Shown here piece after piece: positions 1-51,347 of a stretch of 51,347 nucleotides of DNA. Under the pieces are notes generated by a model, which did not search any database, was not told the origin of the DNA, and was given only the letters and a program-made list of their open reading frames with translations. This DNA comes from a virus. Where the stretch lies: the UHGV virus genome UHGV-0208865, one strand, 5' to 3'. How positions within the stretch are numbered: the stretch's first letter is position 1; each line of letters opens with the position of its first letter. A program made the position numbers and the translations under genes.

Positions 1-465
1 ATGAAGAAGTTGCTGAGATCAATGAGCGAGCCGAGGTCGGTAACTGCCGTGATGGTAGTTATCTACACAGCTATCGCAATTACGGGTATTGGGTTCCTTA
101 CAAGCTATGATTCGTTGCCGTGGACAATCATCCTCGCGGCCTTGCTGATGCTCGTCTCCGGTGTTTTGGGCGCACCTTCAGCATGGTTGGGTTCTTGGTG
201 GCTTGAAGGCCCCGCTGCACTTGTCGCTGTCCTTGGCATCATGCTCGTGTCGATCAATGAACTGGTCCTGACCACGGCACATGTTCGCTGGCCTCTCCAT
301 GTTATTATTTTGTCAGTAATCATTGCTTTGTTCTTCCTGGGGCGTGCTCTGCGTGTGTGGCCGTATTCGTATCGCCCCGGAGTTCTGCCGAAGAGCAAGC
401 TGGAAGAGGCTGAAGAACGGTACAATAAGACAAGGGAAGAATACTTGTCAACCGTTAGTGAGTAA
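1..465 (+). CDS. Integral membrane protein (about 4 predicted TM helices). It may be lysis-associated if the genome is circularly permuted, and may be truncated at the window edge.
   Basis: ORF track. Hydrophobic helices VMVVIYTAIAITGIGFL, IILAALLMLVSGVLG, LVAVLGIMLVSI, HVIILSVIIALFFLG. It follows the holin/endolysin at the right end if the window is joined circularly. Confidence 0.45.
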   Translation: MKKLLRSMSEPRSVTAVMVVIYTAIAITGIGFLTSYDSLPWTIILAALLMLVSGVLGAPSAWLGSWWLEGPAALVAVLGIMLVSINELVLTTAHVRWPLHVIILSVIIALFFLGRALRVWPYSYRPGVLPKSKLEEAEERYNKTREEYLSTVSE

Positions 466-479
466 CAAGGAGTTAGCGT

Positions 480-722
480 ATGAACACGGCATTGGTGGGC
501 CTCATTTGCTCTGCCGTAACCCTTGTTATCAAGGCTATTGTTGATTTGTGCATTGATCGTTACAAGAAAGCTCAGGAGATTCAAGAAGCTCGTGATGATC
601 TTGAAGCTGATTTGCGTACGCAAGCGTTCCTGTGGAAGGAACATGCTTATGCGGTGCGTGTTGCGGCTGTTCAGGCCGGTGTGAAGGTAGAAGACTTACC
701 TTCCGTTCCAAAGGAGGACTAA
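480..722 (+). CDS. Small membrane protein (80 aa): N-terminal TM plus a charged C-terminus, holin-like topology.
   Basis: ORF track. VGLICSAVTLVIKAIVDLCI hydrophobic segment, then a charged tail. Confidence 0.4.
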   Translation: MNTALVGLICSAVTLVIKAIVDLCIDRYKKAQEIQEARDDLEADLRTQAFLWKEHAYAVRVAAVQAGVKVEDLPSVPKED

Positions 723-874
723 TGCTCATTGCCTGGTTTTTAGTTGGTCTCGCTGCTGGCTTGATTGCCGGTGCTGCTTGTACTTACGTGTACTTGGACA
801 ACAAGTTTCAGAAGGCTGTGAAGGAGGTGCTTGGTGGTATCCAAGACGAACTCGCGCGATTTGCTGACGAGTGA
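722..874 (+). CDS. Small membrane protein (50 aa)
   Basis: ATG at 722 overlaps the previous stop (TAATG). MLIAWFLVGLAAGLIAGAACTYVYL single TM. Confidence 0.35.
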   Translation: MLIAWFLVGLAAGLIAGAACTYVYLDNKFQKAVKEVLGGIQDELARFADE

Positions 875-1418
875 TGATCCGGAGCTGCGTGGCAAGCGCG
901 ACACGGCTTTGTCGCTGCTGAAGCGTGGTACGGAGCGTAACAAGATCATCTCTGCGACAGGCTTCACGTCTGAAGAACTGTTCGTTATCGAGCAGTCCTA
1001 TTACGATAGCCGACAGGAGTTGTCGCCTCGTAATATGCGCATCAAGCAGCTTGACCGTCTTGATGCACTTGTTGACATGGCTTACAGCCAGATCGAGATG
1101 TTTGGTCTTGCTGACGAGAAGGGTAACTGGGGCCAGAATCTTCAGGCTGTTCTTGCTGTTCTGCGTGAGATTTCCGAGGTCGCTAACCTCAAGCGCCAGA
1201 CGGTGACTCATGAGATTCGCGTGATCGAAGAGAAGCAAGTGAATGTCATGCTGTCATTCACCAATCAGGTGCTCGAAGAGTATACGGCGCTGATGTACCC
1301 TCACTTGTCTGCTAAGGCAAAGCGTGCCTTGGAGACCAACAAGGCTGACTGGTTTTCTCAGGCTGTGTCGAAACCAGCTGCGTTGCTTGAGGCGACTGTA
1401 GAAGTTGAGGGTGAGTAA
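831..1418 (+). CDS. Putative terminase small subunit. The start is uncertain (TTG 831, or an internal TTG/ATG further downstream).
   Basis: Sits immediately upstream of TerL and is translationally coupled to it (TAATG overlap at 1416-1420). No recognisable motifs. Confidence 0.35.
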   Translation: MVVSKTNSRDLLTSDDPELRGKRDTALSLLKRGTERNKIISATGFTSEELFVIEQSYYDSRQELSPRNMRIKQLDRLDALVDMAYSQIEMFGLADEKGNWGQNLQAVLAVLREISEVANLKRQTVTHEIRVIEEKQVNVMLSFTNQVLEEYTALMYPHLSAKAKRALETNKADWFSQAVSKPAALLEATVEVEGE

Positions 1419-2926
1419 TGCTGCCTTTCGGTGCTGTCGCTAAGAAGTTTTCTGATGCCCAGCGTCTTGAAGTGTGGCGTAACAACCCTGCCAAGTGGGC
1501 TGAAGACCACGGCCTGTTTATGTGGTCGAAGCAGCGTGAAGTTTCACAGTCTGTTGTTGAACACCAGAAAACCCTTGTGGTTACTGGCAATGGTGTGGGA
1601 AAGTCACGTTTGTCAGCTACCCTTGTCAACTGGTGGGTAGACACCCATCCTGTCGATGACACGACAGTCGTCACAACGGCGACAAACTGGAAACAGGTCC
1701 GCAACGTTCTGTGGAAAGAGATTCCTCGTGTCAAGGCCGATGCTGGTATTGGTGGCAAGGTTAACGCCGACGCAACATGGAAGATGGGAGACCGACAAGA
1801 CCCTATCGCTTTCGGTATGAAGCCGGACGATAAGGACGAGTCGGGTTTTCAAGGTGTCCACGACCAGTACGTCCTAGTGATTATGGACGAGGCGGGTGGT
1901 ATCTCCAAGGAAATCTTCACCGCTGCTGACGCAATTACGACCAACAAGTATGCACGCATCTTGGCTATTGCTAACCCTAACGACCCGTCGTGCTACATGG
2001 CCGAGGTGTTCAAGCGGGAGATGCGCCTGAAGCCTGAAGAGCGCTCCTGGAACATCATCCAATTCGGCGCGTACGACACGCCTAATTTCACGGGTGAGGT
2101 CGTACCTGTCGAGGTTGCGACTCGTCTTGTGCAGGTTGACTGGGTTGAGGCACGTAAGAAGGAATGGGGCGAGGATGACCCCCGTTTCGTAGCGCGTGTC
2201 CTCGGTGAGTTCCCAGACGTGTCTGACGACGGCCTGTTCAACATGGGCCGCGTCATGCAGTCGATGGAGGCTTACGACACTTCTGAACCTGACGAGGGTA
2301 TGCCGATTGTTCTCGGTGTTGACGTTGCCCGTTATGGGTCCGACAGCTCAGTGATTGTGTCGAACCAAGGCGGTTACATCAAGATTCATGGGCGTTACCA
2401 AGGCTTGAACGGTCCTGAGCTTGCCCGTAAGGTTGGTGAGCTGGCAGTCGAACTCGGGGCTGTCGAGATTCGTATTGACGCTATCGGTGTTGGCGCATCC
2501 GTTCTCGATAGTATCTACAATTTCGTGCCCGCTGACATTTCTGTCATTGGTATTCACGGTAACGCGAAGTCCGGTGATAGCACTAAGTGGTACAACTATC
2601 GCGCCGCTATGTACGATCAGTTCGCTAAGGCTGTCGCTGATGGTCGTGTCTTCCTGCCCGATGACGATGAACTCCACAATGAAATTGCTTCGATTAAGTA
2701 CGAGTATCGTGGGTCAGCAATGCTCATCGAATCGAAGGAAAATATGCGCAAGCGTGGCATTAAGTCGCCTGACGTTCTTGATGCTGTCATTTATGCGTAC
2801 CAGAATATTGGAGCCATTATGGCCGGTGATTCAGAAGGTCAGTACTATTCACCTGATGATCTACTAGAAGAAGATGACCTCTTGGACTTCATGTTCGAGG
2901 AAGAGTTGTCTGTATTTCTAGCATGA
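1418..2926 (+). CDS. terL: Terminase large subunit (ATPase + nuclease)
   Basis: 502 aa. Walker A-like VVTGNGVGKS, Walker B VLVIMDEAGG, acidic C-terminal nuclease region. Position is first in the morphogenesis block. Confidence 0.85.
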   Translation: MLPFGAVAKKFSDAQRLEVWRNNPAKWAEDHGLFMWSKQREVSQSVVEHQKTLVVTGNGVGKSRLSATLVNWWVDTHPVDDTTVVTTATNWKQVRNVLWKEIPRVKADAGIGGKVNADATWKMGDRQDPIAFGMKPDDKDESGFQGVHDQYVLVIMDEAGGISKEIFTAADAITTNKYARILAIANPNDPSCYMAEVFKREMRLKPEERSWNIIQFGAYDTPNFTGEVVPVEVATRLVQVDWVEARKKEWGEDDPRFVARVLGEFPDVSDDGLFNMGRVMQSMEAYDTSEPDEGMPIVLGVDVARYGSDSSVIVSNQGGYIKIHGRYQGLNGPELARKVGELAVELGAVEIRIDAIGVGASVLDSIYNFVPADISVIGIHGNAKSGDSTKWYNYRAAMYDQFAKAVADGRVFLPDDDELHNEIASIKYEYRGSAMLIESKENMRKRGIKSPDVLDAVIYAYQNIGAIMAGDSEGQYYSPDDLLEEDDLLDFMFEEELSVFLA

Positions 2927-2939
2927 TAGGATAATTTAC

Positions 2940-4292
2940 ATGAAGTATGAGCAGACATTTCAAGAAGCGCTAGGGTCTTTTTCTGATACCCTAGCGCGTC
3001 TCAAGCGAGAAGATGTGGGCTGGTTGCCCTTGTCTGCTGTCGAAGGCCCTGATTCTCTGATTACTCTTGATGTGATTAGGGACCATTCGGCCCGTGCGCG
3101 TCGTTTGGCTACTCTTAACCCTATTGTGAAGCGTGGCTTGGTTGTCCGTAACGCTTACATGTGGGGCGACCCCGTTGTCTACAAGGGTTCTACTGGACCT
3201 TCCCGTAAGGTAATCGAGGAAAACGCGAAGGCTTGTTTCAGTGTGCAGGCGCGTGTTCGTGATGAGCAGTCTTTCAACACTGACGGTTGCGTCATTTATC
3301 TTGTGGATAAGGCGACAAAGACTGTTACACCTGTTCCGTTGATGCGCCTTGCTGGTGTGGCTACTGATGATGCGACAGGTGATGTCGTTGCGCTCCTGAT
3401 CAACCCTGTCGTAAGTGGTGAGCCTCAGTGGTACATGCTGTGGGACCGCGTGAGCGTGAAGATCACCAAGACTAACTACAAGGTGAACAAGCGCTTGACG
3501 GCTGTGTATGCGACCGTGAATCGCCTTGCTGCTGAACAGTATGGCAAGCCTGATCTCATGAGTGCTATGTCGTATGCGCAGAAGTATAAAGAGCATCTTG
3601 AGGTCGCACACCTCATGGAGAAGTCTCTCGCTAAGCTGGCCTTTAAGGCAACGAGCGTTAACTCTAAGCAGCAACAGGCCGTTCAGCAGCGTATGGCTGG
3701 GCCGGGTGTTGGTGCCACGGCGAACATTGGGGCCGGGCAAGACATTCAGGCGATTAACAAGGCTGGCGCTGGGATTGATTTCTCGGCTGGTACGCCTCTT
3801 GCGTCTATGGTGTCGGCTGCGCTCGACATCCCCCTGTCGGTGTTGTTGACGGATGGTTCTGCGGGCGGTCGCCAGGGTGCTGAGACTGCGCTTGAAGACC
3901 CGACGTTTAAGGCGTTGGAGCTGCGCCGTCAACTCCATATCGACATGCTGAATGAGATTGCTGCGGCTCTAGGTATTAAGGTGCAGATCGAGTACGGTTC
4001 GATCAATAATGATCAGACGCACCGCCGTATTCAGTCTTTGACGTTGGCGTTCCAGAATGGTGCTTTGCATCAGGTTGAAATGCGTTCCGGTGTGTTGCAG
4101 CTCTTGAAGATTGCTGGTTCTTTGCCGTTGGAAGATTTGCCTGCCCTACCCGATGAGGGTGAGAATGAGGACGAGGGCGAGGGCGAAGAAGACTCGGCAG
4201 CAAAGGACAACGAGGACGGACGCGCAACGGGTGTAGGCCCGTTGTCTGATGGTACTAACGACAATCGAGATAATGGAGGGACCGATGCCTAA
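2940..4292 (+). CDS. Portal protein
   Basis: 450 aa ORF directly after TerL with an acidic Glu/Asp-rich C-terminus. Synteny. Confidence 0.7.
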   Translation: MKYEQTFQEALGSFSDTLARLKREDVGWLPLSAVEGPDSLITLDVIRDHSARARRLATLNPIVKRGLVVRNAYMWGDPVVYKGSTGPSRKVIEENAKACFSVQARVRDEQSFNTDGCVIYLVDKATKTVTPVPLMRLAGVATDDATGDVVALLINPVVSGEPQWYMLWDRVSVKITKTNYKVNKRLTAVYATVNRLAAEQYGKPDLMSAMSYAQKYKEHLEVAHLMEKSLAKLAFKATSVNSKQQQAVQQRMAGPGVGATANIGAGQDIQAINKAGAGIDFSAGTPLASMVSAALDIPLSVLLTDGSAGGRQGAETALEDPTFKALELRRQLHIDMLNEIAAALGIKVQIEYGSINNDQTHRRIQSLTLAFQNGALHQVEMRSGVLQLLKIAGSLPLEDLPALPDEGENEDEGEGEEDSAAKDNEDGRATGVGPLSDGTNDNRDNGGTDA

Positions 4293-5157
4293 GCTGCATG
4301 AGTCCACGAGCGCTATCGGTACTGAGTCTCTTGGTGAGGGAAAGTACCGAATCAGAATTATCGTGCCCGGCCAGGGTTCTAGTGGTATTTACACTGCTGA
4401 GAACTTGGCTGAGTCTGCTCACCTGTTTAAGGCTGGCACGGAAATGTTTATAGACCACCCAACTGAGTCCGAGGAATGGGAGCGCCCGGAGCGTTCTATT
4501 CGTGACTATGCTGGTGTCTTTCTTGAAGACGCGACAGTTGGTGAGGATGGGGCACTCTACACTGTGTGTAAGGTGTTCTCTGGTGTTAACGAGCTAATCA
4601 AGGATAAGTGGGAATATATTGGTGTTTCCATTAATGCTTGGTGCGACCAGCCAATTGCGGAAACAGGTGTTGTTCCTGTTTTTGCTGGCGTTAGGTCGGT
4701 TGACTTTGTTACCGCGCCTGGTGCGGGTGGTGGCATTGTTGATCTGCTAGAATCAAATAGGAACAACAATTCTATTAAGGAGGGAACTGTGGACGAAAAG
4801 CTGCTTGAGTCCAAGTTCGATGAGCTGAAGGGTGAGATCGCTTCTCTTGTTGAAGCTATCGGCTCTAAGCTAGAGTCTGCTGTGGCCGCGATTCAGGAAG
4901 CCAAGGCAGAGGAACCGGCTGAGAAGGTCGAAGAGGCATCCGTGGATGTTGATTCTGTCCTTGAGGCCGGTAAGAAGATTGCCGAGTCCGGTCTGCCGGA
5001 TGCGGCTGTCGCGCGTGTTCATGAGGCTGTGAAGAAGGGTGCGGATGTCGAGTCTGCTCTTGAGGCTGAGCGTGCGTATCTGAAGGAGGCTATCGCTGCG
5101 ACTGCCACCCCTGTTGTCGAAAAGAACGAAGACACTTTCGGAAAGATTGGTTGGTGA
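4285..5157 (+). CDS. Capsid scaffolding protein, or a protease-scaffold fusion (uncertain)
   Basis: RBS GGAGGG plus ATG 4285. The C-terminal half is Ala/Glu/Lys-rich with coiled-coil character (KGEIASLVEAIGSKLESAVAAIQEAKAEE). Sits between portal and capsid genes. Confidence 0.5.
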   Translation: MPKLHESTSAIGTESLGEGKYRIRIIVPGQGSSGIYTAENLAESAHLFKAGTEMFIDHPTESEEWERPERSIRDYAGVFLEDATVGEDGALYTVCKVFSGVNELIKDKWEYIGVSINAWCDQPIAETGVVPVFAGVRSVDFVTAPGAGGGIVDLLESNRNNNSIKEGTVDEKLLESKFDELKGEIASLVEAIGSKLESAVAAIQEAKAEEPAEKVEEASVDVDSVLEAGKKIAESGLPDAAVARVHEAVKKGADVESALEAERAYLKEAIAATATPVVEKNEDTFGKIGW

Positions 5158-5162
5158 GCATA

Positions 5163-5645
5163 ATGGCAGTCAACGCTATCCGTGTTCCGGTTGTCAAGGA
5201 CAACCAGATTTTTGAGTATTCCAAGACTCTCTCCCTCCCTGTCGATGCCACGCAGGCTCATCTTGAGCCTGGCGACGTTGTTGTCATCAACAAGGACAAC
5301 GGTATTGCTGGTATCCTTCAGTCGAAGGTTCGTCCTACGACTGACAAGGCTGAGCAGGCTCTTACTGATGTGCTAGTGGCCCCTACGTATGGTCTGAATG
5401 GCCCCGGCTACGCCTCTGTGCGTGTCGCTGGCGGCGTGTTTGAGCTTGTCGGCAAGTCTGTTGCCGCTGCGAAGGCGGGTGCGCCTGTGTACGCGAAGGC
5501 TGCGACTGGTGCAGGTGTGAAGCCTGAGATTACGACCGTTAAGGCCGGTGCTGATGTTGTTATCGGTTGGCTGAAGGAGCCTCTTGCTGCGTCTGCCACC
5601 CCCCAGAAGATGCAGGTCGTTCTTGCACCTGCTAAGAACGCCTGA
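5163..5645 (+). CDS. Head protein (scaffold or decoration candidate)
   Basis: ATG 5163. Ala/Gly-rich 160 aa protein immediately upstream of the major capsid gene. Confidence 0.4.
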   Translation: MAVNAIRVPVVKDNQIFEYSKTLSLPVDATQAHLEPGDVVVINKDNGIAGILQSKVRPTTDKAEQALTDVLVAPTYGLNGPGYASVRVAGGVFELVGKSVAAAKAGAPVYAKAATGAGVKPEITTVKAGADVVIGWLKEPLAASATPQKMQVVLAPAKNA

Positions 5646-5660
5646 TAGGAGGCAACTAAA

Positions 5661-6803
5661 GTGCGTTTCAAGAACCAGGAAGAGTTCAACGTCCAGCTGG
5701 GTGAGGCCCTTGCAGGCGACCGTCTCGCGCAGGCGCGCCTGAAGGAGGCTGTCACCTCTGATCAGCTGGCACCTATGTTCGTGAAGGCCGCGAACGTTCG
5801 TTTCCAGGAGTATTTCGATGCTCATGAGACGATTTGGGACAAGATTGCGACGAAGGAGCTGTTGACGGACTTCCGTCCTGCTTCGCTTCTGTCGCTGAAG
5901 CCTGACGCTACTACGGCTCCTATCGACAATGGTGGCTATCAGCACCCTGTGGGCACGCTGCCTCATGTGCCGGAGCTGACCCCTTACCCGACCATGTCCT
6001 ATAGTGCCGATGGTGCGTTTATCACGACCGCCAAGCACGGCGCGCGCATCCAGTTCAGCTTCGAGTCGTTTATTAATGACGAGTGGAACGTAATTAGCCG
6101 TTTCCCGAAGGATGCTGCTGCTCTCGCTGCGCGTACTGAGGACTTGCTGGTCCTCCTTCAGCTGTTTGACCCCGCTACTAAGTCTCTTCGCAAGGACGTG
6201 TTTAACACCACTAACAAGACCGAGTTTAGGGTCGATGGTCTGCCTGCTGAGATCACTGGCGGTGCTACCGGTTTGGGTACCTCTGGTAATAATCACGAAC
6301 TGTCGTTCGATGTGATTGTTGCTGCACGGTTCCAGGCACTCGCTACTCTGCGCGACGGTCACTCGACTTATGTCCCCGAGGGTTTCGTGTTGGTCACTAA
6401 CCCTGCTCTCGCTGAGGTTGCTAAGGGCTACACTCAGATTAACGAGATTCGTGTCCAGAATGGTAAGCGCACTGAGATCAAGGGCAACCCTCTGAAGGAT
6501 TTGGAGGTCGTTACTTCCGACCTGATCTCCGTTGTTGGTGGCGAGAAGGCATGGGTTCTTCTTCCGAAGGGTGGTCGTGCCAATGGTAAGACTGTCCTTG
6601 CGAAGACGGGTATGCTGGGTCGTGAGGCCCCGGAGCTTCGTATCCACAACAAGACCGGCCAGATGATCGGTGGCGGCGACGTTAACCCCTATGAGGGTTC
6701 TTTCGACAACGATGATGTCGAAGTTCGTATTCGACAGATCGCGGGTGCTGGCATCGTCCGCTACGACGGTATTATCGGCTCGACTGGTCATCCGTCTCTG
6801 TGA
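5661..6803 (+). CDS. Major capsid protein (HK97-fold candidate)
   Basis: 380 aa. RBS TAGGAGG plus GTG start. Position after the scaffold. Followed by a strong terminator, as expected for a highly expressed capsid gene. Confidence 0.65.
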   Translation: MRFKNQEEFNVQLGEALAGDRLAQARLKEAVTSDQLAPMFVKAANVRFQEYFDAHETIWDKIATKELLTDFRPASLLSLKPDATTAPIDNGGYQHPVGTLPHVPELTPYPTMSYSADGAFITTAKHGARIQFSFESFINDEWNVISRFPKDAAALAARTEDLLVLLQLFDPATKSLRKDVFNTTNKTEFRVDGLPAEITGGATGLGTSGNNHELSFDVIVAARFQALATLRDGHSTYVPEGFVLVTNPALAEVAKGYTQINEIRVQNGKRTEIKGNPLKDLEVVTSDLISVVGGEKAWVLLPKGGRANGKTVLAKTGMLGREAPELRIHNKTGQMIGGGDVNPYEGSFDNDDVEVRIRQIAGAGIVRYDGIIGSTGHPSL

Positions 6804-6820
6804 TCAGTTAGCTGATTGAG

Positions 6821-6856
6821 TAAGACCCTCGCGGCCTTTGGCTGCGGGGGTCTTGC
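6821..6856 (+). terminator. Rho-independent terminator downstream of the capsid gene
   Basis: AAGACCC...cgcggcctttggctgcg...GGGGTCTT stem followed by a T-rich tract (tatactggtttt). Confidence 0.5.
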
Positions 6857-6868
6857 TATACTGGTTTT

Positions 6869-7255
6869 ATGAGCGAGATTGATTTTTCTTCCCCCATCGG
6901 ACAGGTGCGTGTCCTTATTCCTGATTTGCGTAAGTTGGAGGACTTGCGTGACTTGAGGAATGAGCCGCGTTATCTTTTCGCTGACGAAGAGATTGAGGCT
7001 TTGCTCGCTGTTAACGGCGGTAACGTGAAGCTGGCTGCTGCCGATGCGTGTGACACTATCGGCATGGATAAGGCTTTGCAGTTGCTTGTCTTGAAGACGG
7101 ACGACAAGCAGACGGATGGTGCTAAGCTGCTGGCTGCGATTGTCGGTCGTGCTCGGCAGTTGCGTGCTCAAGCGAAGGAAGATGAGGTAAATAACCTCTG
7201 CTTTGATGTTGTGCAGCCAACGTTTGAGCCTGTGGATTGGGTGGTGAACTTCTAA
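6869..7255 (+). CDS. Head-tail connector / adaptor protein
   Basis: 128 aa. Synteny. Confidence 0.45.
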   Translation: MSEIDFSSPIGQVRVLIPDLRKLEDLRDLRNEPRYLFADEEIEALLAVNGGNVKLAAADACDTIGMDKALQLLVLKTDDKQTDGAKLLAAIVGRARQLRAQAKEDEVNNLCFDVVQPTFEPVDWVVNF

Positions 7256-7746
7256 TGGGCTTGTCGATTGACCCGAACATCCACCCCTTGTTCATGTATG
7301 CCTCGTATTATCCGCTTCAGTTGTTGGCGAATACGAAGGTGAGCATCTTCAAGGAGCCTGACACAGTATCGTATGACTGGTCTGATGAGGCTGGTTTGTC
7401 GCTTGAGTATAACAACCCTGTGTGGAAGGGTTGGGCGAATATCACGCCTAACGTTGACTGGCGTGCCCGTAATCGTGAATGGGCTGGCACGGTCACAGGT
7501 GTTCATGCGTATCGTGTGCAGCTTTTGCATATTGACAAGAACGAGGTTTTTTCACGTGATTTGTGGGGCAACCCGGATGCGCGTGTGTCGTTCGCTGAGG
7601 GTATGCGCATCCAAGTAGAGGAAATGCCGACTGACCCACGGGTTGCGGGGTTGAAGCTGGTTGTGCGTAACGCTCAGGTTGATACACTGAACTGGCAGGT
7701 GACGCTTTTGTGTGATGTGGCAACGGGGGAGACTGCTAATGGCTAG
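7255..7746 (+). CDS. Head-tail joining (head closure) protein
   Basis: ATG 7255 overlaps the upstream stop (TAATG). Synteny. Confidence 0.4.
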   Translation: MGLSIDPNIHPLFMYASYYPLQLLANTKVSIFKEPDTVSYDWSDEAGLSLEYNNPVWKGWANITPNVDWRARNREWAGTVTGVHAYRVQLLHIDKNEVFSRDLWGNPDARVSFAEGMRIQVEEMPTDPRVAGLKLVVRNAQVDTLNWQVTLLCDVATGETANG

Positions 7747-8218
7747 GACTAAGAAGACTGTACGGTATGACGGTCGTGTTGCTGGTATTAAGGTGACTGT
7801 CGATACCGACAGGTATGGTGTTGCTGCTAAGGCGAAGAAGAAGATCATTGACGCTGCTTGGAAGAAGGTTGATGCTGCGGCTAAGGCTGCGGCTGTCGCT
7901 TCTACTGAGTATGGGCGTGCTTTGATTGCGACAGACCCGCGCCGTGTCGATACTGGCTATATGCGTGATGCTTTCCGTGTTGATGCTTCTAAGGGCGGGA
8001 AGGTTGTCGAGATCGGTTGGCATCGTTGGGACCGTGCTAAGCCGTACTATGCGTGGCAGGAGAATGGTACGTACAGCCAGCGCACGTCTGGTTATTTGCG
8101 CTCTGGTTTGCGTGGTAAGCCTACGGGCGGCGACAAGGGGAAGGGTATTACCCCGGCTAAGTATTTGCCTCGTGTGACGGCTGTGTTCCGTGAAGAGTTT
8201 TATGGGAGGCTGAAGTGA
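7739..8218 (+). CDS. Neck / tail completion protein
   Basis: ATG 7739 overlaps the upstream stop. Basic N-terminus MARTKKTVRYDGRV. Synteny. Confidence 0.4.
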   Translation: MARTKKTVRYDGRVAGIKVTVDTDRYGVAAKAKKKIIDAAWKKVDAAAKAAAVASTEYGRALIATDPRRVDTGYMRDAFRVDASKGGKVVEIGWHRWDRAKPYYAWQENGTYSQRTSGYLRSGLRGKPTGGDKGKGITPAKYLPRVTAVFREEFYGRLK

Positions 8219-8631
8219 CGGATAGGACTTTAGAGTTTGACGAGGCTTGTCTGGCTCTTTTGCGCACGATCAAGGATGTCGAGGTTTTCGATTCTTTTTC
8301 GCGTGATACGAAGGTGCCTCTCTATATTGTTTATCACGGCGGCGCTGAGATCAATCGTCAGTTGGACGAGTATGTGTCGCTTGGTGGTCACACTATGGAT
8401 GTGTATGAGCATCCTTTCACGGTGGACGTGTTCGCTGTGAATAAGAAACTTCTCAATCGGCTTGTGTCGGTTGTGAAAGAGAAGCTCATTGGTGCTGTGT
8501 TGGTTGAAGGGTCTAATGGGGTGAATATCGCTGCATCGGTGGGTACTGATAGCGATTACGATTCCACGTTGCGGCCTACGGTTTATCAACATAGCATGAG
8601 TTTTTACGTCAACCTGGATAGGGGTGAGTGA
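8215..8631 (+). CDS. Tail terminator protein candidate
   Basis: GTG start with RBS GGGAGG. Position before the major tail gene. Confidence 0.4.
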   Translation: MTDRTLEFDEACLALLRTIKDVEVFDSFSRDTKVPLYIVYHGGAEINRQLDEYVSLGGHTMDVYEHPFTVDVFAVNKKLLNRLVSVVKEKLIGAVLVEGSNGVNIAASVGTDSDYDSTLRPTVYQHSMSFYVNLDRGE

Positions 8632-8812
8632 ATTGCGCGTGCGCAATGTTTTTACCAATATTGTCTGCGACAAGACTGAAGATGAGCTGGCTGTTCTGCC
8701 AGACATGTATGAGGTTGTCGATGACAATACGCCGATTACACAGGCCAAGTGTTGCGGCGAGGATGATACCATTGAAGATGACGATATCGTTTCCCACAAG
8801 GAGGAATACTGA
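8624..8812 (+). CDS. Small acidic protein (62 aa)
   Basis: ORF track. Asp/Glu-rich with a CC pair. Confidence 0.3.
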   Translation: MSELRVRNVFTNIVCDKTEDELAVLPDMYEVVDDNTPITQAKCCGEDDTIEDDDIVSHKEEY

Positions 8813-9357
8813 TGCCCAAGATGCTGTCTCCGAACACCACCGTTTGGTGGGTTCCGGCTGATGCCATTACTAACGTTGCCGACCTGTTTAAGGCTGCTAC
8901 CTACACTGGTGGCACGCCGAAGGCGGTTGACATTTCGTGCGCTATCGCGGCGGGTATGACGCTCGGCGCGACGGATTCGGACACGGATGACTCGCGTACC
9001 ATTTGCGATTCGGGTAACGCGAAGACCCCGACGATCTCGAACTACGAGGCTTCTCTCACGTTCTTCCGTGAGGCTATCGCGGCTGGTCAGAAGGCGGCGG
9101 GTAACACCTCCGTCTATGATAAGGCTTACCAGTTGTTCAAGCGTGGCACGCTTGACGGCATTAAGGAAGGCTACCTGGTCCAGCGTATCGGCTTCCGACA
9201 GGGCACCCCTGTTGAAGCCGGTCAAGAGCTGTCGGCCTTCAAGGTTGTTCCCGACAATCCGAAGGACGTGCTCGGGGATGGGGATAAGCCCATCCAGTTT
9301 GAGGTGCCCTTCTTGCCGCAAGGCTATATGGAGTTGAATAAGGCTGTCACTGCCTGA
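8812..9357 (+). CDS. Major tail protein
   Basis: Strong RBS GGAGGAATACTG-ATG. 181 aa. Followed by a strong terminator and then the chaperone pair and tape measure. Confidence 0.6.
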   Translation: MPKMLSPNTTVWWVPADAITNVADLFKAATYTGGTPKAVDISCAIAAGMTLGATDSDTDDSRTICDSGNAKTPTISNYEASLTFFREAIAAGQKAAGNTSVYDKAYQLFKRGTLDGIKEGYLVQRIGFRQGTPVEAGQELSAFKVVPDNPKDVLGDGDKPIQFEVPFLPQGYMELNKAVTA

Positions 9358-9369
9358 TCAACTCTGCTA

Positions 9370-9404
9370 GAATACCCCTGTACCTCCGAGGTGCGGGGGT
9401 ATTC
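9370..9404 (+). terminator. Rho-independent terminator after the major tail gene
   Basis: GAATACCCC-tgtacctccgaggtgc-GGGGGTATTC perfect 9-10 bp stem. Confidence 0.55.
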
Positions 9405-9428
9405 TCATATCTGATTGGAGTAGACATC

Positions 9429-10055
9429 ATGGCTTTTGAGCTGTCTAAGATTATCCAGACTATCAAGCCTTCCGTGAAGGCTATCGACATCCCCCTAAAC
9501 TTGGAGGACGCTGAGCGTTATGTGGAGCTAATTGAGTTGGCTAAGACTGCTCAGTTGCACGAGGCTCCTATGTCTCGTTCGATTACCGACACTGCGCCCG
9601 GTGTCGAACTGACCGAAGAGATCGAGGAACTTCGTAGGCAGTCAATCACTCTTCGTCTGCGTGCGCTCTCAAACAAGGAACTTAATGTTCTGAAGCGCAA
9701 GGTCTGGGAAGACCCGTTCTTCTCCACAAAGAACAAGAACGAGGACGAGAAGGCGATTATTGCCATTGAGCGTGAAGACCGCTTGATGGAGTACATTGTC
9801 GCTCAGGCTTGTGTTGAAGTTATCGACAATGCCACTGGCGAGTCTAAGAAGAATCTGACTGAAGACGAGGCCGCAGAGCTTCGCGGTTATCTGCCTGAGT
9901 TCTTGTGGCAGAGGGTGCTTCAGACGTGGGATGAGGCTCAGACGTTGGGTATTGCCATTGCTGAAGCGGTTTCTGACCCTACGTTTCGTGGGGACGGAAC
10001 TGTCGAAACCGGAGAACCAGTGGATGCTGCTTCTTCTGAAGACGGCGAGGGCTGA
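9429..10055 (+). CDS. Tail assembly chaperone (G-like)
   Basis: 208 aa acidic protein directly upstream of the tape measure. Overlapped by an ORF in another frame. Confidence 0.55.
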   Translation: MAFELSKIIQTIKPSVKAIDIPLNLEDAERYVELIELAKTAQLHEAPMSRSITDTAPGVELTEEIEELRRQSITLRLRALSNKELNVLKRKVWEDPFFSTKNKNEDEKAIIAIEREDRLMEYIVAQACVEVIDNATGESKKNLTEDEAAELRGYLPEFLWQRVLQTWDEAQTLGIAIAEAVSDPTFRGDGTVETGEPVDAASSEDGEG

Positions 10056-10452
10056 GGGTAAGCCACCCACGCTGTTTACAGGTGCGCACGGCATGTTTGC
10101 TCGCGCGGTGCCTGTGTGGTTTGGAGATGAGAAAGACTCTGAGCCAATTCCTCAAACTGAATACACTAACCTTGATCTTGCGTTGTGCGCGGGTTATCAG
10201 TATTATCTTGACAGCCTGTGTAACAAGTGCGGTACGCCGCTCTGGTATGGTCGTAGTGAGCATAGTGCGATTGAGTTCCATGTAGAGACTTCTACGTGTT
10301 ATTCATGTGCTGAGCTTGATCGACATCGCGAGCACGCGAAGGAAACAAAGCCGGGTGAAAGCACGTACACGGTGATGGGCACTGTCGAATACTCGGACGG
10401 TACAAAAGAGCCGTTGCCTTCACCTCTTGAAGCGCTTGAGCAAGTTAGGTAG
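9931..10452 (+). CDS. Tail assembly chaperone frameshift extension (GT-like). Only the part after about 10040 looks protein-like. Alternatively it is an independent ORF from ATG near 10092.
   Basis: Overlapping ORF in frame +1 relative to 9429..10055. The overlapped 5' part reads as nonsense, and the protein-like sequence begins at AEGKPPTLFTGAHG. Conserved G/GT arrangement in siphoviruses. Confidence 0.4.
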   Translation: MRLRRWVLPLLKRFLTLRFVGTELSKPENQWMLLLLKTARAEGKPPTLFTGAHGMFARAVPVWFGDEKDSEPIPQTEYTNLDLALCAGYQYYLDSLCNKCGTPLWYGRSEHSAIEFHVETSTCYSCAELDRHREHAKETKPGESTYTVMGTVEYSDGTKEPLPSPLEALEQVR

Positions 10453-10499
10453 GAAAAGTCCCTGGTATCATTGAAGTGGTATCAGGGACTTTTCTTTTT
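10453..10499 (+). terminator. Strong hairpin plus T-run between the chaperones and the tape measure (attenuator/terminator)
   Basis: GAAAAGTCCCTGGTATC...GATACCAGGGACTTTTC-like stem of about 16 bp followed by TTTTTA. Confidence 0.45.
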
Positions 10500-10509
10500 A
10501 GGAGTTAAG

Positions 10510-13500
10510 GTGGCAGACGAGTCAATCAAGATTGATATTGACGTTAACGCTGCTGGAGCAGACAAGGCAGCACAGAGCATTGGTGCCCTGGAAAAGCAGA
10601 TTGGTTCGCTTCAGAGTGCTGTCGCTGCACTGAAGGCACCCTCTGGCCGTGGTGGTTCTGTTCTTGATTCTTTGCAGCTCGACAGCTCGAAGGTCAAGAA
10701 CCTGAAGGACTCTGCATCTGCGCTGAAGTCTGTGGCTGATGCTCTTGGCTCACTGAATAAGGCTGCTGGTGACGCGAGTAAGGCTGATCTTTCGGCGGGT
10801 GTCGATAAGGCTGTTTCGGCGTATCGACAGTTCATCCGTGAGACTCGCACGATGAACAACCTGAGTAAGGACCATATCGCTAAGCTGAAGGATACTGCCT
10901 CGGCTATGCGTGAGGTGGCTTCTGCGTCTAATGCTATGGCTGAGGCTGAGACGAAGGCGAAGAAGGCCCAGGCTCAATTGAACCAGTCGCAGGCACGTAA
11001 GACTGAGGCTCAGGCTGAAAAGCTGCGTGCTCAGGCAAGTGTGAAGCGTGAGGATAATGCCATCCCCTTGCAGAAGCAGAGGGGTAAGGACGAGCGTAGC
11101 CTTGTGAAGGCGAAGGGTGCTGAGGCCACTCGTCTTGCTGAGATTCAGGCACTCACCGCTTTGGAGCAGGCAGAGATTAGGGCGGCTGCAACGACGGCTT
11201 CTGCTGAGTCTAAGCGTGAAGCTGCTGTTGCTAGTGCGTCTGCGCGTATTGGTGCTGCTCGTGAGGCTGAAGTTGCGCGTACTGAGCGTGCTCGTATCCG
11301 CGAGGAAGAGCTGACTAAGCGTACTGCTATTCGTTCTGATGCTAGTACCGCTCGCAATAACGCTCGTGCGAGTGAGAAGGCTATTGAGAACGTCCGTTAT
11401 GCTGCACGCGACATGGCCGTGTATTACGGTGCTATCACGGCTGGTATTGGTCGTGTTGTGTCGTCTGCTGCTCAGGCTGGTATTGCGCAGGAGCGCGCAT
11501 TTGCTGACGTGGAGCGTACCGCGCAGGGTACTACGAGGTCTCTTAGTGAACTGAAGAGCGCTTACACTGAGCTTTCGACAACAACTACCATGTCTTTTGC
11601 TGATCTGTCGAAGATTGGTACGCTCGGTGCGCAGATGAGCATCCCGACGAACAAGTTGAAAGACTTTACGAAGGCTGTCGCAGAGTTCTCTACTGTGACT
11701 GGTATGGAAGTTGAGTCGGCTTCTACCGCGTTTGGTCGTTTCGGTGAGATGATGGGCAAGCTGCAAGAGTCGGCACCCGGCAAGGGTGACGGCTACGCGG
11801 TCCTCGCTAACCAGATCGCTGACTTGGGCGCTAAGTCTGTTGCGACTGAGCCTGAGATTGCGAACATGGCTGTGTCGATTGCTGCTCAGGGTAAGTCGGC
11901 TGGCTTCACCCAGAATGAGATTCTTGCCCTGTCGTCTACACTGTCGTCGCTCGCTATTCCGAAGGAATGGGCGCGCGGTTCGCTTCAGCGTATCTTCAAC
12001 TCGATCAATGCCGCTGCCGCTGAGGGTGGCGACAAGATGCACACGTACGCCCAGGCTGTCGGTGTGACTGATGAAGAGTTCCGTAAGCTGTGGCAGGACG
12101 ACCCGAACAAGGTGTTCCAGGGTATCTTGCAGAACCTTGCAGGTATTGGTGACAAGGTTGAGAAGGCTCAGGCAATTAAGGACTTGGGCTTCAAGAACGT
12201 GCGTGACGTTGAATTGCTGTCTCGTATGTCGAACAGTGTCGGCCTGTATGTCGAACAGTTGAAGGAGGCTGAGAGGGCTTCTAAGGGCACGACGTTCATT
12301 GATGAGTCGATGAACGTCATCATGGATACCTTGTCGGCTAAGATTGAGGCTTTCCAGCACGCTTTGCAGAACGCGGGCGCTGCCATGAACTCTAGCTTCA
12401 TGGTGCCTTTCAAGCTGCTGATTACTCTTGCGACAGGTGTTGTTAACGCTTTCGCTAAGCTGCCAGCACCTATTCAGGCGTTTGTTGGTGCGCTCGCGGC
12501 TGTGGCGACAGTGCGTGTTGGTCTTATGGCTGCGAAGGCTGCGGCTGTGTCGATGTCTGCAACGTACTTGCAGATGCAAAACCGCATGTTGCAGGCGACA
12601 GGTGCGCAGAAAGCCTCGTGGAGTGTCGTGTGGCAGGCTATTCGTCAGGCTCAGACGGCTACTGTCCAGTATGATTCGGCCCTTGCTGCTAACGTGGGTA
12701 CGGCTAATGCCGCTGCTGCGGCTAATCAGCGCCTTGCTGCTGCGGATAACATGGTGGCTGCGGCTGCGGGTAAGGCTGCTGCTGCGAAGAGCGCTCAGAA
12801 CACTGCTCAAGTGGCTTCTGCTGGCGCGTCTGCTGCGGCTGCGGGTGCTCAGGTTGCGGCTGGTGCCGGTCAGGCTGTGGGTGCGTTGACCAAGCTGTCG
12901 TCTGTGGGTTCTGGCTTGATGTCGATGTTCGGCGGGCCGTGGGGTCTTGTCATTTCTGCTGCCATTACTGCTGTATCTGTCGGCGCTACATACCTTGGTG
13001 ATGCTTTCCAGGAGTCGTCGGCTAAGGCTGACGAATTTAAGAACGCTGTGGGCGGCTCTTCAGCTATTCTGAACGCTTTGGCTCAGGATACAAAGGAAGT
13101 CGGTAATGGCACACAGACTGGCTTTATGGAGCTGAACGCAGCGATTGAACAGAATGGTGAAGTTCTCACCTCTAACGGCCAGGCGCTTGGTTACTACATT
13201 GATAAGTCCGGTCAGGTTGTTCAGGCTACCCACGAGCAGGCCGAGGCAATGGGCTTCTCGACCTTGAAGATCGGTGAGCACACCCAAGCATTGATTATGG
13301 ATGCTGTTCAGGGGTCTGATGCCTTTAAGAACATGTCGAAAGAAACTAAGCAGGCCCTTGTCGATATGGGCTTCTCGTACGCTAAGTACATTAAGCTCGC
13401 GTCCACCTCTGAGGCTCAGGGTGGTGGTCAGAAGGCTGCTGATGCTTACGTGAACGGGTATATCGAGCAGATTAAGGCTCGCAAGGCTGACGCTGTTAAT

Positions 13501-15771
13501 GCTGTTAACAGTACAATTGTTGACACTGGCACCATGAATGGTACGGGTGGCGGCAATGCTGCTGCTAACCAGAAGCGTGCTGAAGCTGCTCAGCCGTACA
13601 ACCAGCAGATTGAAGCTCTGGAAGGTCTGAAGTCTAAGACCGAGGGTGTCGGCGGCGCTATGCGTGACGCTCTGAATGACGCTGCACTCTTTAATCAGGG
13701 TATTGAAGAAACAGGTGACGCAGCGGAAGAAGCCGGTCTGAAGATTGGTGATGCTAAGGGCGAGTTTCATAGCATGGCAGAGGCTATCCGCTCTGTCCTT
13801 GACGAGATGTTCTCTTCGACAGACGCGGCTGCTGCTCTCGATTCGTCGTTGCAGCAGGTGTACGAGTCGATGCAAGAGCACGGCACGTCGATGGACCCGA
13901 ACAGCCCAGACGGCCAGGCGAACATTGCTGCTATCTCGGATTACTTCGAGAAGATGGGCAACGCCGCTGCTGCTGGTATTGAGGAAATGGGTCTGACTGG
14001 CGAAGAGGCGTACCAGTACGCGCAGAACTCGATTCAGGACACGATTGACTTCCTTGCTGCACAGGGTTTCGACATGAGCCAGTTCGAGCAGCAACGGGAC
14101 ACTATGGCCGCGATTATCGCTCAGCCGTATCAGTCCGGCGAGGTTGACCATAGTGCCACGGATGCGTCTCTTGGTCAGATGGTTGATAACGCGGCTCAAG
14201 CTGTGTCGCAGGCTCAAGGTTTCCTCGGCAAGGTGCAGGCTATCTGGCAGTCGATTCAGGGCTACATGGGCGCTATCGGCGGCTCGAAGTCGAAGACTGG
14301 CAAGGGTTCGTACACTGCGGGTCAAAAGTCCAAGATTCGTATGCCAACGTTCGCTAACCGCAACAATGGTACGTCGGCGTTTAGTGGCAACAACTTCAAG
14401 GCTAAGCCGTCTCGCTCCGGTGGGGGTGGCGGTGGCCGTTCACCTCGTTCCGGTGGGGGTGGCGGTGCGTCTCGTGCTCGTAAGGAAACGAAGACCGCAG
14501 CCGAGATTTTCGAGGACTTCCTGTCGCGCTTGAAGTCTGCTCTCGACAAGGCGTTGTCTACTTGGTGGCGCTCTACGACTGCTCAGGACAATTACCGTAA
14601 GGGTCTTAACAGCCTGAAGAAGGATGTTGAGGGCACGACGAAGAAGGTTTCTGATCTTCGTAAGGAGAATGAGAAACTTGCGTCGGATATGCGTAAGAAC
14701 CAGCAGGAGTTGCACGACGCTGAGTTCTTCCATGCTGTCGCTGTGAAGTATGGTGACACGGAGCGTGCGCAGTCTACTCAGGTTGATATTGACGAGGCTA
14801 AGCAGAAGATCAACGAGGGGCAGACGAAGATTGCTGACAACGACAAGGAGATTGCAACCCTCCAAGCCGGGCAGTTTGCACTGAAGGGCTACACCGAGGC
14901 TGCTATTGCTAACCGTGAGGCTTTGCGGTCGTTGCAGTCTCAGATGATTGGTCTGATTGAGGCGTATGCTGCTGCTGGTCATTCGACACAGGAGATTGAG
15001 GCGTACACGCAATCGCTGAAGCAGCAGTTTATTGACCAGGTTACTCAGCTCGGGTTCAACCAGGGTGAAGTTACTGAATTGGCTGGAGCTTTCGACAGCT
15101 TGACTTCTACTATCGGTCAGGTTCCTCGTGAGGTGAAAGAGCATGTGACCGATAATGGCACTGTCGGTTCGACACAGGATGCTATTGACTCGCTTCACTC
15201 TAATGGTGTGACGGTTCCTGTTCAGCCTAGCCATAGTGAGCTTAATGTCAGGATTCGTTACCAGATTGATGAAGCGTCTTATGCCGCCGCGCTTAATGCC
15301 GCGCGGATGAATCCGCTGGGTAGTCAGAATCGTACTGTTCGTACCCGTTCTGGTAGGAACATTGGAACTATCTACACGGGTGGCCTGCTGTCGAAGGCTA
15401 ACTATCTGCCTGGTTTTGCGGGTGGTGGCTTGTTGCCTGGTCGTCCTCCGGCTAACCCGAAGGCCGACAACCTTATGGCTACGGACGGTAAGGGCATGTT
15501 CCGTGTTCGTAGTGGCGAGTACGTGATTTCTCAGCCCGCTGTCGATTTCTACGGCAAGAACTTCATGAACGCCTTAAACACGATGCAAGTGCCCGTGTCG
15601 GCTGGTGGTGTCTATGCTATGGGTGGTAGCTCTGATCTTGTTACAATTAACCCAGCACAATTTAATCAGTTGGTGAAGGCTGTTTCGACTTCGATCATGC
15701 TTGATGGTCGCTCGATTAGCCAGAGCATCGACAACGGCAATATGAGGACAGGTAATCGTGGTGTCTACTAG
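10510..15771 (+). CDS. Tape measure protein
   Basis: 1753 aa from GTG 10510 (RBS TAGGAGTTAAG). Ala/Gln-rich coiled-coil N-terminal half, hydrophobic central segments, and a Gly-rich SGGGGGGRSPRSGGGGG tract. Confidence 0.85.
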   Translation: MADESIKIDIDVNAAGADKAAQSIGALEKQIGSLQSAVAALKAPSGRGGSVLDSLQLDSSKVKNLKDSASALKSVADALGSLNKAAGDASKADLSAGVDKAVSAYRQFIRETRTMNNLSKDHIAKLKDTASAMREVASASNAMAEAETKAKKAQAQLNQSQARKTEAQAEKLRAQASVKREDNAIPLQKQRGKDERSLVKAKGAEATRLAEIQALTALEQAEIRAAATTASAESKREAAVASASARIGAAREAEVARTERARIREEELTKRTAIRSDASTARNNARASEKAIENVRYAARDMAVYYGAITAGIGRVVSSAAQAGIAQERAFADVERTAQGTTRSLSELKSAYTELSTTTTMSFADLSKIGTLGAQMSIPTNKLKDFTKAVAEFSTVTGMEVESASTAFGRFGEMMGKLQESAPGKGDGYAVLANQIADLGAKSVATEPEIANMAVSIAAQGKSAGFTQNEILALSSTLSSLAIPKEWARGSLQRIFNSINAAAAEGGDKMHTYAQAVGVTDEEFRKLWQDDPNKVFQGILQNLAGIGDKVEKAQAIKDLGFKNVRDVELLSRMSNSVGLYVEQLKEAERASKGTTFIDESMNVIMDTLSAKIEAFQHALQNAGAAMNSSFMVPFKLLITLATGVVNAFAKLPAPIQAFVGALAAVATVRVGLMAAKAAAVSMSATYLQMQNRMLQATGAQKASWSVVWQAIRQAQTATVQYDSALAANVGTANAAAAANQRLAAADNMVAAAAGKAAAAKSAQNTAQVASAGASAAAAGAQVAAGAGQAVGALTKLSSVGSGLMSMFGGPWGLVISAAITAVSVGATYLGDAFQESSAKADEFKNAVGGSSAILNALAQDTKEVGNGTQTGFMELNAAIEQNGEVLTSNGQALGYYIDKSGQVVQATHEQAEAMGFSTLKIGEHTQALIMDAVQGSDAFKNMSKETKQALVDMGFSYAKYIKLASTSEAQGGGQKAADAYVNGYIEQIKARKADAVNAVNSTIVDTGTMNGTGGGNAAANQKRAEAAQPYNQQIEALEGLKSKTEGVGGAMRDALNDAALFNQGIEETGDAAEEAGLKIGDAKGEFHSMAEAIRSVLDEMFSSTDAAAALDSSLQQVYESMQEHGTSMDPNSPDGQANIAAISDYFEKMGNAAAAGIEEMGLTGEEAYQYAQNSIQDTIDFLAAQGFDMSQFEQQRDTMAAIIAQPYQSGEVDHSATDASLGQMVDNAAQAVSQAQGFLGKVQAIWQSIQGYMGAIGGSKSKTGKGSYTAGQKSKIRMPTFANRNNGTSAFSGNNFKAKPSRSGGGGGGRSPRSGGGGGASRARKETKTAAEIFEDFLSRLKSALDKALSTWWRSTTAQDNYRKGLNSLKKDVEGTTKKVSDLRKENEKLASDMRKNQQELHDAEFFHAVAVKYGDTERAQSTQVDIDEAKQKINEGQTKIADNDKEIATLQAGQFALKGYTEAAIANREALRSLQSQMIGLIEAYAAAGHSTQEIEAYTQSLKQQFIDQVTQLGFNQGEVTELAGAFDSLTSTIGQVPREVKEHVTDNGTVGSTQDAIDSLHSNGVTVPVQPSHSELNVRIRYQIDEASYAAALNAARMNPLGSQNRTVRTRSGRNIGTIYTGGLLSKANYLPGFAGGGLLPGRPPANPKADNLMATDGKGMFRVRSGEYVISQPAVDFYGKNFMNALNTMQVPVSAGGVYAMGGSSDLVTINPAQFNQLVKAVSTSIMLDGRSISQSIDNGNMRTGNRGVY

Positions 15772-16681
15772 GGGTTGCACAACCCGTGAGGTTTGTTTCG
15801 GTGTGGGGAACGACATTGTTGAGTGGTTCCCCGCACCGGACGAGTCGCCTGTTTCGACTAATGTCCATTCGGGCGACTCGCAGCGCCTATTGAATGGTCT
15901 CGCCTACATGGGTGGTTCTATGTATGGTGGTAGGCATTATGAGCTGTCGTGGTCATTCTTGAATCGCGAGCAGGCTAATACGTTCCGTGAGCTGTTTATG
16001 AACAGGACGGGCGAGTGGGTGACGTATCTGGACCCGTTCTCGATGAAGAACGTGTTGTCGCCTTTGATGGGTTTGCCATACTTGCATTACCATGTTGGTT
16101 CGCCGTTTGCTTTCAATGATTGGGGTAAGCAAGCACTGTTTCCTACGAAGGCTAACAATTCTCAGTCTGGGCATCCGGGTGTCGTGCTGAAGGCTGGTGT
16201 CCTTCAGATGAACAACAAGTTCCAGTCTACCGTTGATCGTCTGAATGGGCGGCAGGTGTCTTTGGCTTTGTCGAAGGTTGGAAGTTACACTGAGCGTGTT
16301 CTTGTGCCCGAAGGCCATAAGGGCGTGTTTTTGTCGTCTGGGCCGGAAGATGGTAAGAGTCCGTTTGCGTTTAATTTCCGTAAATTGACTGGTGTCTCTG
16401 ACACCTTCACTATCAATAAGAATACGGTGCGCGCACTTGATCCCGGTTTGTGGGAGTTGTCGATTCTTCCGAGGTTTGAAGGTGGACTCGATTGGACTAT
16501 GCTTCAGATCGTGCCCGAGGATACACACATCGACACAGCCGTTAACCTGTATGAGTTCGCGTATCCTTCAGGTGGTGGGAATCTTCAGGTTGTTCCTGGC
16601 TCGGCTAGTGTCGTGACTGTCAACAACTATCGTGGTCATTACACAGCTTCTGTGACGTTGGAGGAGGTTTACTCATGGTGA
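15758..16681 (+). CDS. Distal tail protein (Dit) candidate
   Basis: 307 aa immediately after the tape measure. Start uncertain (GTG 15758 overlaps the tape-measure end). Confidence 0.5.
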   Translation: MVSTRGCTTREVCFGVGNDIVEWFPAPDESPVSTNVHSGDSQRLLNGLAYMGGSMYGGRHYELSWSFLNREQANTFRELFMNRTGEWVTYLDPFSMKNVLSPLMGLPYLHYHVGSPFAFNDWGKQALFPTKANNSQSGHPGVVLKAGVLQMNNKFQSTVDRLNGRQVSLALSKVGSYTERVLVPEGHKGVFLSSGPEDGKSPFAFNFRKLTGVSDTFTINKNTVRALDPGLWELSILPRFEGGLDWTMLQIVPEDTHIDTAVNLYEFAYPSGGGNLQVVPGSASVVTVNNYRGHYTASVTLEEVYSW

Positions 16682-18474
16682 TGCAGGCTATTGGGTTCCC
16701 CAATAATAAACTAACTGGTTGGTCTGTCGTTGAGGATGCAGTATCGCTTGACCGCGATTCGACAACGGGTGGTTTCTCTGAGTATTCTCTTGAGGGTGCC
16801 GGATACGTTGAGGCTGCGGATGTGATGACGAAGGAGATTCGTCTTGACAGTCCTGTTTTTGGCCGTACTCACGCATTTGTCCGGTCAATTACTAACACCC
16901 CGTGGTCGTGGTCTGCGACGTTGAATGACCCTTTCTATCGTCTTGATGTGTCTGCTGAGGTTAAGCACCTTCAGGACGTGACGATGGACAAAGTTATCTC
17001 GCAGGTGTTCAAGGCTGCGGGTGTCGAGTCCCCAAAGGTGTATGTTGCTAAGCCGACTGCTAATGAGCGTAACCCATTTATTGCACCTAAGACCACTATT
17101 GCGACTAAAACGTACGATTTTGTTGGTGGTAAGGGTAATTTGTGGACTATCCTCAAGAGCTTCTTGTCTGCTAACAATTATCAGATTACGTGGGTTTATG
17201 ACACGATTATTCTGTTCGAGAACCACACGGTCCTTACGAGGTTCCAAGGCTCTACTGTAGACTATTCGATTCAGTGGGTTATTGGTGAGCCTTTCTCACA
17301 TATTGAGTGTACCTACTACCCTCCTGTAGTCCATGCCACGTCCTCGGACTACAAATCTGGCAATATTGGGGGTACTCGGCCTACTGTTCCAGGCGAAGAT
17401 CGTATTAGTCTTATCCACCCGCAACCGTCTAACAACAAGACGACAGTGGAGTCTATTAAGGCTGCTGAGGTTTTGTCGGTAGAGTCCGGAGAGACTAAAG
17501 AGTTTGTGCTTGAGATTCAAGGGACGATTGATTACCTGTATTCTCAGCCTGAGTGTGTGATGCCTAACGAGGTTGGCACCGACTTCAACATTAGGACTCG
17601 CGCTAACAATCAGACCTATTTCGCTCGTTCTGTGTATTCAGTCGTTGGTAAGGACAACAAGCCGATTACACCCGCGCAGTGGTATGCCGAGGGTGGTTCG
17701 CTCCATATCGAGAAAGGTGACGAGGCGAACCAGATCAAAGTGACTGTGACGGGCATGTCGAATGAGCGTCTAGCCCCTTACCGTATTGCCGAGTCGGACG
17801 GTCAGACCGACTACAGCACACTACGTATTTACGGGCACGCTTACCTGTGTGATCAGGAGACGTTGACGTTCTACACAGGCTACCCGTACAAGACGGATGC
17901 TGTGAAGATCGACAGCATGAACCTAACGACTAAGACCCAGGCGTATGAGGCTTGTGTGTATAAGGCTCAGAGTGCGTTTGGCTATTCTGCTGAGATGAAT
18001 TGGACTGGCACTGTTCCAATGCACGAGTCATACACGGATGTCGTGTATGACTTCGAGCGTGAACCTGTGTACTTGTCCGATGTCGATGCTTTTACGGGTG
18101 CGCCCCTACCAGAGAAGGCTGCTGAGAAGTGGCCGCAGGGTACGACCATGAAGAAGATCATGGACGACTTGTTGGAGTTCACGAAGAACAAGCCTGTGGT
18201 ATCGAATCAGCAGGTGTTTGGCCGCATTGCTGGGACGACAGCGGTGTATGACCGTTTTACGTGGCATATTAAGTCGGCTTCGTATGATGAGTCGAGTGTG
18301 AAAGCCTCTTGTGAAGCGCTTACTCAGGTGTCAGATGTTGCTACAATATTCGATAGGCCACGGGTTGCGGATTATCCTCTTGAGGCTGGTATTACGCTTC
18401 GAGAGTTGACGTTGAAAGGAGTGATGCACAATGAAGCACAATCTGCCGACCCCATCCCAGGCATGGGGAAGTGA
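16675..18474 (+). CDS. Tail-associated / baseplate protein (Tal-like)
   Basis: 599 aa after Dit. Synteny. Confidence 0.5.
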   Translation: MVMQAIGFPNNKLTGWSVVEDAVSLDRDSTTGGFSEYSLEGAGYVEAADVMTKEIRLDSPVFGRTHAFVRSITNTPWSWSATLNDPFYRLDVSAEVKHLQDVTMDKVISQVFKAAGVESPKVYVAKPTANERNPFIAPKTTIATKTYDFVGGKGNLWTILKSFLSANNYQITWVYDTIILFENHTVLTRFQGSTVDYSIQWVIGEPFSHIECTYYPPVVHATSSDYKSGNIGGTRPTVPGEDRISLIHPQPSNNKTTVESIKAAEVLSVESGETKEFVLEIQGTIDYLYSQPECVMPNEVGTDFNIRTRANNQTYFARSVYSVVGKDNKPITPAQWYAEGGSLHIEKGDEANQIKVTVTGMSNERLAPYRIAESDGQTDYSTLRIYGHAYLCDQETLTFYTGYPYKTDAVKIDSMNLTTKTQAYEACVYKAQSAFGYSAEMNWTGTVPMHESYTDVVYDFEREPVYLSDVDAFTGAPLPEKAAEKWPQGTTMKKIMDDLLEFTKNKPVVSNQQVFGRIAGTTAVYDRFTWHIKSASYDESSVKASCEALTQVSDVATIFDRPRVADYPLEAGITLRELTLKGVMHNEAQSADPIPGMGK

Positions 18475-19039
18475 CATTGATAGGCGCGTAGCGTATCTTG
18501 AGAATGACATGACCTTGATGAAGAGCAAGGTTAGTAATTCTTATGATGCTGTTAGTGCCTTGACTTCGACACGTGCTGCTAACGGTGTTGCCCAGCCGTT
18601 CTACCATGAGTTGTTCATTGAACAGCCAGGTGCGAGGCCCGGTATTGGTGCGTATGAGGACTTGTGGACTGTGCCCCTTGACTGGGGTTATTCTGGTTCG
18701 TTCATGCAGTTGTCGATCACGGGCTACCTCTACTTGCCAACGAAGGAAATCAACCTCGATAACTACACCCAGCCACAAGCTGTCGTTGGTGTGCGTGATA
18801 CCCAACTGCGTGAACGAAAGCTGGTTAGCCACACTAATCAGCTCCTAGAGCGCCAGAATAACAGGACACAGTATGCTCTGTCCTGTTCGTTGTCGTTTAC
18901 GATGGTTGTTGATTTCGATAACTTCCAATATGGCTTTGCCTTTATTGGGCTTCAGGGGTTGCTCGGACAGCCTGGTTACATTGACAATTACAATGGGCGG
19001 GCACACTTGTCTGTCCAACTCTCGGGAGTGAGGTACTAA
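18431..19039 (+). CDS. Minor tail protein
   Basis: RBS GAAAGGAG. 202 aa. Confidence 0.4.
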   Translation: MKHNLPTPSQAWGSDIDRRVAYLENDMTLMKSKVSNSYDAVSALTSTRAANGVAQPFYHELFIEQPGARPGIGAYEDLWTVPLDWGYSGSFMQLSITGYLYLPTKEINLDNYTQPQAVVGVRDTQLRERKLVSHTNQLLERQNNRTQYALSCSLSFTMVVDFDNFQYGFAFIGLQGLLGQPGYIDNYNGRAHLSVQLSGVRY

Positions 19040-19040
19040 C

Positions 19041-19721
19041 ATGGGTACGATTAACGATCAGGGCATCTGGAATTACAGCGACAGCGATATTGTGCAGTCG
19101 TGGCCGGTGTTTATGAATCTTGGTTTCAACTCCGTATCGGATGTTGTGAAGGGTCTGCAAAAGGGCCGTGTCATTATTGCTAATAACGCGAGCGATTATG
19201 ACACTAAGCTGGCCGCTATTCGTAAGTCTAGTGCTGGACAGTTCGATGTGTTGATTTACCGTAAGGACACTGGTGAGTTCCTTGTCAACACGAATGGACA
19301 GCTGACTAAGGTCAGCGGTGGCGACATCGAAGTCGATTACGTTAACGACAACCGCGCCTTTGGTACGTGGTACCGCTATGGTGTGAATGGCGCTAATGCG
19401 CAGATTAGCCAGAACATTATGCTGCCAAAGAAGGGTGTTTGGCTAATCACGCCACATATCACGATTTCTAATGACTCTACAGCCGGTGCGGCCAACGCGA
19501 ACATCGACCTCTTCTGCTCTGTCGCAGGTGCCCCGCACAAGAACGTCGGTGCTATGAATACGTACAACCAGCCAAGTTGTTTCTTGTTCACAGGTAGCCC
19601 TATCCCGTACTATGCCAACACACCTAACAAGAGCGTTGCGGTTGCTGTCAAGATCGCTTGTTCGACAGGCGCTAACGTCGGTTGGGGTGGCCTGACAGTC
19701 GGTGCTGCGAAGATCGGTTGA
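19041..19721 (+). CDS. Tail fibre / receptor-binding protein candidate
   Basis: RBS GGGAGTGAGG. 226 aa Gly/Asn-rich beta-type composition. Last gene of the structural operon. Confidence 0.4.
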   Translation: MGTINDQGIWNYSDSDIVQSWPVFMNLGFNSVSDVVKGLQKGRVIIANNASDYDTKLAAIRKSSAGQFDVLIYRKDTGEFLVNTNGQLTKVSGGDIEVDYVNDNRAFGTWYRYGVNGANAQISQNIMLPKKGVWLITPHITISNDSTAGAANANIDLFCSVAGAPHKNVGAMNTYNQPSCFLFTGSPIPYYANTPNKSVAVAVKIACSTGANVGWGGLTVGAAKIG

Positions 19722-19784
19722 TGTGCTATACTAGTCGGTGACAATTATTCACCTCCGTGTGAGTGTTGTTGGGTGTGAGGCACA

Positions 19785-19829
19785 GAAAACCCCTCTGCTA
19801 GTTCTCCTTTCCTAGCAGAGGGGTTTTCC
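19785..19829. terminator. Bidirectional rho-independent terminator separating the convergent late (+) and early (-) operons
   Basis: AAAACCCCTCTGCTAG...CTAGCAGAGGGGTTTT perfect 16-bp stem flanked by an A-run and a T-run. Confidence 0.7.
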
Positions 19830-20294
19830 CTATCTGGGCCACCCGTTGTCGAGTGTCCACTTGTGTTTCAGCTCGTGAACCAGGTAGTACACGAGGTGCC
19901 GGAAGGCATCACGGACATCGTTTGCGTCCTTGTAGCTCACATCTTTCCCTGTGAGCCACCATCCTAGGTTCTTCAGTGTCGCGTCCTTGACCAGGCCCTT
20001 GGCTTGTGCAGGTGTCTGGTAGTGGATGTCATCGACAAACCAGTCAAGGATTGCGTTCACCTTCACGGGGGTAAGGTCTGCTGTGAACTTGTTGGAAGGT
20101 CGCAGGTCGAACTGTTCAGCAACGACAGTAGCCTGCGGGTACTCGTCAAGGTAGTGCTTGATGAGTTCCGCTGTCTCGACATGTGTCGCACAGATGAACT
20201 GGTCGAAGTGTAGAATCTCCACCTCTTCTTCAACACGTGCCACAACGAGGCCGGTGTTCACACCGGGGTCAATTGCTATTACTGTCGTCGTCAT
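19830..20294 (-). CDS. RuvC-like Holliday junction resolvase
   Basis: Start MTTTVIAIDPGVNTGLVVARV (RuvC motif I-like IDPG), with RBS GGAGGAAGATAATG. 154 aa. Confidence 0.6.
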   Translation of the reverse strand: MTTTVIAIDPGVNTGLVVARVEEEVEILHFDQFICATHVETAELIKHYLDEYPQATVVAEQFDLRPSNKFTADLTPVKVNAILDWFVDDIHYQTPAQAKGLVKDATLKNLGWWLTGKDVSYKDANDVRDAFRHLVYYLVHELKHKWTLDNGWPR

Positions 20295-20562
20295 TATCTT
20301 CCTCCATCCAGTTTTCGGTGATGACTGCATATCCGGTACCCATGAGCCTGTTTCGGCCTGTCGGTGAGAGGCCACCAAAAATACCAGAGCGGAACTTTTT
20401 ACCGTCGATTGGTGTTTCTTCAGCTATCAGACAGTCTTGAAGGCATTGTTCCTTGACAGGGCACTCATTACAAAAAGCCCTCACAACTGTTTCGTAGAGT
20501 GTCGGGTCGTAGAACCATTCGGTTGGTGCTCCACTACAGGGTGCCTGCTTGTAGTCTGTCAC
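20269..20562 (-). CDS. whiB: WhiB-family (Wbl) transcription factor
   Basis: 97 aa. Four Cys in a C-x21-C-x2-C-x5-C arrangement (CSGAP...CNECPVKEQCLQDC) and an acidic tail. Typical of actinophages. Confidence 0.7.
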   Translation of the reverse strand: MTDYKQAPCSGAPTEWFYDPTLYETVVRAFCNECPVKEQCLQDCLIAEETPIDGKKFRSGIFGGLSPTGRNRLMGTGYAVITENWMEEDNDDDSNSN

Positions 20563-22616
20563 ACTTCCTCCCAGTTGTTGCCGACTTCTGCTTCAGCGGC
20601 AAACGGTAAGCGGTTAAAAACCAGTGTCGCTGCCTTAGCCATTTCGCGCTCCATCATCTTCGAGCACTCTTCGATGGTTTCTTCCGGGCACTCAACGTAG
20701 GTAGCGTCATGTACGAGGCCAATCAGCTTAGCCCCGTACTGCCCTGCTTGCTCGTTGATCTTGATTGCCGCGTTGAGGCAGATGTCGTTAGCAGTTGACT
20801 GCGGAACAAAGGCGAGTGCTTCATTCTGTGTCGAACTGTAGTTGTTGTCCGACACAAACAGCGGATTGAACGTGAGGCCGAACTTGGTTTTACGTTCGTT
20901 GTCTTCTTCCCTACGTCCAACACTGTGTCGTACTCGTGTCTGCCAGTCTCGAAGTCCTGGGTAGGCACCAAGGTATTGATCAACAACATGCTGTGCAGCT
21001 TCGATTGGCTGTTCGAGTGCTGTCGCAATAGCAGCCACACCACGACCGTAGTTCAAGCCGTACACCACACTCTTGACCAGTGCGCGCCTGTTCTTAGCAG
21101 TCTTTGTGTGTTCGTGCTTGAACGCCTCATATGCTTCGATTGTTGGGAACTCTTCAGGCCAGATTTTCGTCATCAGGTCATCGAAGAAGTCCGGCGCACC
21201 CGGCTGGAAGGCAGCAATCATGGCCTTGTCGTCGGCAAGCTCAGCGACAGTACGTAGCTCAGCCTGAGAGTAGTCACACGAGATGATCTTGCAACCCGAC
21301 GCAGCGACAAGGGCGCGCTTAATGCCACTGTCGCGTCCCATCGTCTGAATCGCTGGCCCCTTAGCCGACAGGCGACCCGTCTTCGCACCGTGAGGCAGGT
21401 AGTAGGGATGGATACGCCCATCCTCACCGACCTTACGTCGCACGTTGGCAATGAAGCTGCCAATCACCTTAGCTGCGTAGCGGTAGGCAAGCAGAGCGTC
21501 GATAAACTCCACTTCCTTACCTTCACGCTTCAGCTTCTTCAGGTGGTCCGAGTCGAACGAGGGAGATGACACGCCCTTGGACGTGAAGTAGTCCTTGATC
21601 TGCTTAGGGGACTGTGGGTTGAAGTCCTCGCCCGCGTGCTCACGCAGTGTCACAAGGTTCTCGTCACACTGACGCTTGTACTTTTCTTCCAGCTCATCGA
21701 GTGCTTCGAGCGACACGGCCACACCGTTCATCTGCACGTCGTTCAGAACCTTCGTGACCTGCATACGGTAGCGATAGTAGTCGTACTTTCCGCTGTTTTT
21801 AAGCATGGGAAGGAAGTACTCGTACAGCTTGAAGGTCCACACCACGTCTGCCAAGTTGTACTCGTAGAGCTTTTCCCTGGGAATGTTCTCGAAGTACGCC
21901 CCACCCTTCAGGTAAGACTTAGCATCCGAGTCCCAGTCTTCAGCGCGCAACCAGCGACGGGCAAGCGGCTTCAGGCCATGCTCACCTGCCAGGTTGTCGA
22001 GCACGAAGTGCATGAGCAGCGTGTCCTCATGATGGTACACACGGATACCCAGGCGCTTCGACAGGTAGGGCATATCGAACGTGCCGTTGTGACAGATGAC
22101 AGTGCAGGTTTCGCACAGTCGCTTGATAAGGTCTGCTGCCTTGTCGGTCTCGGCAAGCTCTTCAGGGATGACGACACCAAACTTGCCGTTCCATAGTGCA
22201 ATTGACAGGATACGGCCAGCAGCAAAGGTATCTTCGTCAATGTCGCCTGCGGACTCAATATCGAGAGCAATCACCGTACCTGGCTTGAAGGTGATGTCTT
22301 GGCCCTCCCAGATAACCCAATCCTTACCTTGCTTCAGACCAAGCTGCTCCGCACCGAGGTAGGCGTACTGCAACGCCTGAGCGAGGAACAGACCAGCCTG
22401 CGGATTAGTGACGATCTGCTTAGGTGAGAGTGTCTTGTACGCCTTGCCCTTGTAACCCTTGACTGTGCCGAGTGTGATCTTGATGTCATCATCGTTCACA
22501 TCGTCAGTGATTTCGACGTGCGCGTCCTCTGAAAGGCCGGATACCACTAGTGCCCGCCTCAGAAGAATTTGTGCAAGAACAGGCAGCTTGTCACAGTCTT
22601 CAGTCAGAATCTTCAT
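20559..22616 (-). CDS. Family A DNA polymerase (PolA-like, with 3'-5' exonuclease domain)
   Basis: 685 aa. Motif A SCDYSQAELR, motif B RRALVKSVVYGLNYG, motif C LVHDATYVE. Exo-like N-terminus. Confidence 0.85.
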   Translation of the reverse strand: MKILTEDCDKLPVLAQILLRRALVVSGLSEDAHVEITDDVNDDDIKITLGTVKGYKGKAYKTLSPKQIVTNPQAGLFLAQALQYAYLGAEQLGLKQGKDWVIWEGQDITFKPGTVIALDIESAGDIDEDTFAAGRILSIALWNGKFGVVIPEELAETDKAADLIKRLCETCTVICHNGTFDMPYLSKRLGIRVYHHEDTLLMHFVLDNLAGEHGLKPLARRWLRAEDWDSDAKSYLKGGAYFENIPREKLYEYNLADVVWTFKLYEYFLPMLKNSGKYDYYRYRMQVTKVLNDVQMNGVAVSLEALDELEEKYKRQCDENLVTLREHAGEDFNPQSPKQIKDYFTSKGVSSPSFDSDHLKKLKREGKEVEFIDALLAYRYAAKVIGSFIANVRRKVGEDGRIHPYYLPHGAKTGRLSAKGPAIQTMGRDSGIKRALVAASGCKIISCDYSQAELRTVAELADDKAMIAAFQPGAPDFFDDLMTKIWPEEFPTIEAYEAFKHEHTKTAKNRRALVKSVVYGLNYGRGVAAIATALEQPIEAAQHVVDQYLGAYPGLRDWQTRVRHSVGRREEDNERKTKFGLTFNPLFVSDNNYSSTQNEALAFVPQSTANDICLNAAIKINEQAGQYGAKLIGLVHDATYVECPEETIEECSKMMEREMAKAATLVFNRLPFAAEAEVGNNWEEV

Positions 22617-24928
22617 ACTTGCCCTCCCGAGTACTTAATGAATCGTTCGTTATTTGTCTTGCCCTTCACGACTTCTTGGATTACTCCACGTGCCTGGGCG
22701 TATGTGATGATTTCCTTCAGTTCACGCATACCGCTGATTTCAGACTGGAACTTCAACATGAGTTTCGGAATCGAAACCATACCATTGTCGGTGCGTGCAA
22801 CGAAGTTGATGAGCTTATCAACCTTGTTACTGAAATTAGAGTTCTTCACGTGATGAATGAACACTTCGTTAGAAGACAGCCAGATAGAGGCGAGCGAGAT
22901 AGCCTTCAGCATTTCCCGCATTGATACCACGACCGTACCCTTGGTCGTCGGCCCGTTATACATGGCAAGCAGAGCCGCGATACGGAGCACCGAGAACGTC
23001 ATACGCTCAGTGCCAGGGAACAGTTCACGACTGTTCAGCATGTGCCGCTCAGCAAGCACCTTAGCCTCTTCCGAAAATTCAATCCAGCGCTCGAACACGC
23101 CCGGCTCAAACTCGATAGGGATACGGACTTCCTCATTCTCCATGCGTTGCGCACGACGAGCATTGAAAGCCACGTCGAACTTGGTCACAGACTTGATAAG
23201 GTTCGACACCATGAAGTCACGCTGCTTGTCTTCAACCTTACCTGTCGATGCGCTCACGGTCACGAGCTTCACATCCTGAGAGGACGTGATGTACTTATCC
23301 CTGTCGTCAATAACAACAAGGCAACGGGGCGTAAAGCCGGACTCGACCTTTTCTGTCGTCAGATGCTTTGCGGCCTGGTCAAGAATACCTGTCCCGTAGA
23401 ACGTCATGTAATACGGGGTCGCAGTCTGGTACGCAACCTTGCCTCCCTTGTCCTTACGTGCGACAGCCGGAATGTAGCCGTCGTAGCTCTTGGTAAGGAA
23501 CGGCATCATTGATGCCATGTAGCTACCCTTTTGGGCAGCATGTGCGAAAAAGTCTTGCACCTCGTCAATAGCAAAGAGACCACTCTCTTTCGGCTTGGTG
23601 CGCAGATACGCGGACAATGCCTCGCCTGTCGAATCTTCAGGCGCAATGAAAGCATCCGGCCCCTTGCCGATACCCACCGCAATGTCGCGCATCATGGACT
23701 CTGCCAGGCGCAAAGACGTTGACTTACGAGACTGGGTAGTACGTCCCAGAACCAGGAAGTATAGGTTCAACGGCATCTTTTGTACGTTCGTAGGGAGGAA
23801 CGCATACTTAGCGAACATGCTTGAGAGGATAGCGAGAGCGCCCGCGTAGTGGAACTGCTTGGGGGCCATTGCAGACTTGGTTGATGCCCATGCCGCGAAC
23901 TGATCGACAAACAGGCCCATCGGTTCTTCCTCGTCCCCGTGTAGGAAGTCAACATCCTGCAACGACAGCTCACGCGATTCACTCAGCAGGTAGGACGAGC
24001 CGATACGGGTTGTCGCTTCGAGATCGGTTTCCGTGGGGCCATCGTGCTCAGACTTCCAACGTGCATAGTCACGATTGATCTGCTTCCAGAGGTAGCCGTC
24101 GCCACGTCCGTCTGCCTCAAACTTGTTGAACTCAGTGGCGCGCACAACGGCAAATGCTTCAACAATTGAACAACCCTCTTCCCAGAGGGCGCACTGAAGA
24201 TGGTACATCTTCGAGCTGCGGTCTTCGTCATCGTTGAAGGTGTCATCCGTAGCCAGGTCCGTGATGTAGCTGCGGTTCACCATGCCCAACACCTCAAACA
24301 TGGAGGGGATGTCGGTGGGGAAGTCTTCTTCCTCAATGCCCATGCGTTCGACAGGCGGGTACTCTGCTGCGAACTCAGCGGCGGTGATCGCCTCGTCGTT
24401 GACTGTGAGCGTGATCTCCCAGGGCTTGACGCGCTTGCAGTTATGAGTGAAAGGGACACGGAGCTTCTTCGACAGGGGCCAGCCTCGGTCCATGCCGTCG
24501 TTCTTGTGGTGCTCGTAGAGTCCTCGTGAAAGGGCTTCGAGCATGTCGTTAGAGAGGTCGGCTGCGTCTTCGAGCAGCCAGTATCCCTGCCAGTGCTTCT
24601 CGCTGGTCTGGACCTTGATCGTCGGCTGGATACGGAGCTTGTCGGTAGGGCAGTCGTCGCCGTCTGACCAGACGCACGCGGCCTTGATGACGTTATCCTT
24701 GGCTGCGTGCCTCGTGTTCGACAGGGCCGGGGGCTTGGTGTAGAGAAAGGGGCTGTAGTACACGTCCAGATCAGCGTTAGCCTCGGCGTATGCCACCATT
24801 TTATCGAGCTGCGCTGGCAGCTCAAACCACCGGAAGTTAGTCAGACCGCCCATCGGACCCTTGAGGATGATGGGGGTCCAGCCTTCACCGTCTGGGAGGA
24901 CTGCTTGGAAGAACTCTTTAAGGTTCAT
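22613..24928 (-). CDS. Primase-polymerase / helicase-like replication protein
   Basis: 771 aa from ATG 24928 (RBS GAAAGGAGAGCA). Central P-loop-like GRTTQSRKST and Walker B-like LFAIDEVQ. Large N-terminal domain. Confidence 0.45.
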   Translation of the reverse strand: MNLKEFFQAVLPDGEGWTPIILKGPMGGLTNFRWFELPAQLDKMVAYAEANADLDVYYSPFLYTKPPALSNTRHAAKDNVIKAACVWSDGDDCPTDKLRIQPTIKVQTSEKHWQGYWLLEDAADLSNDMLEALSRGLYEHHKNDGMDRGWPLSKKLRVPFTHNCKRVKPWEITLTVNDEAITAAEFAAEYPPVERMGIEEEDFPTDIPSMFEVLGMVNRSYITDLATDDTFNDDEDRSSKMYHLQCALWEEGCSIVEAFAVVRATEFNKFEADGRGDGYLWKQINRDYARWKSEHDGPTETDLEATTRIGSSYLLSESRELSLQDVDFLHGDEEEPMGLFVDQFAAWASTKSAMAPKQFHYAGALAILSSMFAKYAFLPTNVQKMPLNLYFLVLGRTTQSRKSTSLRLAESMMRDIAVGIGKGPDAFIAPEDSTGEALSAYLRTKPKESGLFAIDEVQDFFAHAAQKGSYMASMMPFLTKSYDGYIPAVARKDKGGKVAYQTATPYYMTFYGTGILDQAAKHLTTEKVESGFTPRCLVVIDDRDKYITSSQDVKLVTVSASTGKVEDKQRDFMVSNLIKSVTKFDVAFNARRAQRMENEEVRIPIEFEPGVFERWIEFSEEAKVLAERHMLNSRELFPGTERMTFSVLRIAALLAMYNGPTTKGTVVVSMREMLKAISLASIWLSSNEVFIHHVKNSNFSNKVDKLINFVARTDNGMVSIPKLMLKFQSEISGMRELKEIITYAQARGVIQEVVKGKTNNERFIKYSGGQV

Positions 24929-24956
24929 TGCTCTCCTTTCTGCTTGTATATAGTAC

Positions 24957-24993
24957 GGCGGGCCGTACCCTGGTGTCAAGATACGGCCCGCCG
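24957..24993. other. Perfect 12-bp inverted repeat hairpin between the primase gene and the upstream gene
   Basis: CGGCGGGCCGTA-ccctggtgtcaaga-TACGGCCCGCCG. Confidence 0.45.
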
Positions 24994-25000
24994 AAAAAGA

Positions 25001-25465
25001 TCAGAGTTCGATCCGGGTGGCCTTAGACTTCTTCTTGGTCTTGGCCTCGTCCCACTCAACCTTCTTGATGTTGTTGTTCTTGCGCATCTCACCGTTGTAC
25101 TCGCGTTCCTCAATCGCAACGGTGATCGTCGCAGTCTTGCCAACCAGGTCAAGTGCGACCTGGTTGAAGTACGCCTCGTTACGCTTGGTCGGCTCGTCGG
25201 GCCAGGCGTTACCGGATGCCTCGCAGAACTTGGGCAAGTCCCAATGGAGACCCTTCTTAGTGACCAGGACCAGCCAGTAACGAACCTGTCGGGATGCGTG
25301 GTCGCCCTCGGTGACAACGAAGTCCACCGTGTACATAGGCTTGCCAGCCTTGGACTCGCCCAGCTCACAGGCATCGACAGTCACCTTGTACTGACCCTCG
25401 GGCAGTGGCTCAAAGCTAAGGGACTCGGCAACTTCCAGGTTCATAAGTTCGTCAAAGTTAATCAT
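25001..25465 (-). CDS. Hypothetical protein, a DUF669-like ssDNA-binding candidate (by position next to Sak4)
   Basis: 154 aa with a Lys-rich C-terminus. The gene order nuclease-Sak4-X is typical of phage recombination modules. Confidence 0.3.
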   Translation of the reverse strand: MINFDELMNLEVAESLSFEPLPEGQYKVTVDACELGESKAGKPMYTVDFVVTEGDHASRQVRYWLVLVTKKGLHWDLPKFCEASGNAWPDEPTKRNEAYFNQVALDLVGKTATITVAIEEREYNGEMRKNNNIKKVEWDEAKTKKKSKATRIEL

Positions 25466-25467
25466 GG

Positions 25468-25659
25468 TCAGTTCTCCTTCTTGTCAGTGTTGTAATCTTC
25501 GATGGTTTCAGGTAGCCACCCGAGGGCGGCAGTTCGCTTGTAAGTAACGATTGCGTCGGGTTGTGGGAACTTCCCGGTGTTGATGCGGTACAGGATGGTC
25601 GTTCGACCAACTCCCGTGCGCTCAGACGCATCATTAATAGAGAGGTACCTAGTCGTCAT
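25468..25659 (-). CDS. Small helix-turn-helix DNA-binding protein (AlpA/excisionase-like)
   Basis: 63 aa. SINDASERTGVGRTTILYRINTGKFP HTH-like. Confidence 0.4.
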   Translation of the reverse strand: MTTRYLSINDASERTGVGRTTILYRINTGKFPQPDAIVTYKRTAALGWLPETIEDYNTDKKEN

Positions 25660-26431
25660 TTTCTTCCTTTACTTCCTGTGTTTCACAATGCTCATGGACC
25701 CAACCCATGATCTTCTCCATTGTCGTGTTTCCAGACATGGACGGCATCGGGTCGAATCGCGTCTTTGCCAGTACTTCAGACGAAGACCGGACAGTCATGA
25801 CTGTGACCAGCTCTTCATTGTCATCGTCTCCAACATCCTCCCACGTCATGCGGGCGATAATATCGAAGATTCCGGGTAGCTTCTTGAAGCTCTGCTTGCC
25901 CTCAAATGATGGTCCGATAAGCGACAGCCGGGACACATCGTTCACTTCACGTGCTTCGTGCGTGATGCAGATGATGTTCAGTCCGAGGTCAAAGCTGATC
26001 TTGTTGACAAGATCAATGATCTTCTCGTAAGTAGCGTCCCACATGGCAAAGCTGTCATTGGGTTTCGTGGCCTTGAAGTGGAACTTGATAAGTTCCTGCA
26101 AGCGGTCAACCGTGTCGATGACGATAGTCTTGAACGGCATGTCCTTCTTCTTGCTAATCTCGACAAGGAGTTCAGCAAACTTCTGGTAGGTCGCTGGCTG
26201 AACGACAAGCATGTTGTCCAGGTCGCCGTACTTGGCAGCCGGTGCGGTACCGCGCTCCAAGTCGATGTAAAGGACCGGCCCCAGCTCTTCAACCTTTGAG
26301 GCCGAAACTGCGAGCGAAGTCTTCCCGGTTCCCGACATGCCGTAGATCAGCATCTTGATCTTAGGGGTGGTGATACGGGGGTCAGACACTTCGATATCGA
26401 TTCCCTTGAGGAACGAGTCGAACTTTCCCAT
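25649..26431 (-). CDS. Sak4-like RecA-family ATPase (single-strand annealing/recombination)
   Basis: 260 aa RecA core only. Walker A GMSGTGKTS, Walker B IVIDTVD. Confidence 0.6.
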   Translation of the reverse strand: MGKFDSFLKGIDIEVSDPRITTPKIKMLIYGMSGTGKTSLAVSASKVEELGPVLYIDLERGTAPAAKYGDLDNMLVVQPATYQKFAELLVEISKKKDMPFKTIVIDTVDRLQELIKFHFKATKPNDSFAMWDATYEKIIDLVNKISFDLGLNIICITHEAREVNDVSRLSLIGPSFEGKQSFKKLPGIFDIIARMTWEDVGDDDNEELVTVMTVRSSSEVLAKTRFDPMPSMSGNTTMEKIMGWVHEHCETQEVKEENDD

Positions 26432-26446
26432 GTTTCTCCTTTCTTT

Positions 26447-27151
26447 TTAGCGCTTGAAAGCGCAGAAATAACAGCCGGAATGGCTGTCGAGTTCTCCCAG
26501 GTTGTCCGGGTTGTTGGTGGCCCACTTGAAAATCTCGTTGGCACGTTCCAGGACAGCCAGGGCGGCTTCTCGGTTGTACTTGAAGCACAACTCATGAGTT
26601 GCCGTTGTGACAGATTCTATTGTAGCATCCCTGGGAAACAAAATCAGGGATGTGTGATTTACCTCATAGCCAGCGTTCTCCATACCCAGACCATACAACT
26701 GCATCTGGTAATAGTACTTTTTAATCTGGCCTTCGATCATCGAGTCCGAATAGAACTCAGGGTTGCGGTCCTCATCGAAGAACGTTGCAGACGAGAAAGC
26801 CTTGATCTTCTTCTTCGACAAGACCTTGTAATCAACAACATGTCCGCTCCTAAGATCAAACCCGTCAGCAGTCCCACGAATCCCCCCATACCCTTCAATC
26901 TCGCCAACTGTTACCTTTGTTTCCTTCAGGTACCCTTCAAGGCCAATCGTGTTCTCTAAGTACAGGTGGAAGGCCGTACCAATCATCGGGGCCAGAGGAT
27001 ACGTCTTTTCCTCCTGGTGGACTCCCAGCAGCTTTTCTGCCAAGCAACGCTCACACATGTCTCCCAGTTCAGACGGGCCAACCTTACGTTGCTTGTCACG
27101 CTCAGAAGGCTTAGTCAGCTCCCGGATAATGTTGTCGTAGATTTCACTCAT
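26447..27151 (-). CDS. PD-(D/E)XK nuclease, Cas4/RecB-like with an Fe-S cysteine set
   Basis: 234 aa. N-terminal CERC, C-terminal C-x-C-YFC Cys cluster. Motifs GTADGFD, VVDYK, QMQLY. Confidence 0.55.
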   Translation of the reverse strand: MSEIYDNIIRELTKPSERDKQRKVGPSELGDMCERCLAEKLLGVHQEEKTYPLAPMIGTAFHLYLENTIGLEGYLKETKVTVGEIEGYGGIRGTADGFDLRSGHVVDYKVLSKKKIKAFSSATFFDEDRNPEFYSDSMIEGQIKKYYYQMQLYGLGMENAGYEVNHTSLILFPRDATIESVTTATHELCFKYNREAALAVLERANEIFKWATNNPDNLGELDSHSGCYFCAFKR

Positions 27152-27440
27152 TCTTCGTCCACTCCTTGTATTGCTCTTCCTTCATGACATGAAGGTTCCA
27201 CGCATAGTAGTGAAGGTCATCTAGTGGCGACTCGATGAGTACCAAAAAGTCGCCTTCCTCAATGATCTTCCACATCTCACGTGTCCCGAAGAGCGGGATA
27301 CACGAAGTGCGGCGCATGATCTTATTCGAGCCAGAATTAACCTCCCATCGTGTCTTACTAATCTTGTCCCGCTCAATGTCGGTAAACATAAAATTGGGTG
27401 GAACCTGAAGGACCAGCTTATTCTTTCCCACGATGAACAC
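27144..27440 (-). CDS. Hypothetical protein (start uncertain)
   Basis: ORF track. Confidence 0.3.
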   Translation of the reverse strand: MFIVGKNKLVLQVPPNFMFTDIERDKISKTRWEVNSGSNKIMRRTSCIPLFGTREMWKIIEEGDFLVLIESPLDDLHYYAWNLHVMKEEQYKEWTKNE

Positions 27441-27825
27441 CCTTCGACAGGCCGCTCAGGAGGGCAGTCGCCTCGCTCGAATTACGGTAGTCACCCAGAT
27501 AGACGACCTCCACGATCTCAGGGCAAGTCGAGATAAGGTGAGCACAACCCTGGCATGGGTAGTGAGTCACGTAAAGCGTGTACTCGCTCCCGTGTTCTGT
27601 CATCTTCCTAATCGCGTTACGTTCCGCGTGAACAGTGTTCACACAGTGGTTGTCCACAATCCGGTGCCCGCCCGTGTCGCACGGCTCAAGGCCGTGCGGT
27701 GTCTCGTTGAACGCGCTCGACACCACCTGACCTGTCGCACGATCAACGATCACGCAACCCACATGGGCACGGTCGCACCGTGACTTAGCGGCCTCATCCC
27801 GCGCTGCCTTGATGTACTCTCTCAT
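27418..27825 (-). CDS. dCMP (deoxycytidylate) deaminase
   Basis: Zinc-binding motifs HAERNAI and PCQGCA. Confidence 0.75.
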   Translation of the reverse strand: MREYIKAARDEAAKSRCDRAHVGCVIVDRATGQVVSSAFNETPHGLEPCDTGGHRIVDNHCVNTVHAERNAIRKMTEHGSEYTLYVTHYPCQGCAHLISTCPEIVEVVYLGDYRNSSEATALLSGLSKGVHRGKE

Positions 27826-28505
27826 CGAGAAAGAATCTCCCGCTGTTCATCAGTCAGATTATTAGCCCACAGCAGCACCTTACGGGCAAAGTCCGACAGA
27901 CCACCGTTATCATTCAGCAGTCCCGGAATAGCCTTCTTACGGTAGTCACTGAAGGCGAAACGATCACCGTCCACGTACCGCAGCAGACGACACAGGACAG
28001 AGTTGCGGCTCACAACATAGTTACCGTCCGCGTCTTCCACAAGACCCAGGAGAACTGTACCGTTCAGACGGTCAATGTAGTAGTGGTGCTCACCAATCGA
28101 GAGATCGTCCCGGTCAAAACCACACTCACCTGCAACAGGGTCAGTCCACATGATCGACAGGTCTAGTGGGCGCGCGGCCTGAATGTCGATCTGTGCCGAG
28201 GTCATCTCCCGCGCATTGCACTTCAGGTCATCGACGGAAGGCACGATAAACACATGGTTGTCGAACGGGTCAATGACAGCCATCTCATCTTTAGCGGACC
28301 ACCACTGAGCGCACACGGTGCCCCTGTCGTTGAGCATGGCAAGCCGTCCGTTAGGCAGCGTGCCAGTACCCAGGACTGCGCCGCTAGGCGTAGTGACAAG
28401 CCCGTCTTCAATGTCAAGGTACTGTCGCTTGACGTATCGGGTGGGAAGATTCTCCCACCCAAAGCCCAACGGGGGTGCGTAAATGTCACGAATCGTTACG
28501 GGCAA
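27822..28505 (-). CDS. Hypothetical protein
   Basis: TTG start with RBS AAGGGAGAAG. Confidence 0.4.
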   Translation of the reverse strand: MPVTIRDIYAPPLGFGWENLPTRYVKRQYLDIEDGLVTTPSGAVLGTGTLPNGRLAMLNDRGTVCAQWWSAKDEMAVIDPFDNHVFIVPSVDDLKCNAREMTSAQIDIQAARPLDLSIMWTDPVAGECGFDRDDLSIGEHHYYIDRLNGTVLLGLVEDADGNYVVSRNSVLCRLLRYVDGDRFAFSDYRKKAIPGLLNDNGGLSDFARKVLLWANNLTDEQREILSR

Positions 28506-28893
28506 TGTCTTCTCCCTTTTCGTAGTAGTGGAACTCAACGATAGGAACATACTGTCGAGTTGGATAGTTAAACCTGTCAGTCACATAGTAGCCCACGAAG
28601 TCAAAACCAATCATCACGGTACGCGACGTGAATAAACGCTCTTCGCCCGTGCTTGGGTACCACAGGTGAATCTCCTGTTCGTCGGTAAACGACACACCAT
28701 TGGTGGTGCTTTCCTTTTCCGTACGCTCGTTCAGTGACACGTAAGTCTCCCATTTAGGGTTAAGCACGTGAATACACACAGTGCTCCCATCCGTGAAGCG
28801 GATATAGGCATCCTTGTCTTCAAGCCAGTGTTCTTCTACTGACTTCTTCAGGAGGTTGGCAACCGTCTTGTGGTTGAGCTGGATAATCTGCAT
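28486..28893 (-). CDS. Hypothetical protein
   Basis: ORF track. Confidence 0.4.
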   Translation of the reverse strand: MQIIQLNHKTVANLLKKSVEEHWLEDKDAYIRFTDGSTVCIHVLNPKWETYVSLNERTEKESTTNGVSFTDEQEIHLWYPSTGEERLFTSRTVMIGFDFVGYYVTDRFNYPTRQYVPIVEFHYYEKGEDIARNDS

Positions 28894-28896
28894 GGC

Positions 28897-29106
28897 TCAG
28901 AACCACTTACTTGCCTTGTGGACCATGACAGCTGCAACAATAAGTGCAATGACTGCCACAATAACCATTAGGGCAACGTATCCCACGAAAGCCCAGACAA
29001 CCCACATGAACGCAGCGGGGAACCAGATACCTGTTACGGCGAACAGGATACAGAAAATAAAGTAGACGGTCGAAGAAACATCAAAGTTACGGTTGTTGTC
29101 AGACAT
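28897..29106 (-). CDS. Small membrane protein (two TM)
   Basis: 69 aa hydrophobic. Confidence 0.4.
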   Translation of the reverse strand: MSDNNRNFDVSSTVYFIFCILFAVTGIWFPAAFMWVVWAFVGYVALMVIVAVIALIVAAVMVHKASKWF

Positions 29107-29141
29107 GGTATGTCTCCCTTCAGTTGGTTTGTTGTTTGTTT

Positions 29142-30557
29142 TCAGATAAGGCCGGATGCCTTGAGCCTGTCGAAACGTTCCTCCAAGCGTCCCAGCACAC
29201 GATCATCCACCGTGTTAGTCGCCTGAATGAGGAACCTGTTGACAGCCGTAGACTGCCCCTGTCGGTTGAGCCTGCCTGTTGCCTGTTCGTTAATCACAAG
29301 GCTGTTAGACTGACTCAGCCAAATCTCAGTATGGCACACCCGCTGAAGTCCGTCAACTCCCTCGCTCATGGCCTCGTGCTGAGCGACAATGACACGCACG
29401 TCCCCGTCAATCATTGCGTGGAAGTCCCCGCGAGACTTACCAGAGACTTCAATGCACGAGATACCAGCCTTGCGCAGACGGTGTAGCACGGCCTTAATGA
29501 ACTTCTGACTATGCACCCACACGACGACAGGCTCATCTTCAGGCAGGTCCGCAATAATATTCATCATTGCATCCAGCTTGGAAGACTTACAATCTTCCTT
29601 GTAATCGACAGTCCTGTCCTCGTTGAACGAGGGGACTCCCAGCGTCATCTGTCGCAGACGCAAGTCAAGTTCCATCGGGATAGACAGTGCAAGCGGCTTG
29701 TCGTCCAGGTACGTAAGCGCGTCTTTTTCAAGCTGAGCGTACAGTTTGCGCTGTTCGCGGGACAGTTCCACTTCCACACGGTGAATAATCACGCTTGGAA
29801 GCTCAGGGTTAGCTTCAGCCTGTGAGACTTCATGGTACGAGGGCGCTCCACGACGGACCATACCCGGCGAGCGCTCTCCCGTGTAAGTCTTCCCGAAAGA
29901 ACTGAACGGGTTGGACTCTTCCTTGAAGAACTTGGCACAAAAGTCCCAGTAACCGCCGTAATGGTTAGGCCAAAGAAACTTGAGCGCGGCCCAGATATTG
30001 CACGGCTTATTCCCAGCGGGTGTCGCACTCAGGGCAAGGCGGTACTGTGCCTGAATGTGTCGAGCAACGTCAAAGTTGAGCGACAAGTGGTTGCACGCAC
30101 GATGCCATTCATCCGCAATAACCATGCCGAAATTGACACCGTAGAACGGCTTAGCCATTGACTTGAAGACATACTTTTTCGCGCGCCCGTCCCACCGCTT
30201 TTCCTTATTGCGGGACCGCATAAGCTCCCAGGTAATAAAGTACACGCCGGGCACACGTGCTTCAAGGTCGGACCATACCGCGAGCGCGTCCTTGGTTTTC
30301 TTGCCGGACAGTGTGCGCATGTCAATTCCGGCGAGCGTCTTCCAGTGCGAGCGCCAACCACTCTCGGTACGGACAGGGGCGACAATGAGGATAATCTGTT
30401 CCCCGATAGTGCTACCGAAAGCATTAAGCGCGTTCCACACGCTCATTGCCGTCTTTCCCGTTCCCAGGCCCGCACCAACCAGGCCCGTGTACGGCGTTTT
30501 ACTGTTTGCCAGTCCTTCCAGTACACGTTCCTGGTAGTGGCGCGGCTTGAATGTCAA
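29142..30557 (-). CDS. SNF2/DEAD-like superfamily 2 helicase
   Basis: Walker A GLGTGKT, DEWH box, C-terminal helicase domain with QATGRLNRQGQ. Confidence 0.7.
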   Translation of the reverse strand: MTFKPRHYQERVLEGLANSKTPYTGLVGAGLGTGKTAMSVWNALNAFGSTIGEQIILIVAPVRTESGWRSHWKTLAGIDMRTLSGKKTKDALAVWSDLEARVPGVYFITWELMRSRNKEKRWDGRAKKYVFKSMAKPFYGVNFGMVIADEWHRACNHLSLNFDVARHIQAQYRLALSATPAGNKPCNIWAALKFLWPNHYGGYWDFCAKFFKEESNPFSSFGKTYTGERSPGMVRRGAPSYHEVSQAEANPELPSVIIHRVEVELSREQRKLYAQLEKDALTYLDDKPLALSIPMELDLRLRQMTLGVPSFNEDRTVDYKEDCKSSKLDAMMNIIADLPEDEPVVVWVHSQKFIKAVLHRLRKAGISCIEVSGKSRGDFHAMIDGDVRVIVAQHEAMSEGVDGLQRVCHTEIWLSQSNSLVINEQATGRLNRQGQSTAVNRFLIQATNTVDDRVLGRLEERFDRLKASGLI

Positions 30558-30896
30558 TTACTTAATCTCCCAAGTAATCGTCTGTGTAGTTTCTTCCCAG
30601 CCACAGTAAACCATTGCGTTAAGAACAACTTGTGCCCCTAGCTTGTCGAACATTTCTTGAACGTCGTGTTGCATGTCAGAGTTGAGATAGCGCTTGTACC
30701 CGTAGTAGTCGTCTTTGCCAATATAGGTGAGAATACTCAGACTATCCCCGTACAACTCAGCACAGATATAGTACTCACCCACGTTCAACAGGTCAACTAC
30801 CTTATTGTCCCACTTGTTAGTAAGCTCATGGATAGCATCTTCCACCGCGCGCATACAAGCGTCGCTATACATCTTAGTCAATTCTTCAAGATTCAT
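30558..30896 (-). CDS. Hypothetical protein
   Basis: ORF track. Confidence 0.4.
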   Translation of the reverse strand: MNLEELTKMYSDACMRAVEDAIHELTNKWDNKVVDLLNVGEYYICAELYGDSLSILTYIGKDDYYGYKRYLNSDMQHDVQEMFDKLGAQVVLNAMVYCGWEETTQTITWEIK

Positions 30897-31045
30897 TAGT
30901 TAGCCTCCCTAATCATTTTGACCTGTTCCTTGGTAAGACGGGCGAGAATACGTGGTCCCGCAATGACACCGATACCCATATCAAAGTCATGCGACACAAC
31001 GATACCTGTCCCGTCTGTCAACACTTGAATATAAGCATTGTCCAT
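30896..31045 (-). CDS. Small hypothetical protein (49 aa). Not in the ORF track because it is under 60 aa.
   Basis: Hand-translated MDNAYIQVLTDGTGIVVSHDFDMGIGVIAGPRILARLTKEQVKMIREAN. Tight start/stop overlaps with both neighbours. Confidence 0.3.
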   Translation of the reverse strand: MDNAYIQVLTDGTGIVVSHDFDMGIGVIAGPRILARLTKEQVKMIREAN

Positions 31046-31048
31046 TAG

Positions 31049-31594
31049 TTAGTCCTCCAATACCTTGTTGACTCGTGCCTTCAGTGATGCAAGTTCCCCA
31101 TCCCTGAGATAAAGCTCAAGTGCATCCTCATGGTATTCAGCGTAAATGTCAGTGACCTTAATTCCGGTCGAACAGTCGAGGACAGAATATACTTCCCCGT
31201 CGTCCCACATGTTGAGATAGTTCAGCCATTCTTCAGCGCTCCCTAGCCGCTTATTGACCGCTAGAATCTGCCCGTATGACTCAATAAAGCCATAGTCCTC
31301 CCACCCATCGTCGCACTTGAAGTGTGAGCACAGTTCGCCCTTGAACAACTTAGCGTATTCTCCCACGTTGGCAGGTGTTTCATCATGCACTGCAATATAC
31401 CTACCAAGTGTCTTGAACACGGGGTTATCGGACAGCATAAGGTCGTCACAGTCCCCAATAAACAGATAAGGTTCGTCTGCCATATCTGTAGGTTCAGTGG
31501 TTCCCAGCACTGGTTCAACAATATACGTGTTGCCCGTGTCAGCGTCTTGGAAGATAGTAATCTCGCTGGTTTCAGACAGTGTGTTGATATTCAT
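31049..31594 (-). CDS. Hypothetical protein
   Basis: ORF track. Confidence 0.45.
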   Translation of the reverse strand: MNINTLSETSEITIFQDADTGNTYIVEPVLGTTEPTDMADEPYLFIGDCDDLMLSDNPVFKTLGRYIAVHDETPANVGEYAKLFKGELCSHFKCDDGWEDYGFIESYGQILAVNKRLGSAEEWLNYLNMWDDGEVYSVLDCSTGIKVTDIYAEYHEDALELYLRDGELASLKARVNKVLED

Positions 31595-32007
31595 TAGTCA
31601 AGCTCCCTCGCAATAGTAGTGGCGTAGAAAACACCGTCCCGGACAATACCCTCCGCATAGACAGTTTCATACAGTGAGTCACGGTCAAACATAGCAACCA
31701 CGTCGGACGGCAATTCATTGTCGCCGGGCAGGACGACACACTGTTCGTAGTCTTGCATCCAGACAAACATCCCGTCTTGCGGGTTGTTGTCATAGCCGAG
31801 GTAGCCATCTTCCTCAAAACGCCATTCCAGCCAGTCAGAGAACAGGCCCTTCTCGTCCCAATACTCCCAAGCGTTGTAACAGTCTTCCTCCGAGTCCTTG
31901 CTACGTCGGTAGCCGTCAATCTCATTCGCGTTGAAGCATTCCGCGAAAACGTCGCTATCCAGTTCGCGCTGGTTGAATGTGTAGCCGTCAACATAGTTGC
32001 TAAACAT
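31594..32007 (-). CDS. Acidic Trp/Tyr-rich small protein (DNA-mimic / anti-defence candidate)
   Basis: 137 aa, very acidic. Confidence 0.45.
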   Translation of the reverse strand: MFSNYVDGYTFNQRELDSDVFAECFNANEIDGYRRSKDSEEDCYNAWEYWDEKGLFSDWLEWRFEEDGYLGYDNNPQDGMFVWMQDYEQCVVLPGDNELPSDVVAMFDRDSLYETVYAEGIVRDGVFYATTIARELD

Positions 32008-32012
32008 TTTGA

Positions 32013-32234
32013 TTACTCACTTTCAATATAAATTGACATGCCGTTAGGCAGTTCGACCTCGGCTCCCACACCTAGGTTGTTGTGGATAATCTCAGCGGCC
32101 CGCATCTGTCGTACCGCTTCAAGCCACATGGTTGAATATTCTTGCAGTTCTTGTTCTTCCAGGGAACGGGCGACAGCTTCCACCTGTTCGACAGTGTATC
32201 CACTGTCGCCCGTCCCGTATTGCTTCCAATTCAT
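32013..32234 (-). CDS. Hypothetical protein
   Basis: ORF track. Confidence 0.4.
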   Translation of the reverse strand: MNWKQYGTGDSGYTVEQVEAVARSLEEQELQEYSTMWLEAVRQMRAAEIIHNNLGVGAEVELPNGMSIYIESE

Positions 32235-32578
32235 CGGAACGTTGCGTACACGTCCGACACGGTAGTAGCGGGCGACAGGTCGAGTAGATCAAGCGCGGCA
32301 AGTTTCTTAGTATTCAACTTAGGCTTGTCGTACACACTTTCACGCACGGCCTTTGGCAGTTTCTTAAACGCGGGCAGTGCTTCCACGGCGGCGGCGTTGA
32401 TAGTCTTTCGGGTAGCGAACGTCACGCGCGTGTCGCCAACCTGAATCTTGTCCCCTGCGTTGAACTGTGCGCACAGTTCAGCCTTGAGTGCGTCTCGCGC
32501 TTCAGTCAGGGCCGTAATCTCGGCGTTGAGCTTAGTAATATTGTTGACGAGGTTTTCAGTGTTCATTGTTGTTCTCAC
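32231..32578 (-). CDS. Hypothetical protein (coiled-coil)
   Basis: RBS-like AGAAAGTGAGAACAACAATG. Confidence 0.45.
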   Translation of the reverse strand: MRTTMNTENLVNNITKLNAEITALTEARDALKAELCAQFNAGDKIQVGDTRVTFATRKTINAAAVEALPAFKKLPKAVRESVYDKPKLNTKKLAALDLLDLSPATTVSDVYATFR

Positions 32579-32800
32579 TTTCTGTTGTTAGTAGTTGTCT
32601 TGTCCATCGTAAGGATCTTTGGCTACTGCGCTCATAGGTATAACACATGATGGCTTGGTTAGTACTGGAAGCGTCATTAGTTGCTCCCACAATTCATTGC
32701 TGTTTATTGTCATGTTCTCTCTGTTCTACGTGGTGACAGTATGCACCGACAGGCAGTAGTAAGGACAGAAAAAACAGGCCATAGTAGGCGACCGCGAACA

Positions 32801-33115
32801 CTACCAGACTTCCTTAATCTCTTCCATTGCGATTAGGTGAGCAATGCAACTGTTGACATATGCTTCCCAGTCGTCGCTAAGCATCTCCCTAGCAATGTCA
32901 CTCGCCTTGAGAGTCTTTCCAAGTACTGTGATAGGCTTATGCAGATCGTCCACGGCTTCAGCGGCCATAACCTCAAAATCTTCCCTAATGCGCAGGTCGC
33001 CACTCTCGGTAACGTAGTCATATTCACCCTTACTGACTCCCAGTTCCTCGCTAGTGAAACAGAATCGGGTATCCCAGTCAAGTGCGACGGTGAGTGCAAT
33101 GTTAATGTCAGTCAT
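32801..33115 (-). CDS. Hypothetical protein (104 aa; start trimmed to ATG 33115)
   Basis: RBS GAGAAAGTAGGAAAAACAATG. The upstream part of the track ORF reads as nonsense. Confidence 0.4.
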   Translation of the reverse strand: MTDINIALTVALDWDTRFCFTSEELGVSKGEYDYVTESGDLRIREDFEVMAAEAVDDLHKPITVLGKTLKASDIAREMLSDDWEAYVNSCIAHLIAMEEIKEVW

Positions 33116-33131
33116 TGTTTTTCCTACTTTC

Positions 33132-33638
33132 TCACTGATAGTTTTCGATATAGTGCTTGATAGCGTCTTCCTCGCTATCGGCATAGATACCCCCCAGAGA
33201 GTCACCTGTGGTTGTGTCCGACACAACCCAGACATATCCATCGGCCCAAAGACTGTATTCATGCACCAATGACTCGCAAGGGTCAACAGGGAACGTACCC
33301 TTGCGGAACGCGGCCGCAAACAGCCTGTCCGCATCCATCCCGTACCAACCGACGTACACCCAGTAATCAGGGCAAAGAGCCGCCCATTCTTCCTGCGTAG
33401 GCATCCTACCGTGTTCCTCATGGAAGTTATCAAACTCCCACATTGCCGGGCAGTCCGTTTCGGCGGGGTGGTGCAAGATGCAACCATGCGGACCCCCAAT
33501 GACACACAGTGCATCGGCGCTATCTATCCATTCAGTAGGGCACTCTGCCCATTCTTCATGAAACACTTGGAAAGTGTGACCGTTATGCTCCCATTCATCG
33601 GGAATTGTGACAGTGTGTGCGAACTGTGTCTGAATCAT
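33132..33638 (-). CDS. Acidic Trp/His-rich protein
   Basis: ATG 33638 with RBS CCGAAAGGTGAAAACG, preceded by a conserved leader. Confidence 0.45.
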   Translation of the reverse strand: MIQTQFAHTVTIPDEWEHNGHTFQVFHEEWAECPTEWIDSADALCVIGGPHGCILHHPAETDCPAMWEFDNFHEEHGRMPTQEEWAALCPDYWVYVGWYGMDADRLFAAAFRKGTFPVDPCESLVHEYSLWADGYVWVVSDTTTGDSLGGIYADSEEDAIKHYIENYQ

Positions 33639-33700
33639 CGTTTTCACCTTTCGGCTTGGTTGGTTTGTTTTCCGATAATTAAAGATTAGCAGGTTGGCAG

Positions 33701-34081
33701 TCATTCTGCCATGTGAACTACGCTACACGTCTGTGTGTCGTTGTCCCAGATGAACATATGTGCGTATCCGTGCAAGTAGCGCATATCGTCAATTGTCATG
33801 CCTTCATCGTCTGACTCCCAGTACCAATAGATACTGTTGTCAGCGGCATTAGTGCGACAACGCCACACGTAGCCGCCTACGTTCACGTACACGCCGCTAG
33901 GCTCATTCTCAGAGAACAAGTCAAGTAGTCCCACAAACTCATAGCCATGCTCAGTAAACCACTGGTTAATTAGCGACAGGTCCCAGCCTGTTTCGGGATT
34001 AACGTACCCGGCTAAGTGTTCCTGCATGGACTCTAGCGGGTAGTAACGGTCACTAATAACACTCAGCAATTCTTCCCACAT
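33701..34081 (-). CDS. Acidic Trp/Tyr-rich protein
   Basis: Start MWEELLSVISD at 34081. Confidence 0.4.
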   Translation of the reverse strand: MWEELLSVISDRYYPLESMQEHLAGYVNPETGWDLSLINQWFTEHGYEFVGLLDLFSENEPSGVYVNVGGYVWRCRTNAADNSIYWYWESDDEGMTIDDMRYLHGYAHMFIWDNDTQTCSVVHMAE

Positions 34082-34082
34082 G

Positions 34083-34241
34083 TTAGAACCCCCGCATATA
34101 ATCAATTCCGATAATGGCACACAAACCACATATAAACGCGCTAAACATACTTAAAAAACAAAGTATGTTAGTTTTCGCCATAGTACCCGCATAAACAAAC
34201 CAGGTCATAGCCATAATACCCAGTAGGATAACCACCAACAT
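34083..34241 (-). CDS. Small hydrophobic membrane peptide (52 aa)
   Basis: Hand-translated MLVVILLGIMAMTWFVYAGTMAKTNILCFLSMFSAFICGLCAIIGIDYMRGF. RBS CAGAAAGTGAGTAACAAAATG. Confidence 0.35.
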   Translation of the reverse strand: MLVVILLGIMAMTWFVYAGTMAKTNILCFLSMFSAFICGLCAIIGIDYMRGF

Positions 34242-34245
34242 TTTG

Positions 34246-34497
34246 TTACTCACTTTCTGTAAAGTAGATTACGTCTTCCAAGTAATTGATAGCGTTGTGC
34301 ATTACGTAACTTTCCCATTCATCGTGATTATCAGGGTTGCCGCCGTCTTCCAGATAGTTATCCCACAATGCACCCTCAATATCAGGATCATTGAAAATGC
34401 GACCCTTGTAATGCAACAGTGCATCACTTTGGGAACCTCGCCACTCAAAGCCGATACCGGGGATACCGTACCAATTGGGCAATTCATTGTATGACAT
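34246..34497 (-). CDS. Acidic Trp-rich small protein
   Basis: Start MSYNELPNWYG with RBS CCGAAAGGTAGAACT. Confidence 0.4.
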   Translation of the reverse strand: MSYNELPNWYGIPGIGFEWRGSQSDALLHYKGRIFNDPDIEGALWDNYLEDGGNPDNHDEWESYVMHNAINYLEDVIYFTESE

Positions 34498-34604
34498 AGT
34501 TCTACCTTTCGGTGTCATTGTCGCTAACCACCTTGGTTAGCATCGTTCCCTAGGCACGGATCGAACGTGCATTTAACCTACCATTAGGCTAGGGATACCG
34601 TTGT

Positions 34605-34784
34605 TAGCCTTCAATCTCGCTCATGACTACCGCATCCGACAGCCCATCAAGGGCAGTAACTACCGCGTCAATAGCGGCGAGAACACTAGGGTTATCCCCG
34701 TAGTCGGCTCCCATCTTTCGAAACGTGATCTTAGTTGCCGTCGCCGTCTTGATAGCGTTCATCGTGTTCTTATTGACTCGCATG
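34605..34784 (-). CDS. Small hypothetical protein (59 aa)
   Basis: Hand-translated MRVNKNTMNAIKTATATKITFRKMGADYGDNPSVLAAIDAVVTALDGLSDAVVMSEIEG. RBS AGAAAGTGAGACACAAACC. Confidence 0.35.
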
Positions 34785-34881
34785 GTTTGTGTCTCACTTT
34801 CTGTCGTTGGTTTGTAGGCTTTGTGCCTATGTTTCTAGTGTAGGTTGTTGATCTGTTGTTGTCAAGTTGTCAGAGTGTGTT

Positions 34882-35211
34882 TTAAGGCACACTCACTAGC
34901 GCGTACTGCCGTCCCCATTTGTCTTGAATCTTTGTTGCGTGTCGGTCCCACACGTCCCACAAGATGCGCGGCGTGTGTCGCCACATGCGCAGTACGCGGG
35001 TAATCAGCGCTTTTTCATAGGGTGTAAGGCCCTCGGTTGTCGCATATAGATTACCGTCGCTATCCCACGTGCAAACAACCTTACCCGTGAATGAGTTGGT
35101 AATCATATACCCTCGCATACCCTCGCTAAGGAAGTACCGACTACCAAGCGGGCGCGTACCGTATAGGCGTTGATCGGGATACACCGACAACAGGGCATTT
35201 TCAATAGTCAT
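34882..35211 (-). CDS. Hypothetical protein
   Basis: RBS GGGAGG. Confidence 0.45.
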   Translation of the reverse strand: MTIENALLSVYPDQRLYGTRPLGSRYFLSEGMRGYMITNSFTGKVVCTWDSDGNLYATTEGLTPYEKALITRVLRMWRHTPRILWDVWDRHATKIQDKWGRQYALVSVP

Positions 35212-35595
35212 TTAGGCGACCTCCCTAACGTTGATAAATTGCGCTCCATTACCGCTAATAGTCTCTTTGTCACACTCACGGTCGCACGCCTTATAAAGCG
35301 TATCCCAATCAATGCGGCGACCAACCATTGCCGATAGGAAACGGCGAACGTGTCGGCTAGTAGTAGTGGAATGGTAGAAAGCGTCACGATGGACAAACGT
35401 ATCCCAGTCGCCATTTTCGTTCTTGTTCACCATTGCAACGCGCGTTGTGTAAGAGTACACGTCAAACCGGCAATTGCGGATCGGGTGGTTGTGGTTAGCG
35501 GCAATTGTAAAGTTGTTGCTAACCGGATACAAGCCGTCAATACGATCGTGGTTCAAGTCCCATGCGGCAGCGTCGATATCGTCAAGAATACCCAT
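35212..35595 (-). CDS. Hypothetical protein (127 aa; trimmed to ATG 35595)
   Basis: RBS CAGAAAGACGAAAGACAATG. Confidence 0.4.
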   Translation of the reverse strand: MGILDDIDAAAWDLNHDRIDGLYPVSNNFTIAANHNHPIRNCRFDVYSYTTRVAMVNKNENGDWDTFVHRDAFYHSTTTSRHVRRFLSAMVGRRIDWDTLYKACDRECDKETISGNGAQFINVREVA

Positions 35596-35626
35596 TGTCT
35601 TTCGTCTTTCTGTGTTGGGTTGTTGG

Positions 35627-35884
35627 TCAGTACTGCCAACCGTCACGGTCGGTATCTGTCGCAAACTCTCGCAGTGTTGCGCCGGTCGGAAAGTAATCGT
35701 CCCACGCTTCCATATCGCGCGCGATACGTTCCATCTCACGGCGTTCACGTGCCCTAATACGCTTTGAGATATCGCGGCGCGCCTTAGTGTAGGGGGAGTG
35801 TTCGCGGGCGAACTGCGTGGGATGCCACGCCGCCCCGCGCGCTTCCTTGACGTGCCAAGGGTCAGTCTTGAAAGTGTGTGCCAT
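35627..35884 (-). CDS. Small basic protein (Arg-rich, possibly nucleic-acid binding)
   Basis: RRDISKRIRARERREMERIARDMEAWDD. Confidence 0.4.
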   Translation of the reverse strand: MAHTFKTDPWHVKEARGAAWHPTQFAREHSPYTKARRDISKRIRARERREMERIARDMEAWDDYFPTGATLREFATDTDRDGWQY

Positions 35885-35995
35885 TGTCTTTGCCTTTCGG
35901 TTTGTGCAACACCTCGGTTGTGTCGCATCGTTCCCCCGGTTGGGATTGAACCAACCTTGACACTCACCATTAAGCGGGGGAAGTTGAAGACTTAA

Positions 35996-36289
35996 TTAGT
36001 CTTCGTACGTGTAATGCACAACTTCGCGCGGGCCGGTGTAATAGGCGAACTTGTAAACGGTGCGCTCGCTTCCATCGGGACTAGGGACAGTCACACTAAC
36101 GGGCAGATATCCGTGCATGGTGTATGCGTAACCGCGCCGTTCGCCGGGAAACTTTGCATCGAAAAAGTTGCGCAGGTTGTGAGGCTTAAAATCTTCCTCG
36201 GTTTCACCGTGTCGGACCTTTGACCAACCACCGCTAGGGGTACGGTACTCGGTCCAACGGGTAACAATTGCGTGTGTCGTGTCTCGCAT
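35996..36289 (-). CDS. Hypothetical protein
   Basis: ORF track. Confidence 0.4.
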   Translation of the reverse strand: MRDTTHAIVTRWTEYRTPSGGWSKVRHGETEEDFKPHNLRNFFDAKFPGERRGYAYTMHGYLPVSVTVPSPDGSERTVYKFAYYTGPREVVHYTYED

Positions 36290-36321
36290 TTTTGTTGTCT
36301 TTCTGTGTTGTGTTGTGTTGT

Positions 36322-36534
36322 TTAGTAGAGTTCGCGGGTATCCGCGTCGATACCTAGGGGCATCTCTGCAAGGTCGCTAGGACCGACAAAGTAGAGATGC
36401 CCATCCACGAGCGCGCGCCAAACGTGTGTTGCCCAACGCGGGGCAAAGATAACGTCTTCGCCTACGTATAAGGTTTCGGCGTGTGCCCATGCCGACAGGG
36501 CGCGGGCTTCGTCATCAATAGTAAGTCGGATCAT
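36322..36534 (-). CDS. Hypothetical protein (70 aa; trimmed to ATG 36534)
   Basis: RBS GCCGAAAGGTGAAACTAATG. Confidence 0.35.
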   Translation of the reverse strand: MIRLTIDDEARALSAWAHAETLYVGEDVIFAPRWATHVWRALVDGHLYFVGPSDLAEMPLGIDADTRELY

Positions 36535-36621
36535 TAGTTTCACCTTTCGGCTTGTCTTTGTTGATACTCTCAGTTTAGCGGGTTGCTGGCTTGTTGTCAA
36601 CCCGCTAAACTGTGTTGTCCG

Positions 36622-36909
36622 TCACTTGTTGATTGACTTGGAAAGCGCGGTCAGTGCTGCAACAGCGGTGTTAGCCAAGTCACGGTCAAGGTGTCCGCGC
36701 AGCGATTCATCGTTGATCTTGCTCGACAGGTCGATCATATCGTGGAACAAAGCGTTAATACACTTTGCAGTGCGTCGTTCTTCGTGTTCGCGCCTAATCG
36801 CGCCTTTGCGTGCGCTATCGACAGGCAGAAAATAGCGTTCCTGGTAGTCGCGTTCGTATTCTGCGAGGCGTGCCATCGTTTCGTAATCACACGCGAACGA
36901 GGTTCTCAT
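36622..36909 (-). CDS. Hypothetical protein, first gene of the leftward early operon
   Basis: RBS CCGAAAGGAAGCCGAAAA-ATG. Promoter-like elements lie immediately upstream. Confidence 0.45.
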   Translation of the reverse strand: MRTSFACDYETMARLAEYERDYQERYFLPVDSARKGAIRREHEERRTAKCINALFHDMIDLSSKINDESLRGHLDRDLANTAVAALTALSKSINK

Positions 36910-36951
36910 TTTTCGGCTTCCTTTCGGGTTGTTTCGTTTGCCGATACTTAA

Positions 36952-36980
36952 AGATTAGTGGGTAGGGCGTACGTTGTCAA
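36952..36980 (-). promoter_or_regulatory. Leftward promoter candidate (TTGACA-17-TAATCT) with a conserved leader
   Basis: Minus-strand TTGACA (+ strand 36975-36980) and TAATCT (+ strand 36952-36957) with a 17-nt spacer. The leader CTAATCTTTAAGTATCGGCAAACGAAACAACC is repeated at 33639-33715. Confidence 0.45.
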
Positions 36981-37054
36981 CATGAAAACATGTGATTAGG
37001 GACACATTGTTTAATGGTGGTTGTTAGCGGGTATGGAATAAGGAACGCGTGCGC

Positions 37055-37083
37055 GTAATAGCACCTTAGTTATGAGTTGTCAA
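37055..37083 (-). promoter_or_regulatory. Second leftward promoter candidate (TTGACA-17-TATTAC)
   Basis: Minus-strand TTGACA at + strand 37078-37083 and TATTAC at + strand 37055-37060. Confidence 0.4.
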
Positions 37084-37508
37084 TAGCTAGGCTATGTGTT
37101 GTGTGCGACAGGCTGTTAGGGCTGTTTGTTAGCAAGGTGAGAGCGGCGGCCCTGGCAGTTTATACCCTGTAGGGAGTGAATGTCAAGGTTTTAGTGTGTG
37201 TCGTTGGTTATATTGTGGGGCGTGTCAAGACAGCGACAGGGCCGGGAGGGATAACTAGACATCTCATAATGTGGATAGTTTTTGTGTTCGTGTTGACTTT
37301 AGAGTGAGAGTATGTTACTCGCATGGGCATAGCGTGGCGATTAGGTGGGTTGGTGGGTGTGGGTAGTGTGTAGGACAGCGTTTAAGGGGTCTAGAAGCGT
37401 GTCTGAGCGTGTTTTATAGTGTGGGTGGTAGTGGGTAGCCTTGAGTGGGTGTTAGGGCGTTGTAGGGGGCGTAGCGTAAATGTCATGACAATTCAATAGA
37501 GGTAGGTA

Positions 37509-37540
37509 TGCATATTATGCACTCGGTTGCATAATATGCA
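37509..37540. repeat. Perfect 13-bp inverted repeat TGCATATTATGCA-ctcggt-TGCATAATATGCA (operator/cruciform candidate)
   Basis: Read directly from the sequence. Confidence 0.7.
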
Positions 37541-37543
37541 GTC

Positions 37544-37574
37544 CTCGCGCGTACGCAGCTACGCGAGCGTTTTT
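37544..37574 (+). terminator. GC hairpin plus T5, a terminator-like element for rightward transcription
   Basis: CTCGCGCGTA-cgcagc-TACGCGAG-cg-TTTTT. Confidence 0.4.
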
Positions 37575-37731
37575 AACTTTATTAATATATAAATAATAAT
37601 GATAATATAATAATAAAAAAATTAAGTATAGATATAGATAGTTACTAATAATGTTTATTAATGGTTGATATTACACGTTAATAAATTAGTTATTGTGTGT
37701 AAATAATATTCTTAGTACGTAGAAAAAATAG
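37575..37731. other. AT-rich island (about 160 bp, over 85% A+T) in a genome that looks GC-rich on inspection; candidate DNA unwinding element
   Basis: ttattaatatataaataataatgataatataataataaaaaaattaagtatagatatagatag... Confidence 0.6.
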
Positions 37732-37808
37732 GGGGGACTACGCGAGGCGAAAATTAGGGGCCGTTGGTTGTGTTGGTTGCTTGCAGTTGATGCTAGTTCG
37801 TTGCAGTT

Positions 37809-37826
37809 GGTTGGTTGGTTGGTTGG
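37809..37826 (+). repeat. (GGTT)4GG tract, a two-tetrad G-quadruplex motif
   Basis: ggttggttggttggttgg. Confidence 0.5.
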
Positions 37827-37855
37827 TAAGGCAGGGGTAAGCTAGGTTAGGTGAG

Positions 37856-37918
37856 GGGTAGTTAAGTTAGGTAAGCCTAAGTTAGGGGGAGGGTAGTTAA
37901 GTTAGGTATACCTAAGTT
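37856..37918. repeat. Two 28-bp direct repeats (35-bp period), each containing a TTAGGTA..CCTAA palindrome. Copy 2 has the perfect palindrome TTAGGTATACCTAA. Iteron/operator candidates.
   Basis: gggtagttaagttaggtaagcctaagtt / gggtagttaagttaggtatacctaagtt. Confidence 0.6.
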
Positions 37919-38218
37919 TTGTTAATGGGTTTGGGTCCGGGGTTAGGGTGGGTATGTTGTGATGCGCGTCTCAAAATTGGGTATGGGTTTGGGTCGGGTA
38001 TGCGTTAGGGGATATGGGGCCGATGGTTGGTAGGACGCGGGGAGTGTGCTTGACAGGCGGGTGATTCGGGGCGTTTTTGAGGCAACTAAAAAATCAAATG
38101 CTTAGTAAGTGTAAAGATGGAGTGGGGTGTCATACCAGTTTGTGTATCTGGGATGTACTGGCACATACCCGTTTGTGCATACCCCTCAATAGAGTGGGTC
38201 AGATCACACGCTATCTTG

Positions 38219-38247
38219 TTGACTTTAACCGTCTATCCTTCTATGCT
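38219..38247 (+). promoter_or_regulatory. Rightward promoter candidate (TTGACT-17-TATGCT) for the operon starting at 38281
   Basis: TTGACT 38219-38224, TATGCT 38242-38247. Upstream direct repeats CATACC(A/C)GTTTGTG at 38133 and 38164. Confidence 0.5.
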
Positions 38248-38280
38248 TAAAACATTAACACCAAACGCAAAGGAGAAATC

Positions 38281-38520
38281 ATGGACGACCTACTGAACAC
38301 TAAGTTTTGTATCTCAACAGGCCATTGGATCACTTACGAGTGCCTACTTGATACCGGCACCGTCGTACACTTGCAAAAGCCCAGCAATAAAGTATGGATG
38401 CTCAACCACGACAAGCAGTGGGTGAACTGCAATGGTGAAAGCATCACAATCGAAGATATGCTGCAACGCATTGAACAACCCAACCAGGTTGTCGAAGTTA
38501 TCTACAGCCCTCACGTCTAA
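38281..38520 (+). CDS. Hypothetical protein
   Basis: RBS CAAAGGAGAAATC-ATG. Confidence 0.5.
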   Translation: MDDLLNTKFCISTGHWITYECLLDTGTVVHLQKPSNKVWMLNHDKQWVNCNGESITIEDMLQRIEQPNQVVEVIYSPHV

Positions 38521-38534
38521 CGCAAAGGAGAACA

Positions 38535-38846
38535 ATGGACATTCAGAAGATGATTAACGATGCTGTCGAAGAGTTCCGTAAGAAGCTCGAAAAGGAGTTC
38601 ACTGAGCCGACAGGCACACAGTTTGAGTGCATTGACAACAACGGCGAACTGTTTGTTGCAGACGCTAAAGAGCTGAACACAGGAACACTCATCATCGTTG
38701 AAAACTGGGAGGTGTTTCGTATCCTAGATACGTTCGAGCAGAAGCCGTGGATTACATACATTGGAGAGGCATTCACTCATGAGCAGTTCGCTGAGCTTAT
38801 GCGTAAGCAGTTTGTCAAGCCGAAGATCGTTCACGTGGGGATGTGA
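38535..38846 (+). CDS. Hypothetical protein
   Basis: RBS CAAAGGAGAACA-ATG. Confidence 0.5.
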   Translation: MDIQKMINDAVEEFRKKLEKEFTEPTGTQFECIDNNGELFVADAKELNTGTLIIVENWEVFRILDTFEQKPWITYIGEAFTHEQFAELMRKQFVKPKIVHVGM

Positions 38847-38851
38847 CGTAG

Positions 38852-39052
38852 ATGATACCTGGGGTTATTTACTGTTTCCTGGCTCTTCTGTGGGCCGGTG
38901 CAGGGTTTATACTCGGCTACTGTCGGCATGATTGCCGAGACATCCTCAGTAGGCCCGTGTCGTTCCTGATGGGACTCGCTACCTTTTGCGCGCTAGTTGA
39001 GTGCGTCTTGCTCATGAGTATCGGTGTCGCAATGATCGCGGGGTACCACTAA
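38852..39052 (+). CDS. Small membrane protein
   Basis: 66 aa, two hydrophobic helices. Confidence 0.4.
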   Translation: MIPGVIYCFLALLWAGAGFILGYCRHDCRDILSRPVSFLMGLATFCALVECVLLMSIGVAMIAGYH

Positions 39053-39315
39053 TGAAGAAACATACGACACAGCTACGCTTGTTTACAGCTAGCGGGTGGA
39101 AGTTCTACTGCGACAGCCTTTACGAGTTCGCTCCTGGGACTGTCCTGCATGTGAAGGGCACTATCTGGCTGATAGTTCACAATGACGGTCAATGGGGTGC
39201 AGTAAGCAAAGAGAATAAGCCTACAACACTGCTGCATCTGGAAGAGCTTATTCGTAAGGAAGGTTTCGGAGTTGTCGTTTATATTCCAGACGATGCTGAT
39301 GAACACAGTGCTTAA
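39052..39315 (+). CDS. Hypothetical protein (start trimmed to ATG 39052)
   Basis: TAATG overlap with the upstream stop. Confidence 0.4.
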   Translation: MKKHTTQLRLFTASGWKFYCDSLYEFAPGTVLHVKGTIWLIVHNDGQWGAVSKENKPTTLLHLEELIRKEGFGVVVYIPDDADEHSA

Positions 39316-39368
39316 TACGAACTTATGCACGACAGGCATAAGTACTGATAGTAAGGAAGGAAACGAAA

Positions 39369-39722
39369 ATGCAGACGATTGAAGAAACGCTGGCGGGGTA
39401 CACTGAGGCGTACTCTGAGCTAGAAGAGGCTCTTTTTGCAGTTAACACCGCAAAGGTTGGTATGCAAAAAGTGCTGCACAACAACGAGGAACCTTTTAAG
39501 CTGAACGATCAGAGTGGTAAGTTCACAGGCACCGTGATCACTACACCTGAAGATGTGCGCGACATGTTTGCCGGGTCCATCATCGTTATCGGTGGTGTCG
39601 AGTGGATGCTGCGGAACGACGGCTGGGTGAGTGGCTATGGTGGTAATCGTACTCATGATGAGATGTTTGTAAGTATTCTGCGCCACCTTGATCATGTGTT
39701 CCTGCTTCATAAGGCTTACTGA
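39369..39722 (+). CDS. Hypothetical protein
   Basis: RBS AAGGAAGGAAACGAAA-ATG. Confidence 0.45.
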   Translation: MQTIEETLAGYTEAYSELEEALFAVNTAKVGMQKVLHNNEEPFKLNDQSGKFTGTVITTPEDVRDMFAGSIIVIGGVEWMLRNDGWVSGYGGNRTHDEMFVSILRHLDHVFLLHKAY

Positions 39723-39844
39723 TGGTTTGGTGCGATATTTGTGCAGAAAAGCCATATATGGCTAATGACTGCGATTACTGCGCCGAAACACCCAACTGCT
39801 TGTGTTGGTACTGTGGTAACAGTGGTGCGCCGTGGCTAAGCTAA
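39722..39844 (+). CDS. Small Cys-rich protein (40 aa; zinc-ribbon-like CxxC...CxxC...CxC..C)
   Basis: Hand-translated MVWCDICAEKPYMANDCDYCAETPNCLCWYCGNSGAPWLS. Confidence 0.35.
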   Translation: MVWCDICAEKPYMANDCDYCAETPNCLCWYCGNSGAPWLS

Positions 39845-40125
39845 CAAGACACGAGTGGGATTTTGAGTTCTCACCTTGGGGTATCCATAGGTTGTGCTAC
39901 GACTTGACTTTTAACCATCGTTTTGCTGTTCTACAGGAGTTGAGAAATGCTTGGAACGAGTCGGAGCCGTTTGAGGTAGAAGTCGAAATACCCCTAAAAG
40001 AGCACCCCCATACCCATGTTCTAACCGTCGCGGTTGATCCCACTACTCAACAGGTTACTATTGAAAGGAGAATTGGTAATGAGCGTTTTGCATCTTGTCC
40101 TGACTGTCGTCTGGGCCGGTGTTAG
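39832..40125 (+). CDS. Hypothetical protein (C-terminal CPDC pair)
   Basis: ORF track. GTG start. Confidence 0.35.
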   Translation: MAKLTRHEWDFEFSPWGIHRLCYDLTFNHRFAVLQELRNAWNESEPFEVEVEIPLKEHPHTHVLTVAVDPTTQQVTIERRIGNERFASCPDCRLGRC

Positions 40126-40267
40126 TGTTGCTTTCGCATTACTTGCACGGTTCAAGCATAAGTTGGATATGGGCTTTAGAATCTGGCCCGATGTTTTGGC
40201 CTCCGTTAGTGCCTGTATTGTCTCAATTTGCTACATCGTGCAGATTGCATTGGAGGTAGCAGCATAA
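40079..40267 (+). CDS. Small membrane protein (trimmed to ATG 40079)
   Basis: RBS GAAAGGAGAATTGGTA-ATG. Confidence 0.4.
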   Translation: MSVLHLVLTVVWAGVSVAFALLARFKHKLDMGFRIWPDVLASVSACIVSICYIVQIALEVAA

Positions 40268-40443
40268 TGTTTACTATTGCGCAAATTGTTATCGTTTGTG
40301 CGTGGTTCGCTATGTGGGCTGTTAACTCGAAGATGTTTCGTAATGAGCCGAAGCGGGACCAAAACCACATGATTAACGCTATGTTGGACACTGGCTGCGT
40401 CATTCTTCTTATTAGCCTTCTTGTGAGGTTTGTGGAATCATGA
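40267..40443 (+). CDS. Small membrane protein (58 aa)
   Basis: MFTIAQIVIVCAWFAMWAV... Confidence 0.35.
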   Translation: MFTIAQIVIVCAWFAMWAVNSKMFRNEPKRDQNHMINAMLDTGCVILLISLLVRFVES

Positions 40444-40973
40444 GGCACCCTATTGAATCGGCAGCGTGGTTCTTCCGCAGAGGTGAGTTAGTCCTTGGCA
40501 ATGATGTGCTGAAGGATGAGTACGGTGTCGAGTACAAGCACCCCTCGCAGGCAGAGTACTACGCAATCTATAGAGACCACTCGGATGCGCGGGCAATTAA
40601 CGAGTCGTTGAAGAGTATTGCTGAGATGTATGGTTGCCTGACGTGCCTAGCATCTGACGCATACACAGGCCAGCTCACGATTGTCGGTGAAGAAGACACG
40701 ATCAGTCTTCTGAAGTACGTGTGGAGGGTCGCCCTCTCAGATGAGTATGGCTACGATGCCAAGCTGAAGAAACGTGTGTTGGATGCCAATATTCAGGGAG
40801 CTGTCGAGTACAGGAAGTGGGCCGATGACTACATCTTAGGGTTCTTTGAGGGTGCTGTTGGCAATCCTGATGCAGAGCATCTTCCAGGGTTTAGTAAGCA
40901 TCCACGTATTCTCGGTATGCTCGATGGTTTTGACAGCATAAACCATTATGAAAGAAAGGACACAAAATGCTAG
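40440..40973 (+). CDS. Hypothetical protein
   Basis: ORF track. Confidence 0.45.
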   Translation: MRHPIESAAWFFRRGELVLGNDVLKDEYGVEYKHPSQAEYYAIYRDHSDARAINESLKSIAEMYGCLTCLASDAYTGQLTIVGEEDTISLLKYVWRVALSDEYGYDAKLKKRVLDANIQGAVEYRKWADDYILGFFEGAVGNPDAEHLPGFSKHPRILGMLDGFDSINHYERKDTKC

Positions 40974-41470
40974 TGACAGTTGATACTGAACATATTGATC
41001 TGGTTCATAACACGGAGGTGCTTGAGGCTGCTCTGGATGAACTTCCTGCCGGTTGGATTGTTGACCTTGAGTTTTTCAAGGAAGGCACATTCAGCTTTGT
41101 GAAGACCTACGACGGGCGGTTTATCCCTTCCGACGATGATTTCTGCTGCGAAGATCAAGCAGATTTTGTTTGCACTATCCAGGGCAATAACCACTTGAAG
41201 AAGGAGGCAATGTCTGTCGCTTTCCGTCAACCAGAGATCAACGACATTGCCGAGCGACACAACAATGCGCTGCAAAAGTGCCGTGATGCTGTGAACGGTG
41301 AGACGGTTCTGGACGGACGGTTCATCAAGTACCGTAACTTCTTCCTTGATACGGAGAACGATCTCAAACCCATTGGTTTGCTGGCTGTTGCGAACAACAT
41401 CCTCTTGAAGGAATATCAAGACGACCATAGCTTTATGAGCCTGTTTACGAAGAAGGGAGATGAGAAGTAG
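40967..41470 (+). CDS. Hypothetical protein
   Basis: ORF track. Confidence 0.45.
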   Translation: MLVTVDTEHIDLVHNTEVLEAALDELPAGWIVDLEFFKEGTFSFVKTYDGRFIPSDDDFCCEDQADFVCTIQGNNHLKKEAMSVAFRQPEINDIAERHNNALQKCRDAVNGETVLDGRFIKYRNFFLDTENDLKPIGLLAVANNILLKEYQDDHSFMSLFTKKGDEK

Positions 41471-41646
41471 TGTTGACTTTTGCTGTTGGGCTACTTATCC
41501 TCGGCTTTGCAGTGGCACTTCTCGGGATGATGCTCGATGAGGTCTACAATTGGGGCGCTAAGGTCGTTGCGGCTGGCACGATTATGATCTGCGTGTCTCT
41601 TGCTTGCCTTGCTGGTTGTGTCTTTTACTATGGTGTTCACGTCTAA
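41470..41646 (+). CDS. Small membrane protein (58 aa, GTG start)
   Basis: Hand-translated hydrophobic ORF VLTFAVGLLILGFAVALLGMMLDE... Confidence 0.3.
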   Translation: MLTFAVGLLILGFAVALLGMMLDEVYNWGAKVVAAGTIMICVSLACLAGCVFYYGVHV

Positions 41647-41652
41647 GGAGAA

Positions 41653-42063
41653 ATGATGAAGAAGAGTAAGATTTTTGCACCTGTCGTTGCTATTGCTGCG
41701 GCGCTTTCACTGGCTGCGTGTAACGCGGCTGATACGGCTTCACGCAACATCAGCTACGAGAGTGACAACTTCAAGGTGATGCGACGCATTGTGTTCGTCA
41801 ATGGCATCACCGATAAGTATCTTCTGTCGATTGAGGGTTTGTGCTCGATCACGAAGGACAAGGAAGACAACCAGCTGGAAGTCACCTGCAAGACGGGCGA
41901 CAGTGAGTACAAGAAGCACTATCTGGGTATCTCGGATAATGTGACGTACTTCGTGGAGCAGATGGACGGCTCTGATGTTGATACATTCCACTACAAGGTT
42001 GCGTTCCGTCCTGAAACTCTTTTGCCGGATATCGACCTTCAGACGAGCGGAGATGAGAACTGA
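41653..42063 (+). CDS. Lipoprotein (signal peptide with an LAAC lipobox)
   Basis: MMKKSKIFAPVVAIAAALSLAAC-NAAD. RBS TAAGGAGAAATG. Confidence 0.55.
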   Translation: MMKKSKIFAPVVAIAAALSLAACNAADTASRNISYESDNFKVMRRIVFVNGITDKYLLSIEGLCSITKDKEDNQLEVTCKTGDSEYKKHYLGISDNVTYFVEQMDGSDVDTFHYKVAFRPETLLPDIDLQTSGDEN

Positions 42064-42281
42064 TGATTGAACCTGCTGAGGAAATCTACGTGATTTTCAA
42101 TAAGAAGACAGGCAGCATCAAGACTGGTAGTGGCCGTAAGTACAAGATCGTCCACGCCTACCTGTCTGAGAAGATGGGTTGGGGTGGCATTGGCCGTATT
42201 GGTCAGTTCGTATGTGATGAGAAGGATGACTACGCGGTTGCGAAGTACCATCTTGTTGAAGCAAAGGAGAATCGAGAATGA
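42063..42281 (+). CDS. Hypothetical protein
   Basis: ORF track. Confidence 0.4.
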   Translation: MIEPAEEIYVIFNKKTGSIKTGSGRKYKIVHAYLSEKMGWGGIGRIGQFVCDEKDDYAVAKYHLVEAKENRE

Positions 42282-42496
42282 TTATCAATTTCAGTGAGTT
42301 GACTATTCCGTTCCATCGGCTTTCACCCGGAGCTGTGCTGATTAGTCCTGATGACGTTCGTTATCTAAAGTCCATCGGTGAAGACATGGAAGACTACTGG
42401 GTCCACGCGAAGGACTTGTGGACTAATCAAGCACACTCTGATGAAGAGTTGAAAAAGGAGATTGGAGACGGCGAAGGATGGAAGGTGCTACCGTGA
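42278..42496 (+). CDS. Hypothetical protein
   Basis: ORF track. Confidence 0.4.
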   Translation: MIINFSELTIPFHRLSPGAVLISPDDVRYLKSIGEDMEDYWVHAKDLWTNQAHSDEELKKEIGDGEGWKVLP

Positions 42497-42729
42497 TTGA
42501 TGGAATCAAGTACGTCGGTGATAGTAGGTTCATCATCACTAATAGTAAGCTGATGGAGCTGCTAGAGAAAAGCATTGCTTACGAAGTCTGTGACTGGGTG
42601 AACGGTGATAATTGGGACGGTTGGAAGTTGACTTCTGACGCTCTCGATGACATGTATCCCGGCAAGGGTGAAACCCCTTATGATGTCGCTGACTCGTTGG
42701 CAGGTCAGATTACGGAGGTGGAAGTGTGA
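42478..42729 (+). CDS. Hypothetical protein
   Basis: ORF track. Confidence 0.4.
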   Translation: MEGATVIDGIKYVGDSRFIITNSKLMELLEKSIAYEVCDWVNGDNWDGWKLTSDALDDMYPGKGETPYDVADSLAGQITEVEV

Positions 42730-42875
42730 CTATTGCTTGGCTTGTATTCTGTGCGTTTGTCGCTGCCCTCATCTTTGTTGCTCGTATTAAGGACTTGTGT
42801 AGCGAGTGGGACTTCTATGCACTCATGATGCTTACCATTCTTGCTGCTTTGAGTCCAATTTATTGGCAATCATGA
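42726..42875 (+). CDS. Small membrane protein (49 aa, GTG start)
   Basis: Hand-translated VTIAWLVFCAFVAALIFVARIKDLCSEWDFYALMMLTILAALSPIYWQS. Confidence 0.3.
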   Translation: MTIAWLVFCAFVAALIFVARIKDLCSEWDFYALMMLTILAALSPIYWQS

Positions 42876-42960
42876 GCCACATCACACTCAACTAGAGTTG
42901 CACACTCTCTTGTTGATGTGCTAGACTGGTCATTACCAGTTGATGGATCTCTGATCCGAT

Positions 42961-43001
42961 AAAACCCCTGTGCTTGGCTTGAGGCACAGGGGTTTTATTT
43001 T
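42961..43001 (+). terminator. Rho-independent terminator
   Basis: AAAACCCCTGTGC...GCACAGGGGTTTTATTTTG. Confidence 0.65.
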
Positions 43002-43040
43002 GTCCCCACGATGATGTGGTACATGTCACGCTGTTACTTG

Positions 43041-43073
43041 TTGACAGGTGTGGGCAGAGCACATTAGTATAAA
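43041..43073 (+). promoter_or_regulatory. Promoter candidate TTGACA-18-TAGTAT(AAA)
   Basis: Read directly from the sequence. Confidence 0.5.
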
Positions 43074-43099
43074 TACATCAGCAATTGAAAGGAGAACAA

Positions 43100-43255
43100 A
43101 ATGATTACTGGACTTGTAGGTACTGTGTTTGATACCGACGAGCCTCCCTTTGTTAGCATCAGCGCTGACGTGATGCTTGATGGTGATGAACACTGTGTCA
43201 ATATTTACTGGTACCCAGAAACGGATAAAGTTTTTGTGGAGAGGCAGGACTGATG
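43100..43255 (+). CDS. Small hypothetical protein (51 aa)
   Basis: RBS GAAAGGAGAACAAA-ATG. Confidence 0.4.
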
Positions 43256-43433
43256 CGAGCACGGGTGACTAAGGACTGCTATTGCTATACCTGTGATAGG
43301 GAGTTTAACTACCTGGGTATTGCGAGCCATAGGGCTTCACATCGACGTAAGCGTGAAGATTGCATCATCGAGTTTACGTACGGAAACATCGGTCATTGGA
43401 AATATTCTGAACTGAAAGAAGGAGAAGAGTAAT
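43255..43433 (+). CDS. Small Cys/His-containing protein (59 aa; CYCYTC...H..H)
   Basis: Hand-translated MRARVTKDCYCYTCDREFNYLGIASHRASHRRKREDCIIEF... Confidence 0.35.
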
Positions 43434-43617
43434 GAACAGCGGTGAACTGCAATTCGTAAAGGCTATTTACACAGTTGCTAAGAAGTGCTACAACGATAGC
43501 ATTGAACCTCTGCACCCTTGCGAACGACCCGGCGAGAGGGAAGACAAGGATTGGTTCAAGGTGAAGTCATACGCTGAAGCGCTGATCGAACTTAGTAAGG
43601 AGGAAAATAATGGCTAA
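43432..43617 (+). CDS. Hypothetical protein
   Basis: ORF track. RBS GAAGGAGAAGAGTA-ATG. Confidence 0.4.
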   Translation: MNSGELQFVKAIYTVAKKCYNDSIEPLHPCERPGEREDKDWFKVKSYAEALIELSKEENNG

Positions 43618-43957
43618 CAACGAGTTTACTAAGCTCTACAACGAAACACAGACGAACTACATGAAGCTGCGTAATATGCCTATTACTAAGCTAAAGGTGT
43701 GGTTCGTTGAGGCAAATGGGCTGGGAAATGTTGGCGACGTTTGTTCTTGTGGGGACTTCGCAGCTATCACAGACCGAGGCAGTGTCGTTATCTCGGGTAC
43801 TCTTGGCCCATTCCTGAAGGTCAATGACGGTTACTGGGTTCGTACTGCCCCAGCAGTCCCTAAGAAGCTGTGGAGCGATCTCGACCTTGTTAATGAACTC
43901 ATCAACGAGTACGAGGATAACGACTATATCGCTACTGTCATCGACCCTGGTATGTGA
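43610..43957 (+). CDS. Hypothetical protein
   Basis: ORF track. Confidence 0.45.
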   Translation: MANNEFTKLYNETQTNYMKLRNMPITKLKVWFVEANGLGNVGDVCSCGDFAAITDRGSVVISGTLGPFLKVNDGYWVRTAPAVPKKLWSDLDLVNELINEYEDNDYIATVIDPGM

Positions 43958-44172
43958 TGATGCAGTTCGAGTCAATCAAGTCCCCTACTGACCTTGAGAA
44001 CTACCCTCTGGGCACTGTTCTCGGTGGGTCGCTGGAAACCTACGTGCGTACTTCGAGTGGTTGGTGTGCGTGTACCTTGGAAGAGTTCTACACGAGCACT
44101 CAGCTTTTCGGGTTTCTGCCTGTCGGCATGATGACGGGTAGCCGTCGTGTGGCCGTGTACTACAAGCCGTGA
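43954..44172 (+). CDS. Hypothetical protein
   Basis: ORF track. Confidence 0.4.
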   Translation: MMMQFESIKSPTDLENYPLGTVLGGSLETYVRTSSGWCACTLEEFYTSTQLFGFLPVGMMTGSRRVAVYYKP

Positions 44173-44193
44173 CACGCATCACTTAGTATGGTG

Positions 44194-44223
44194 TTGACAG
44201 CTTAGAAACGGTGACTCTATACT
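44194..44223 (+). promoter_or_regulatory. Promoter candidate TTGACA-18-TATACT upstream of the tRNA cluster
   Basis: Read directly from the sequence. Confidence 0.5.
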
Positions 44224-44298
44224 AAACCCATCACAACTGAATAGCCTCTAGGGATTGTTATTCAACTACAACAGTCGCTTCGCCAACCTAGAGGCACA

Positions 44299-44383
44299 CC
44301 CCTTGTGGCGGAATAGGCAGACGCGCTCGACTCAAAATCGAGTTCCGAAAGGAGTGTGAGTTCGATTCTCACCGAGGGGACCA
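44299..44383 (+). tRNA. tRNA-Leu (anticodon CAA), type II with a long variable arm, CCA encoded
   Basis: Hand fold. Acceptor CCCCTTG/CGAGGGG, anticodon stem CTCGA/TCGAG with loop CTCAAAA, T-arm GTGAG-TTCGATT-CTCAC, 3' ACCA. Confidence 0.65.
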
Positions 44384-44547
44384 CCAAGCACCGGACGATG
44401 CTGGATGATTAGGCCATAGCCGCCTGCCGCTCTGATCAAGCGGACGTGCCGGTTGCCGTGACGGGGGTCACGTGCGGGGTAGCACCCTAGGACTGACAAT
44501 TTTTGTGTGATGGTTTTTGTTTCGTCAGTCAACAGCACCCCTTCTAA

Positions 44548-44620
44548 CGGAATGTAGCGCAGTAGGTAGCGCACCTGGTTTGGGACCAGGGGGTCGTGAG
44601 TTCGAGTCTCACCATTCCGA
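44548..44620 (+). tRNA. tRNA-Pro (anticodon TGG)
   Basis: Hand fold. Acceptor CGGAATG/CATTCCG, D-arm GCGC-agtaggta-GCGC, anticodon stem CCTGG/CCAGG with loop TTTGGGA, T-arm GTGAG-TTCGAGT-CTCAC. Confidence 0.7.
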
Positions 44621-44677
44621 CGTTGCACATGTGTAACACCTAGTTCCCAGGTGTCCTCCGGGACTACCTGGGTTTAA

Positions 44678-44748
44678 TCCCAGATAGTGTAATGGTAGCA
44701 TGGCAGGTTTTGGCCCTGTCGGACTAGGTTCGAGTCCTAGTCTGGGAG
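44678..44748 (+). tRNA. tRNA-Gln (anticodon TTG) candidate
   Basis: Hand fold. Acceptor TCCCAGA/TCTGGGA, anticodon stem GCAGG/CCTGT with loop TTTTGGC, T-arm CTAGG-TTCGAGT-CCTAG. The D-stem is weak. Confidence 0.5.
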
Positions 44749-44836
44749 CGCTTGACGATGAGGTTGCTCGATAGCACAAAGTGTCTCGACCAAGACACCC
44801 TCATCGAACGGCTGGGTTGCCCTGGTCAGGTAACAA

Positions 44837-44906
44837 GCTGCTTAGTGTTATGTGGTGAGCATACTGGGAAAGTCTCAGAGGGGCAGGTTCGAGTCCTGTA
44901 GCAGCA
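44837..44906 (+). tRNA. Possible fourth tRNA / tRNA-like element (degenerate; anticodon arm non-canonical)
   Basis: Canonical T-arm GCAGG-TTCGAGT-CCTGT and a good D-arm TGTT-atgtggtg-AGCA. Acceptor GCTGCT/AGCAGC is only 6 bp. No clean U33 anticodon loop. Confidence 0.3.
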
Positions 44907-44927
44907 CGACAGAAAGGAGAAACAAAA

Positions 44928-45269
44928 ATGACTATTATTCGATTTGATGCTGAGACGAGAGAAGCCTTCCGCAAGATTGCGGAGCTGGTAGACATCCTGG
45001 GTATCAAACCTATTGAAGAACTAAGCAACACTGAGATCGTGGACAAGGATGGTGTCGTTCATGATCTGTCTGAACTCGTCAAGACAAATTGTGTTATTGA
45101 CAATGGTTGTGGAGTGATCTTCATGGGCATTAGAGCCGATTGTGTTGGCCCAATGGCAGGTTTGTTCGTTTCGTCTGCTGGTAAACACTTCAGCTCAGAA
45201 TCCCTTGCAAACCTCATCCGCGAACACGAGGATGACGATGATTTCCTAATCACTGTCCACAAGTTCTAA
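44928..45269 (+). CDS. Hypothetical protein
   Basis: RBS GAAAGGAGAAACAAAA-ATG. Confidence 0.45.
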   Translation: MTIIRFDAETREAFRKIAELVDILGIKPIEELSNTEIVDKDGVVHDLSELVKTNCVIDNGCGVIFMGIRADCVGPMAGLFVSSAGKHFSSESLANLIREHEDDDDFLITVHKF

Positions 45270-45285
45270 TGAAAGGAGAAACAAA

Positions 45286-45684
45286 ATGAAGCTACGACTT
45301 ACTAACTTCGACTCAAACACTTACGAAGACACTGACGGTTCGTGCGATATGTGTATGTATACAGGTATGCTCGACCATCCTGAGTACACCTTTACCACCA
45401 GTTTCGGTGATAGCTATACTATCGAGGGCTGGTGGTCCGACTGGGGGCACCTTACGACCATTGACATCAATCTTCCTGTGTTCACTGCTTGGTTGCATGA
45501 CGCTGAGTTCAAGGAACCAACAGAGCTTATTGAAGAAAATAAGGAATACACTTGGCTTTCGGATGAGCGCTTCTGGGATAGGTTTCTACAGGATGTCCTT
45601 AAAGCAGCACAGTGGTGCAGCAACGAGGAAGAACTCAATGAAGAACTCGACTGGGCGCTGAAGGGGGCTAACAATGCTGACTGA
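45286..45684 (+). CDS. Hypothetical protein
   Basis: RBS GAAAGGAGAAACAAA-ATG. Confidence 0.45.
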   Translation: MKLRLTNFDSNTYEDTDGSCDMCMYTGMLDHPEYTFTTSFGDSYTIEGWWSDWGHLTTIDINLPVFTAWLHDAEFKEPTELIEENKEYTWLSDERFWDRFLQDVLKAAQWCSNEEELNEELDWALKGANNAD

Positions 45685-46006
45685 TGAACAGTTTGATGAG
45701 CTTGCGGAGAAGCTGCTGAAGAAGATCGCACCTCAACTCGGTGTTGAACTTGAGGAAGAGCAGTCTAAGTCTGCCACTGTCGTACGGGACAAAGACGGCA
45801 CAGAATACGATCTCGAACAGTGTGCTATCGGACCTTGCGTAGTCACAGTCGAAGGTGTCTACTACTTCTATGTTGAGTTAGGTATCCCAGGTAATACTGA
45901 TTACGAGGAATACTGGATGAGTACTTGGGGTGATAAGTTCAGTACGAGGGAACTAGCAAGTATCCTTACGGAACTTGGTGGAGACTTCGATGTCATCCAG
46001 GACTGA
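45674..46006 (+). CDS. Hypothetical protein
   Basis: ORF track. Confidence 0.45.
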   Translation: MLTDEQFDELAEKLLKKIAPQLGVELEEEQSKSATVVRDKDGTEYDLEQCAIGPCVVTVEGVYYFYVELGIPGNTDYEEYWMSTWGDKFSTRELASILTELGGDFDVIQD

Positions 46007-46050
46007 TACACTGGCCTCGTAACAACAACAACGACAACCAAGGAGTAACG

Positions 46051-46347
46051 ATGTCTATCGTTGATCTCGCAGTCAAGCTGGGCAAGGCTTTTGAGGGTAC
46101 CTACTCGTCCGTCGTTAAGAATGACGAGATGAAGACGACCATTACCCAGGAGGCCCGTACGGGTGTCTACACGATCACCACCAAGGACACTGATCTGATT
46201 GCCCTTCTCGACCAAGGCATTGTCGAGAAGGCTCCTGTGACGATGATTAAGCCTATGACCTATGGTGTCGTCTCGCCCGGTGTCTACACCGTTCCCGGTC
46301 ATAAGATGCAGGAGATTCTTGAGAATCGTCCGATGGATTATCTGTGA
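46051..46347 (+). CDS. Hypothetical protein
   Basis: RBS CAAGGAGTAACG-ATG. Confidence 0.45.
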   Translation: MSIVDLAVKLGKAFEGTYSSVVKNDEMKTTITQEARTGVYTITTKDTDLIALLDQGIVEKAPVTMIKPMTYGVVSPGVYTVPGHKMQEILENRPMDYL

Positions 46348-46450
46348 TTGTCGGCCTGAGACAGCGCGCCTCTGATCTCAGGAATAGGTAACTGAGGGGT
46401 TCGTCCTTTCGGGTACCGGCCTTACATGAGGGTTCATAATTCATGAGGAC

Positions 46451-46487
46451 TCATCCCCCTATCGACTAACACTCGGTAGGGGGATGA
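46451..46487. repeat. Perfect 11-bp inverted repeat TCATCCCCCTA-(15 nt)-TAGGGGGATGA
   Basis: Read directly from the sequence. Confidence 0.6.
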
Positions 46488-46522
46488 TACTATATGTGTG
46501 AGTAGAGTCACACGATTATCTG

Positions 46523-46572
46523 TTGTGGATTGTTCGGCCTGTCAGCTACACTCAAGTTGTCAGGCCGAACAA
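46523..46572 (+). promoter_or_regulatory. Promoter candidate (TTGTGG-18-TACACT) embedded in a 12-bp perfect inverted repeat TTGTTCGGCCTG...CAGGCCGAACAA; an operator-over-promoter arrangement
   Basis: Read directly. A related half-site GATTGTCGGCCTG sits at 46347-46359. Confidence 0.45.
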
Positions 46573-46592
46573 CTACGAAAGGAATGTTCAAT

Positions 46593-47933
46593 ATGAAGCG
46601 TTTTCTTGCGACGACTGGTGTCGCACTGCTGATGATTGCTACGGCTGCTGCTACTGCCAATGCTGCCGACAACACCGAGATCAAGGCCGAGGTCACAAAG
46701 GCCACGTCCTCGTCTCGACAGACCTCTTCCGAGGTCAACGTGGGTGGCACCTGGGCCGTGGAGAAGCTGGCTGTCGGCCAGCAGTTCACTGTCTCGACGG
46801 TGCCGAATGAGGGTAAGGCCCCGTTCGTCTGGAACGCCTCGTTCCCGTTCACGCTCGATGATGGGTCTGTCGTCGGTGAGTGTGAAGCCAACGAGGCAGA
46901 GCTGACCTGTAAGGTCACTGAGATTCCTGAAGCCTACAAGGACAAGACGAACGTCAAGGGCACGTGGTGGGCACGCGCTCGCCTTCAGGGTGGTGCAATT
47001 GGCACCACCGAGGGTACGATCACCCTGAACGGTAAGGCCGTGAAGACCCTTGTCTGGGGCGACAAGGAGGGCACGGGCGAGTGTACTAATGATTGTGCAA
47101 ACCCGGCCCATTATGAATACGCTAACCCAGAGAACGTGAAGTTCGGGTGGTCTAACGCTGATGGGACTATCAGCTGGGGCATTAAGTGGATTGCCAACGG
47201 GGGTGTCGAGTACAGCGTCAAGGACTTCGACGCGAAGCTGGGTACGACCGTGAAGTGCGCGAAGTCCGACACGTGGAATCCTGATACGACAGAGATCATT
47301 ACTGCCACCCAGGTGGACCCGAACACGATCAAGTTCACGGCCCCTGAAGGCTCCAAGACGTGTGTGACGTACCCGCCTGAGCACACTGTCGTTCCTGAAG
47401 GTCAGACCTCTGCGACCAACCATGCCGAGGTGAACGGTATGAAGCTCGAAGCTACGGCGACGGTTAAGAGCAATGGTGGTACTAATGGTGATGGTTCTGT
47501 GAAGCCGACTCCGGCCCCTGCTCCTAGTGTCACGCCTGAGCCTACTCCTACGCCGTCTGAAGACCCGAAGCCTGAGCCGTCTCCGTCTACCCCTGCACCC
47601 GCTCCGTCTGCGGAACCGACCCCCGCTCCTGCGCCTTCTACACCTGCTCCTAAGCCTTCCACTGAGCCTGCTCCTAAGCCTTCTGATGAGCCGCAGTCTG
47701 CACCGTCTCCGACCCCTGAGCCGCGTGTGACGACTTCTCCGGTGCCTACGCCCTCGCCTGAGACCCCGAAGGCTGATGTGCAGTCCACCGTTGCGCCCGC
47801 TCCTGAAGCCAAGCTCGCTAAGACGGGTGCTGCCTCTGAAGGTATCGTGATCGCGCTTGTTACGGTCATTGCTGGTATCGCTGCCTGTGTCGTCGCGTGG
47901 CGTGCCGGTCGATTTGGCAACGACCATATCTGA
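46593..47933 (+). CDS. Secreted cell-wall-anchored surface protein: signal peptide, about 300-aa globular domain, Pro/Thr/Ala/Glu-rich stalk, LAKTG sorting signal, TM, then a positive tail
   Basis: MKRFLATTGVALLMIATAAATANA signal. (PTPAPAPS/PEPTPTPS...) stalk. LAKTG at 47814-47828 followed by the hydrophobic AASEGIVIALVTVIAGIAACVVAW and RAGR. LAXTG is the class E sortase motif in actinobacteria. Confidence 0.7.
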   Translation: MKRFLATTGVALLMIATAAATANAADNTEIKAEVTKATSSSRQTSSEVNVGGTWAVEKLAVGQQFTVSTVPNEGKAPFVWNASFPFTLDDGSVVGECEANEAELTCKVTEIPEAYKDKTNVKGTWWARARLQGGAIGTTEGTITLNGKAVKTLVWGDKEGTGECTNDCANPAHYEYANPENVKFGWSNADGTISWGIKWIANGGVEYSVKDFDAKLGTTVKCAKSDTWNPDTTEIITATQVDPNTIKFTAPEGSKTCVTYPPEHTVVPEGQTSATNHAEVNGMKLEATATVKSNGGTNGDGSVKPTPAPAPSVTPEPTPTPSEDPKPEPSPSTPAPAPSAEPTPAPAPSTPAPKPSTEPAPKPSDEPQSAPSPTPEPRVTTSPVPTPSPETPKADVQSTVAPAPEAKLAKTGAASEGIVIALVTVIAGIAACVVAWRAGRFGNDHI

Positions 47934-48093
47934 GTGATACACTAGGAGCCTCCTTCCTAACAGGGTAGAGCGCCAGTGCTGTTTAGTGCTGGCGCTCTGT
48001 CTTACCCAAAACACAGTGTGGCACAGGTCACACAGGTTTTGCTTGTACCCTACACTAACACGTACTAATATTGACTGCGTAGAAGGAGGGACA

Positions 48094-48642
48094 ATGACAG
48101 ACCCAAGTAAGGTTGTGGAAACGTGGCTCAAGCGAGTTGGCCGCAGCAGCTTTAGTTACTCTGACAGGGCTGCGAAGCAACCAGCAAGCGTCAAAAAGTT
48201 CAACCCGGTGAAACTAGACGAGACAGCAGAAAAGCTCATCGACAGCATCTACAAATGGTGGTACGGCGAGACTAAGACAAAGCCGCGATTCAATGATGTC
48301 GTTATCTGCCTGAGTCAGTACGTGAGTCGGAACAACAACCTAGCAAACAAGCTCGTTCCGCATGTACCAGACCTTAAAGACTTAAATTATATCTGGGACA
48401 AAGACTCTCGTATCAGTGTTACAAGCGGCGACCCAGACACATACATGGGCATCAGCCGACAACACATCAACAAGTGGTATGAGCACTACAGCGCCATAGA
48501 AACAGACTTCGGCCAACTAGCCGACGAAGTTATCACAGACTGCATTGCAGCACCAAGCACACTGAAGTTTGCTAAAGCCGCTGCACTCATGGTTGTACTC
48601 AACGAAAGGAGAACTAATGAGACCAGTACGACAGCACCATAA
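48094..48642 (+). CDS. Hypothetical protein (trimmed to ATG 48094)
   Basis: RBS GAAGGAGGGACA-ATG. Confidence 0.45.
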   Translation: MTDPSKVVETWLKRVGRSSFSYSDRAAKQPASVKKFNPVKLDETAEKLIDSIYKWWYGETKTKPRFNDVVICLSQYVSRNNNLANKLVPHVPDLKDLNYIWDKDSRISVTSGDPDTYMGISRQHINKWYEHYSAIETDFGQLADEVITDCIAAPSTLKFAKAAALMVVLNERRTNETSTTAP

Positions 48643-49027
48643 CGATGCTGGTTTCGACCTGTCTACGAAGATGCCGGTGATTATCTATCCCGGTGAAGTT
48701 ATCCTCGTGCAGACAGGTTACTACCCCGCTAAGTTCGACATTCCTGACGGCTCTGTCGGACTCGTCTTTGCCCGCTCTTCCTTGAGCAAGAAGGGCCTTC
48801 TACTCGCTAATGGTGTTGGTGTTATCGACGCTGGTTACGAGGGCGAAGTTCTCGTTCCACTGTGGAACATGAGCAAGGATACCCCTGTCGTTCTCGAAGA
48901 ACATGAAAGGGTCGCTCAAATTGTCATTGTCAAGCTAGAGGGCGCATCGGCTCTCTACGCACAGCCACCTGTCCAAGCCGGTGAGCGTGGTCAAGGTGGT
49001 TTTGGTTCGACTGGAAGGTCTATCTGA
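48617..49027 (+). CDS. dut: dUTPase (deoxyuridine triphosphate nucleotidohydrolase)
   Basis: RBS GAAAGGAGAACTA-ATG. Motifs AGFDL, RSSLSKKG, GVIDAGYEGE, GERGQGGFGSTG. Confidence 0.8.
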   Translation: MRPVRQHHNDAGFDLSTKMPVIIYPGEVILVQTGYYPAKFDIPDGSVGLVFARSSLSKKGLLLANGVGVIDAGYEGEVLVPLWNMSKDTPVVLEEHERVAQIVIVKLEGASALYAQPPVQAGERGQGGFGSTGRSI

Positions 49028-49029
49028 GA

Positions 49030-49275
49030 ATGAACATCAACGTCTACTCCAAGCCCAATTGCCCGCAGTGTACGGCGACGTACCGCAAGCTGAAGGCGCT
49101 TGGACTGCCCTTCAATAGCATCGACGTGACGGAAGATGCTGATTCGCTGGCATTTATCCGCGCACTGGGTTATCAGCAAGCACCTGTTGTTGTCGTGCGC
49201 GAAGGCGCGCAAATTAAGGAACACTGGTCCGGGTTCCGACCGGACCTACTGAAGAAGTATGAGGTGAAAGAATGA
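49030..49275 (+). CDS. nrdH: NrdH-like glutaredoxin (CPQC active site)
   Basis: 81 aa. KPNCPQCTAT motif. Confidence 0.7.
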   Translation: MNINVYSKPNCPQCTATYRKLKALGLPFNSIDVTEDADSLAFIRALGYQQAPVVVVREGAQIKEHWSGFRPDLLKKYEVKE

Positions 49276-49694
49276 AAATTACTGACCCGGTGAAGCTCGA
49301 AGAGGCCCGCGCCCGTATGGCTAAGGCCCGTGCGTCTCGTAGTTCGATGAAGCACCCTGATGATGTTGAGCAGCGTGTAGGCACTGTTCGTCGGCTTGTG
49401 GTGCAGCAATTTACTGATGCAGGACTGACACTAGCAGATGACGGTCAACTGCTTGGTGCTGATTCTGCACGTTATTACTACAATAAACTTGTTCGAGGTT
49501 CACTAACCCTAAAGGACATGATTCTGCTTGGTGACTACATGCCTGTCGATTGGACACTGATCTTCAAGTCTATTCGACAGCCGAAGGAAGTTCTGCGTAC
49601 ACCAGGCACTCAGGAAGAAACTATCAGCATGGAGTTCAGCGAGCCTGGCGATAACCCGTTTGCTGATTACTTTACTGATGTGGATGGGGTGTGA
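49272..49694 (+). CDS. Hypothetical protein
   Basis: ORF track. Confidence 0.45.
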   Translation: MKITDPVKLEEARARMAKARASRSSMKHPDDVEQRVGTVRRLVVQQFTDAGLTLADDGQLLGADSARYYYNKLVRGSLTLKDMILLGDYMPVDWTLIFKSIRQPKEVLRTPGTQEETISMEFSEPGDNPFADYFTDVDGV

Positions 49695-49996
49695 TGGAAG
49701 AAATTAGCTTGCGTGATTTCGGTAAGAGCCTGAGAAGGGAGATTCCTAGTATCGGCTCTACGAAGGTCATTAGGTTTCTGCGCCGTGAAGGATACCTGAA
49801 GAAGGGTCGGCATATTAGCGAGCCTACGGAAAAGGCCAAAGGACTGCTTGGTATCTGGCGTGTCTATAAGAATGGTAGAAACTCGTATCCCCAGGTGTAT
49901 GTCACGAAAGAGGGTGTCCGCGTGTTCACTGATATGATTATCTCCGAGTATGAGGACTTCGGTCCTTGGGAGATTAGGAGAAGTTATAGTGACTGA
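49691..49996 (+). CDS. Hypothetical protein
   Basis: ORF track. Confidence 0.45.
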   Translation: MMEEISLRDFGKSLRREIPSIGSTKVIRFLRREGYLKKGRHISEPTEKAKGLLGIWRVYKNGRNSYPQVYVTKEGVRVFTDMIISEYEDFGPWEIRRSYSD

Positions 49997-51011
49997 CTGG
50001 CATAATCTGATCGCTGATTACAACCTGTGGTGCGATAACTACGATGAGGGGCGTAGTCGAGCACTTGACCGTGTTATCGTCCACCATAACGCTGGCAAGG
50101 CTATGTCGCATGGTGGTGTCCTTGCAGCGTTTAACCATAATGGCACGTCTGCGCACTACAACGTGGACATTGACGGCAGTACCGCACAGTTCGTCCACGA
50201 TAAGGACACTGCCTGGCACTGCCCCGGCGTTAACTCGTGTTCGATTGGCATTGAGCACGCTAACTCCACTGGCGCTGAGGGTGGCTGGGACATTGGTGAA
50301 GCGACGCTTGATGCCGGTGCGCACCTGACTGCGGCTCTGTGTCGTGCGTATGGTCTTGGCCGTCCGCAGTGGCGTGTCAACGTGTTCCCCCACTCGGACT
50401 TCTATTCGACTGCCTGCCCCGCGTCTCTGCGGGATAAGTACGCTGGTGAGTACATGGAGAAGGCTCAGGCGTACTATGACAACCTTGATGCTGAGATCAT
50501 TCAGTCTGAAGGCTGGGTGTCGCAGGATGGTGGCTGGTGGTACCGCACCTCGGATGGTGGTTGGGAGACCGGCTGGTTCCCTGTGAACGATAAGTGGTTC
50601 TATGCCAACGAGAAGGGTTGGTTGCAGGCTGGTTGGCAGCATATCGACGGCCACTGGTACTTCCTGCACGATATGCACGATTCGCGCTACGGCGAGATGG
50701 AGACTGGCTGGCAGAAGATCGGTGAAAACTGGTTCCTCCTGAACGACAAGGGCCAGATGCAGACCGGCTGGCAGCTCGTCAATGGCAAGTGGTACTTCCT
50801 TGAGGAAAACGGCGCTATGCGTACGGGCTGGCTGTCGTACAAGGGCAGCGATTACTTCCTTACCAAGGACGGCTCTATGGCTGTCGGCCTCGCTCAGACG
50901 CGCCTTGATGGTGCGTGCTCGATTTTCGGTGAGGACGGTAAGCTGATTGTCGGCAAGATGGTTGTCGAACAGGACGCTGACGGCCTTGTTCGCCTGGTAG
51001 AATCGAAGTAA
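49989..51011 (+). CDS. Endolysin: N-acetylmuramoyl-L-alanine amidase (amidase_2/PGRP-like) with C-terminal choline-binding-type (GW/WYF) cell-wall-binding repeats
   Basis: GTG 49989 after RBS AGGAGA. Catalytic region HHNAG...HYNVD...CPGVNSCSIGIEHAN. About 6 repeats of TGWQ..NGKWYFL. Confidence 0.75.
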   Translation: MTDWHNLIADYNLWCDNYDEGRSRALDRVIVHHNAGKAMSHGGVLAAFNHNGTSAHYNVDIDGSTAQFVHDKDTAWHCPGVNSCSIGIEHANSTGAEGGWDIGEATLDAGAHLTAALCRAYGLGRPQWRVNVFPHSDFYSTACPASLRDKYAGEYMEKAQAYYDNLDAEIIQSEGWVSQDGGWWYRTSDGGWETGWFPVNDKWFYANEKGWLQAGWQHIDGHWYFLHDMHDSRYGEMETGWQKIGENWFLLNDKGQMQTGWQLVNGKWYFLEENGAMRTGWLSYKGSDYFLTKDGSMAVGLAQTRLDGACSIFGEDGKLIVGKMVVEQDADGLVRLVESK

Positions 51012-51032
51012 CTTCTACTAGGAGGAACTTTC

Positions 51033-51287
51033 ATGGCTAATGAAGTCTTGACCACTGACCGTACTAAGTGGTACTTGTTGACCCCGGAGCGGCGTAAGGC
51101 GCTGTACGCGCTGTTTGCGGCTCTTGGTGCGATTGGTGTCGCTTACGGCGGTTGGACTGCCGAAAGCTGGGAGCAGTGGTCTACTGTCGCTCAGCAAGTT
51201 CTCTCGGTGATTGGTCTGCTTGTTGCGACTGTTCACACTGGCGGTGTTTATACGGCTCCGTCGTATGGCACTCCTGACGCTGAGTGA
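51033..51287 (+). CDS. Holin candidate
   Basis: 84 aa with two hydrophobic helices. RBS TAGGAGGAACTTTC-ATG immediately after the endolysin. Confidence 0.55.
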   Translation: MANEVLTTDRTKWYLLTPERRKALYALFAALGAIGVAYGGWTAESWEQWSTVAQQVLSVIGLLVATVHTGGVYTAPSYGTPDAE

Positions 51288-51296
51288 CACAATTAC

Positions 51297-51334
51297 AGAA
51301 AACCCCCTTGCTGGTGTCAGTGAGGGGGTTTTCG
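51297..51334 (+). terminator. Rho-independent terminator
   Basis: AAAACCCCCTTGC...GTGAGGGGGTTTTCG. Confidence 0.6.
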
Positions 51335-51347
51335 CTATAATGGCCTC

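Follow-up and report, generated by a model that had tools for sequence, protein, structure and literature searches.

Positions 36952-38280 of the phage DNA analysed here (51,347 nucleotides, referred to as the window) make up 1329 bp in which neither strand carries an open reading frame of 60 or more amino acids. This is the longest such stretch of the 51-kb window; the runner-up measures 296 bp, and a greedy gene call gave a coding fraction of about 91% for the window. A preceding sequence-only reading had called the region the only ORF-free stretch above 1 kb, which was borne out, since no other such gap in the window exceeds 300 bp. The bordering genes lie at 36622-36909 (minus strand) on the left and 38281-38520 (plus strand) on the right. 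As the leftward genes span 20.5-36.9 kb and the rightward genes run from 38281 on, the non-coding region separates two divergent blocks, and the same reading was right in placing it exactly between divergent operons: it is bounded by two conserved divergent promoters.

The phage is an uncultured, oral, actinobacterial one from a clade of abundant human oral phages. Its replisome genes code for PolA, primase, SSB, annealase/exonuclease and an SNF2 helicase. No integrated copy of the phage was found, only contigs of about 50 kb being recovered, and the phage looks lytic. The lysin is similar to the lysins of Eggerthella, Propionibacterium and Bifidobacterium phages; for the structural and replication genes the similarity is to Arthrobacter phages, and the whole-phage contigs bear the bin labels Atopobium and Actinomyces.

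The region was compared in 16 distinct relatives from human metagenomes, which were gathered via the flanking proteins and an invariant 22-nt motif. Searches of GenBank phages gave no DNA relatives, whether for the region, in near and distant search modes, or for the first 25 kb, in near mode alone. The comparison with related phages, suggested beforehand as a check, showed that the region is present and its architecture conserved in all 16 relatives found, with lengths of 1.23-1.41 kb and identities of 58-97%. The shared layout comprises one G/T-rich strand, a very A+T-rich centre, repeats and palindromes, and more than 12 blocks at fixed distances from one another reach 90% conservation or more. 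The modules reassort among the relatives, and no gene families near the region were found to co-vary with the palindrome modules.

Promoter-like hexamers facing both ways had also been reported, and the scan agreed, with 7 sites against 3.2 +/- 2.0 in shuffled sequences. The predicted promoters are the following:

36952-36996, minus strand: P_L, predicted promoter of the leftward early operon (exact match to TTGAC-N18-TANNCT)
37055-37083, minus strand: P_L2, predicted second tandem leftward promoter (from conservation)
37157-37186, minus strand: P_L3, predicted promoter TTGACA-18-TAAACT (promoter scan, 10/12 matches)
38203-38280, plus strand: P_R, predicted promoter of the rightward operon (nearly invariant in 13/16 relatives)

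P_L is composed of the -10 TAATCT (36952-36957), the -35 TTGACA (36975-36980) and an upstream ATCACA (36991-36996), and the conserved block extends to 37012; all 16 relatives have the same -35 and retain TAnnnT in the -10, with a spacer that varies. P_L2 has the -35 TTGACA (37078-37083), a 17-nt spacer and the extended -10-like TGC-TATTAC (37055-37063); TTGACA is found in 15 of the 16 relatives and GTGCTAT in all of them, the spacer being variable. P_L3 sits inside an insertion (37125-37250) common to only some relatives: the identity of the inserted segment is 94% in L006, 85% in L056 and 7-21% in most others, and L057 carries a similar cassette at a different position. In P_R, ATCACA (38203-38208), the -35 TTGACT (38219-38224) and the -10 TATGCT (38242-38247) are followed by the ribosome binding site AAGGAG (38270-38275) and the start codon at 38281. 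The upstream element ATCACA-N8-TGTTGAC is common to P_L and P_R, and this promoter family recurs at other intergenic sites, in the orientation of the genes. Judged by their motifs, P_L and P_R are divergent sigma-70-type early promoters, with one to three more tandem leftward ones present.

Small conserved protein-coding genes, named beforehand as evidence against a control region, were looked for in the relatives and none was found. The longest ORFs of the region are not above those of shuffled sequence (82 +/- 24 aa in the shuffles), and no ORF is conserved across the 16 relatives, in which stops and frameshifts appear. A 40-aa mini-ORF at 37209-37330 (minus strand), whose ATG is retained in 14/16 relatives, was rejected as a gene: it has no Shine-Dalgarno sequence and is frameshifted or truncated in several relatives, and both of its conserved ends remain conserved even out of frame, which argues against coding. 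Scanning the region with the Rfam 15 families (cmscan, E up to 1) gave chance-level matches only, and a tRNA scan gave nothing. Most likely, as far as these comparisons can tell, the region is non-coding and acts in cis, as an early control region of a lytic actinobacterial phage.

The plus strand had been described as strikingly G-rich and C-poor, and the computed composition (about 35-41% G vs 10-13% C) confirmed this, the fractions being G 0.35 and C 0.13 in the left arm and G 0.41 and C 0.10 in the right arm. When the skew was calculated, as had been advised, the top ten 500-bp windows all fell within 36.9-38.3 kb, with GC skews of 0.40-0.60 against a window-wide SD of 0.12. Both arms are G-skewed on the same strand in 16/16 relatives (0.38-0.67; left arm 0.38-0.55), and the G-rich non-template strand expected of a G-quadruplex- or R-loop-primed origin is seen in both arms of every relative. 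The skew amounts to 0.61-0.63 in alignment columns that are at least 70% conserved and to 0.19 in columns below 50% conservation; since it is strongest in the conserved columns (0.62 vs 0.19), it reflects selection and not mutational drift. The cumulative GC skew of the whole window has its minimum at about 36 kb and its maximum at about 20 kb, turning points which coincide with the divergence and convergence of the two gene blocks and are confounded with gene orientation. The arms contain these elements:

37251-37495, plus strand: left G-rich arm, conserved G-rich blocks arrayed almost without gaps (at least 90% block conservation)
37262-37278, plus strand: left-arm block, CACAATGTGGATAG-like (block conservation)
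37311-37323, plus strand: left-arm block GT.TG.TA..CGC (block conservation)
37380-37391, plus strand: left-arm block GTTTAAGGGGTC (block conservation)
37475-37493, plus strand: left-arm block GTAAATG.CA.GACAATT (block conservation)
37927-38047, plus strand: distal part of the right G-rich arm, carrying canonical G4 motifs
38047-38056, plus strand: conserved block GCTTGACAG
38087-38105, plus strand: conserved block TAAAAAATCAAATGCTTA
38124-38137, plus strand: conserved block GGGGTGTCATACC
38131 and 38164, plus strand: direct repeat CATACC-N-GTTTGTG

The left arm is 177-180 nt long in 11 of 13 diverse relatives and 167 and 188 nt in the other two. Among the conserved blocks of 38047-38137 no -10 was found at a fixed distance from TTGACA. 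An array of one Chi-like or other oligomer was rejected, the enriched k-mers being mostly the shared blocks and the GTTGGTTG and AAGTTAGG repeats. T7-type primase sites were likewise discarded as the context of the retained cytosines, for which no context dominates (GTC, 9%).

Between the arms, and reaching into the right one, lie the AT island and most of the repeats and palindromes:

37496-37575, no strand: variable palindrome module, two 13-bp palindromes followed by a GC hairpin with a T-run
37509-37521, no strand: 13-bp perfect palindrome TGCATATTATGCA
37528-37540, no strand: 13-bp perfect palindrome TGCATAATATGCA
37548-37575, plus strand only: GC hairpin with a T-run
37575-37725, no strand: AT island, candidate DNA unwinding element (lowest GC and least stable duplex of the window)
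37729-37750, plus strand: conserved block TAGGGGG(G)-ACTACGCGAGGCG (right edge of the AT island)
37776-37821, plus strand: 10-bp-phased, iteron-like short repeats, GCAGTTGAT / GCTAGTTCGT / TGCAGTTGGT (TRF period 10, 4.8 copies)
37806-37827, plus strand: (GTTG)5.5 (TRF period 4, 5.5 copies)
37836-37918, no strand: 35-bp tandem repeat (2.4 copies, 85% identical)
37867-37880, no strand: palindrome TTAGGTAAGCCTAA within the 35-bp repeats
37902-37915, no strand: palindrome TTAGGTATACCTAA within the 35-bp repeats

The GC content over the 150 bp from 37576 is 15.3%, the minimum of the window, which comes close to the A+T content above 85% claimed for the island. By nearest-neighbour calculation its duplex stability is -0.945 kcal/mol per step, 7 SD off the mean (-1.432, SD 0.068), and the second least stable window reaches only -1.22 kcal/mol per step. 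An island of 122-190 bp and 22-27% GC is present in 16/16 relatives, in at least three unrelated alleles. Since it keeps its composition and not its sequence, a composition-dependent role would fit. CTACGCGAG is found a further time at 37560, at the left edge of the island.

Of the single 13-bp perfect palindrome noticed before, two were in fact present, at 37509 and 37528. The palindromes found at this place in the relatives are unrelated ones: GTTAAC-N3-GTTAAC, CGTCAGAGTGACG and ATACCCC..GGGGTAT. The GC hairpin with a T-run, also noticed before, does exist at 37548-37575; a hairpin with TTTT occurs in only about 8 of the 16 relatives. A universal hairpin or terminator left of the island was rejected, as the fold z-scores range from -4.7 to +0.8 and the T-run is found in about half of the relatives. 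The direct repeats reported as 28 bp long form a real array, the unit of which is 35 bp with an 18-nt exact core; conserved TTTTGTTA comes after the 35-bp repeats (whole element, 37836-37926). TTAGG-N4-CCTAA is present in 14/16 relatives with conserved arms and four variable central nucleotides, and AGTT recurs 2-4 times at an exact 10-nt spacing, also in 14/16. An AT-rich segment thus adjoins direct-repeat arrays (37776-37827 and 37836-37918), as in iteron origins (lambda ori, P1 oriR, theta plasmids).

The G4 and R-loop ideas of the sequence-only reading survived in part. The region holds the only two canonical G4 motifs (G3+N1-7) of the window, at 37927-37952 and 37979-37998; such motifs occur in only 7/16 relatives and are absent from 9/16. 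The energy of the RNA:DNA hybrid relative to the duplex is raised in the right arm, where a rightward RNA has its best nearest-neighbour values at 37973 (rank 2 in the window) and 37816 (rank 4); such values are not unique to the region and are modest in the left arm. A structured RNA was rejected, neither arm having a consensus fold or an Rfam family: RNAalifold gave 0 consensus pairs in the left arm and 19 in the right arm, none with a compensatory change, and the fold z-scores of the arms were ordinary (-1.1 and -1.7). DnaA boxes (TTGTCCACA / TTATCCACA) are not enriched, with 2 one-mismatch matches in 1.37 kb (1.46 per kb in the region vs 0.82 per kb window-wide), one of which overlaps the -35 of P_L. 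No Pfam or PHROG match to an initiator gene (Rep, O, RepA-like) was obtained among 20 neighbouring proteins, and a search of the ten nearest small proteins for an HTH or another DNA-binding domain was negative.

The explanation we favour, tentatively and at a little less than an even chance, is a divergent early-promoter hub in which the lytic origin is also located, the AT island serving as its unwinding element. The layout is origin-like, and from this layout we infer the function of an origin. The phage's own replisome genes, the turning points of the cumulative skew, the syntenic gap of Amigo and the Ceduovirus precedent (both below) also speak for an origin, and the missing initiator match and the unenriched DnaA boxes speak against it. 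Of the origin originally proposed, the ORF-free conserved layout, the meltable AT core, the phased repeats and the palindromes have stood; the G4 motifs are not conserved, and neither a conserved RNA structure nor a universal terminator was found. The island (150-180 bp), midway between P_L and P_R, would be the unwinding element. According to the twin-domain model, divergent transcription puts negative supercoils into the DNA between the promoters; transcription from P_L and P_R would in this way act on the island, the most easily melted DNA of the window. The 10-bp repeats, the TTAGG-N4-CCTAA palindromes and the G-rich blocks are putative sites for phage or host proteins, and proteins bound at these flanking sites could position the opening and load primase and helicase. 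Since all the G-rich blocks are on one strand and it is chiefly the conserved positions that are enriched in G, the element is probably read in an oriented way; what is read may be oriented duplex sites, displaced single-stranded DNA or a G-rich transcript pairing with its template.

A purely regulatory role would suit an AT-rich island with palindromes between divergent promoters just as well. A transcriptional control hub devoid of origin function, made of early promoter arrays and operator palindromes, is a serious possibility even if an unlikely one. The island would then be an UP-element, curved DNA or a platform for a nucleoid protein (e.g. Lsr2-like) that sets early-to-late timing, and phage regulators of differing specificity would use the variable palindromes as operators. 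Such a hub is suggested by the conserved promoters at both edges together with the tandem P_L2 and P_L3, by the upstream element of P_L and P_R, which points to a common regulator, and by palindromes with conserved arms and variable centres; moreover, unrelated palindromes replace one another in the module left of the island, which recalls immunity regions. However, about 800 bp (37190-38050) lie beyond any recognisable promoter, and promoter control requires no island of 150-180 bp with about 80% A+T, nor a G enrichment of one strand over 1 kb. The nearest small proteins without a detected DNA-binding domain, and the palindrome types without a co-varying neighbour gene family, also argue against it.

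One or two unstructured, G/U-rich, rightward non-coding RNAs, acting as a primer or R-loop former (likened to c2 PE1-T or ColE1 RNA II) or as a protein or RNA sponge, are rather improbable. The first RNA would begin at about 37328 and end at the 37575 terminator, and the second would extend from the right edge of the island into P_R. The strand that is G-rich in both arms of all relatives, the T-run hairpin on the plus strand only and the second and fourth ranks of the right-arm hybrid energies are consistent with such RNAs; the strand of the c2 origin transcript is also G-skewed, and RNA-based origins exist in actinophages (PMC7157519). A candidate rightward promoter pair, TTGACT/TTGCAT-17-TA..CG at 37293-37321, adjoins the invariant GT.TG.TA..CGC block, but the -10 of this pair is non-consensus, as the final T is missing, and the -35 lacks conservation. 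For neither G-rich arm could a rightward promoter be established, nor did the relatives show a conserved promoter at the right edge of the island. The extra promoters of the left arm point leftward and would therefore give C-rich RNA, of the wrong polarity for R-loops; as the recognisable extra promoters are leftward, a c2-like G-rich primer transcript has no identified promoter. The terminator, weak or missing in about half of the relatives, the lack of conserved or compensatory base pairs with ordinary fold z-scores, and R-loop energies that are not unique to the region also weigh against the RNAs, and the RNA origin of phage Alma has no comparable skew.

A more specific form of the origin is doubtful: the arms and the AT core may be one oriented origin of about 1.2 kb, of a kind not yet described in actinophages, with a functional G-rich strand. 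This strand would act as displaced single-stranded DNA or in a G-rich RNA:DNA hybrid, serving unidirectional, strand-specific initiation or the loading of SSB, annealase and primase, and opening would be driven by supercoiling from the two divergent early promoters. Such an origin would explain why G is selected on one strand on both sides of the island despite divergent transcription.

It is improbable that the region is a DNA-entry or DNA-end site, that is, a T5 iss-like injection pause or a position near the genome termini or the packaging start. The distant relative Amigo (Arthrobacter cluster AQ, NC_041949) has terminal repeats (PMC5513430), and its syntenic gap is situated about 5.6-6.5 kb away from the right genome end; about 8 of 17 related metagenome contigs break at 35.7-38.5 kb, short contigs also ending at the island. 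However, the cluster AQ terminal repeats are located elsewhere and contain genes (PMC5513430), and the terminase genes are 15 kb off. The T5 injection stop signal is defined by paired DnaA boxes and a terminal-repeat position, neither of which is seen here, the region having no DnaA-box cluster. The terminal overlaps of about 118-126 nt, at differing positions, look like assembler k-mer overlaps, and local mosaicism and 85% A+T suffice to explain the contig breaks. An apparent new junction in a Logan contig, at the island, was an assembly artefact. Finally, a functionless spacer shaped by strand-biased mutation (C-to-T deamination on the exposed strand), or unrecognised small genes, would agree with a plus strand richer in T and G and poorer in C than the window average and with the widely kept ATG of the 40-aa ORF, but is very improbable given a skew three times stronger in conserved than in variable columns, the highly conserved blocks at fixed spacing, the broken mini-ORF and ORFs no longer than in shuffles.

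To our knowledge, lytic replication origins are essentially unmapped in actinobacteriophages, and the region represents a precise, conserved and experimentally tractable origin candidate in abundant uncultured human oral phages. It also poses a puzzle, the selected one-strand G enrichment of about 1 kb across both sides of the AT core, for which simple transcription polarity is no explanation. If the promoter hub does carry the origin, it could be used as a replicon when genetic tools for oral Actinomycetota are built, as a decoy of the Per type against phage and as a test case for supercoil- or R-loop-driven initiation.

Transcription- or R-loop-primed origins are found in ColE1 (RNA II), T4 (oriF/oriG), T7 (primary origin) and mitochondria (CSB II). 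Like them, the region has promoters together with an AT-rich segment that melts easily and a non-template strand rich in G; it differs in that the G4 motifs are unconserved, the hybrid advantage is moderate and no promoter of the right polarity was identified.

The replication systems of actinobacteriophages are not well characterised (PMC7157519). The cluster A parABS mycobacteriophages Alma, LadyBird and RedRock have RNA-based prophage origins, 400-500 bp segments without ORF which are needed for replication (PMC7157519). Like the present region, these are non-coding actinophage segments without an ORF, whereas they serve extrachromosomal prophage maintenance and adjoin parABS, and the phage studied here looks lytic; the Alma origin has neither skew nor AT island.

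The closest database relatives of the terminase (41% identity) and PolA (36-37%) are Arthrobacter cluster AQ phages. The Amigo gap (52621-53605, 985 bp) is at the same position, with a long replication operon running leftward on one side and small genes in a rightward block on the other; its GC is below that of the surroundings and it has iterons of about 10-10.5 bp and palindromes. In contrast to the region, it shows no strand asymmetry (|skew| <=0.28) and no sharp AT island, and it has a cluster of DnaA-box-like palindromic sites that is absent here. No sequence homology was found between the two; a shared 11-mer (CACAATGTGGA, inside the Amigo palindrome TTCCACAATGTGGAA) was discarded as not beyond chance.

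The closest analogue appears to be the intergenic origin of Lactococcus c2. In Ceduovirus, two divergent gene blocks are separated by a non-coding origin with tandem early promoters flanking it; this origin occurs in three unrelated sequence types and drives plasmid replication (PMC7150918). No similarity to the c2, bIL67 or 923 origins was detected (blastn, word size 11, 36900-38300 vs 50,697 phage records). The present region is twice as long as that of c2 (1.3 kb vs 611 bp) and is marked by a discrete island of about 85% A+T in its centre and by a much stronger skew of 0.4-0.8 vs about 0.3. The G-rich strand of c2 matches a known promoter-driven transcript, whereas the recognisable tandem promoters here have the opposite polarity, and origin activity has been shown for c2, the region being a candidate. 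The likeness to Ceduovirus (c2, bIL67 and 923 types) lies in the tandem promoters of one block (predicted ones in the present region) flanking a stretch without ORF or ribosome binding site, and in several dissimilar sequence types at one position. In c2 the stretch between the tandem promoters EP1 and EP2 is likewise G-skewed on one strand: the plus-strand skew is -0.07 to -0.37 and the origin transcript, which has reportedly been proposed to pair with its template, runs leftward.

The intergenic region at 36952-38280 (1329 bp) occupies the sole divergence point of the window's two gene blocks, the leftward one at 20.5-36.9 kb and the rightward one, which starts at 38.3 kb and continues across the end of the window as far as about 20 kb. 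Every element which the sequence-only reading had named in it was found in the sequence. It is the only ORF-free gap above 300 bp in the window, the ten most skewed 500-bp windows all fall in it (GC skew 0.40-0.60 against an SD of 0.12), and its AT island (37575-37725) is the lowest-GC segment (15% GC over 150 bp). The nearest-neighbour duplex stability of the island was 7 SD off the window mean, the next weakest site being far behind; the energy parameters were reportedly those of SantaLucia 1998 and Sugimoto 1995. Second for both lowest GC and least stable duplex was 34130-34245, a 116-bp intergenic gap within the leftward operon, upstream of the TTGAC-N18-TACACT promoter at 34837-34865.

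The conservation of the region was assessed in 16 distinct versions with pairwise identities of 58-97%. In all 16 the length was 1231-1409 bp, G was in excess on the same strand (skew 0.38-0.55 in the left arm, 37251-37495, and 0.45-0.67 in the arm right of the island) and the island was kept (122-190 bp, 22-27% GC). More than a dozen short blocks were at least 90% conserved, and the left-arm length varied by no more than 3 nt (177-180 nt) in 11 of 13 diverse relatives, the remaining two having 167 and 188 nt. The island sequence itself occurs in at least three unrelated versions, and segments reassort between relatives: with L007 the window has 95% of the island in common but only 14% of 37125-37250, while the reverse holds for L006. 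GC skew was 0.61-0.63 in columns conserved to at least 70%, 0.29 at 50-70% and 0.19 below 50%. Since the skew rises with column conservation, the G enrichment belongs to selected positions, and a neutral mutational footprint is ruled out. The feature is genuine, and it is both conserved and unusual.

With about 51 kb and 51.7% GC, the window is a phage-like genome encoding a family-A DNA polymerase, a SNF2 helicase, an AAA_24 annealase-like ATPase, a primase, an SSB, a Cas4-like exonuclease, a dCMP deaminase, an amidase/choline-binding lysin and three tRNAs. No nucleotide match was obtained among GenBank phages; the nearest proteins are from Arthrobacter cluster AQ phages (terminase 41%, PolA 36-37% identity), and the lysin is akin to those of phages of other Actinomycetota. 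The relatives are contigs of about 50 kb from human metagenomes, and none of those recovered was an integrated copy in a bacterial genome. The dCMP deaminase gene (27418-27825, - strand), inside the replication operon, hints at nucleotide-pool remodelling; it showed no evident connection with the depletion of C in the region.

The following promoters were predicted:

36952-36980, - strand: P_L, exact match to TTGAC-N18-TANNCT
37055-37083, - strand: P_L2, second leftward promoter, conserved in relatives
37157-37186, - strand: P_L3, third leftward promoter, inside an insertion common to only some relatives
38219-38247, + strand: P_R, exact match to TTGAC-N18-TANNCT
36572-36600 (-), 34837-34865 (-) and 41473 (+): further exact matches, intergenic and gene-oriented

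In the 16 relatives the -35 element of P_L and P_R was invariant, the -10 element kept TAnnnT and the spacer varied, which in an alignment is the classic promoter signature. Both predicted promoters carry ATCACA-N8-TGTTGAC; a copy with one mismatch (ATCACT-N8-TGTTGAC, 44178-44198) precedes the tRNA cluster at 44299-44749 by about 100 bp. A hairpin with a perfect 15-bp stem (CAGTTTAGCGGGTTG...CAACCCGCTAAACTG, 36573-36614), located between the first and second leftward genes, overlaps a TTGACA-N17-TAAACT promoter-like site; it may serve as an attenuator, as a processing site or as an internal promoter.

The island is flanked on its left by a palindrome module, wholly different between relatives, and then a GC hairpin, followed by TTTT in about 8 of the 16. 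A conserved G-run block lies directly to its right, followed by AGTT-containing repeats with exact 10-nt spacing and by 35-bp repeats with TTAGG-N4-CCTAA palindromes (arms conserved, centres variable), each in 14 of 16 relatives; beyond these a G-rich stretch and conserved blocks lead to P_R. The 9-nt direct repeat CTACGCGAG occurs on both sides of the island (37560-37568 and 37739-37747). Because the copy on the left forms the 3' arm of the GC hairpin, the 5' arm of this hairpin has a second possible partner on the far side of the island. The invariant TAAAAAATCAAATGCTTA (38087-38105; a variant in the L019 group) contains AATCAAATGCTTA after an A-tract, fitting the IHF consensus WATCAANNNNTTR, which is enterobacterial while the host is probably actinobacterial. 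Break points inferred from contigs L001-L026, L062 and L063 cluster at 35700-38500 in about 8 of 17 near-complete related metagenome contigs, and two short contigs also terminate within the region, one of them at the island's left boundary. The breaks are probably caused by strain mosaicism and the 85% A+T stretch; another reading is that physical genome ends may lie nearby.

The region is non-coding, conserved and oriented, has divergent predicted promoters at both ends and holds the least stable DNA of the window. Transcription generates negative supercoiling according to the twin-domain model. Transcription from P_L and P_R would drive negative supercoils into the gap, the island would melt, and factors bound at the phased repeats, palindromes and G-rich blocks on either side would load the phage primase and helicase. 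A replication origin is the best available reading, which we hold tentatively; a hub with a regulatory role alone is a serious competitor.

The proposal that the G-rich strand could form R-loops or G4 DNA was weakened. For a rightward transcript, the RNA:DNA-minus-DNA:DNA energy of the right arm was about 3.5 SD below the mean (ranks 2 and 4 in the window), but a coding site ranked first, the left arm was only about 2 SD below, and the well-supported extra promoters are all leftward. Since these energies are not unique and no conserved rightward promoter was established for either arm in the window and relatives, an R-loop component is possible but unsupported. The only two canonical G4 motifs of the window do lie in the region, but 9 of the 16 relatives lack such motifs; G4 is not a conserved feature of it. 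The puzzle is that G is kept on the same strand in both arms despite divergent flanking transcription. The most interesting reading of this would be a step that is oriented and relies on a single strand or a hybrid.

A known or structured RNA was ruled out, since the region had no Rfam family, the fold z-scores of the G-rich strand were -1.1 and -1.7, and RNAalifold gave no consensus pair for the left arm, while the 19 pairs it gave for the right arm showed no compensatory change. Protein coding was rejected: the longest ORFs (51-87 aa) do not exceed the lengths obtained in shuffles (82 +/- 24 aa) and differ in position and strand between versions, and the window's ORFs meet stops or frameshifts in relatives. 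Of the 40-codon mini-ORF at 37209-37330 (-), beginning MPMRVTYSHSKVNTNTKTIHIMRC, 14 of 16 relatives retain the ATG and the first 7 codons. It lacks a Shine-Dalgarno sequence and was rejected as a gene because several relatives have it truncated or frameshifted, frame and length not being kept, and because its ends stay conserved even out of frame. What is conserved is probably the DNA itself.

Among known systems the syntenic 985-bp gap of a distant relative, Arthrobacter phage Amigo (52621-53605; L027 16622-17606), holds a TTTGTAC(C/T)GG / CATTGTA(C/T)CG-type motif repeated at intervals of about 10.5 bp in at least 7 copies, palindromic TTCCACAATGTGGAA pairs resembling back-to-back DnaA boxes, and 4 such boxes (at most 1 mismatch), where the rest of the locus has 0.36 per kb, but unlike our region it has no strand asymmetry. 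The cluster AQ phage paper does not discuss this gap or its repeats (PMC5513430). The RNA-based prophage origins of cluster A mycobacteriophages provide an earlier example of protein-free origins among actinophages (PMC7157519), although the Alma origin lacks the composition seen here. The T5 iss region, a repeat-rich, conserved non-coding kilobase (10.1101/866236), is a rival analogue, but its defining DnaA boxes are not enriched in our region. The closest analogue is the Lactococcus Ceduovirus origin, where a non-coding gap with tandem early promoters separates two divergent gene blocks, the upstream promoter gives a non-coding transcript implicated in initiation, and the origin, of three unrelated sequence types, supports plasmid replication (PMC7150918; c2 annotation). 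The c2 strand that corresponds to the origin transcript is G-skewed by about 0.3. The present region is of value mainly because it offers a specific candidate lytic origin of an actinophage together with a well-defined compositional puzzle; it falls, as a variant, within the known category of intergenic phage origin/control regions.

Follow-up and report, generated by a model that had tools for sequence, protein, structure and literature searches.

A conserved gene-free spacer with one C-poor strand as a candidate replication origin and control region in an uncultured phage

The C-depleted tract of about 540 bp at 36960-37500 of virus genome UHGV-0208865 is the left third of a larger conserved, gene-free spacer that lies between two divergent phage promoters (36910-38280, 1371 nt). 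All coordinates refer to the window, that is, the whole stretch of 51,347 nt that was analysed, and the + strand is the strand as given. We suggest, as a reading that is plausible if somewhat short of probable, that the spacer combines a replication origin with an early control region and that its C-poor arms are read strand-specifically, probably by rightward untranslated transcription. The interpretation offered in the original prediction is partly supported; we see the tract not as an RNA gene in its own right but as an arm of a more extensive origin or control element. The phage is uncultured and siphovirus-like, its host is probably an oral actinobacterium, and its gene content includes a family-A DNA polymerase, a primase, an AAA_24 (Sak4-like) protein and a Cas4-like exonuclease. 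Megablast and blastn searches returned no sequence similarity to known phages, and protein identity to Arthrobacter cluster AQ phages is only 27-41%.

The C-poverty described in the original prediction is real and the G/T-rich runs that it quoted are found in the sequence, but the proposed 540-bp unit did not hold, the region concerned being 36910-38280. The + strand of 36960-37500 contains 21.4% A, 12.4% C, 36.2% G and 29.9% T, compared with 24.1% C and 27.6% G for the whole window. In a sliding scan of the 51-kb window, 541-nt windows with less than 15% C all fell within 36842-38353, and no comparably G-poor 541-nt window was found anywhere. The gene-free spacer as a whole (12.7% C, 31.7% G and a GC skew of +0.43 on the + strand) is the single instance of its kind in the window. 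It consists of three parts: a C-poor left arm (36990-37500; 12.1% C, 36.4% G, 30.5% T), a palindrome/hairpin cassette with an A+T core, and a C-poor right arm with repeats (37721-38200; 11.5% C, 37.9% G). The C-poverty thus resumes beyond the core, with the same strand polarity in both arms. The arms are 67% G+T, and their purine content is 57% on the left and 59% on the right. Since their G+C content is almost unchanged (~49% vs 52%), C has been replaced mainly by G and not by T. Both skews, G over C and T over A, lie on the + strand. In every gene block, too, the coding strand has more G than C, so that the arms resemble in composition sense DNA that is read rightward. Cumulative GC skew reaches its minimum at ~36.9 kb, a signal that gene orientation confounds.

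As predicted, the tract contains no gene: the overlapping ORFs encode only 31-43 aa, and none is conserved. Hidden small genes were also considered for the spacer and rejected, since its ORFs are small, are not the same from one relative to the next and are disrupted by frame-shifting indels; in the alignment of relatives, even the conserved blocks contain indels whose lengths are not divisible by three.

In related phages the region is neither unskewed nor coding. Each of the 11 aligned relatives showed the skew, with 14-16% C and 29-32% G, and 22 distinct spacers of relatives share the layout and the polarity relative to the helicase gene. Layout and polarity are retained in clades with different sequence, flanking genes and promoters, and the skew persists between clades whose spacer sequences cannot be aligned. 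Skew that is kept where sequence is not marks a constraint on composition. Conserved columns of the left arm (C 8.7%, G 41%) are more skewed than variable ones (C 16.7%, G 33%), which shows that the skew is selected. The variable columns themselves remain skewed (C 16.7% vs 24%), and the commonest difference between spacers is a G-to-T exchange, suggesting that the constraint is compositional rather than site-specific.

Consensus promoters are conserved at both spacer ends. P_L (36952-36980, - strand; TTGACA-17 nt-TAATCT) is predicted to serve the 95-aa gene and the replication operon; it is kept as TTGACA-17-TAnnnT in 12/12 aligned spacers, and its promoter class is over-represented in the window. 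P_R (38219-38247, + strand; TTGACT-17 nt-TATGCT), predicted for the 79-aa gene and the rightward operon, is also kept in 12/12 and lies 35 nt from the ribosome-binding site. Therefore, ~1.2 kb of DNA lies upstream of both promoters. Adjoining the -35 box of P_L is the block ACATGAAAACATGTGATTAGGGACACATTG (36980-37009), which consists of invariant alignment columns, is unique in the window and includes the palindrome ACATG-AAAA-CATGT; it looks like an operator. Further conserved blocks follow in the left arm. ACTAGACATCTCATAATGTGGATAG (37254-37278; TTGACATCTCA... in many clades) occurs in ~28 distinct relatives, GTTTAAGGGGTCTAGAAG (37380-37397) is near-invariant in the main alignment (A1) and also present in the divergent relative L068, and GTAGCGTAAATGTCATGACAATTC (37471-37494) was aligned at the end of the arm. 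The TGTGGATAG part of the 37254-37278 block fits the DnaA box at 8/9 positions. A DnaA-box cluster was considered and rejected: the spacer holds only 2 of the 33 one-mismatch matches of the window and is not enriched in such boxes. Neither arm showed helical periodicity. As the left arm has no significant periodicity and no repeat family, its skew is not accounted for by sites arrayed for binding to double-stranded DNA.

The central part begins with two copies of the 13-bp palindrome TGCATAnTATGCA (37509-37540; copies at 37509-37521 and 37528-37540), which is unique in the window; the pair is probably a site for a dimeric protein. At the boundary with the core lies a G+C-rich hairpin followed by TTTTT (37544-37574, + strand). 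The core itself (37575-37720) is 85% A+T, contains the sole 200-nt stretch above 70% A+T in the 51-kb window and is a candidate DNA-unwinding element; palindromes and tandem repeats flank it. In every relative the core is ~70-85% A+T, in at least three unrelated sequence types. The TGCATAnTATGCA cassette occupies an equal position in L005, L013, L018, L020 and L021, and other relatives carry two copies of GTTTACATGG, CGTCAgagTGACG or purine repeats in its place; L068 has ~25 tandem purine repeats of 10-11 nt, a period of about one helical turn. The cassette, with at least four interchangeable types, is mosaic among otherwise similar phages. No neighbouring gene family that might encode an initiator tracked the palindrome type, and the only hits were explained by close relatedness. 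The flanking small proteins gave no family hits, and no initiator gene was recognised.

The right arm starts with the conserved block TAGAAAAAATAGGGGGGACTACGCGAGGCG (37720-37749, + strand). A repeat scan identified 4.8 copies of the 10-nt repeat GTTGGTTGCA leading into (GTTG)5.5 (37776-37827, + strand), followed by 2.4 copies of an iteron-like 35-nt tandem repeat with the palindromes TTAGGTAAGCCTAA and TTAGGTATACCTAA (37836-37918, + strand), which is conserved in relatives. Both arrays contain palindromic half-sites, TTAGG/CCTAA. Beyond them, the alignment showed the conserved blocks GTGCTTGACAGG (38046-38057), AAAAAATCAAATGCTTAGTAAGTGTAAAGA (38088-38117) and GGGGTGTCATACC (38124-38136), the last of which is in many relatives a hairpin followed by TTTG. 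Short motifs are over-represented, namely GTTGGT (10 occurrences), GTGGGT (9) and GTTAGG (8).

The consensus promoters inside the left arm, at 36980 and 37186, face left, and a consensus rightward promoter was found in the left arm of none of the 22 spacers. The promoter at 37157-37186 (- strand; TTGACA-18 nt-TAAACT) lies within an insertion common to the window, L001 and L005 (alignment A1), and several other spacers have an equivalent; its presence predicts leftward transcription of 36910-37150 in the phage studied. Candidates for rightward initiation are the non-canonical P_X (37292-37321, + strand; TTGACT-17 nt-TG-T-TACTCG) and promoter-like sites in the A+T core. The -35 region of P_X is a near copy of that of P_R (direct repeat D18), and its motif TGnTAYnCG is maintained across clades and does not recur as a promoter class elsewhere in the window. 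The function of P_X is uncertain because its -10 element lacks the canonical final T. The promoter-like sites of the core lie on both strands, for example TTAATA-18 nt-TATAAT at 37582-37611 on the + strand; leftward ones, such as TTTACA-17 nt-TAACGT at ~37703, occur in and beside it.

The terminator-like hairpin that had been noted at the right end of the tract is indeed present, with a stem at 37548-37565 (6 pairs, 4 of them G-C) and the tail AGCGTTTTTA, oriented for a rightward RNA. With its T-run, it is kept in ~5/12 aligned and 6/23 distinct spacers, where two sequence families share the shape: it is well formed in the window and L013 and in L008, L009 and L012, weak or without a T-run in others, and absent in L068. 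The number of terminator-like sites in the window does not exceed that in shuffled sequences. Across the 23 spacers (window included), hairpins with T-rich tails face rightward in all but one case, an excess that partly restates base composition.

R-loop potential was scored with our own implementation of a QmRLFS-style scan, which requires a G-cluster zone followed by at least 100 nt with at least 40% G on the non-template strand. On both strands of the whole window, only 37239-37510 and 37927-38157 qualified, always for a rightward RNA. The left-arm site was found at an equal place in 11/11 relatives, with none on the - strand, a result that in part restates base composition. By nearest-neighbour energies, the advantage of the RNA:DNA hybrid over the duplex reaches z -3.5 in the right arm, where the global minimum of the free-energy difference (hybrid minus duplex) for a rightward RNA lies at 37821. 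It is ~z -1.9 in the left arm, a modest value owing to the T-richness of that arm and one matched by several coding regions.

Neither the G-quadruplexes of the original prediction nor a structured non-coding RNA found support. No canonical G-quadruplex motif (four runs of three or more G residues, loops of 1-7 nt) occurs in 36960-37500; a loose one, with loops of up to 12 nt, lies at 37423-37469. The sole canonical motifs of the window, a pair in the right arm (37927-37998, + strand; 37927-37952 and 37979-37998), are missing from 7/11 relatives, and a conserved role of such structures was rejected. In the covariation check, RNAalifold formed next to no consensus pairs in the left or the right arm, whichever strand was folded (0-17 pairs at 0 to -4.5 kcal/mol), and Rfam gave no match at gathering score, only noise at E ≤ 5. 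The left arm folds modestly better than shuffled sequences (z -2.5 for the + strand and -3.4 for the - strand), which we attribute to its DNA palindromes; for the right arm z is 0.06. A structured RNA was rejected on these grounds.

In two respects the architecture of the spacer resembles that of known origins. An A+T element lies beside direct repeats (10-nt, 4.8 copies; 35-nt, 2.4 copies; within 60-340 nt), as in iteron origins, and the non-coding, ORF-less region between divergent gene blocks is bounded by promoters, as in transcription-primed origins. The A+T core would serve as the unwinding element, and the palindromes and repeats as initiator or regulator sites. A C-poverty that is confined to one strand, selected and of equal polarity left and right of the core suggests that some process reads a single strand, most likely rightward untranslated transcription. 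What the sequences show is the anatomy of the spacer, its conservation, the selection on the skew and a lack of coding or structured-RNA signal; we infer origin function, transcription direction and R-loop formation. The rightward RNA, being C-poor and G-rich, would be poorly bound by Rho and would tend to stay hybridised to its C-rich template beside the core. There it might prime replication or otherwise activate it, a role that has been proposed for the PE1-T transcript of phage c2, T4 oriF/oriG and ColE1 RNA II. In its boldest form, which we regard as rather unlikely, the idea is that a family of phages of oral actinobacteria initiates from a transcription-driven origin resembling those of mitochondria or ColE1, in which over 1 kb of untranslated DNA, kept nearly C-free by selection on its RNA-sense strand, lets the RNA escape Rho and remain hybridised on both sides of the core, with the swappable cassette setting specificity.

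The same anatomy could be read without any RNA, as a double-stranded scaffold of direct-orientation arrays of asymmetric initiator or regulator sites that yields the skew as a by-product. The right-arm repeats with their TTAGG/CCTAA half-sites, the three over-represented motifs, the ~25 purine repeats of L068, the eight tandem repeats in the syntenic gap of phage Amigo (see below) and the many short invariant blocks all fit this account. We nevertheless find it doubtful: the left arm shows neither significant periodicity nor a family of repeats, the variable columns are still skewed at 16.7% C, the skew is maintained where clades cannot be aligned, and the prevalent G-to-T exchange suggests a compositional constraint. 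A constraint on composition and not on sequence would also fit Rho-dependent polarity control. Here, priming would play no part; either the C-poor rightward leader would be invisible to Rho, or the leftward RNA, C-rich and G-poor (C/G ~2.5-3), would act as a very long Rho-loading site that stops transcription from the core or further right before it reaches the replication operon. Rho-loading (rut) sites are C-rich, G-poor, weakly structured RNA, and the - strand RNA of the arms resembles them, by composition only, at ~36-38% C and 11.5-12% G with little structure; leftward promoter-like sites in and beside the core could supply it. This explanation leaves the A+T core, the palindrome cassette and the repeats unaccounted for, and no rightward gene needs a leader because P_R is only 35 nt from its ribosome-binding site, so that we judge it unlikely.

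A signal acting on single-stranded DNA, for recombination or end protection, appears more improbable still. The G+T strand (67% in the arms) would load a RecA-fold annealing protein or carry a one-way, Chi-like cluster, making the spacer a recombination hot spot. RecA prefers GT-rich DNA and Chi sites are G-rich, the phage encodes the Sak4-like protein and the Cas4-like exonuclease, and the central cassette is exchanged among relatives as expected beside a hot spot, but no single motif is repeated often enough for a Chi cluster. A neutral footprint, in which a + strand that is often single-stranded loses C by deamination and the resulting composition is functionless, would match the directions of both skews, G>C and T>A being those of a displaced or non-template strand. 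It is very hard to reconcile with a skew that is stronger in conserved than in variable columns, with a purine content of 57-59%, which transitions cannot attain, and with the nearly constant G+C (~49% vs 52%) that has C giving way mainly to G; deamination bias was accordingly disfavoured. The slightly better-than-shuffled folding of the left arm, the enrichment of G-runs and the location of the window's only canonical G-quadruplex motifs in the right arm could be cited for a structured RNA gene or a G-quadruplex-acting element. We give this the least credence of all, given the lack of consensus pairs, the right-arm z near zero, the Rfam result and the absence of canonical motifs from 7/11 relatives and from 36960-37500.

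Among known systems, the closest parallel to the spacer is the lactococcal c2 ori transcript. In Ceduovirus (c2-type) phages of Lactococcus, the ori is a non-coding region between divergent gene blocks, occurs in three interchangeable types and yields a required non-coding transcript, PE1-T, that is implicated in transcription-mediated initiation (PMC7150918). Both regions are devoid of ORFs and ribosome-binding sites, separate divergent blocks, are flanked by consensus promoters and come in interchangeable types in similar phages. The sense strand of the c2 transcript is also richer in G than in C (23.7% and 14.9%, with one G7 run). However, the c2 ori is shorter (611 bp vs 1371 bp) and less skewed (+0.23 vs +0.43 to +0.6), and its transcript promoter has been mapped, whereas none is evident in the spacer. 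The two share no sequence similarity, and their hosts are of different phyla.

The T7 primary origin, the mitochondrial CSB region and ColE1 RNA II are R-loop or transcription-primed origins. Like these, T4 oriF/oriG and herpesvirus oriLyt, the spacer places a G-rich non-template strand beside an A+T-rich unwinding segment; it also contains predicted R-loop-forming sequences, and the phage has genes for a primase and a family-A DNA polymerase. Unlike them, it is G-rich on both sides of the core with a single polarity, it has no known RNase H or processing signal, and its T-rich left arm weakens hybrids. Those of T4 and ColE1 and oriLyt are established R-loop origins (PMC12599619). With iteron origins (lambda ori, SPP1 oriL/oriR, theta plasmids), the spacer shares an A+T segment beside dyad-symmetric tandem repeats, extending to the ~25 repeats of L068. 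It differs in lying outside any gene, with no recognised initiator gene, in arms far longer than iteron arrays, in a left arm devoid of repeat structure and in DnaA boxes that are not enriched. Arthrobacter phage Amigo (cluster AQ), a distant relative, has a gene-free gap of 985 nt with 8 tandem repeats (NC_041949, 52621-53605). The PolA, primase, Sak4-like protein, exonuclease and helicase genes have the same order in both phages, all leftward, with a gap of ~1 kb at the divergent junction. In contrast to the spacer, the Amigo gap has an absolute skew below 0.2, no extreme A+T core and one perfect DnaA box. The cluster AQ paper does not discuss this syntenic gap (PMC5513430), and we found no description of the spacer element in the literature.

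To our knowledge, the replication origins of actinobacteriophages are essentially unmapped, and the spacer offers a concrete origin candidate for abundant uncultured phages of the human microbiome, probably of oral actinobacteria. An extreme one-strand skew under selection, with composition kept in the absence of sequence conservation, is unusual for bacterial non-coding DNA and is consistent with a strand-reading process, be it persistent untranslated transcription, Rho evasion, R-loop formation or loading of single-stranded DNA. If the R-loop reading is correct, the spacer would provide a compact bacterial-virus model of G-skew-driven origin firing, whose usual study systems are mitochondria, ColE1 and herpesviruses; if it is not, the element would still be an annotation landmark, as an origin or early control region. 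The relatives are likewise uncultured phages, whose contigs were binned with metagenome-assembled genomes of Rothia, Actinomyces and Atopobium, a kind of binning that is unreliable. Many of these contigs end in or near the spacer, and we therefore considered whether the A+T core contains the physical genome ends, as a terminal repeat or a cos site. We read the contig ends as assembly breaks instead, because they are scattered and not at one nucleotide, many fall in the neighbouring variable gene region, and a 119-nt overlap joins the two ends of one contig into a circle. The element would also account for the tendency of assemblies to break at the spacer.

The original prediction described a C-depleted, ORF-free tract of about 540 bp ending at a terminator-like hairpin. 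Its composition was borne out: by base counts, the + strand of 36960-37500 contains 21.4% A, 12.4% C, 36.2% G and 29.9% T, compared with 24.1% C and 27.6% G in the whole window. In a scan of the whole window, every 541-nt window with less than 15% C fell within 36842-38353, and no comparably G-poor one was found. The only ORFs that overlap 36960-37500 are 31-43 aa long, and the hairpin with its T-run was located at 37548-37574. The tract is not a unit in itself, since the whole 1371-nt spacer between a 95-aa gene (36622-36909, - strand) and a 79-aa gene (38281-38520, + strand) is C-poor throughout (C 12.7%, G 31.7%, GC skew +0.43). The spacer is split into a left arm (36990-37500) and a right arm (37721-38200) by an 85% A+T core (37575-37720); nowhere else in the 51 kb does a 200-nt window exceed 70% A+T. 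What C the spacer contains is concentrated in the hairpin cassette and next to the right-hand promoter. The predicted tract is a single arm of this larger, origin-like element. Seven other 200-nt stretches of strong skew, above +0.35 (7596-7926, 8346-8563, 42406-42658, 49676-49881) or below -0.35 (30730-30932, 34040-34287, 47504-47740), appear inside predicted coding ORFs.

At ~51 kb, the window appears to be a complete phage genome. Its structural genes, including that for the large terminase (1418-2926; 41% identity to Arthrobacter phages), are on the + strand. A leftward block (20.5-36.9 kb, - strand) encodes a family-A DNA polymerase, primase, AAA_24/Sak4-like protein, Cas4-like exonuclease and SNF2 helicase, and a rightward block (from 38281, + strand) carries small genes, three tRNAs and an endolysin; the two blocks face away from each other across the spacer, which is therefore a divergent junction. 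The motif TTGACW-N16-18-TANNNT occurs 10 times in the window versus 2.1 expected. All nine copies checked are co-oriented with local genes, five on the - strand (24950-24979, 34837-34865, 36572-36600, 36952-36980, 37157-37186) and four on the + strand (38219-38247, 41473-41501, 43041-43070, 44194-44223), and one of them closely precedes the tRNA cluster (44299-44749); the tenth is on the - strand at 422-451. The motif suggests transcription of both divergent early blocks from host sigma-70-type promoters. The copies at the spacer ends, P_L (36980-36952, leftward) and P_R (38219-38247, rightward), are kept in 12 of 12 aligned spacers, so that ~1.2 kb lies upstream of both promoters; an extra leftward consensus promoter (37186-37157) lies in the left arm.

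Relatives were retrieved with the flanking proteins and the helicase as queries, which yielded over 70 related IMG/VR contigs (47-53 kb) and four more from metagenome-assembled genomes, whose labels (Rothia, Actinomyces or Atopobium) suggest an oral actinobacterial host. The 11 spacers aligned with that of the window all lack genes, measure 1.22-1.40 kb and share its strand of C depletion (14-16% C, 29-32% G); that of the related locus L013 was cut longer (1,590 nt) because it lacks a homologue of the 79-aa gene. The layout, with C-poor arms on both sides of a 70-85% A+T core, is kept in 22 distinct spacers, including clades that differ in P_L, P_R and flanking genes, and its polarity relative to the helicase is identical in all 22. 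In the relative L068, single 100-nt windows of the spacer contain as little as 2-5% C, and the palindrome cassette that separates left arm from A+T core is replaced by a tandem array of ~25 purine-only repeats, each of 10-11 nt (GGTAAAGRRAA; at 2100-2330 of L068, on the - strand of that locus).

The alignment resolved the spacer into short invariant blocks interspersed with variable stretches. An operator-like palindrome adjoining P_L (36980-37009) is invariant, and the left arm contains the conserved blocks ACTAGACATCTCA..ATGTGGATAG (37254-78), GTTTAAGGGGTCTAGAAG (37380-97) and GTAGCGTAAATGTCATGACAATTC (37471-94). It also contains P_X (37292-37321), a candidate rightward promoter in which a copy of the P_R -35 region is followed 17 nt later by TGnTAYnCG; its -10 lacks the canonical final T, and the motif is absent elsewhere in the window. 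The cassette carries the palindrome TGCATAnTATGCA twice (37509-21 and 37528-40) and is the only place in the genome where it occurs. This cassette is mosaic, and other relatives instead have two copies of GTTTACATGG, CGTCAgagTGACG or purine repeats. The hairpin and then the A+T core follow, the latter being of at least three unrelated sequence types among relatives. The right arm starts with AGGGGGG.CTACGCGAGGCG and contains tandem repeats of 10 and 35 nt that include TTAGG/CCTAA dyads, after which more conserved blocks extend as far as P_R. One of these, the invariant block GGGGTGTCATACC (38124-38145), folds in many relatives into a short hairpin with TTTG behind it, ~80 nt before P_R; equivalents lie in L030, L047, L084, L086 and L089, and the stem is degenerate in the window. 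The block could be a terminator insulating P_R or a protein-binding site.

Several measures favour a rightward reading of the spacer, though several of them partly restate base composition. The coding strands of the three gene blocks are all richer in G than C (GC skew +0.13, +0.05 and +0.10), and the arms are therefore compositionally like rightward sense DNA. R-loop-forming sequence was found in the window only in the spacer and only for rightward RNA, as in 12 of 12 spacers. For rightward RNA, nearest-neighbour calculation places the genome-wide optimum of hybrid over duplex stability in the right arm; the left-arm advantage is modest because that arm is T-rich. In a scan of 23 spacers, that of the window among them, every hairpin with a T-rich tail except one is oriented rightward, and such hairpins are found repeatedly at the core's left edge and ~80 nt before P_R; the hairpin with T-run is not universal among relatives and not enriched over shuffles. 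Besides the modest left-arm advantage and the patchy hairpin, it speaks against a rightward reading that no left arm contains a consensus rightward promoter, that the consensus promoters found there are leftward, and that P_X departs from the -10 consensus. The rightward direction is therefore inferred. Coding stretches at 47435-47889 (- strand sense) and at 46870-47225, 10889-11142 and 4122-4361 (+ strand sense) favour the hybrid at least as strongly as the spacer arms, and the global optimum is a leftward RNA at ~47.5 kb.

The skew bears marks of selection. Arm columns conserved at ≥90% contain 8.7% C and 41% G, versus 16.7% C and 33% G in those conserved at <70%, which argues against mutational bias, since this predicts the opposite. 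The arms are 57-59% purine with G+C kept at ~49%, so that G is the main substitute for C, an exchange beyond the reach of deamination; compared with its relative L001, the window differs most often by G-to-T. We regard a neutral mutational footprint as highly improbable. These data suggest that one strand is under constraint for its composition, and the same polarity on either side of the core points to a process that would read one strand, via transcription or single-stranded DNA. A G+T-rich single-stranded signal for phage recombination proteins or Chi-like protection would be of the latter kind and seems very unlikely. Double-strand binding-site arrays fit less well as the source of the skew, and no periodicity or repeat family was found in the left arm; that the spacer is a protein scaffold working purely as double-stranded DNA is rather doubtful. 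A structured RNA or G-quadruplex element is likewise highly improbable: no Rfam match was found, RNAalifold gave no consensus structure for either arm on either strand, the MFE z-scores (-2.5, -3.4 and 0.06) owe their signal to palindromes, and the window's only two canonical G-quadruplex motifs lie in the right arm, with no counterpart in 7 of 11 relatives. The prediction holds in part: the tract is skewed, conserved, without coding capacity and, by sequence criteria, prone to R-loops, and it may be transcribed, whereas G-quadruplexes and RNA structure find no support. Coding was rejected as well, the ORFs being short and not conserved, with frame-shifting indels in conserved blocks, and the spacer is not a DnaA-box cluster.

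We tentatively favour the spacer as a replication origin combined with an early control region. The A+T core would act as the unwinding element, and the cassette and repeats as initiator or regulator sites; the arms would be held C-poor so that rightward RNA, though untranslated, evades Rho and remains hybridised beside the core. Rho-based polarity control without priming seems unlikely. The closest documented parallel to the proposed origin is that of Ceduovirus (c2), a non-coding region flanked by divergent gene blocks, of which there are three interchangeable sequence types and which gives a required non-coding transcript (PMC7150918); the sense strand of this transcript also has more G than C, with a G7 run. 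R-loop origins are known from T4, ColE1 and herpesvirus oriLyt (PMC12599619). Intergenic origin and control regions are already known in phages; what is distinctive here is the unusually strong, selected C-poverty of one strand. The distant isolate Arthrobacter phage Amigo (NC_041949) has the same gene order as the window and, at the same junction, a 985-nt gene-free gap (52621-53605; L024:16622-17606) with eight tandem TTGTAC(C/T)GG repeats and a perfect DnaA box TTATCCACA but, unlike the spacer, without GC skew. The paper describing Amigo is silent on the gap (PMC5513430), which may serve cluster AQ phages as a hitherto unrecognised origin.

Contig ends are over-represented in and near the spacer: ~9 of ~70 independent metagenomic contigs end inside its 1.4 kb (~13% versus ~3% expected), five of them in the A+T core, and those mapped to 36970-38225 belong to L029, L035, L037, L038, L046, L067, L094 and L095. 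Physical genome ends were rejected, as the ends are scattered and one contig closes circularly across the core; low coverage or strain-level cassette variation is the likelier cause because the ends are not at one nucleotide. The L067 contig (IMGVR_UViG_3300009965_000009) opens at positions 1-60 with a Nextera-adapter-like string, TCGTCGGCAGCGTCAAATGTGTATAAGATACAG, followed directly by A+T-core sequence, which looks like adapter contamination in a public contig. The near-identical whole-phage contigs L025-L028 (CALGXU010000088.1, CAUUEB010000008.1, CALIZH010000006.1 and CALHID010000243.1; 47.8-52.1 kb) come from metagenome-assembled genomes whose bins bear the names Rothia, Atopobium and Actinomyces, so that at most one host label can be correct; these bins probably contain a free phage genome.

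Follow-up and report, generated by a model that had tools for sequence, protein, structure and literature searches.

The AT island in the non-coding control region of the phage genome UHGV-0208865 (Table 1) may be the unwinding core (DNA unwinding element, DUE) of a single-copy cis element, which is most likely a replication origin. We propose this reading tentatively. Among related phages, the position, length, A+T content and boundaries of the island are kept while its sequence is replaced. This pattern argues for a function that depends on composition. The kind of element is already known, namely the origin-type AT-rich unwinding segment. What is distinctive here is that, throughout an abundant family of oral phages, such an island keeps its length and its clamps while its sequence is exchanged as a cassette.

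The window analyzed is the whole of UHGV-0208865, a 51,347-bp phage genome with a long-tailed (siphovirus-type) layout; the sequence is probably complete. A Pfam search gave no match for the 502-aa ORF at the usual terminase/portal position. For the 788-aa protein, Pfam, NCBIfam and PDB sequence searches were without a match, and the PHROG term "DNA primase" is its sole label. The small flanking proteins obtained PHROG labels at most in domain searches, and a DNA-binding domain was not found in them. DNA searches of GenBank phages with the control region, and with the 15 kb around it, gave zero matches. In the protein comparison, the nearest cultured phages were actinobacteriophages, with Arthrobacter cluster AQ (e.g. 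Amigo) first. More than 60 related contigs of ~50 kb were found in IMG/VR, many of them out of one large sample set. Some of these contigs are from samples numbered 7000000xxx, which we take to be Human Microbiome Project samples. The phage family is abundant in the human mouth and uncultured. A literature search found nothing on this family, nor on the intergenic region of Amigo. Four further related contigs were present in genome bins labelled Rothia, Actinomyces or Atopobium. Because of these bins and the nearness of the Arthrobacter phages, the host is probably an oral actinobacterium.

The composition of the island was compared with that of the rest of the genome. The preliminary description had called the segment highly atypical, and it is indeed the lowest-GC 157-bp window in the 51,347 bp (GC 0.146; genome mean 0.517, sd 0.049; z = -7.4). 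Outside the island, the lowest 157-bp window has a GC of 0.35, and the AT segments that rank next are no longer than 10-11 bp. The maximal-scoring core of the island is 37570-37710 (87% A+T). A content of over 85% A+T had been given for 37575-37731. Taken strictly, these 157 bp contain 84.7%, and the figure holds at the natural limits of the island. The abrupt end in a GGGGGG run was seen as described, with six G at 37731-37736. The internal repeats quoted before turned out to be low-complexity sequence, (AAT)n at 37592-37616 and 2.5 copies of TATAGA, and the repeat finder detected zero direct-repeat families inside the island. Pure A/T simple sequence makes up the left half of the island (about 37575-37620), whereas the right half has a higher complexity. 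The right half carries the motif TTGTGTGTAAATAA, of which this genome has one copy. In the relatives L143 and L134, TTGTGTGTWAATAA occurs in the right half in 2-4 copies with a spacing of 20-22 bp. Since 28 distinct sequences from many independent assemblies carry the island, it is not an assembly artefact.

The island lies centrally in a non-coding gap of 1,371 bp (36910-38280) between the leftward replication operon and the rightward early operon, with 661 bp to the gene on its left and 550 bp to the one on its right. The promoter-like site at 36952-36980 is preceded by a conserved block, ATCACATG..TGTTGAC, and an inverted repeat was also detected there. On the left of the island, the inverted repeat at 37504-37545 has the 13-nt TGCATATTATGCA / TGCATAATATGCA as its perfect core, and relatives have other dyad or direct-repeat elements at this position. 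A GC-rich dyad as the left clamp is usual across the island types; the T-run is absent from some. Together with the G/T-rich repeat arrays on the right, the inverted repeat and the hairpin with its T-run agree with the earlier placement of the island between a palindrome/terminator and G-tract arrays. In some relatives (L117 and L143), a purine-rich (A/G) module replaces the left flank. The earlier wording "GC-rich" does not describe the surroundings, which have 43-53% GC and are strongly G-over-C: the + strand of both flanks contains 36-40% G and 10-12% C, with a skew of 0.4-0.8. This local G>C skew does not change its sign across the island. The cumulative GC skew of the whole genome is at its minimum at ~36 kb, near the island, although GC skew is confounded by gene orientation. 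In the hairpin at 37898-37925, the stem is kept while the loop varies, and the hairpin therefore resembles a + strand terminator. The conserved hairpin and TTTTGTT suggest rightward transcription of the DNA to the right of the island.

Table 1. Features of the UHGV-0208865 genome and of the control region around the AT island
Feature	Position	Strand	Remarks
502-aa ORF and neighbouring ORFs	1 to ~20 kb	+	usual terminase/portal positions; assigned by position and size only
1,766-aa ORF	within 1 to ~20 kb	+	usual tape-measure position; assigned by position and size only
Family-A DNA polymerase (PolA)	20559-22616	-	replication module
788-aa "DNA primase"	22613-24979	-	PHROG label; replication module
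Sak4-like protein, exonuclease, dCMP deaminase		-	replication module
SNF2-type helicase	29142-30557	-	replication module
First gene of the leftward replication operon	36622-36909	-	
Promoter-like site TTGACA-17-TAATCT	36952-36980	-	leftward replication-module operon; near-invariant in 10 aligned relatives
Left island flank	36997-37500	+	non-coding, C-poor; G 36.5%, C 12.3%
Second leftward promoter-like site TTGACA-18-TAAACT	37157-37186	-	in only some relatives
Conserved block GTAGCGTAAATGTCATGACAATT	37471-37493		left anchor of the exchangeable module
Inverted repeat	37504-37521 / 37528-37545		18-nt arms, 89% complementary, 6-nt spacer; stable hairpin in DNA fold
GC-rich hairpin (stem 37548-37565) and T-run	37544-37574	+	putative left clamp of the island
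AT island	37570-37730	none	161 bp, 86% A+T
TTGTGTGTAAATAA motif	37693-37706	+	right half of the island
GGGGGG + ACTA + CGCGAGGCG	37731-37749	+	putative right clamp; single occurrence in the genome
10-bp-phased repeats GTTGCTTGCA / GTTGATGCTA / GTTCGTTGCA, then (GGTT)n	37774-37827	+	period 10, 4.8 copies
Hairpin TTAGGTA/TACCTAA, then TTTTGTT	37898-37925	+	conserved stem, variable loop
Two G-quadruplex motifs	37927-37952 and 37979-37998	+	the only canonical ones in the genome
Promoter-like site TTGACT-17-TATGCT	38219-38247	+	operon starting at 38281
Small rightward genes	starting at 38281	+	
Three tRNAs	44.3-44.7 kb		

An A+T island was found at the same place in every relative with enough flanking sequence. 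It lies beside G-skewed DNA, with ~640-725 bp between it and the rightward gene downstream, and it is also present in relatives with a helicase identity of only 85-88%. We collected 52 island instances from the relatives, 28 of which are distinct. The 28 distinct islands fall into six types, and these are mutually unalignable beyond low-complexity AAT runs. The GC content was 0.07-0.21 in the survey of relatives with enough flanking sequence and 0.08-0.25 among the distinct islands. In nearly all 28 islands, 161-178 bp separate the left edge from the G-run. The exceptions are a few type-B and type-C variants, in which only a 73-108-bp core is scored, and two type-E variants, which reach ~200-216 bp. 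The span from the conserved left block GGACAATT to the G-run is 245-281 bp. The polarity of the island is conserved as well, with a simple A/T left half and a more complex right half. Thus, the sequence changes but length, composition and edges persist, which makes the island a clean natural example of selection that acts on a physical property of DNA and not on its sequence.

The two edges of the islands were also compared. The left edge usually has a higher GC content (over 25 nt, the median is 54% and the range 36-76%), often with a short GC-rich dyad or hairpin. The right edge has the same form in 28/28 distinct islands: G4-7, then 2-8 nt of mostly A/T, then CGCGRG. Across the family, a AGTTCGTTGCAGTTG-like element is present 42-65 nt right of the G-run with offsets in ~10-nt steps, in a 10-bp tandem array. 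The 10-bp-phased AGTTCGTTGC element occurs once per genome, and so does the right-boundary motif. Judged from their arrangement next to the island, the AGTTCGTTGC-like units are candidate initiator sites.

Contig 7000000269_000014 has flanks almost identical to those of UHGV-0208865, yet it carries a type-B island. Among the type-A phages, the island is conserved best in the whole region, with an identity of 94-95% in two relatives and of 83% in a third; the other segments are 24-86% identical. From these observations and from the purine-rich left-flank module in L117 and L143, the control region is a mosaic of exchangeable modules. In comparison, PolA, primase and helicase are ~88-100% identical among phages with island types A-D, and for the primase the identity is 99% in some of the phages that carry a type B or C island. 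The 788-aa protein is at least 95% identical across types A-D and 91% identical in the single type-F genome. Among the 37 ORFs between 19.8 and 40.5 kb, zero had alleles tracking the island type. Since the replication proteins are constant while the island sequence varies, our reading is that the replication machinery does not recognize the island interior, and that the interior would be constrained by composition and length. The conserved edges and the right-flank repeats are candidates for sequence-specific recognition. The conservation of the island within type A could also reflect sequence-specific recognition by some factor.

The preliminary description had proposed a helical-stability check of the island. 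We ran it in a simplified form, the single-bubble approximation of Benham stress-induced duplex destabilization (SIDD) with copolymer energies, in which multi-bubble states are ignored. The island was predicted to open with P~1 at sigma <= -0.045. At sigma = -0.055, positions 37572-37661 were open with a probability of ~1 and the weight of the closed state was ~1e-14, whereas P(closed) was at least 9e-4 in each of the other 5-kb tiles of the genome. Seven relatives were calculated in the same way (types B, C, D, E and F, a type-A variant and a distant relative), and in each of them the island was the only predicted open site in 8-13 kb. Thus, the island is the dominant predicted opening site in this genome and in the seven relatives. 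This predicted melting is close to restating the A+T composition.

In the preliminary description, the segment had been taken as a DUE candidate of the kind found at origins. By calculation, the island is the lowest-stability segment and opens under negative superhelical stress, as a DUE should. It is also part of a single-copy cis element that keeps its position in the family, close to the replication genes and the skew switch. With its divergent early operons, the adjoining replication module, the nearby skew minimum and the phased repeats that occur once per genome, this intergenic region is a setting that suits an origin. The predicted melting, the conserved place, length, A+T content and edges, and the fitting context all favor the candidate. 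Against it, an initiator family was not found, a gene that follows the island type was not seen among the ORFs compared, the skew does not flip at the island, and the strongest AT site of Amigo is located elsewhere. The domain and profile searches for initiator protein families detected none among the phage proteins, and clear repeats are present on only one side of the island (right). A DnaA-box cluster is also absent; the region has one 8/9 match, CTATCCACA, at 37270-37278, and the genome-wide matches (29, versus 20 +/- 4.6 expected) form no local cluster.

If the island acts in an origin, the following mechanism can be proposed. Negative supercoiling would focus strand opening in the ~165-bp A+T segment, and the bubble would be confined by the GC-richer left edge, often with its short GC-rich dyad or hairpin, and by the G-run/CGCGRG on the right. 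The G-run/CGCGRG and the 10-bp-phased AGTTCGTTGC repeats would be the likely docking site for a conserved initiator. The obvious initiator candidate is the 788-aa primase/helicase-like protein, which might load onto the opened strands. The forks would then move outward, co-directional with the two diverging operons. Such a function would need composition and length and not a specific sequence, which would allow the island interior to be exchanged as a cassette. On this reading, about 37450-37950 is a concrete origin candidate that can be cloned.

Of the known systems, the origins of SaPIs and those of phages P4 and lambda come nearest to this arrangement in the way they work. In the P4 and lambda origins, repeated initiator sites adjoin an AT-rich unwinding segment. 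The lambda origin differs in that it lies inside the O gene and its AT segment is ~40 bp; the island described here is three to four times longer. The alpha protein of P4 (777 aa) combines primase, helicase and origin binding, and it is similar in size to the 788-aa protein, for which Pfam, PDB and NCBIfam gave no match. SaPI origins have an AT-rich center flanked by short iterons, which are bound by a self-loading Rep helicase that is sometimes fused to a primase (PMC9371898). The likeness consists of the meltable AT-rich center, the adjoining short repeats, the single copy and the place next to the replication genes. However, SaPI iterons are 5-6 nt long, lie on both sides in opposite orientation and co-vary with the Rep specificity. 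In the present family, the clear repeats are 10-bp units found on a single side; it is these units that are conserved and the AT core that varies, and the cognate protein is a candidate only.

Amigo has the same gene order. PolA, primase, Sak4, exonuclease and helicase are likewise encoded on the minus strand, followed by a ~1-kb non-coding gap and rightward small genes. Eight tandem 10-11-bp repeats are located in the gap of Amigo, beside its most A+T-rich part. In contrast, the primase identity is 27%, the gap minimum is 36% GC (a mild AT dip), four DnaA-box-like sites are present, and the G-skew is lacking. Furthermore, it is the terminal repeat of Amigo, and not the divergent gap, that contains the strongest AT site of this phage. 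The paper describing cluster AQ says nothing on the intergenic region (PMC5513430).

The main rival, although a doubtful one, is a transcription start zone, since the hairpin and TTTTGTT suggest rightward transcription. The island would then serve the host RNA polymerase through promoters with only a -10 element (TANNNT) or as UP-like A+T sequence, and its role would be regulatory, not replicative. Short non-coding G-rich transcripts would run rightward from the G-run, or from close to it, to the hairpin/T-run at 37898-37925, and/or leftward ones would be made. Many actinobacterial promoters lack a -35 element, and this fits the probable host, an oral actinobacterium to judge from the genome bins and the nearest phages. 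The conserved hairpin and TTTTGTT, 170-190 nt right of the G-run, imply + strand transcription. An AAAAAT-like A-tract directly precedes the G-run in several types, and a consensus scan gave TTAATA-18-TATAAT at 37582-37611. However, promoter-like hexamers arise by chance in A+T-rich DNA (6 in the region, versus 3.2 +/- 1.7 expected). The gene promoters of the phage are strong TTGAC-N17-19-TAnnnT sites (11 versus 4.15 expected, all co-oriented with the genes). Zero of them are in the island; within the gap, they occur only toward the edges, at 36952-36980, 37157-37186 and 38219-38247. When one mismatch was allowed, 17 of the 28 islands had no such site on either strand, and none was position-conserved. 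For a sigma-70/SigA promoter with an UP element, no conserved -35/-10 pair was found at a fixed position, and the hexamer matches of the consensus scan are not kept across the island types. Moreover, a promoter does not need ~165 bp of 80-90% A+T with a conserved length, and Rfam matches are absent. An architectural element is unlikely: a site for an A+T-preferring nucleoid protein such as Lsr2, or for a phage DNA-binding protein, that has no origin function and insulates or times the pair of divergent early promoters, each ~600 bp from the island. Lsr2-type regulators are reported to occur in actinobacteriophages (PMC8612146). The central position between the genes (661 and 550 bp), the length conserved at 161-178 bp, the 20-22-bp-spaced motifs in the right half of some relatives, the discrete types that are well conserved within themselves and the variable dyad elements adjoining the island would all be in keeping with such a site. 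On the other hand, zero genes co-vary with the island type in 19.8-40.5 kb, the small proteins encoded in the flanks gave no DNA-binding domain, and a signal of A-tract phasing or curvature is absent.

The contig ends raise the question of a terminus or packaging site, where the island would mark or adjoin a genome end or the boundary of a terminal repeat, as the A-rich segment of Amigo does. Public contigs end in this region or close to it much more frequently than expected: of 61 loci, 24 have contig ends 5.2-8.2 kb upstream of the helicase gene, versus ~4 expected; several contig ends are inside the island, and the strongest AT-rich, easily melted site of Amigo is 45-170 nt inside its 1,584-bp terminal repeat. 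Nevertheless, we regard this explanation as distinctly improbable. The ends are scattered over ~2-3 kb without a single-nucleotide pile-up. In one contig, the two ends overlap by 119 nt inside the island, as they would in a circular assembly that was cut at this place, and another is missing the island only, which fits a coverage dropout in extreme A+T. In addition, the mosaic of alleles tangles assembly graphs, the terminase genes are ~15 kb away, and the flanking genes are not homologous to the terminal-repeat genes of Amigo. The excess of contig ends looks like coverage loss in extreme A+T combined with graph tangling in a multi-allelic region. In practical terms, metagenome assemblies of these phages break repeatedly in the island and its flanks. 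The preliminary description had also allowed for a relic of acquired A+T-rich DNA without function. The replacement of the island between lineages as a cassette would suit such a relic, or a neutral spacer, but the 28 distinct sequences agree in position, length, composition and both boundary motifs although their six types are mutually unalignable. In a genome with 52% GC, an A+T content of 75-92% and a near-constant length would not persist in neutral DNA. With this family-wide conservation under sequence replacement, a functionless island is very unlikely.

A variant of the origin reading involves transcription. The 1.2-kb core might be a transcription- or R-loop-assisted phage origin with a layout not yet described, a proposal to which we give a low probability. 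It would consist of a length-constrained (~165 bp), sequence-free A+T bubble with the G-run/CGCGRG clamp on the right and a usually GC-richer left edge. The C-depleted, G-rich (or purine-rich) flanks carry the only G-quadruplex motifs of the genome, and G-rich transcripts or G4 structures would keep the strands apart and prime synthesis. Co-circulating phages would exchange the island "alleles" as cassettes. In R-loop-primed origins, among them the mitochondrial heavy-strand origin, a DUE occurs together with G-rich DNA that is transcribed. In ColE1 and mtDNA, a short rG/dC cluster stabilizes the hybrid, and T4 oriF/oriG have a promoter with a downstream DUE (PMC4412123). The likeness to these R-loop origins (T4 oriF/oriG, ColE1 and mitochondrial CSBII) lies in the conserved G5-7 run that abuts the island, the C-poor + strand flanks and the exclusive G4 motifs. 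At the level of sequence, a G-rich RNA on a C-rich template is provided for, since the edge G-run is present in all relatives and C is 10-12% in the flanks. Unlike in the known R-loop origins, no TTGAC-N17-19-TAnnnT promoter in the island or aimed at it was found, and the R-loop reading therefore stays a minority hypothesis.

Other candidates were tried and rejected. Intrinsically curved DNA was not supported in six representative islands, in which A-tract phasing gave z <= 1.0 at periods of 10-11. An invertible segment (inverton) was dismissed because the reverse-complement alignment scores between the types were at or near the shuffled background. Rfam searches at gathering and permissive thresholds returned only tRNAs elsewhere and two sub-threshold chance matches. 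The 9-nt CTACGCGAG around the island, which an insertion could have left as a target-site duplication, is confined to type A; its copies are direct, not inverted, repeats. The odd end of contig L003, considered as a variant junction, was the reverse complement of the contig's own other end and is an assembly artefact.

On both sides of the A+T-rich island (36997-37500 and 37732-38150), the + strand contains 36-40% G and 10-12% C, and this strong depletion of C on the + strand was also observed in 10 of the 10 aligned relatives. Within the gap between the diverging operons, there are 44 runs of three or more G versus 4 runs of three or more C, and canonical G-quadruplex motifs are found only in two places in the whole window. 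In the related contigs L117 and L143, read on the reverse strand, a purine-rich (A/G) module (taaagaacggaaagagaaggcaaagg...) is located approximately 130 nt left of the island and takes the place of both the dyad element and the left flank that is otherwise rich in G and T. Despite this exchanged flank, both islands remain type A, the sequence group to which the window belongs. Judged from the sequences, the constant + strand property of the left flank is the scarcity of C and not G/T richness.

Two palindromes, TTAGGTAAGCCTAA and TTAGGTATACCTAA, lie within the 35-nt repeats to the right of the island (37836-37918). In the relatives with a type C island, a different dyad (GCACATATGTG...) is present in place of TTAGGTAAGCCTAA. 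Directly upstream of the rightward promoter, the CATACCCGTTTGTG(T/C)AT repeat occurs twice in the window and three times in the close relative L001; its copies are therefore probably regulator sites. Promoter-like sites of the form TTGAC-N17-19-TAnnnT were observed 11 times in the window (expected, 4.15). Each of them has the same orientation as the local genes, and TAnnCT or TAnACT is a frequent form of the -10 element.

Positions of repeats, motifs and other features (window coordinates unless a relative is named)
Feature	Position	Strand	Remark
35-nt repeats	37836-37918		2.4 copies (Tandem Repeats Finder); 3 copies (repeat finder)
CATACCCGTTTGTG(T/C)AT repeat	38131-38180; L001 500-560		33 bp apart, directly upstream of rightward promoter
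Canonical G-quadruplex motifs	37927-37952; 37979-37998
TTGAC-N17-19-TAnnnT sites, examples	24950-24979; 30768-30796; 34837-34865; 36572-36600	-
TTGAC-N17-19-TAnnnT sites, examples	41473-41501; 43041-43070; 44194-44223	+
788-aa protein	22613-24979	-	PHROG 10514 'DNA primase', 1.6e-86
T-arm-like sequence or tRNA ends in relatives	insertion between genes in L012; contig ends (3300019854_000011, L166)

Within 260 bp, the counterpart of the divergent gap in Arthrobacter phage Amigo, the closest cultured relative (L031 22790-22900 and 22721-22982; 52.8-53.0 kb of the record), carries four sites resembling a DnaA box and eight tandem repeats of 10-11 bp that are similar to TTTGTACYGG. Neither the repeats nor these sites are mentioned in the cluster AQ paper (PMC5513430). 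In Amigo, A+T content and ease of melting are both highest at L168 45-170 (L031 27635-27760), a site just within the start of the 1,584-bp direct terminal repeat and upstream of gene 1. For the 788-aa protein of the window, searches of Pfam, NCBIfam and the PDB sequences gave no match, even at permissive thresholds.

Public assemblies (IMG/VR loci L104-L166, contigs 3300045988_024193 and 3300045988_031053, and the related contigs L001-L004) break in or near the intergenic region of the island, and in 24 of the 61 loci the end lies upstream of the helicase gene at a distance of 5.2-8.2 kb. One contig has a terminal overlap of 119 nt inside the island, another lacks the island alone, and a fold-back artefact was found at 37582 in one Logan contig.

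The N-terminal half of the ORF at 35212-35970 (region 35212-35995) looks non-coding. ARAGORN and Rfam detected no tRNA at this place in the window. A + frame that overlaps the ORF contains ...GIEPT..., a reading typical for the T-arm of a tRNA, and relatives possess T-arm-like sequence or tRNA ends at the same place.

Follow-up and report, generated by a model that had tools for sequence, protein, structure and literature searches.

What binds a pair of direct repeats, each built around a palindrome, that lies in noncoding DNA of a phage genome, and what could such binding do for the phage? We addressed this question in a virus genome of 51,347 nucleotides (UHGV-0208865), which we refer to as the window. 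A preliminary description of its sequence had drawn attention to a (GGTT)4GG tract, two copies of TTGCAGTTG and two near-identical 28-bp repeats, one of them with a perfect palindrome, and its coordinates for all of these elements are borne out. The TTGCAGTTG copies start at 37781 and 37801, and the 28-bp repeats occupy positions 37856-37883 (copy 1) and 37891-37918 (copy 2) of the + strand, with an identity of 26/28 and a period of 35 bp. Tandem Repeats Finder (TRF) reports a 35-bp unit in 2.4 copies at 37836-37918, with a score of 117. Each repeat contains a 19-mer that we treat as a candidate iron box, for reasons given below: box 1 is TTAAGTTAGGTAAGCCTAA at 37862-37880, with the core TTAGGTAAGCCTAA at 37867-37880, and box 2 is TTAAGTTAGGTATACCTAA at 37897-37915, where the core is the perfect palindrome TTAGGTATACCTAA at 37902-37915. 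In the whole window an exact TTAGGNNNNCCTAA occurs at 2 places only, which are the two dyads. Since ~0.05 such matches are expected per window, the occurrence of the dyad exceeds chance; the second copy is a local duplication and does not count as an independent event.

The window is a siphovirus-type phage genome. Its + strand carries the terminase, portal, capsid and tape-measure genes, and its - strand carries those for DNA polymerase A, a primase, Sak4, a Cas4-type exonuclease and a helicase. Several features place the host among the Actinobacteria: a WhiB gene (20269-20562) and a mycobacteriophage VG64 domain, both actinobacterial markers, a primase whose relatives occur in phages of Arthrobacter, Microbacterium and Gordonia, and an endolysin of the amidase type that carries choline-binding repeats. 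A search of bacterial genomes with the endolysin returned only near-identical whole-phage contigs, binned in oral Rothia, Atopobium and Actinomyces MAGs, a result that is ambiguous for the host. Pfam and PHROGs searches found no integrase, repressor or DtxR-like protein among the ~86 ORFs. We describe the phage as a virulent-looking siphovirus of oral Actinobacteria. Most of its early genes are without annotation, and an Rfam scan of the whole window found three tRNAs and nothing else. The gap around the repeats, together with 25 kb of the window, had no DNA match in 50,697 records of isolated phages.

That gap, a point missed in the preliminary description, is an ORF-free region of 1.37 kb (36910-38280 on the ORF map) between divergent early operons, and the repeats lie inside it. 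The leftward genes begin at 36909 and the rightward genes at 38281, with small genes diverging from the gap. On its + strand G outnumbers C to an extreme degree, with a GC skew of +0.4 to +0.7 on both sides of an AT-rich core; between 37001 and 38000, GGG occurs 45 times as against 2 for CCC. This strand bias is kept in 12/12 family members examined. The core (37571-37725) is 85% A+T and contains weak promoter-like matches only; in the relatives its composition is conserved but its sequence is not. At 37776-37821 on the + strand TRF finds 4.8 copies of a GT-rich unit (approximately GTTGCAGTTC or ATGCTAGTTC) with a 10-bp period. This array includes both copies of TTGCAGTTG, which had previously been noted without recognition of the larger pattern, and alignments show that it is conserved across all relatives, including those that have no boxes. 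At 37959-37973 there is a degenerate copy of a second palindrome conserved in the family, GTGAC-N4-GTCAC, which is perfect in one related contig (L042, GTGACCCGGGTCAC). A TTGACA hexamer on the + strand (38050-38055) is invariant in all 13 aligned members and has no conserved -10 element at 16-18 bp. The gap also holds GTGTCATACC and CATACC repeats, plus a hairpin with a terminator.

The gap is thus a dense control region, and the repeats are one module among several conserved elements. Its two conserved early promoters lie near its borders. The rightward one, TTGACT-17-TATGCT (38219-38247, + strand), precedes the first + strand gene by 33 bp and lies ~300 bp downstream of box 2, and the leftward one (36952-36980, - strand; -35 TTGACA at 36980-36975, -10 TAATCT at 36957-36952) serves the first - strand gene. 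Over 12 family members the promoter-like sites that a consensus scan finds to be conserved or recurrent are the proximal rightward promoter, the leftward TTGACA promoters and the weak matches in the AT-rich core. In none of these 12 members do the boxes overlap or adjoin a promoter-like site, as judged by eye and by the consensus scan, and in the window the scan finds none within ~130 bp of them; for Actinobacteria, consensus prediction is weak evidence on both counts. Contig ends cluster near the gap, and we considered reading it as a packaging site; the terminase genes are ~14 kb off.

Are the repeats kept in other phages? It had been proposed to look for them in related genomes and to count the copies. 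IMG/VR yielded over 20 related contigs, each about 50 kb long (those named here carry L numbers), and the repeats are kept in them, mostly as pairs: nearly all of these contigs have the dyad pair at the corresponding position. The spacing of the dyads is 34, 35, 48, 54 or 55 bp among the relatives and is not helically phased. Copy number varies as well, with a single dyad in L002 and L008, only a degenerate copy in L005, and an additional pair in L012 and L007 (four boxes in all in L012), which lies across the AT-rich core, in the gap's left half. Across 28 distinct sites the arms TTAGG and CCTAA are invariant, whereas the 4-nt centre comes in 12 variants and the DNA around the boxes drops to 65-70% identity, with indels. 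With arms held invariant in more than 20 contigs despite this variable centre and surroundings, both dyads show the conservation pattern of sites bound by a protein. The suggestion that they form a multi-site operator therefore holds in its general sense. As to the binder, for which assays with the early gene products had been proposed, we judge host DtxR/IdeR to be likelier than an early phage protein.

In the DtxR/IdeR proteins, each monomer reads one CCTAA pentamer and two dimers sit on opposite faces of the box. These proteins are the main iron regulators across Actinobacteria, where they share one consensus (PMC8464063), the iron box 5'-TTAGGTTAG(G/C)CTAACCTAA-3' (PMC1382209, PMC4598388). 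Marcos-Torres et al. determined a KD of ~78 nM for one IdeR dimer on a half box and proposed a 14-bp one-dimer consensus, TTAGGNNNNCCTAA (PMC8464063). Both dyads in the window match this 14-mer exactly (37867-37880 and 37902-37915). To the full box they match at 15/19 positions, and some relatives reach 16-17/19.

The same likeness appears when the window is ranked with weight matrices. A matrix based only on 31 DtxR sites from C. glutamicum that were differentially expressed and band-shift tested (Brune et al., PMC1382209) places 37897-37915 first (20.4 bits) and 37862-37880 second (20.1 bits) among 51,329 positions. Validated C. glutamicum sites, scored by leave-one-out, range up to 20.9 bits, with the median at 15.3 and the 75th percentile at 17.1; both boxes thus fall in the top quartile, here among Corynebacterium sites. 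A score of at least 20.1 bits was reached in 0/200 simulations of the whole window and in 0/2000 simulations with the composition of the gap. An independent matrix from 27 C. diphtheriae sites (75th percentile 17.0 bits) again ranks the two boxes at the top, box 1 first with 17.9 bits and box 2 second with 17.7 bits, and here 2/2000 simulations did as well. The third-best match of the C. glutamicum matrix (34584-34602, 12.8 bits) is weak and not near the consensus. As a negative control, no position in the 46-kb genome of Rhodococcus phage WC1 scores above 10.1 bits.

In fact, the likeness extends beyond the dyad. A TTAAG/TTAGG pentamer stands 5 bp upstream of it, in the register of a second dimer. 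The flank pentamer averages +3.1 bits in the family, -1.1 bits in 221 sites of unrelated viruses that share the core, and -3.0 bits in random pentamers (MWU p = 3e-9, a value that overstates independence because the family sites are phylogenetically related). The window boxes have three good pentamers and a poor fourth, and most boxes of the family likewise carry three of the four. All four are present in L032, L120, L042 and L105, in which the near-perfect boxes TTAGGTAAGCCTAACCTTA (L032/L120) and TAAGGTTAGGCTTACCTAA (L042/L105) match at 17/19 positions and score 25.3-25.5 bits. The site of L001/L010/L014 that is homologous to box 2 is TTAGGTTAGGTATACCTAA, with 22.2 bits, and in L004 the left pentamer is weaker (TTAAC) but the right one is better (CTTTC). 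The bases after CCTAA (G, then TT) are conserved although the DtxR consensus does not demand them. The position of the boxes is atypical for DtxR repression: they do not lie over a -10, -35 or start site, nor just upstream of a -35, and the nearest conserved promoter is ~300 bp away.

A BLAST probe made of two consensus boxes led to a further case, the Rhodococcus phage Trina. Its noncoding left end holds five iron-box-like 19-mers with an exact 20-bp period (296-394), scoring up to 23.7 bits and matching at up to 17/19 positions, and four further ones lie at 2727-2834. A similar array is present at 283-341 in phage NiceHouse, which has 38% of gene content in common with Trina. Both phages are virulent and have 5.3-kb terminal repeats, and the paper that describes them makes no mention of iron, IdeR or DtxR (PMC13313380). 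Our literature search found the control of prophage tox by DtxR; it found no iron boxes in early or terminal regions of lytic actinophages.

Could the repeats instead be something else than binding sites of a regulator? One possibility is that they are iterons, as had been raised in the preliminary description, and belong to a replication origin where an initiator binds and the adjacent AT-rich core melts. The setting invites it: the core is a ~150-bp stretch 140-190 bp to the left of the repeats, as an unwinding element should be, transcription changes direction at this site, and a separate 10-bp phased array lies between core and boxes. Lambda-type iterons also hold internal dyads. However, there are two copies only, where three or more at regular spacing are expected, and their spacing among relatives (34/35/48/54/55 bp) has no helical phase. 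Close relatives differ in copy number, down to one in L002 and L008 and essentially none in L005, and the extra pair of L012 and L007 lies across the AT-rich core. Nor is there an adjacent Rep/O-like initiator, the primase, helicase and polymerase genes being 7-17 kb from the repeats. With two copies, variable unphased spacing and no initiator gene next to them, the iteron proposal is not supported, and we regard such a role as very improbable. It is less probable still that these features act as nucleic-acid structures, with a G-quadruplex (G4) formed by (GGTT)4GG and RNA or DNA hairpins formed by the palindromes serving as terminator, antiterminator or processing sites. The motifs do exist: (GGTT)4GG (37809-37826), a two-tetrad G4 motif, is contained in a (GTTG)5.5 run at 37806-37827 (+ strand, TRF), copy 2 is followed by the T-rich run GTTTTGTT, and just downstream lie two canonical three-tetrad G4 motifs (37927-37952 and 37979-37998, + strand), absent from the preliminary description and without a counterpart elsewhere on either strand of the window. 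But no G4 motif is conserved. The GGTT tract, which had been noted as such a motif, recurs in just one relative (L010 = L017), while the others have different sequence or a deletion at its place, and a conserved G4 function for it is not supported. L003/L004/L006/L009/L010 lack the canonical G4 motifs. The hairpins are weak, at -3.3 to -6.9 kcal/mol over both repeats and strands; copy 2, with z = +0.39 and -0.43, folds no better than shuffled sequence, and RNA folding of the 341-nt region 37720-38060, which takes in the GGTT tract, gives z = -0.01. Their stems show no compensatory changes; it is the arms that are invariant and the loops that vary. With weak hairpins, z values near 0 and no Rfam match, we rejected the RNA-structure reading.

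The main rival to a host iron regulator is a phage-encoded binder: the dyads would be operators of an unrecognised dimeric regulator, possibly a small early protein, and their likeness to iron boxes would be a coincidence. In fact, IMG/VR contains 119 stretches with two TTAGGNNNNCCTAA sites 10-40 bp apart, against an expectation of ~2; their spacing has modes at 34 and 49 bp, and ~100 of them are unrelated to the phage family and range from 24 to 66% GC; two boxes of at least 17 bits are present in only 9 of the unrelated stretches. In L028, a low-GC locus that recurs among them, a cI-like gene (HTH plus S24 peptidase) and a cro-like gene flank the pair, which is an ordinary operator there. 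As tandem dyads are common in unrelated viruses and occur at such a cI/cro locus, the bare dyad is not diagnostic. Phage regulators can use this motif, scores of 17-20 bits are within reach of chance in the flanks, the G-T-T after CCTAA is unexplained by the DtxR consensus, and the many early genes without annotation leave room for such a protein. Nevertheless, we consider a phage regulator unlikely. No HTH, RHH or repressor-like gene flanks the gap, where the ORFs have no family matches, and the only HTH signal is a sub-threshold HTH_17 match 12 kb away; the sites are off promoters, unlike classical operators; and the extra pentamer at an offset of 5 bp and the full 17/19 boxes would be unexplained if the binder were a simple dimer that sits on the 14-bp dyad. 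The lack of a DtxR-like protein encoded by the phage we count in favour of a host binder. A different alternative accepts host DtxR/IdeR as the binder but makes the boxes a decoy: replicating genomes would titrate the repressor, so that iron uptake is derepressed and ferritin lowered, with iron made available for the phage WhiB Fe-S protein and for nucleotide metabolism. Boxes far from promoters would fit this, as would the multi-copy 20-bp-period arrays of Trina and NiceHouse, which each genome carries twice, in its terminal repeat and at a long distance upstream of genes. Infection by actinophage WC1 is reported to evoke a host response like that of an inactive IdeR, with importers up and bacterioferritin and VIT down (PMC10986025). 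We rejected decoy boxes as the cause of that response, since WC1 has no boxes and its response thus needs no decoy. The low number of boxes, two per genome here and four in L012, speaks against the decoy, and we rate it as improbable, more so than the phage-encoded regulator.

We therefore return to host DtxR/IdeR as a regulator acting through the repeats, a proposal that we hold to be probable by a little: the two 28-bp repeats would be tandem iron boxes with a regulatory role. What the analysis shows is the agreement with the family consensus, the rank of the boxes in the window, their conservation and the actinobacterial markers; from these we infer the binder, and every functional consequence that follows is conditional in the same way. 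Each repeat would offer a perfect one-dimer site, TTAGG-N4-CCTAA, and a third TTAGG-like pentamer in the register for a double dimer. In an iron-replete cell, metal-loaded DtxR/IdeR of the host would occupy both boxes, which have the AT-rich core on one side and the rightward early promoter on the other, and their occupation could make early expression dependent on iron. The effect could have either sign, with repression, activation or titration all possible. Promoter occlusion is unlikely because no promoter overlaps the boxes. The bound repressor might instead act as a roadblock to transcripts that run from the AT-rich core toward the rightward genes; it might work by upstream activation or anti-silencing, as at bfrA/bfrB/ftn; or it might be titrated by the replicating phage genomes. 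The extra pair of L012 lies ~25-80 bp upstream of a leftward TTGACA hexamer, a location that would suit upstream activation or anti-silencing.

What would this mean for the phage? If the boxes bind DtxR/IdeR, a phage of lytic type would wire its own early control region, or the iron regulon of its host, to the iron sensor of the host. This would provide a concrete mechanism by which iron availability shapes infection in iron-limited habitats such as the mouth, and it would also account for the conserved noncoding arrays in isolated Rhodococcus phages. More speculatively, we envision that virulent actinophages of several lineages (the oral family, Trina and NiceHouse) carry tandem or arrayed DtxR/IdeR sites in their early or terminal noncoding DNA, where these may gate infection on iron or, as replicating decoys, induce the iron-starvation mode of the host. 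That this is a general and so far undescribed phage strategy is a tentative idea, and we think it rather doubtful as yet. In any case, annotation pipelines for actinophages could usefully scan for boxes of host regulators.

How do the repeats compare with systems that are already understood? Their likeness to lambda-type and plasmid iterons lies in dyad-bearing direct repeats near an AT-rich stretch, and it ends there, as the phage repeats are only two, unphased and variable in copy number, with no initiator gene. The cI/Cro operators of L028 share with them the bare 14-bp TTAGG-N4-CCTAA, in tandem and with similar spacings. However, the L028 sites lie between divergent repressor genes and over a promoter region, whereas the boxes of the window have no flanking repressors and their flanks are in DtxR register. 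In sequence the repeats resemble the actinobacterial DtxR/IdeR boxes (19-bp TTAGGTTAGSCTAACCTAA), with an exact 14-bp match, 15/19 positions here and up to 17/19 in relatives, and the same pentamer register. Unlike those boxes, the phage boxes are not upstream of an iron-metabolism gene, are off promoters and mostly have three of four pentamers.

Two systems under iron control share features of architecture or setting with the repeats. At bfrA and bfrB of M. tuberculosis, tandem upstream boxes for IdeR are required and activation is iron-dependent (PMC4598388), and at ftn of C. diphtheriae three upstream boxes for DtxR mediate iron-dependent activation as well (PMC13001254). As in the phage, several tandem boxes stand upstream of a promoter, but those boxes lie within ~100 bp of the transcription start and the one adjacent to the -35 suffices, whereas here the nearest conserved promoter is ~300 bp away. 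The other system belongs to phages themselves. Host iron repressors control toxin cargo genes of temperate phages, tox through DtxR and stx1 through Fur, so that boxes for such repressors on phage DNA are already known. In the tox operator of corynephage beta, a DtxR box on phage DNA represses the diphtheria toxin gene (PMC13001254), and the likeness to our case is that of a host iron-repressor box, here a candidate one, carried by a phage. The tox operator belongs to a temperate phage and is a single box that overlaps the promoter of a toxin gene carried as cargo, whereas the boxes described here are in tandem, in an early control region and remote from promoters, in a genome with no detected integrase or repressor. 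What is new here is thus their place and their arrangement.

Over the ORF-free control region (36910-38280), the + strand carries an extreme excess of G over C on both flanks of the AT core, with a skew of +0.4 to +0.7 and a GGG:CCC ratio of about 45:2 per kb. All 12 family members examined share this bias, although transcription runs outward from the gap in both directions. The AT core is bordered on its left by a + strand hairpin with 18-nt arms (37504-37521 and 37528-37545) and a TGCATATTATGCA motif, directly followed by a stem and T-run resembling an intrinsic terminator (37548-37575, + strand). Judged by sequence, this arrangement (37504-37575) implies that a rightward transcript would terminate at 37548-37575; this transcript possibly comes from a small noncoding RNA unit within the G-rich left part of the gap.

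The AT core is separated from the iron-box-like sites by a GT-rich array of 10-bp period (37776-37821), built from three to five units close to GTTGCAGTTC or ATGCTAGTTC. Every relative has this array, including L005, a family contig that lacks good boxes, and it may constitute a separate binding array. On the other side, 45-60 bp 3' of box 2, stands a second palindrome conserved in the family, GTGAC-N4-GTCAC (37959-37973), which is perfect in the related contig L042 (GTGACCCGGGTCAC) and degenerate in the window (GTGATGCGCGTCTCA). Just 3' of the 28-bp repeats, on the + strand, there are also two canonical three-tetrad G4 motifs (37927-37952 and 37979-37998; G3+ runs, loops of at most 7 nt), and the 51-kb window has no others on either strand. 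Each lies in one copy of a 26-bp repeat that starts with TTGGGT and ends with TATG (37931-37956 and 37977-38002); the two motifs are missing in the relatives L003, L004, L006, L009 and L010.

Further right, three conserved elements precede the proximal early promoter (38050-38055, 38090-38101 and 38127-38186). The TTGACA at 38050-38055 is invariant in 13 aligned members, but no -10 is conserved at 16-18 bp from it. The conserved AAAATCAnATGC lies 35 bp beyond, and then comes an invariant GTGTCATACC followed by CATACC-containing repeats in variable number (CATACCnGTTTGTGnAT twice, with a 33-bp period).

Roughly half of the full-length family contigs have an end in the gap or no more than about 2.5 kb away from it (tallied from the coordinates of L002, L003, L006, L007, L012, L032, L042, L105 and L120), which exceeds the expectation from random cutting of a 51-kb circle. 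The region may hold the physical genome ends or be one that breaks assemblies. Elsewhere, the phage genes include one for a WhiB-like Fe-S transcription factor, adjoining the DNA polymerase gene (20269-20562, - strand), one for a glutaredoxin (49030-49275, + strand) and three for tRNAs, Leu-CAA, Pro-TGG and Gln-TTG (44299-44749, + strand).

Outside the locus, the next-best iron-box matrix match in the window is a weak one, TTAGGCTAGGGATACCGTT (34584-34602, 12.8 bits), found in L005 too; the same small gap contains an internal leftward promoter-like site, TTGACA-17-TACACT (34837-34865). In the relatives L012 (about 12403-12457, reverse strand) and L007 (1093-1152), the left half of the gap contains an additional pair of iron-box-like dyads in place of the window's sequence at that position. 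These pairs score 15-17 bits with 41-bp spacing; relative to a leftward TTGACA hexamer, they lie about 25-80 bp upstream.

Tandem TTAGGNNNNCCTAA also occurs in about 100 viral contigs that are not related to the family (IMG/VR loci L024-L133; GC 24-66%), where spacings of 34 and 49 bp are preferred. L076 is one example; in L028 the tandem sites are cI/cro operators, and other contigs bear arrays of such sites: four at 24 bp (L053, 23.5 bits each, GC 24%), five at 29/30 bp (L060) or a 15-bp period (L047, GC 47%). Arrays of DtxR/IdeR-like 19-mers, not mentioned in the paper describing these two phages, are likewise present in Rhodococcus phages Trina (NC_042040.1; 296-394 and 2727-2834) and NiceHouse (MT521992; 283-565). 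Both phages are virulent. Their arrays, with 19-mers of up to 23.7 bits and 17/19 consensus matches, have a period of exactly 20 bp and lie where the 5.3-kb terminal repeats begin, in noncoding DNA that carries no annotation.

Follow-up and report, generated by a model that had tools for sequence, protein, structure and literature searches.

Llp of phage T5 and Ltp of the Streptococcus thermophilus phage TP-J34 are membrane lipoproteins that target FhuA or the tape-measure protein and serve in exclusion at the cell surface, and PblA and PblB of the Streptococcus mitis phage SM1 are tail proteins that are freed at lysis and re-bind choline on neighbouring cells. To our knowledge, most known sortase substrates encoded by phages come from temperate phages of Firmicutes, such as the carrier of SasX. 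SasX/SesI is the LPXTG surface protein of a Staphylococcus phiSPbeta-like prophage (PMC7047976), and its role lies in adhesion or colonisation. Among actinobacteria, class E sortases recognise LAXTG; the housekeeping sortase SrtA of Actinomyces oris belongs to this class, and the LAXTG substrates of such enzymes include those of A. oris SrtA and the chaplins of Streptomyces (PMC8225981), all of them products of chromosomal genes.

The present study analysed a window of 51,347 nt, by which we mean the whole stretch of DNA, and which comprises a complete ~51-kb siphovirus genome whose relatives assemble circularly; the gene for a LAXTG surface protein that a preliminary description had reported from it is therefore phage-borne, as stated there. 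Like Llp and Ltp, the encoded protein is phage-encoded, predicted to be exported, early, and expected to change the surface of the cell; unlike them, it would be wall-anchored on a long stalk, and it has no sequence or fold relation to either. With PblA and PblB it shares phage origin, access to the bacterial surface, and a putative adhesin role, whereas those two proteins have neither a signal peptide nor a sortase signal. The nearest likeness is to SasX, also a phage-encoded, accessory, sortase-anchored surface protein. SasX differs, however, in being the LPXTG product of a temperate Firmicutes prophage anchored by a class A sortase, whereas the present protein carries an LAxTG motif of class E type and an MSCRAMM N2-N3-like fold, and its gene occurs in four unrelated phage lineages and in an epibiont chromosome, lying in the early region of phages of which two have no detectable integrase. 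It has the motif and the inferred sortase in common with the actinobacterial LAXTG substrates and differs from them in being delivered by a virus. The MSCRAMM-type fold, the spread over four phage lineages, and the recent transfer into Saccharibacteria chromosomes go beyond the preliminary description.

The open reading frame (46593-47933, plus strand) extends from an ATG at 46593 to a stop codon at 47931-47933 and encodes 446 aa; a ribosome-binding site, GAAAGGA, was read at 46577-46583 (plus strand), 9 nt 5' of the ATG, and is also kept in the relatives, in the phage D_HF4_2, and in the copies found in TM7 (Saccharibacteria) chromosomes. The translation matches the wall-anchor organisation previously proposed, namely a signal peptide, a globular domain, a stalk, LAKTG, a TM helix, and RAGR. 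In the translation, aa 1-24 (MKRFLATTGVALLMIATAAATANA|AD; 46593..46664, plus strand) form a signal peptide with, as judged from the sequence, a positively charged n-region, a hydrophobic core, and an AxA site, and contain no lipobox; signal peptidase I is predicted to cut after ANA, and the D_HF4_2 and xhp1 homologues have AxA cleavage sites at the equivalent place. The globular region (aa 25-302, 278 aa) is divided in an AlphaFold model into beta-sandwich domain 1 (aa 25-168; 46665..47096, plus strand) and beta-sandwich domain 2 (aa 169-302; 47097..47498, plus strand). It is followed by a stalk rich in Pro, Thr, Ser, Ala, Glu, and Lys (aa 303-407; 47499..47813, plus strand), which consists of degenerate repeats, has a GC content of 65%, and is presumed to be a wall-spanning spacer; it is Pro-rich as described earlier, and at 105 aa somewhat longer than the roughly 90 aa given there. 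The LAKTG sortase recognition motif (aa 408-412; 47814..47828, plus strand) opens the sorting signal and is followed by AASEGIVIALVTVIAGIAACVVAW and then by RAGR, so that the hydrophobic membrane segment (aa 413-436), the RAGR tail, FGNDHI, and the stop codon together occupy 47829..47933 (plus strand). Every homologue has the same layout of membrane segment and basic tail, and this is the only ORF in the window with a complete sorting signal.

L[AP]xTG stands at the same position in 120/120 of the closest database homologues, and LAxTG is kept in all 69 IMG/VR phage copies examined (26/26 relatives of the window phage, 37/37 xhp1-like phages, 5/5 phages of ~123 kb, and 1/1 for L012); the homologues in D_HF4_2 and xhp1 retain the sorting signal as well. 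Since the motif keeps its place even though the stalk varies between 44 and 106 aa across close homologues and the sequence of the anchor helix is also variable, LAKTG is not a chance motif. The preliminary description had made its reading depend on relatives keeping the sorting signal, and every phage relative retains it. The curated anchor models TIGR01167 (LPXTG_anchor) and PF00746 were derived from LPXTG; the window protein gave no match to either, even at E <= 10, while the TM7 LPVTG variant P0107 passes TIGR01167 (16.9 vs a cut-off of 15.9 bits) and P0122 reaches 15.3 bits. The window ORFs scanned, neighbouring genes included, yielded no sortase, and the unannotated window ORFs of 167-302 aa neither an integrase nor a sortase. 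The earlier assignment of LAXTG to class E sortases, the class to which the Actinomyces housekeeping sortase belongs, is borne out by the literature (PMC8225981). A Gram-positive pilin was considered and rejected: the sequence contains neither a YPK motif nor a canonical E-box, the sorting motif is LAKTG, no sortase was detected among the adjacent genes scanned, and in fold rank pilins fall below MSCRAMM regions.

The gene is an accessory, moron-like cassette, being an indel among relatives and differing in composition from the genome around it. It occurs in 26 of the 28 informative relatives; the two most divergent (L047 and L048) do not have it, and their flanking genes are intact and directly adjoin one another. 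Its GC content is 59.4% vs 51.7% for the genome, and the GC3 of the N-terminal domain is 71% vs about 57%; its dN/dS of 0.09-0.12, similar to that of the endolysin gene, indicates purifying selection. The preliminary description had also called the gene a moron, and the indel and the GC contrast (59% vs 52%) uphold that part of the claim; the position immediately before the lysis cassette on which it had partly relied does not hold, as five genes (a 182-aa unknown, a dUTPase, an NrdH-like glutaredoxin, and 140-aa and 101-aa unknowns) lie between the adhesin gene and the endolysin (49950-51011) and holin (51033-51287) genes.

The AlphaFold model (pLDDT 90, pTM 0.76) has two tandem beta-sandwich domains, and its best fold matches are the ligand-binding N2-N3 regions of the MSCRAMM adhesins SdrC, FnBPA, ClfB, and Cna. 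The two domains are IgG-like (DEv-IgG type) and stand in tandem in the model, the arrangement by which MSCRAMM binding regions are defined. Ig-like, Cna-B, and pilin folds had been named as folds to look for in this region: Pfam returned nothing, the modelled fold is Ig-like of MSCRAMM type, and pilins scored below the MSCRAMM binding regions in fold searches. The model loses order beyond residues 249-266, its last strand pair. Domain 1 has two conserved Cys pairs and a WGDxxGxGxCxxDC loop, with C73, C82, C140, C144, G132, and D133 as conserved columns, while in domain 2 (domain numbering) K159 is invariant, D187, N252, and N257 are nearly so, and there is a third Cys pair; P0127 is a natural single-domain variant. 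Three disulfides probably lock the beta-sandwich domains, and a Lys-Asn isopeptide bond involving K159, D187, and N252 or N257 is possible in domain 2. The binding domain is strongly conserved among homologues. When set against the binding regions of Cna, ClfA/ClfB, SdrC/D/E/G, FnBPA, ACE, UafA, and Srr1/2, however, the window protein shows an identity of only 9-15%, has a smaller two-domain unit (about 280 aa vs about 300-330 aa), is cysteine-rich with three conserved pairs, bears LAxTG, and has a Pro-rich stalk in place of SD or B repeats.

Scans of the window protein against Pfam and NCBIfam gave nothing usable, with the adhesin families Big_8, Collagen_bind, and SdrG_C_C unmatched; neither the single sequence nor the family profile had a significant match among PDB sequences; PADLOC gave no match; and no motif resembling the Clf/Sdr TYTFTDYVD was visible in the sequence. 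PHROGs returned a weak match to the signal-peptide region only (phrog_1717, E 0.007). Big_8 of Pfam was reached by distant chromosomal relatives only (best 2e-6), and the match of the xhp1 copy to Collagen_bind was non-significant (E 0.25).

A Megablast search with the 7-kb region found no match among GenBank phages, and tblastn alone recovered D_HF4_2, a 38-kb phage, and xhp1, a Schaalia prophage. Apart from an amidase domain, the adhesin is the sole protein common to the window phage, D_HF4_2, and xhp1, and a fourth carrier was found in a ~123-kb phage lineage (IMG/VR). Four unrelated phage lineages thus carry the gene, and a single host group is suggested by an endolysin type that at least two of them have in common. 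In all three annotated genomes the gene maps to the early region; in D_HF4_2 and xhp1 it is embedded in early operons without a terminator of its own, and in xhp1 this is a rightward operon downstream of the integrase/regulator switch region. No integrase was found among the D_HF4_2 ORFs of integrase size. Chromosomal homologues with LARTG occur in Actinomyces and Actinobaculum, two Actinomycetaceae copies having a visible C-terminus, and the phage clade of the adhesin is separate from the chromosomal Actinomycetaceae branch.

Copies were also found in TM7 chromosomes, between rplA and rplJ, on six contigs from six samples, which were identified by L11, NusG, and L7/L12 sequences exactly matching NCBI records of Nanosynbacter / TM7 oral taxon 352. 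These copies form sharp GC islands, are under purifying selection, carry upstream the intergenic hairpin that is repeated in D_HF4_2, and nest within the diversity of the phage alleles, to which their domain is 88-91% identical in nucleotide sequence. An island of this kind, with its place inside phage diversity, points to a recent transfer of the domain from phage to TM7 chromosomes. All six TM7 copies bear LPVTG, and for the adhesin itself the split between LAxTG and LPVTG does follow genomic context. As a strict marker of context (LAxTG for phage, LPVTG for TM7) the sorting motif was nevertheless abandoned, as a second, small Pro-rich gene in the TM7 island encodes a LAKTG protein, and the motif alone therefore cannot identify the expressing cell. 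A 245-aa minus-strand ORF in L049 was discarded as an antisense reading of this small gene. In the papers searched, no link between Saccharibacteria and sortase substrates was found.

Our preferred reading, to which we assign a probability of roughly 55%, is that the locus is a moron-type mobile gene encoding a two-domain MSCRAMM-type adhesin that the infected Actinomycetaceae cell exports and fixes to its own wall. The gene would be transcribed with or beside the early genes, and its product exported by Sec, with signal peptidase I removing aa 1-24. The beta-sandwich domains would fold outside the membrane, probably with three disulfides, while the precursor stays membrane-bound by its C-terminal helix and RAGR tail; the class E housekeeping sortase of the host would then cut LAKT|G and link the Thr to lipid II and thereby to peptidoglycan, and the ~105-aa Pro-rich stalk would span the wall so that the binding domains stand at the surface. 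There they may adhere to a conserved surface ligand of the Actinomycetaceae/TM7 consortium, keeping the infected cell attached to further host cells so that progeny would be released among hosts, and the same domain with an LPVTG anchor would help an obligate epibiont hold on to its host. We infer anchoring, time of expression, and ligand, and that an adhesin would profit a phage with no detectable lysogeny functions is put forward as an argument.

Purifying selection maintains this MSCRAMM-type protein with LAxTG in at least four unrelated and very abundant oral phage lineages; if the adhesin reading is right, its presence in two carrier lineages with no detectable lysogeny functions implies that remodelling the surface of a doomed cell pays for the virus. 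The protein would represent an adhesin scaffold that is compact, stabilised by cysteines, and open to a change of anchor, and the transfer of its domain would connect three members of an episymbiosis used as a model (Schaalia/Actinomyces, TM7, and their phages), providing candidates for two questions, how TM7 attaches to its hosts and how DNA passes from Actinobacteria or their phages into CPR bacteria. A more specific version, which we advance tentatively and regard as doubtful in its entirety, places the ligand on the Actinomycetaceae surface and has the phages of these hosts pass the gene between lineages and, recently, into the chromosome of the TM7 epibiont with a refit to LPVTG. Were it true, one binding domain would serve both a virus and an epibiont, two parasites that share a single bacterium; its display on infected cells may alter not only cell-to-cell spread but also epibiont attachment, which it would promote by recruitment or hinder by competitive blocking; the case would be a rare traceable instance of phage-mediated gene flow from the pool of Actinobacteria and their phages to a CPR bacterium; and the domain would be a concrete candidate for the poorly defined machinery by which TM7 attaches to its host.

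The alternative that survives best, a real possibility if a somewhat unlikely one, is superinfection exclusion or receptor masking, in which the wall-anchored domain binds, in cis, the surface receptor of the phages, and perhaps of TM7, or binds incoming tail proteins, in either case shielding the infected cell from further infection, with T5 Llp and TP-J34 Ltp as functional analogues; being fixed to peptidoglycan, the domain would also prevent the loss of progeny on wall debris after lysis. The early-region position in three phages, the predicted covalent anchoring to the wall, and the occurrence in four unrelated lineages, with a shared endolysin type in at least two suggesting a common host group, are all consistent with such a role, and strong conservation of the binding domain would suit a conserved host receptor, so that masking fits this conservation equally well as adhesion does. 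The protein has, however, no likeness to known exclusion or defence proteins in PADLOC or PHROGs, the ~105-aa stalk would put the domain beyond the wall, where it is badly placed to stop DNA injection at the membrane, and low diversity is hard to reconcile with an arms race in which tail proteins vary. The chromosomal homologues, moreover, lie in ordinary housekeeping neighbourhoods and not in defence islands, and an epibiont has no obvious need for a receptor mask, yet the domain is under purifying selection there.

We think it distinctly unlikely that the gene is a colonisation factor acting through lysogenic conversion, in the manner of SasX, by binding a protein of the human host or the salivary pellicle, such as collagen, fibrinogen, or proline-rich proteins, or by binding another oral species, so that carriers would colonise better. 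The fold resembles that of adhesins for host matrix proteins, S. odontolytica carries xhp1 as a temperate prophage, and SasX itself provides the precedent of a prophage-borne LPXTG protein that enhances colonisation (PMC7047976). Set against this are the lack of an integrase among the integrase-size ORFs of both the window phage and D_HF4_2, the place of the xhp1 gene in an early operon, which is not a typical position for lysogen-expressed genes, and the fact that TM7 cells live on bacteria and not on host tissue.

The phages' hosts are inferred to be oral Actinomycetaceae, and a reading in which they infect, or also infect, Saccharibacteria, with the gene keeping the infected epibiont on its host and the TM7 copies being its source or domesticated forms, appears highly improbable. 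It would account for the domain having lately passed between phage and TM7 chromosomes together with an intergenic element of phage type, and two published observations are in keeping with it: CRISPR spacers predict that many oral IMG/VR phages interact with Saccharibacteria, some of them being co-targeted by Actinomyces spacers (PMC10746230), and a 2026 study reported that TM7x induces the prophage xhp1, which binds TM7x with limited infection (PMC13578794), in a paper that does not mention the adhesin gene, a sortase, or LPXTG. The codon usage of the phage (CAG 0.85, CCA 0.11, TTA 0.01) nevertheless resembles that of xhp1 and Actinomyces and is the opposite of that in TM7 genes (CAA 0.61, CCA 0.57, TTA 0.19), and the phage tRNAs decode TTG, CCA, and CAA, codons that are rare in Actinomycetaceae genes and already dominant in TM7. 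The sorting motifs divide likewise, with LAxTG in 69 phage copies and LARTG in two Actinomycetaceae copies vs LPVTG in six TM7 copies, and the nesting of the TM7 GC island within phage diversity argues for transfer from phage to TM7. The GC content of the phage (52%) lies between those of Schaalia (xhp1, 65%) and TM7 (about 46%). A scan of genome contigs is uninformative on the host, as it returned only phage contigs, in MAGs variously labelled Actinomyces, Atopobium, and Rothia.

That the gene is a functionless passenger or decaying host fragment, or encodes a virion structural or decoration protein, is barely conceivable: GC and GC3 above the rest of the genome and the frequency of Ig-like folds as phage decoration domains would fit, but the gene is intact in all copies examined, has a dN/dS of about 0.1, and is kept in four unrelated lineages, and a role in the virion is very unlikely in view of a signal peptide and sorting signal incompatible with cytoplasmic virion assembly, a position in the early region and not the structural module, and the dispensability evident from two relatives without the gene.

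The preliminary description had further credited the gene with a promoter, an operator, and a terminator of its own. No sigma-70-type promoter was found upstream on the plus strand, the operator is represented by conserved palindromes that are at most candidates, and the terminator stands as predicted hairpins. Upstream, a conserved and strongly structured non-coding element at 46348..46490 (plus strand; RNA fold z = -7.0 for 46340-46595) belongs to the phage backbone: it ends with a 15-bp GC-rich hairpin (46451-46487, inverted repeat I3), and in the adhesin-free relatives L047 and L048 it stands immediately upstream of the 182-aa gene. Rfam gave no match within this element or within the 1.3-kb ORF-free region. 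A palindrome, TGTGAGTAGAGTCACA (46497..46512, plus strand), conforms to the CRP/FNR-type consensus TGTGA-N6-TCACA and is a candidate operator or activator site. It is the single perfect match in the window, 4/5 matches with <=1 mismatch being intergenic; the exact palindrome is present in 20/32 relatives, and TGTGnGTAGAGTCACA is unchanged in six diverged upstream regions, one of which has an unrelated flank. An initial reading as a CRP-type operator was dropped, as the number of matches in the window is not above chance (5 vs 2.75 expected) and D_HF4_2, xhp1, and the TM7 copies do not have the palindrome, which is retained here as a conserved local element. Just 5' of the ribosome-binding site, an 18-nt inverted repeat forms hairpin I1 (46530..46572, plus strand; 89% complementary), a putative 5'-UTR stem-loop or operator that appears in both the MFE and the centroid folds and whose pairing is preserved by two-sided changes in L028/L013. 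Downstream of the gene, two terminator-like hairpins (47962..48043, plus strand; fold z = -4.6; repeat I9) are predicted, the first (47962-48003) with a 19-bp GC-rich stem and the second (48016-48033), which the terminator scan also hit, followed by a U-rich run.

The open reading frame at 46593-47933 (plus strand) is real, as the preliminary description had claimed, and encodes a protein of 446 aa whose ATG lies nine bases past GAAAGGA. The product consists of a Sec-type signal peptide (aa 1-24, ...ATANA|AD), a globular region of 278 aa, a stalk of 105 aa in which Pro, Thr, Ser, Ala, Glu, and Lys abound, LAKTG at aa 408-412, a hydrophobic segment of 24 residues, and a C-terminal tail of RAGR and six further residues; no other ORF in the window carries a sorting signal of this kind. 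Long antisense ORFs over the gene region (46560-48131 and 47402-47920, both minus strand) appear to be artifacts of a coding strand rich in GC and in Pro codons, and a similar effect was met in a locus of TM7 (Nanosynbacter/Saccharibacteria).

The sorting signal, claimed previously as LAXTG, is kept throughout the relatives: L[AP]xTG was found in all 120 of the nearest database homologues, LAKTG in 26/26 IMG/VR relatives of the window phage, in 37/37 xhp1-like contigs, and in the contig L012, and LAHTG in 5/5 contigs of a viral lineage of ~123 kb. Both GenBank phage homologues, from the 38.7-kb saliva phage D_HF4_2 and from Actinomyces phage xhp1, end in LAKTG, a helix, and a basic tail. From homologue to homologue the stalk differs in length (44-106 aa) and the helix in sequence; the motif and the N-terminal globular domain (N-domain) are constant. 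Curated anchor HMMs in Pfam and NCBIfam did not score the LAKTG form. LAXTG is recognized by class E sortases, to which the housekeeping sortase of A. oris belongs (PMC8225981).

The globular region was not recognized in any of the sequence libraries searched (Pfam, NCBIfam, PHROGs, PDB sequences), and when 1.84 billion cluster representatives were searched exhaustively, only 31 related clusters came out; the family is thus narrow. An AlphaFold model built from a small but diverse alignment was confident (pLDDT 90, pTM 0.76) and depicted two all-beta domains, for which the top 19 Foldseek matches and rank 21 belonged to the MSCRAMM adhesin class (Cna at E = 5e-10), with pilins and cohesins scoring lower. 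The best match in a viral structure library was an uncultivated siphovirus protein labelled 'Clumping factor', and at the sequence level Pfam Big_8 was reached only by distant chromosomal relatives (2e-6). The family alignment contains three conserved Cys pairs, a WGDxDGDGxCDxDC loop that is partly degenerate in the window protein, and, in domain 2, a fully invariant Lys with Asp and Asn residues that scarcely vary, which we take to resemble the Lys/Asp/Asn triad of CnaA-type isopeptide domains. We consider it highly probable that the protein is a sortase-anchored surface protein of the MSCRAMM type. A natural single-domain variant of 280 aa (P0127/P0173), in which domain 1 is followed by the stalk and LAKTG without domain 2, was observed on a 38.8-kb viral contig from a phage of D_HF4_2 size, where it bears the third-party label 'collagen adhesin precursor'.

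The window spans a complete phage genome of siphovirus type. Its plus strand carries, at 1.4-19.7 kb, terminase, portal, capsid/protease, tail genes, and a tape-measure protein of 1,766 aa, followed on the minus strand by a replication block (family A DNA polymerase, primase, Sak4, exonuclease, helicase; 20.5-36 kb) and then by a run of small plus-strand genes; tRNA-Leu(CAA), tRNA-Pro(TGG), and tRNA-Gln(TTG) lie at 44299-44749. Downstream of the adhesin gene are a 182-aa unknown, a dUTPase, an NrdH-like glutaredoxin, and two small unknowns. The gene had been placed just before the lysis cassette, from which it is in fact separated by five genes (about 2 kb); the endolysin (49950-51011) combines Amidase_2 with choline-binding-type (CW_binding_1) repeats and has the holin next to it. 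Because a relative was assembled circularly permuted, with the packaging genes coming after the holin, this is a free phage of ~51 kb and not an island. Neither an integrase nor a sortase was found among window ORFs of suitable size. Between the divergent minus- and plus-strand gene blocks, an ORF-free 1.3 kb (36951-38280) with strong G-over-C skew, G-rich TTAGGT-like iterons (37822-37911), an 18-nt palindrome (37504-37545), two TGTGA-N6-TCACA sites with one mismatch, and no match in Rfam is probably an origin or a divergent early-promoter region.

Hairpins bracket the gene in the window lineage (46451-46487 upstream; 47962-48003 and 48016-48033 downstream). A conserved TGTGnGTAGAGTCACA palindrome lies ahead of it, as does an 18-nt inverted repeat with co-varying outer pairs. 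The suggested promoter/operator and terminator of its own would have to be read from these upstream repeats and from the terminator-like downstream hairpins; no sigma-70-type promoter was detected upstream. The D_HF4_2 and xhp1 copies have no terminator of their own. The stretch 46348-46490 is a conserved non-coding element with strong structure (fold z = -7 for 46340-46595) and several hairpins, for which there was no Rfam family or tRNA-like call.

A search anchored on the downstream 182-aa gene gathered 29 IMG/VR relatives, 26 of which carry the adhesin gene immediately upstream of it; one is incomplete at the locus and uninformative, and the two most divergent (L047 and L048) lack the adhesin gene, the structured element there being kept and directly abutting the 5' side of the 182-aa gene. 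The gene has a GC content of 59.4% vs 51.7% for the genome, with a GC3 of 0.71 in the N-domain vs about 0.57 genome-wide. Pairwise dN/dS of the N-domain among relatives was 0.09-0.12, a range equal to that of the endolysin. L047 is also missing the two small genes (110 and 98 aa; 45674-46347) that precede the cassette, and the 98-aa gene lies ~1.1 kb farther from the adhesin gene in some relatives (e.g., L028-L031, L040, L044-L046), making this early region an insertion/deletion hotspot.

In six-frame comparisons, the adhesin was the sole protein common to the window phage, D_HF4_2, and xhp1; two of the three pairings also shared an amidase domain (window phage with D_HF4_2, 49% identity to the window endolysin's amidase, and D_HF4_2 with the xhp1 lysin, which its amidase resembles). 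All three genomes place the gene among early genes: in xhp1 it lies in a rightward operon past the integrase/regulator region, and in D_HF4_2 it separates small early genes from the polymerase/primase. In the ~123-kb IMG/VR lineage (L017-L019, L052-L056), the LAHTG version ends a run of small unannotated genes and adjoins a divergent block with an MreB-like protein, with IS605 OrfB/TnpB-type genes close by in one contig.

The nearest non-phage relative (P0122; 48-49% identity, LPVTG) occupies the rplA-rplJ interval in three contigs, which stem from three samples and whose L11, NusG, and L7/L12 are exact NCBI sequences of TM7 oral taxon 352/Candidatus Nanosynbacter, borne on NCBI contigs of up to 772-824 kb. 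In a tree of 10 sequences it joins the phage copies and not the chromosomal ones of Actinomyces or Actinobaculum. Three other samples have a second allele (P0107, P0057, P0079) in the rplA-rplJ slot, and on sequence comparison this allele is a mosaic. Its N-domain is 92-94% identical in amino acids (88-91% in nucleotides) to the 51-kb phage alleles and nests within their diversity (down to 79%) in a neighbor-joining tree without bootstraps; its signal peptide, like a hairpin of 37 nt immediately 5' of the gene, is that found in D_HF4_2; and its stalk and LPVTG anchor resemble P0122. The hairpin, CTCTCACCTATAACCC-AAACAC-GGGTTATAGGCTTT, is repeated between early genes of D_HF4_2 (16590-16635, 17179-17215, 17815-17851, 20260-20300), and elements 94-97% identical stand directly upstream of the Nanosynbacter copies (L049, about 7950-7990; L050, 591-636), which marks the transfer as phage-derived. 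The TM7 copy forms a sharp GC island (55-70% vs a background of 38-50%), and this island, combined with the nesting and with the phage element carried along, indicates that the gene moved from phages into TM7, where its alleles show purifying selection (dN/dS 0.17-0.24). Saccharibacteria are naturally competent, which offers one route for the DNA. A physical route is provided by xhp1, shown by experiment to be a Schaalia odontolytica prophage, which is induced by TM7x, binds it, and infects it to a limited extent (PMC13578794). The rplA-rplJ island also holds a second small high-GC gene of ~170 aa (L050 2085-2594; L049 9572-10153; L051 about 2061-2660) whose product has a signal peptide, a short segment rich in Cys, a stalk rich in Pro, and LAKTG; a 245-aa opposite-strand ORF over it in L049 was rejected as a spurious call.

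In the model that we prefer, at a probability of roughly 0.55 for the whole, the phage-delivered protein would be exported via the Sec pathway, fold oxidatively outside the membrane, and be anchored by a class E sortase through LAKT|G, displaying its two domains on the Pro-rich stalk. As an adhesin, it would bind a conserved ligand whose most plausible site is the surface of Actinomycetaceae cells, and the same domain would be kept under selection by two unrelated parasites of that bacterium, the phages and an obligate epibiont. Receptor masking or exclusion is a less likely alternative purpose, and a colonization factor binding human or salivary ligands an improbable one. It is very unlikely that this is an auxiliary gene of a TM7-infecting phage: spacer analyses do predict oral phages interacting with both Saccharibacteria and Actinomyces (PMC10746230), so that a TM7 host keeps a small probability, but codons in the window phage (CAG 0.85, CCA 0.11, TTA 0.01) are used much as in xhp1 and Actinomyces genes and in a manner opposite to TM7 genes (CAA 0.61, CCA 0.57, TTA 0.19). 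The codons read by the phage tRNAs (TTG, CCA, and CAA) are seldom used in xhp1 and Actinomyces genes and prevail in those of TM7; if phage tRNAs compensate for codons scarce in the host, as is usually argued, the set favors a high-GC actinobacterial host despite the phage's GC of 52%. A passenger or virion protein is hardly credible.

Since MSCRAMMs are classical adhesins and phage sortase substrates of the SasX type exist, the kind of protein is known. SasX is itself such a phage-borne substrate (PMC7047976). New are the LAxTG/actinobacterial version, its early-region position in phages without detectable lysogeny functions, its occurrence in four oral phage lineages that are unrelated to one another and highly prevalent (the database search gave 1,722 homologue clusters), and its recent, traceable transfer into a CPR epibiont. 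No description of the gene was found in the papers searched, and public annotations call it 'hypothetical protein' or, automatically, 'collagen adhesin precursor' or 'translation initiation factor-like protein'.
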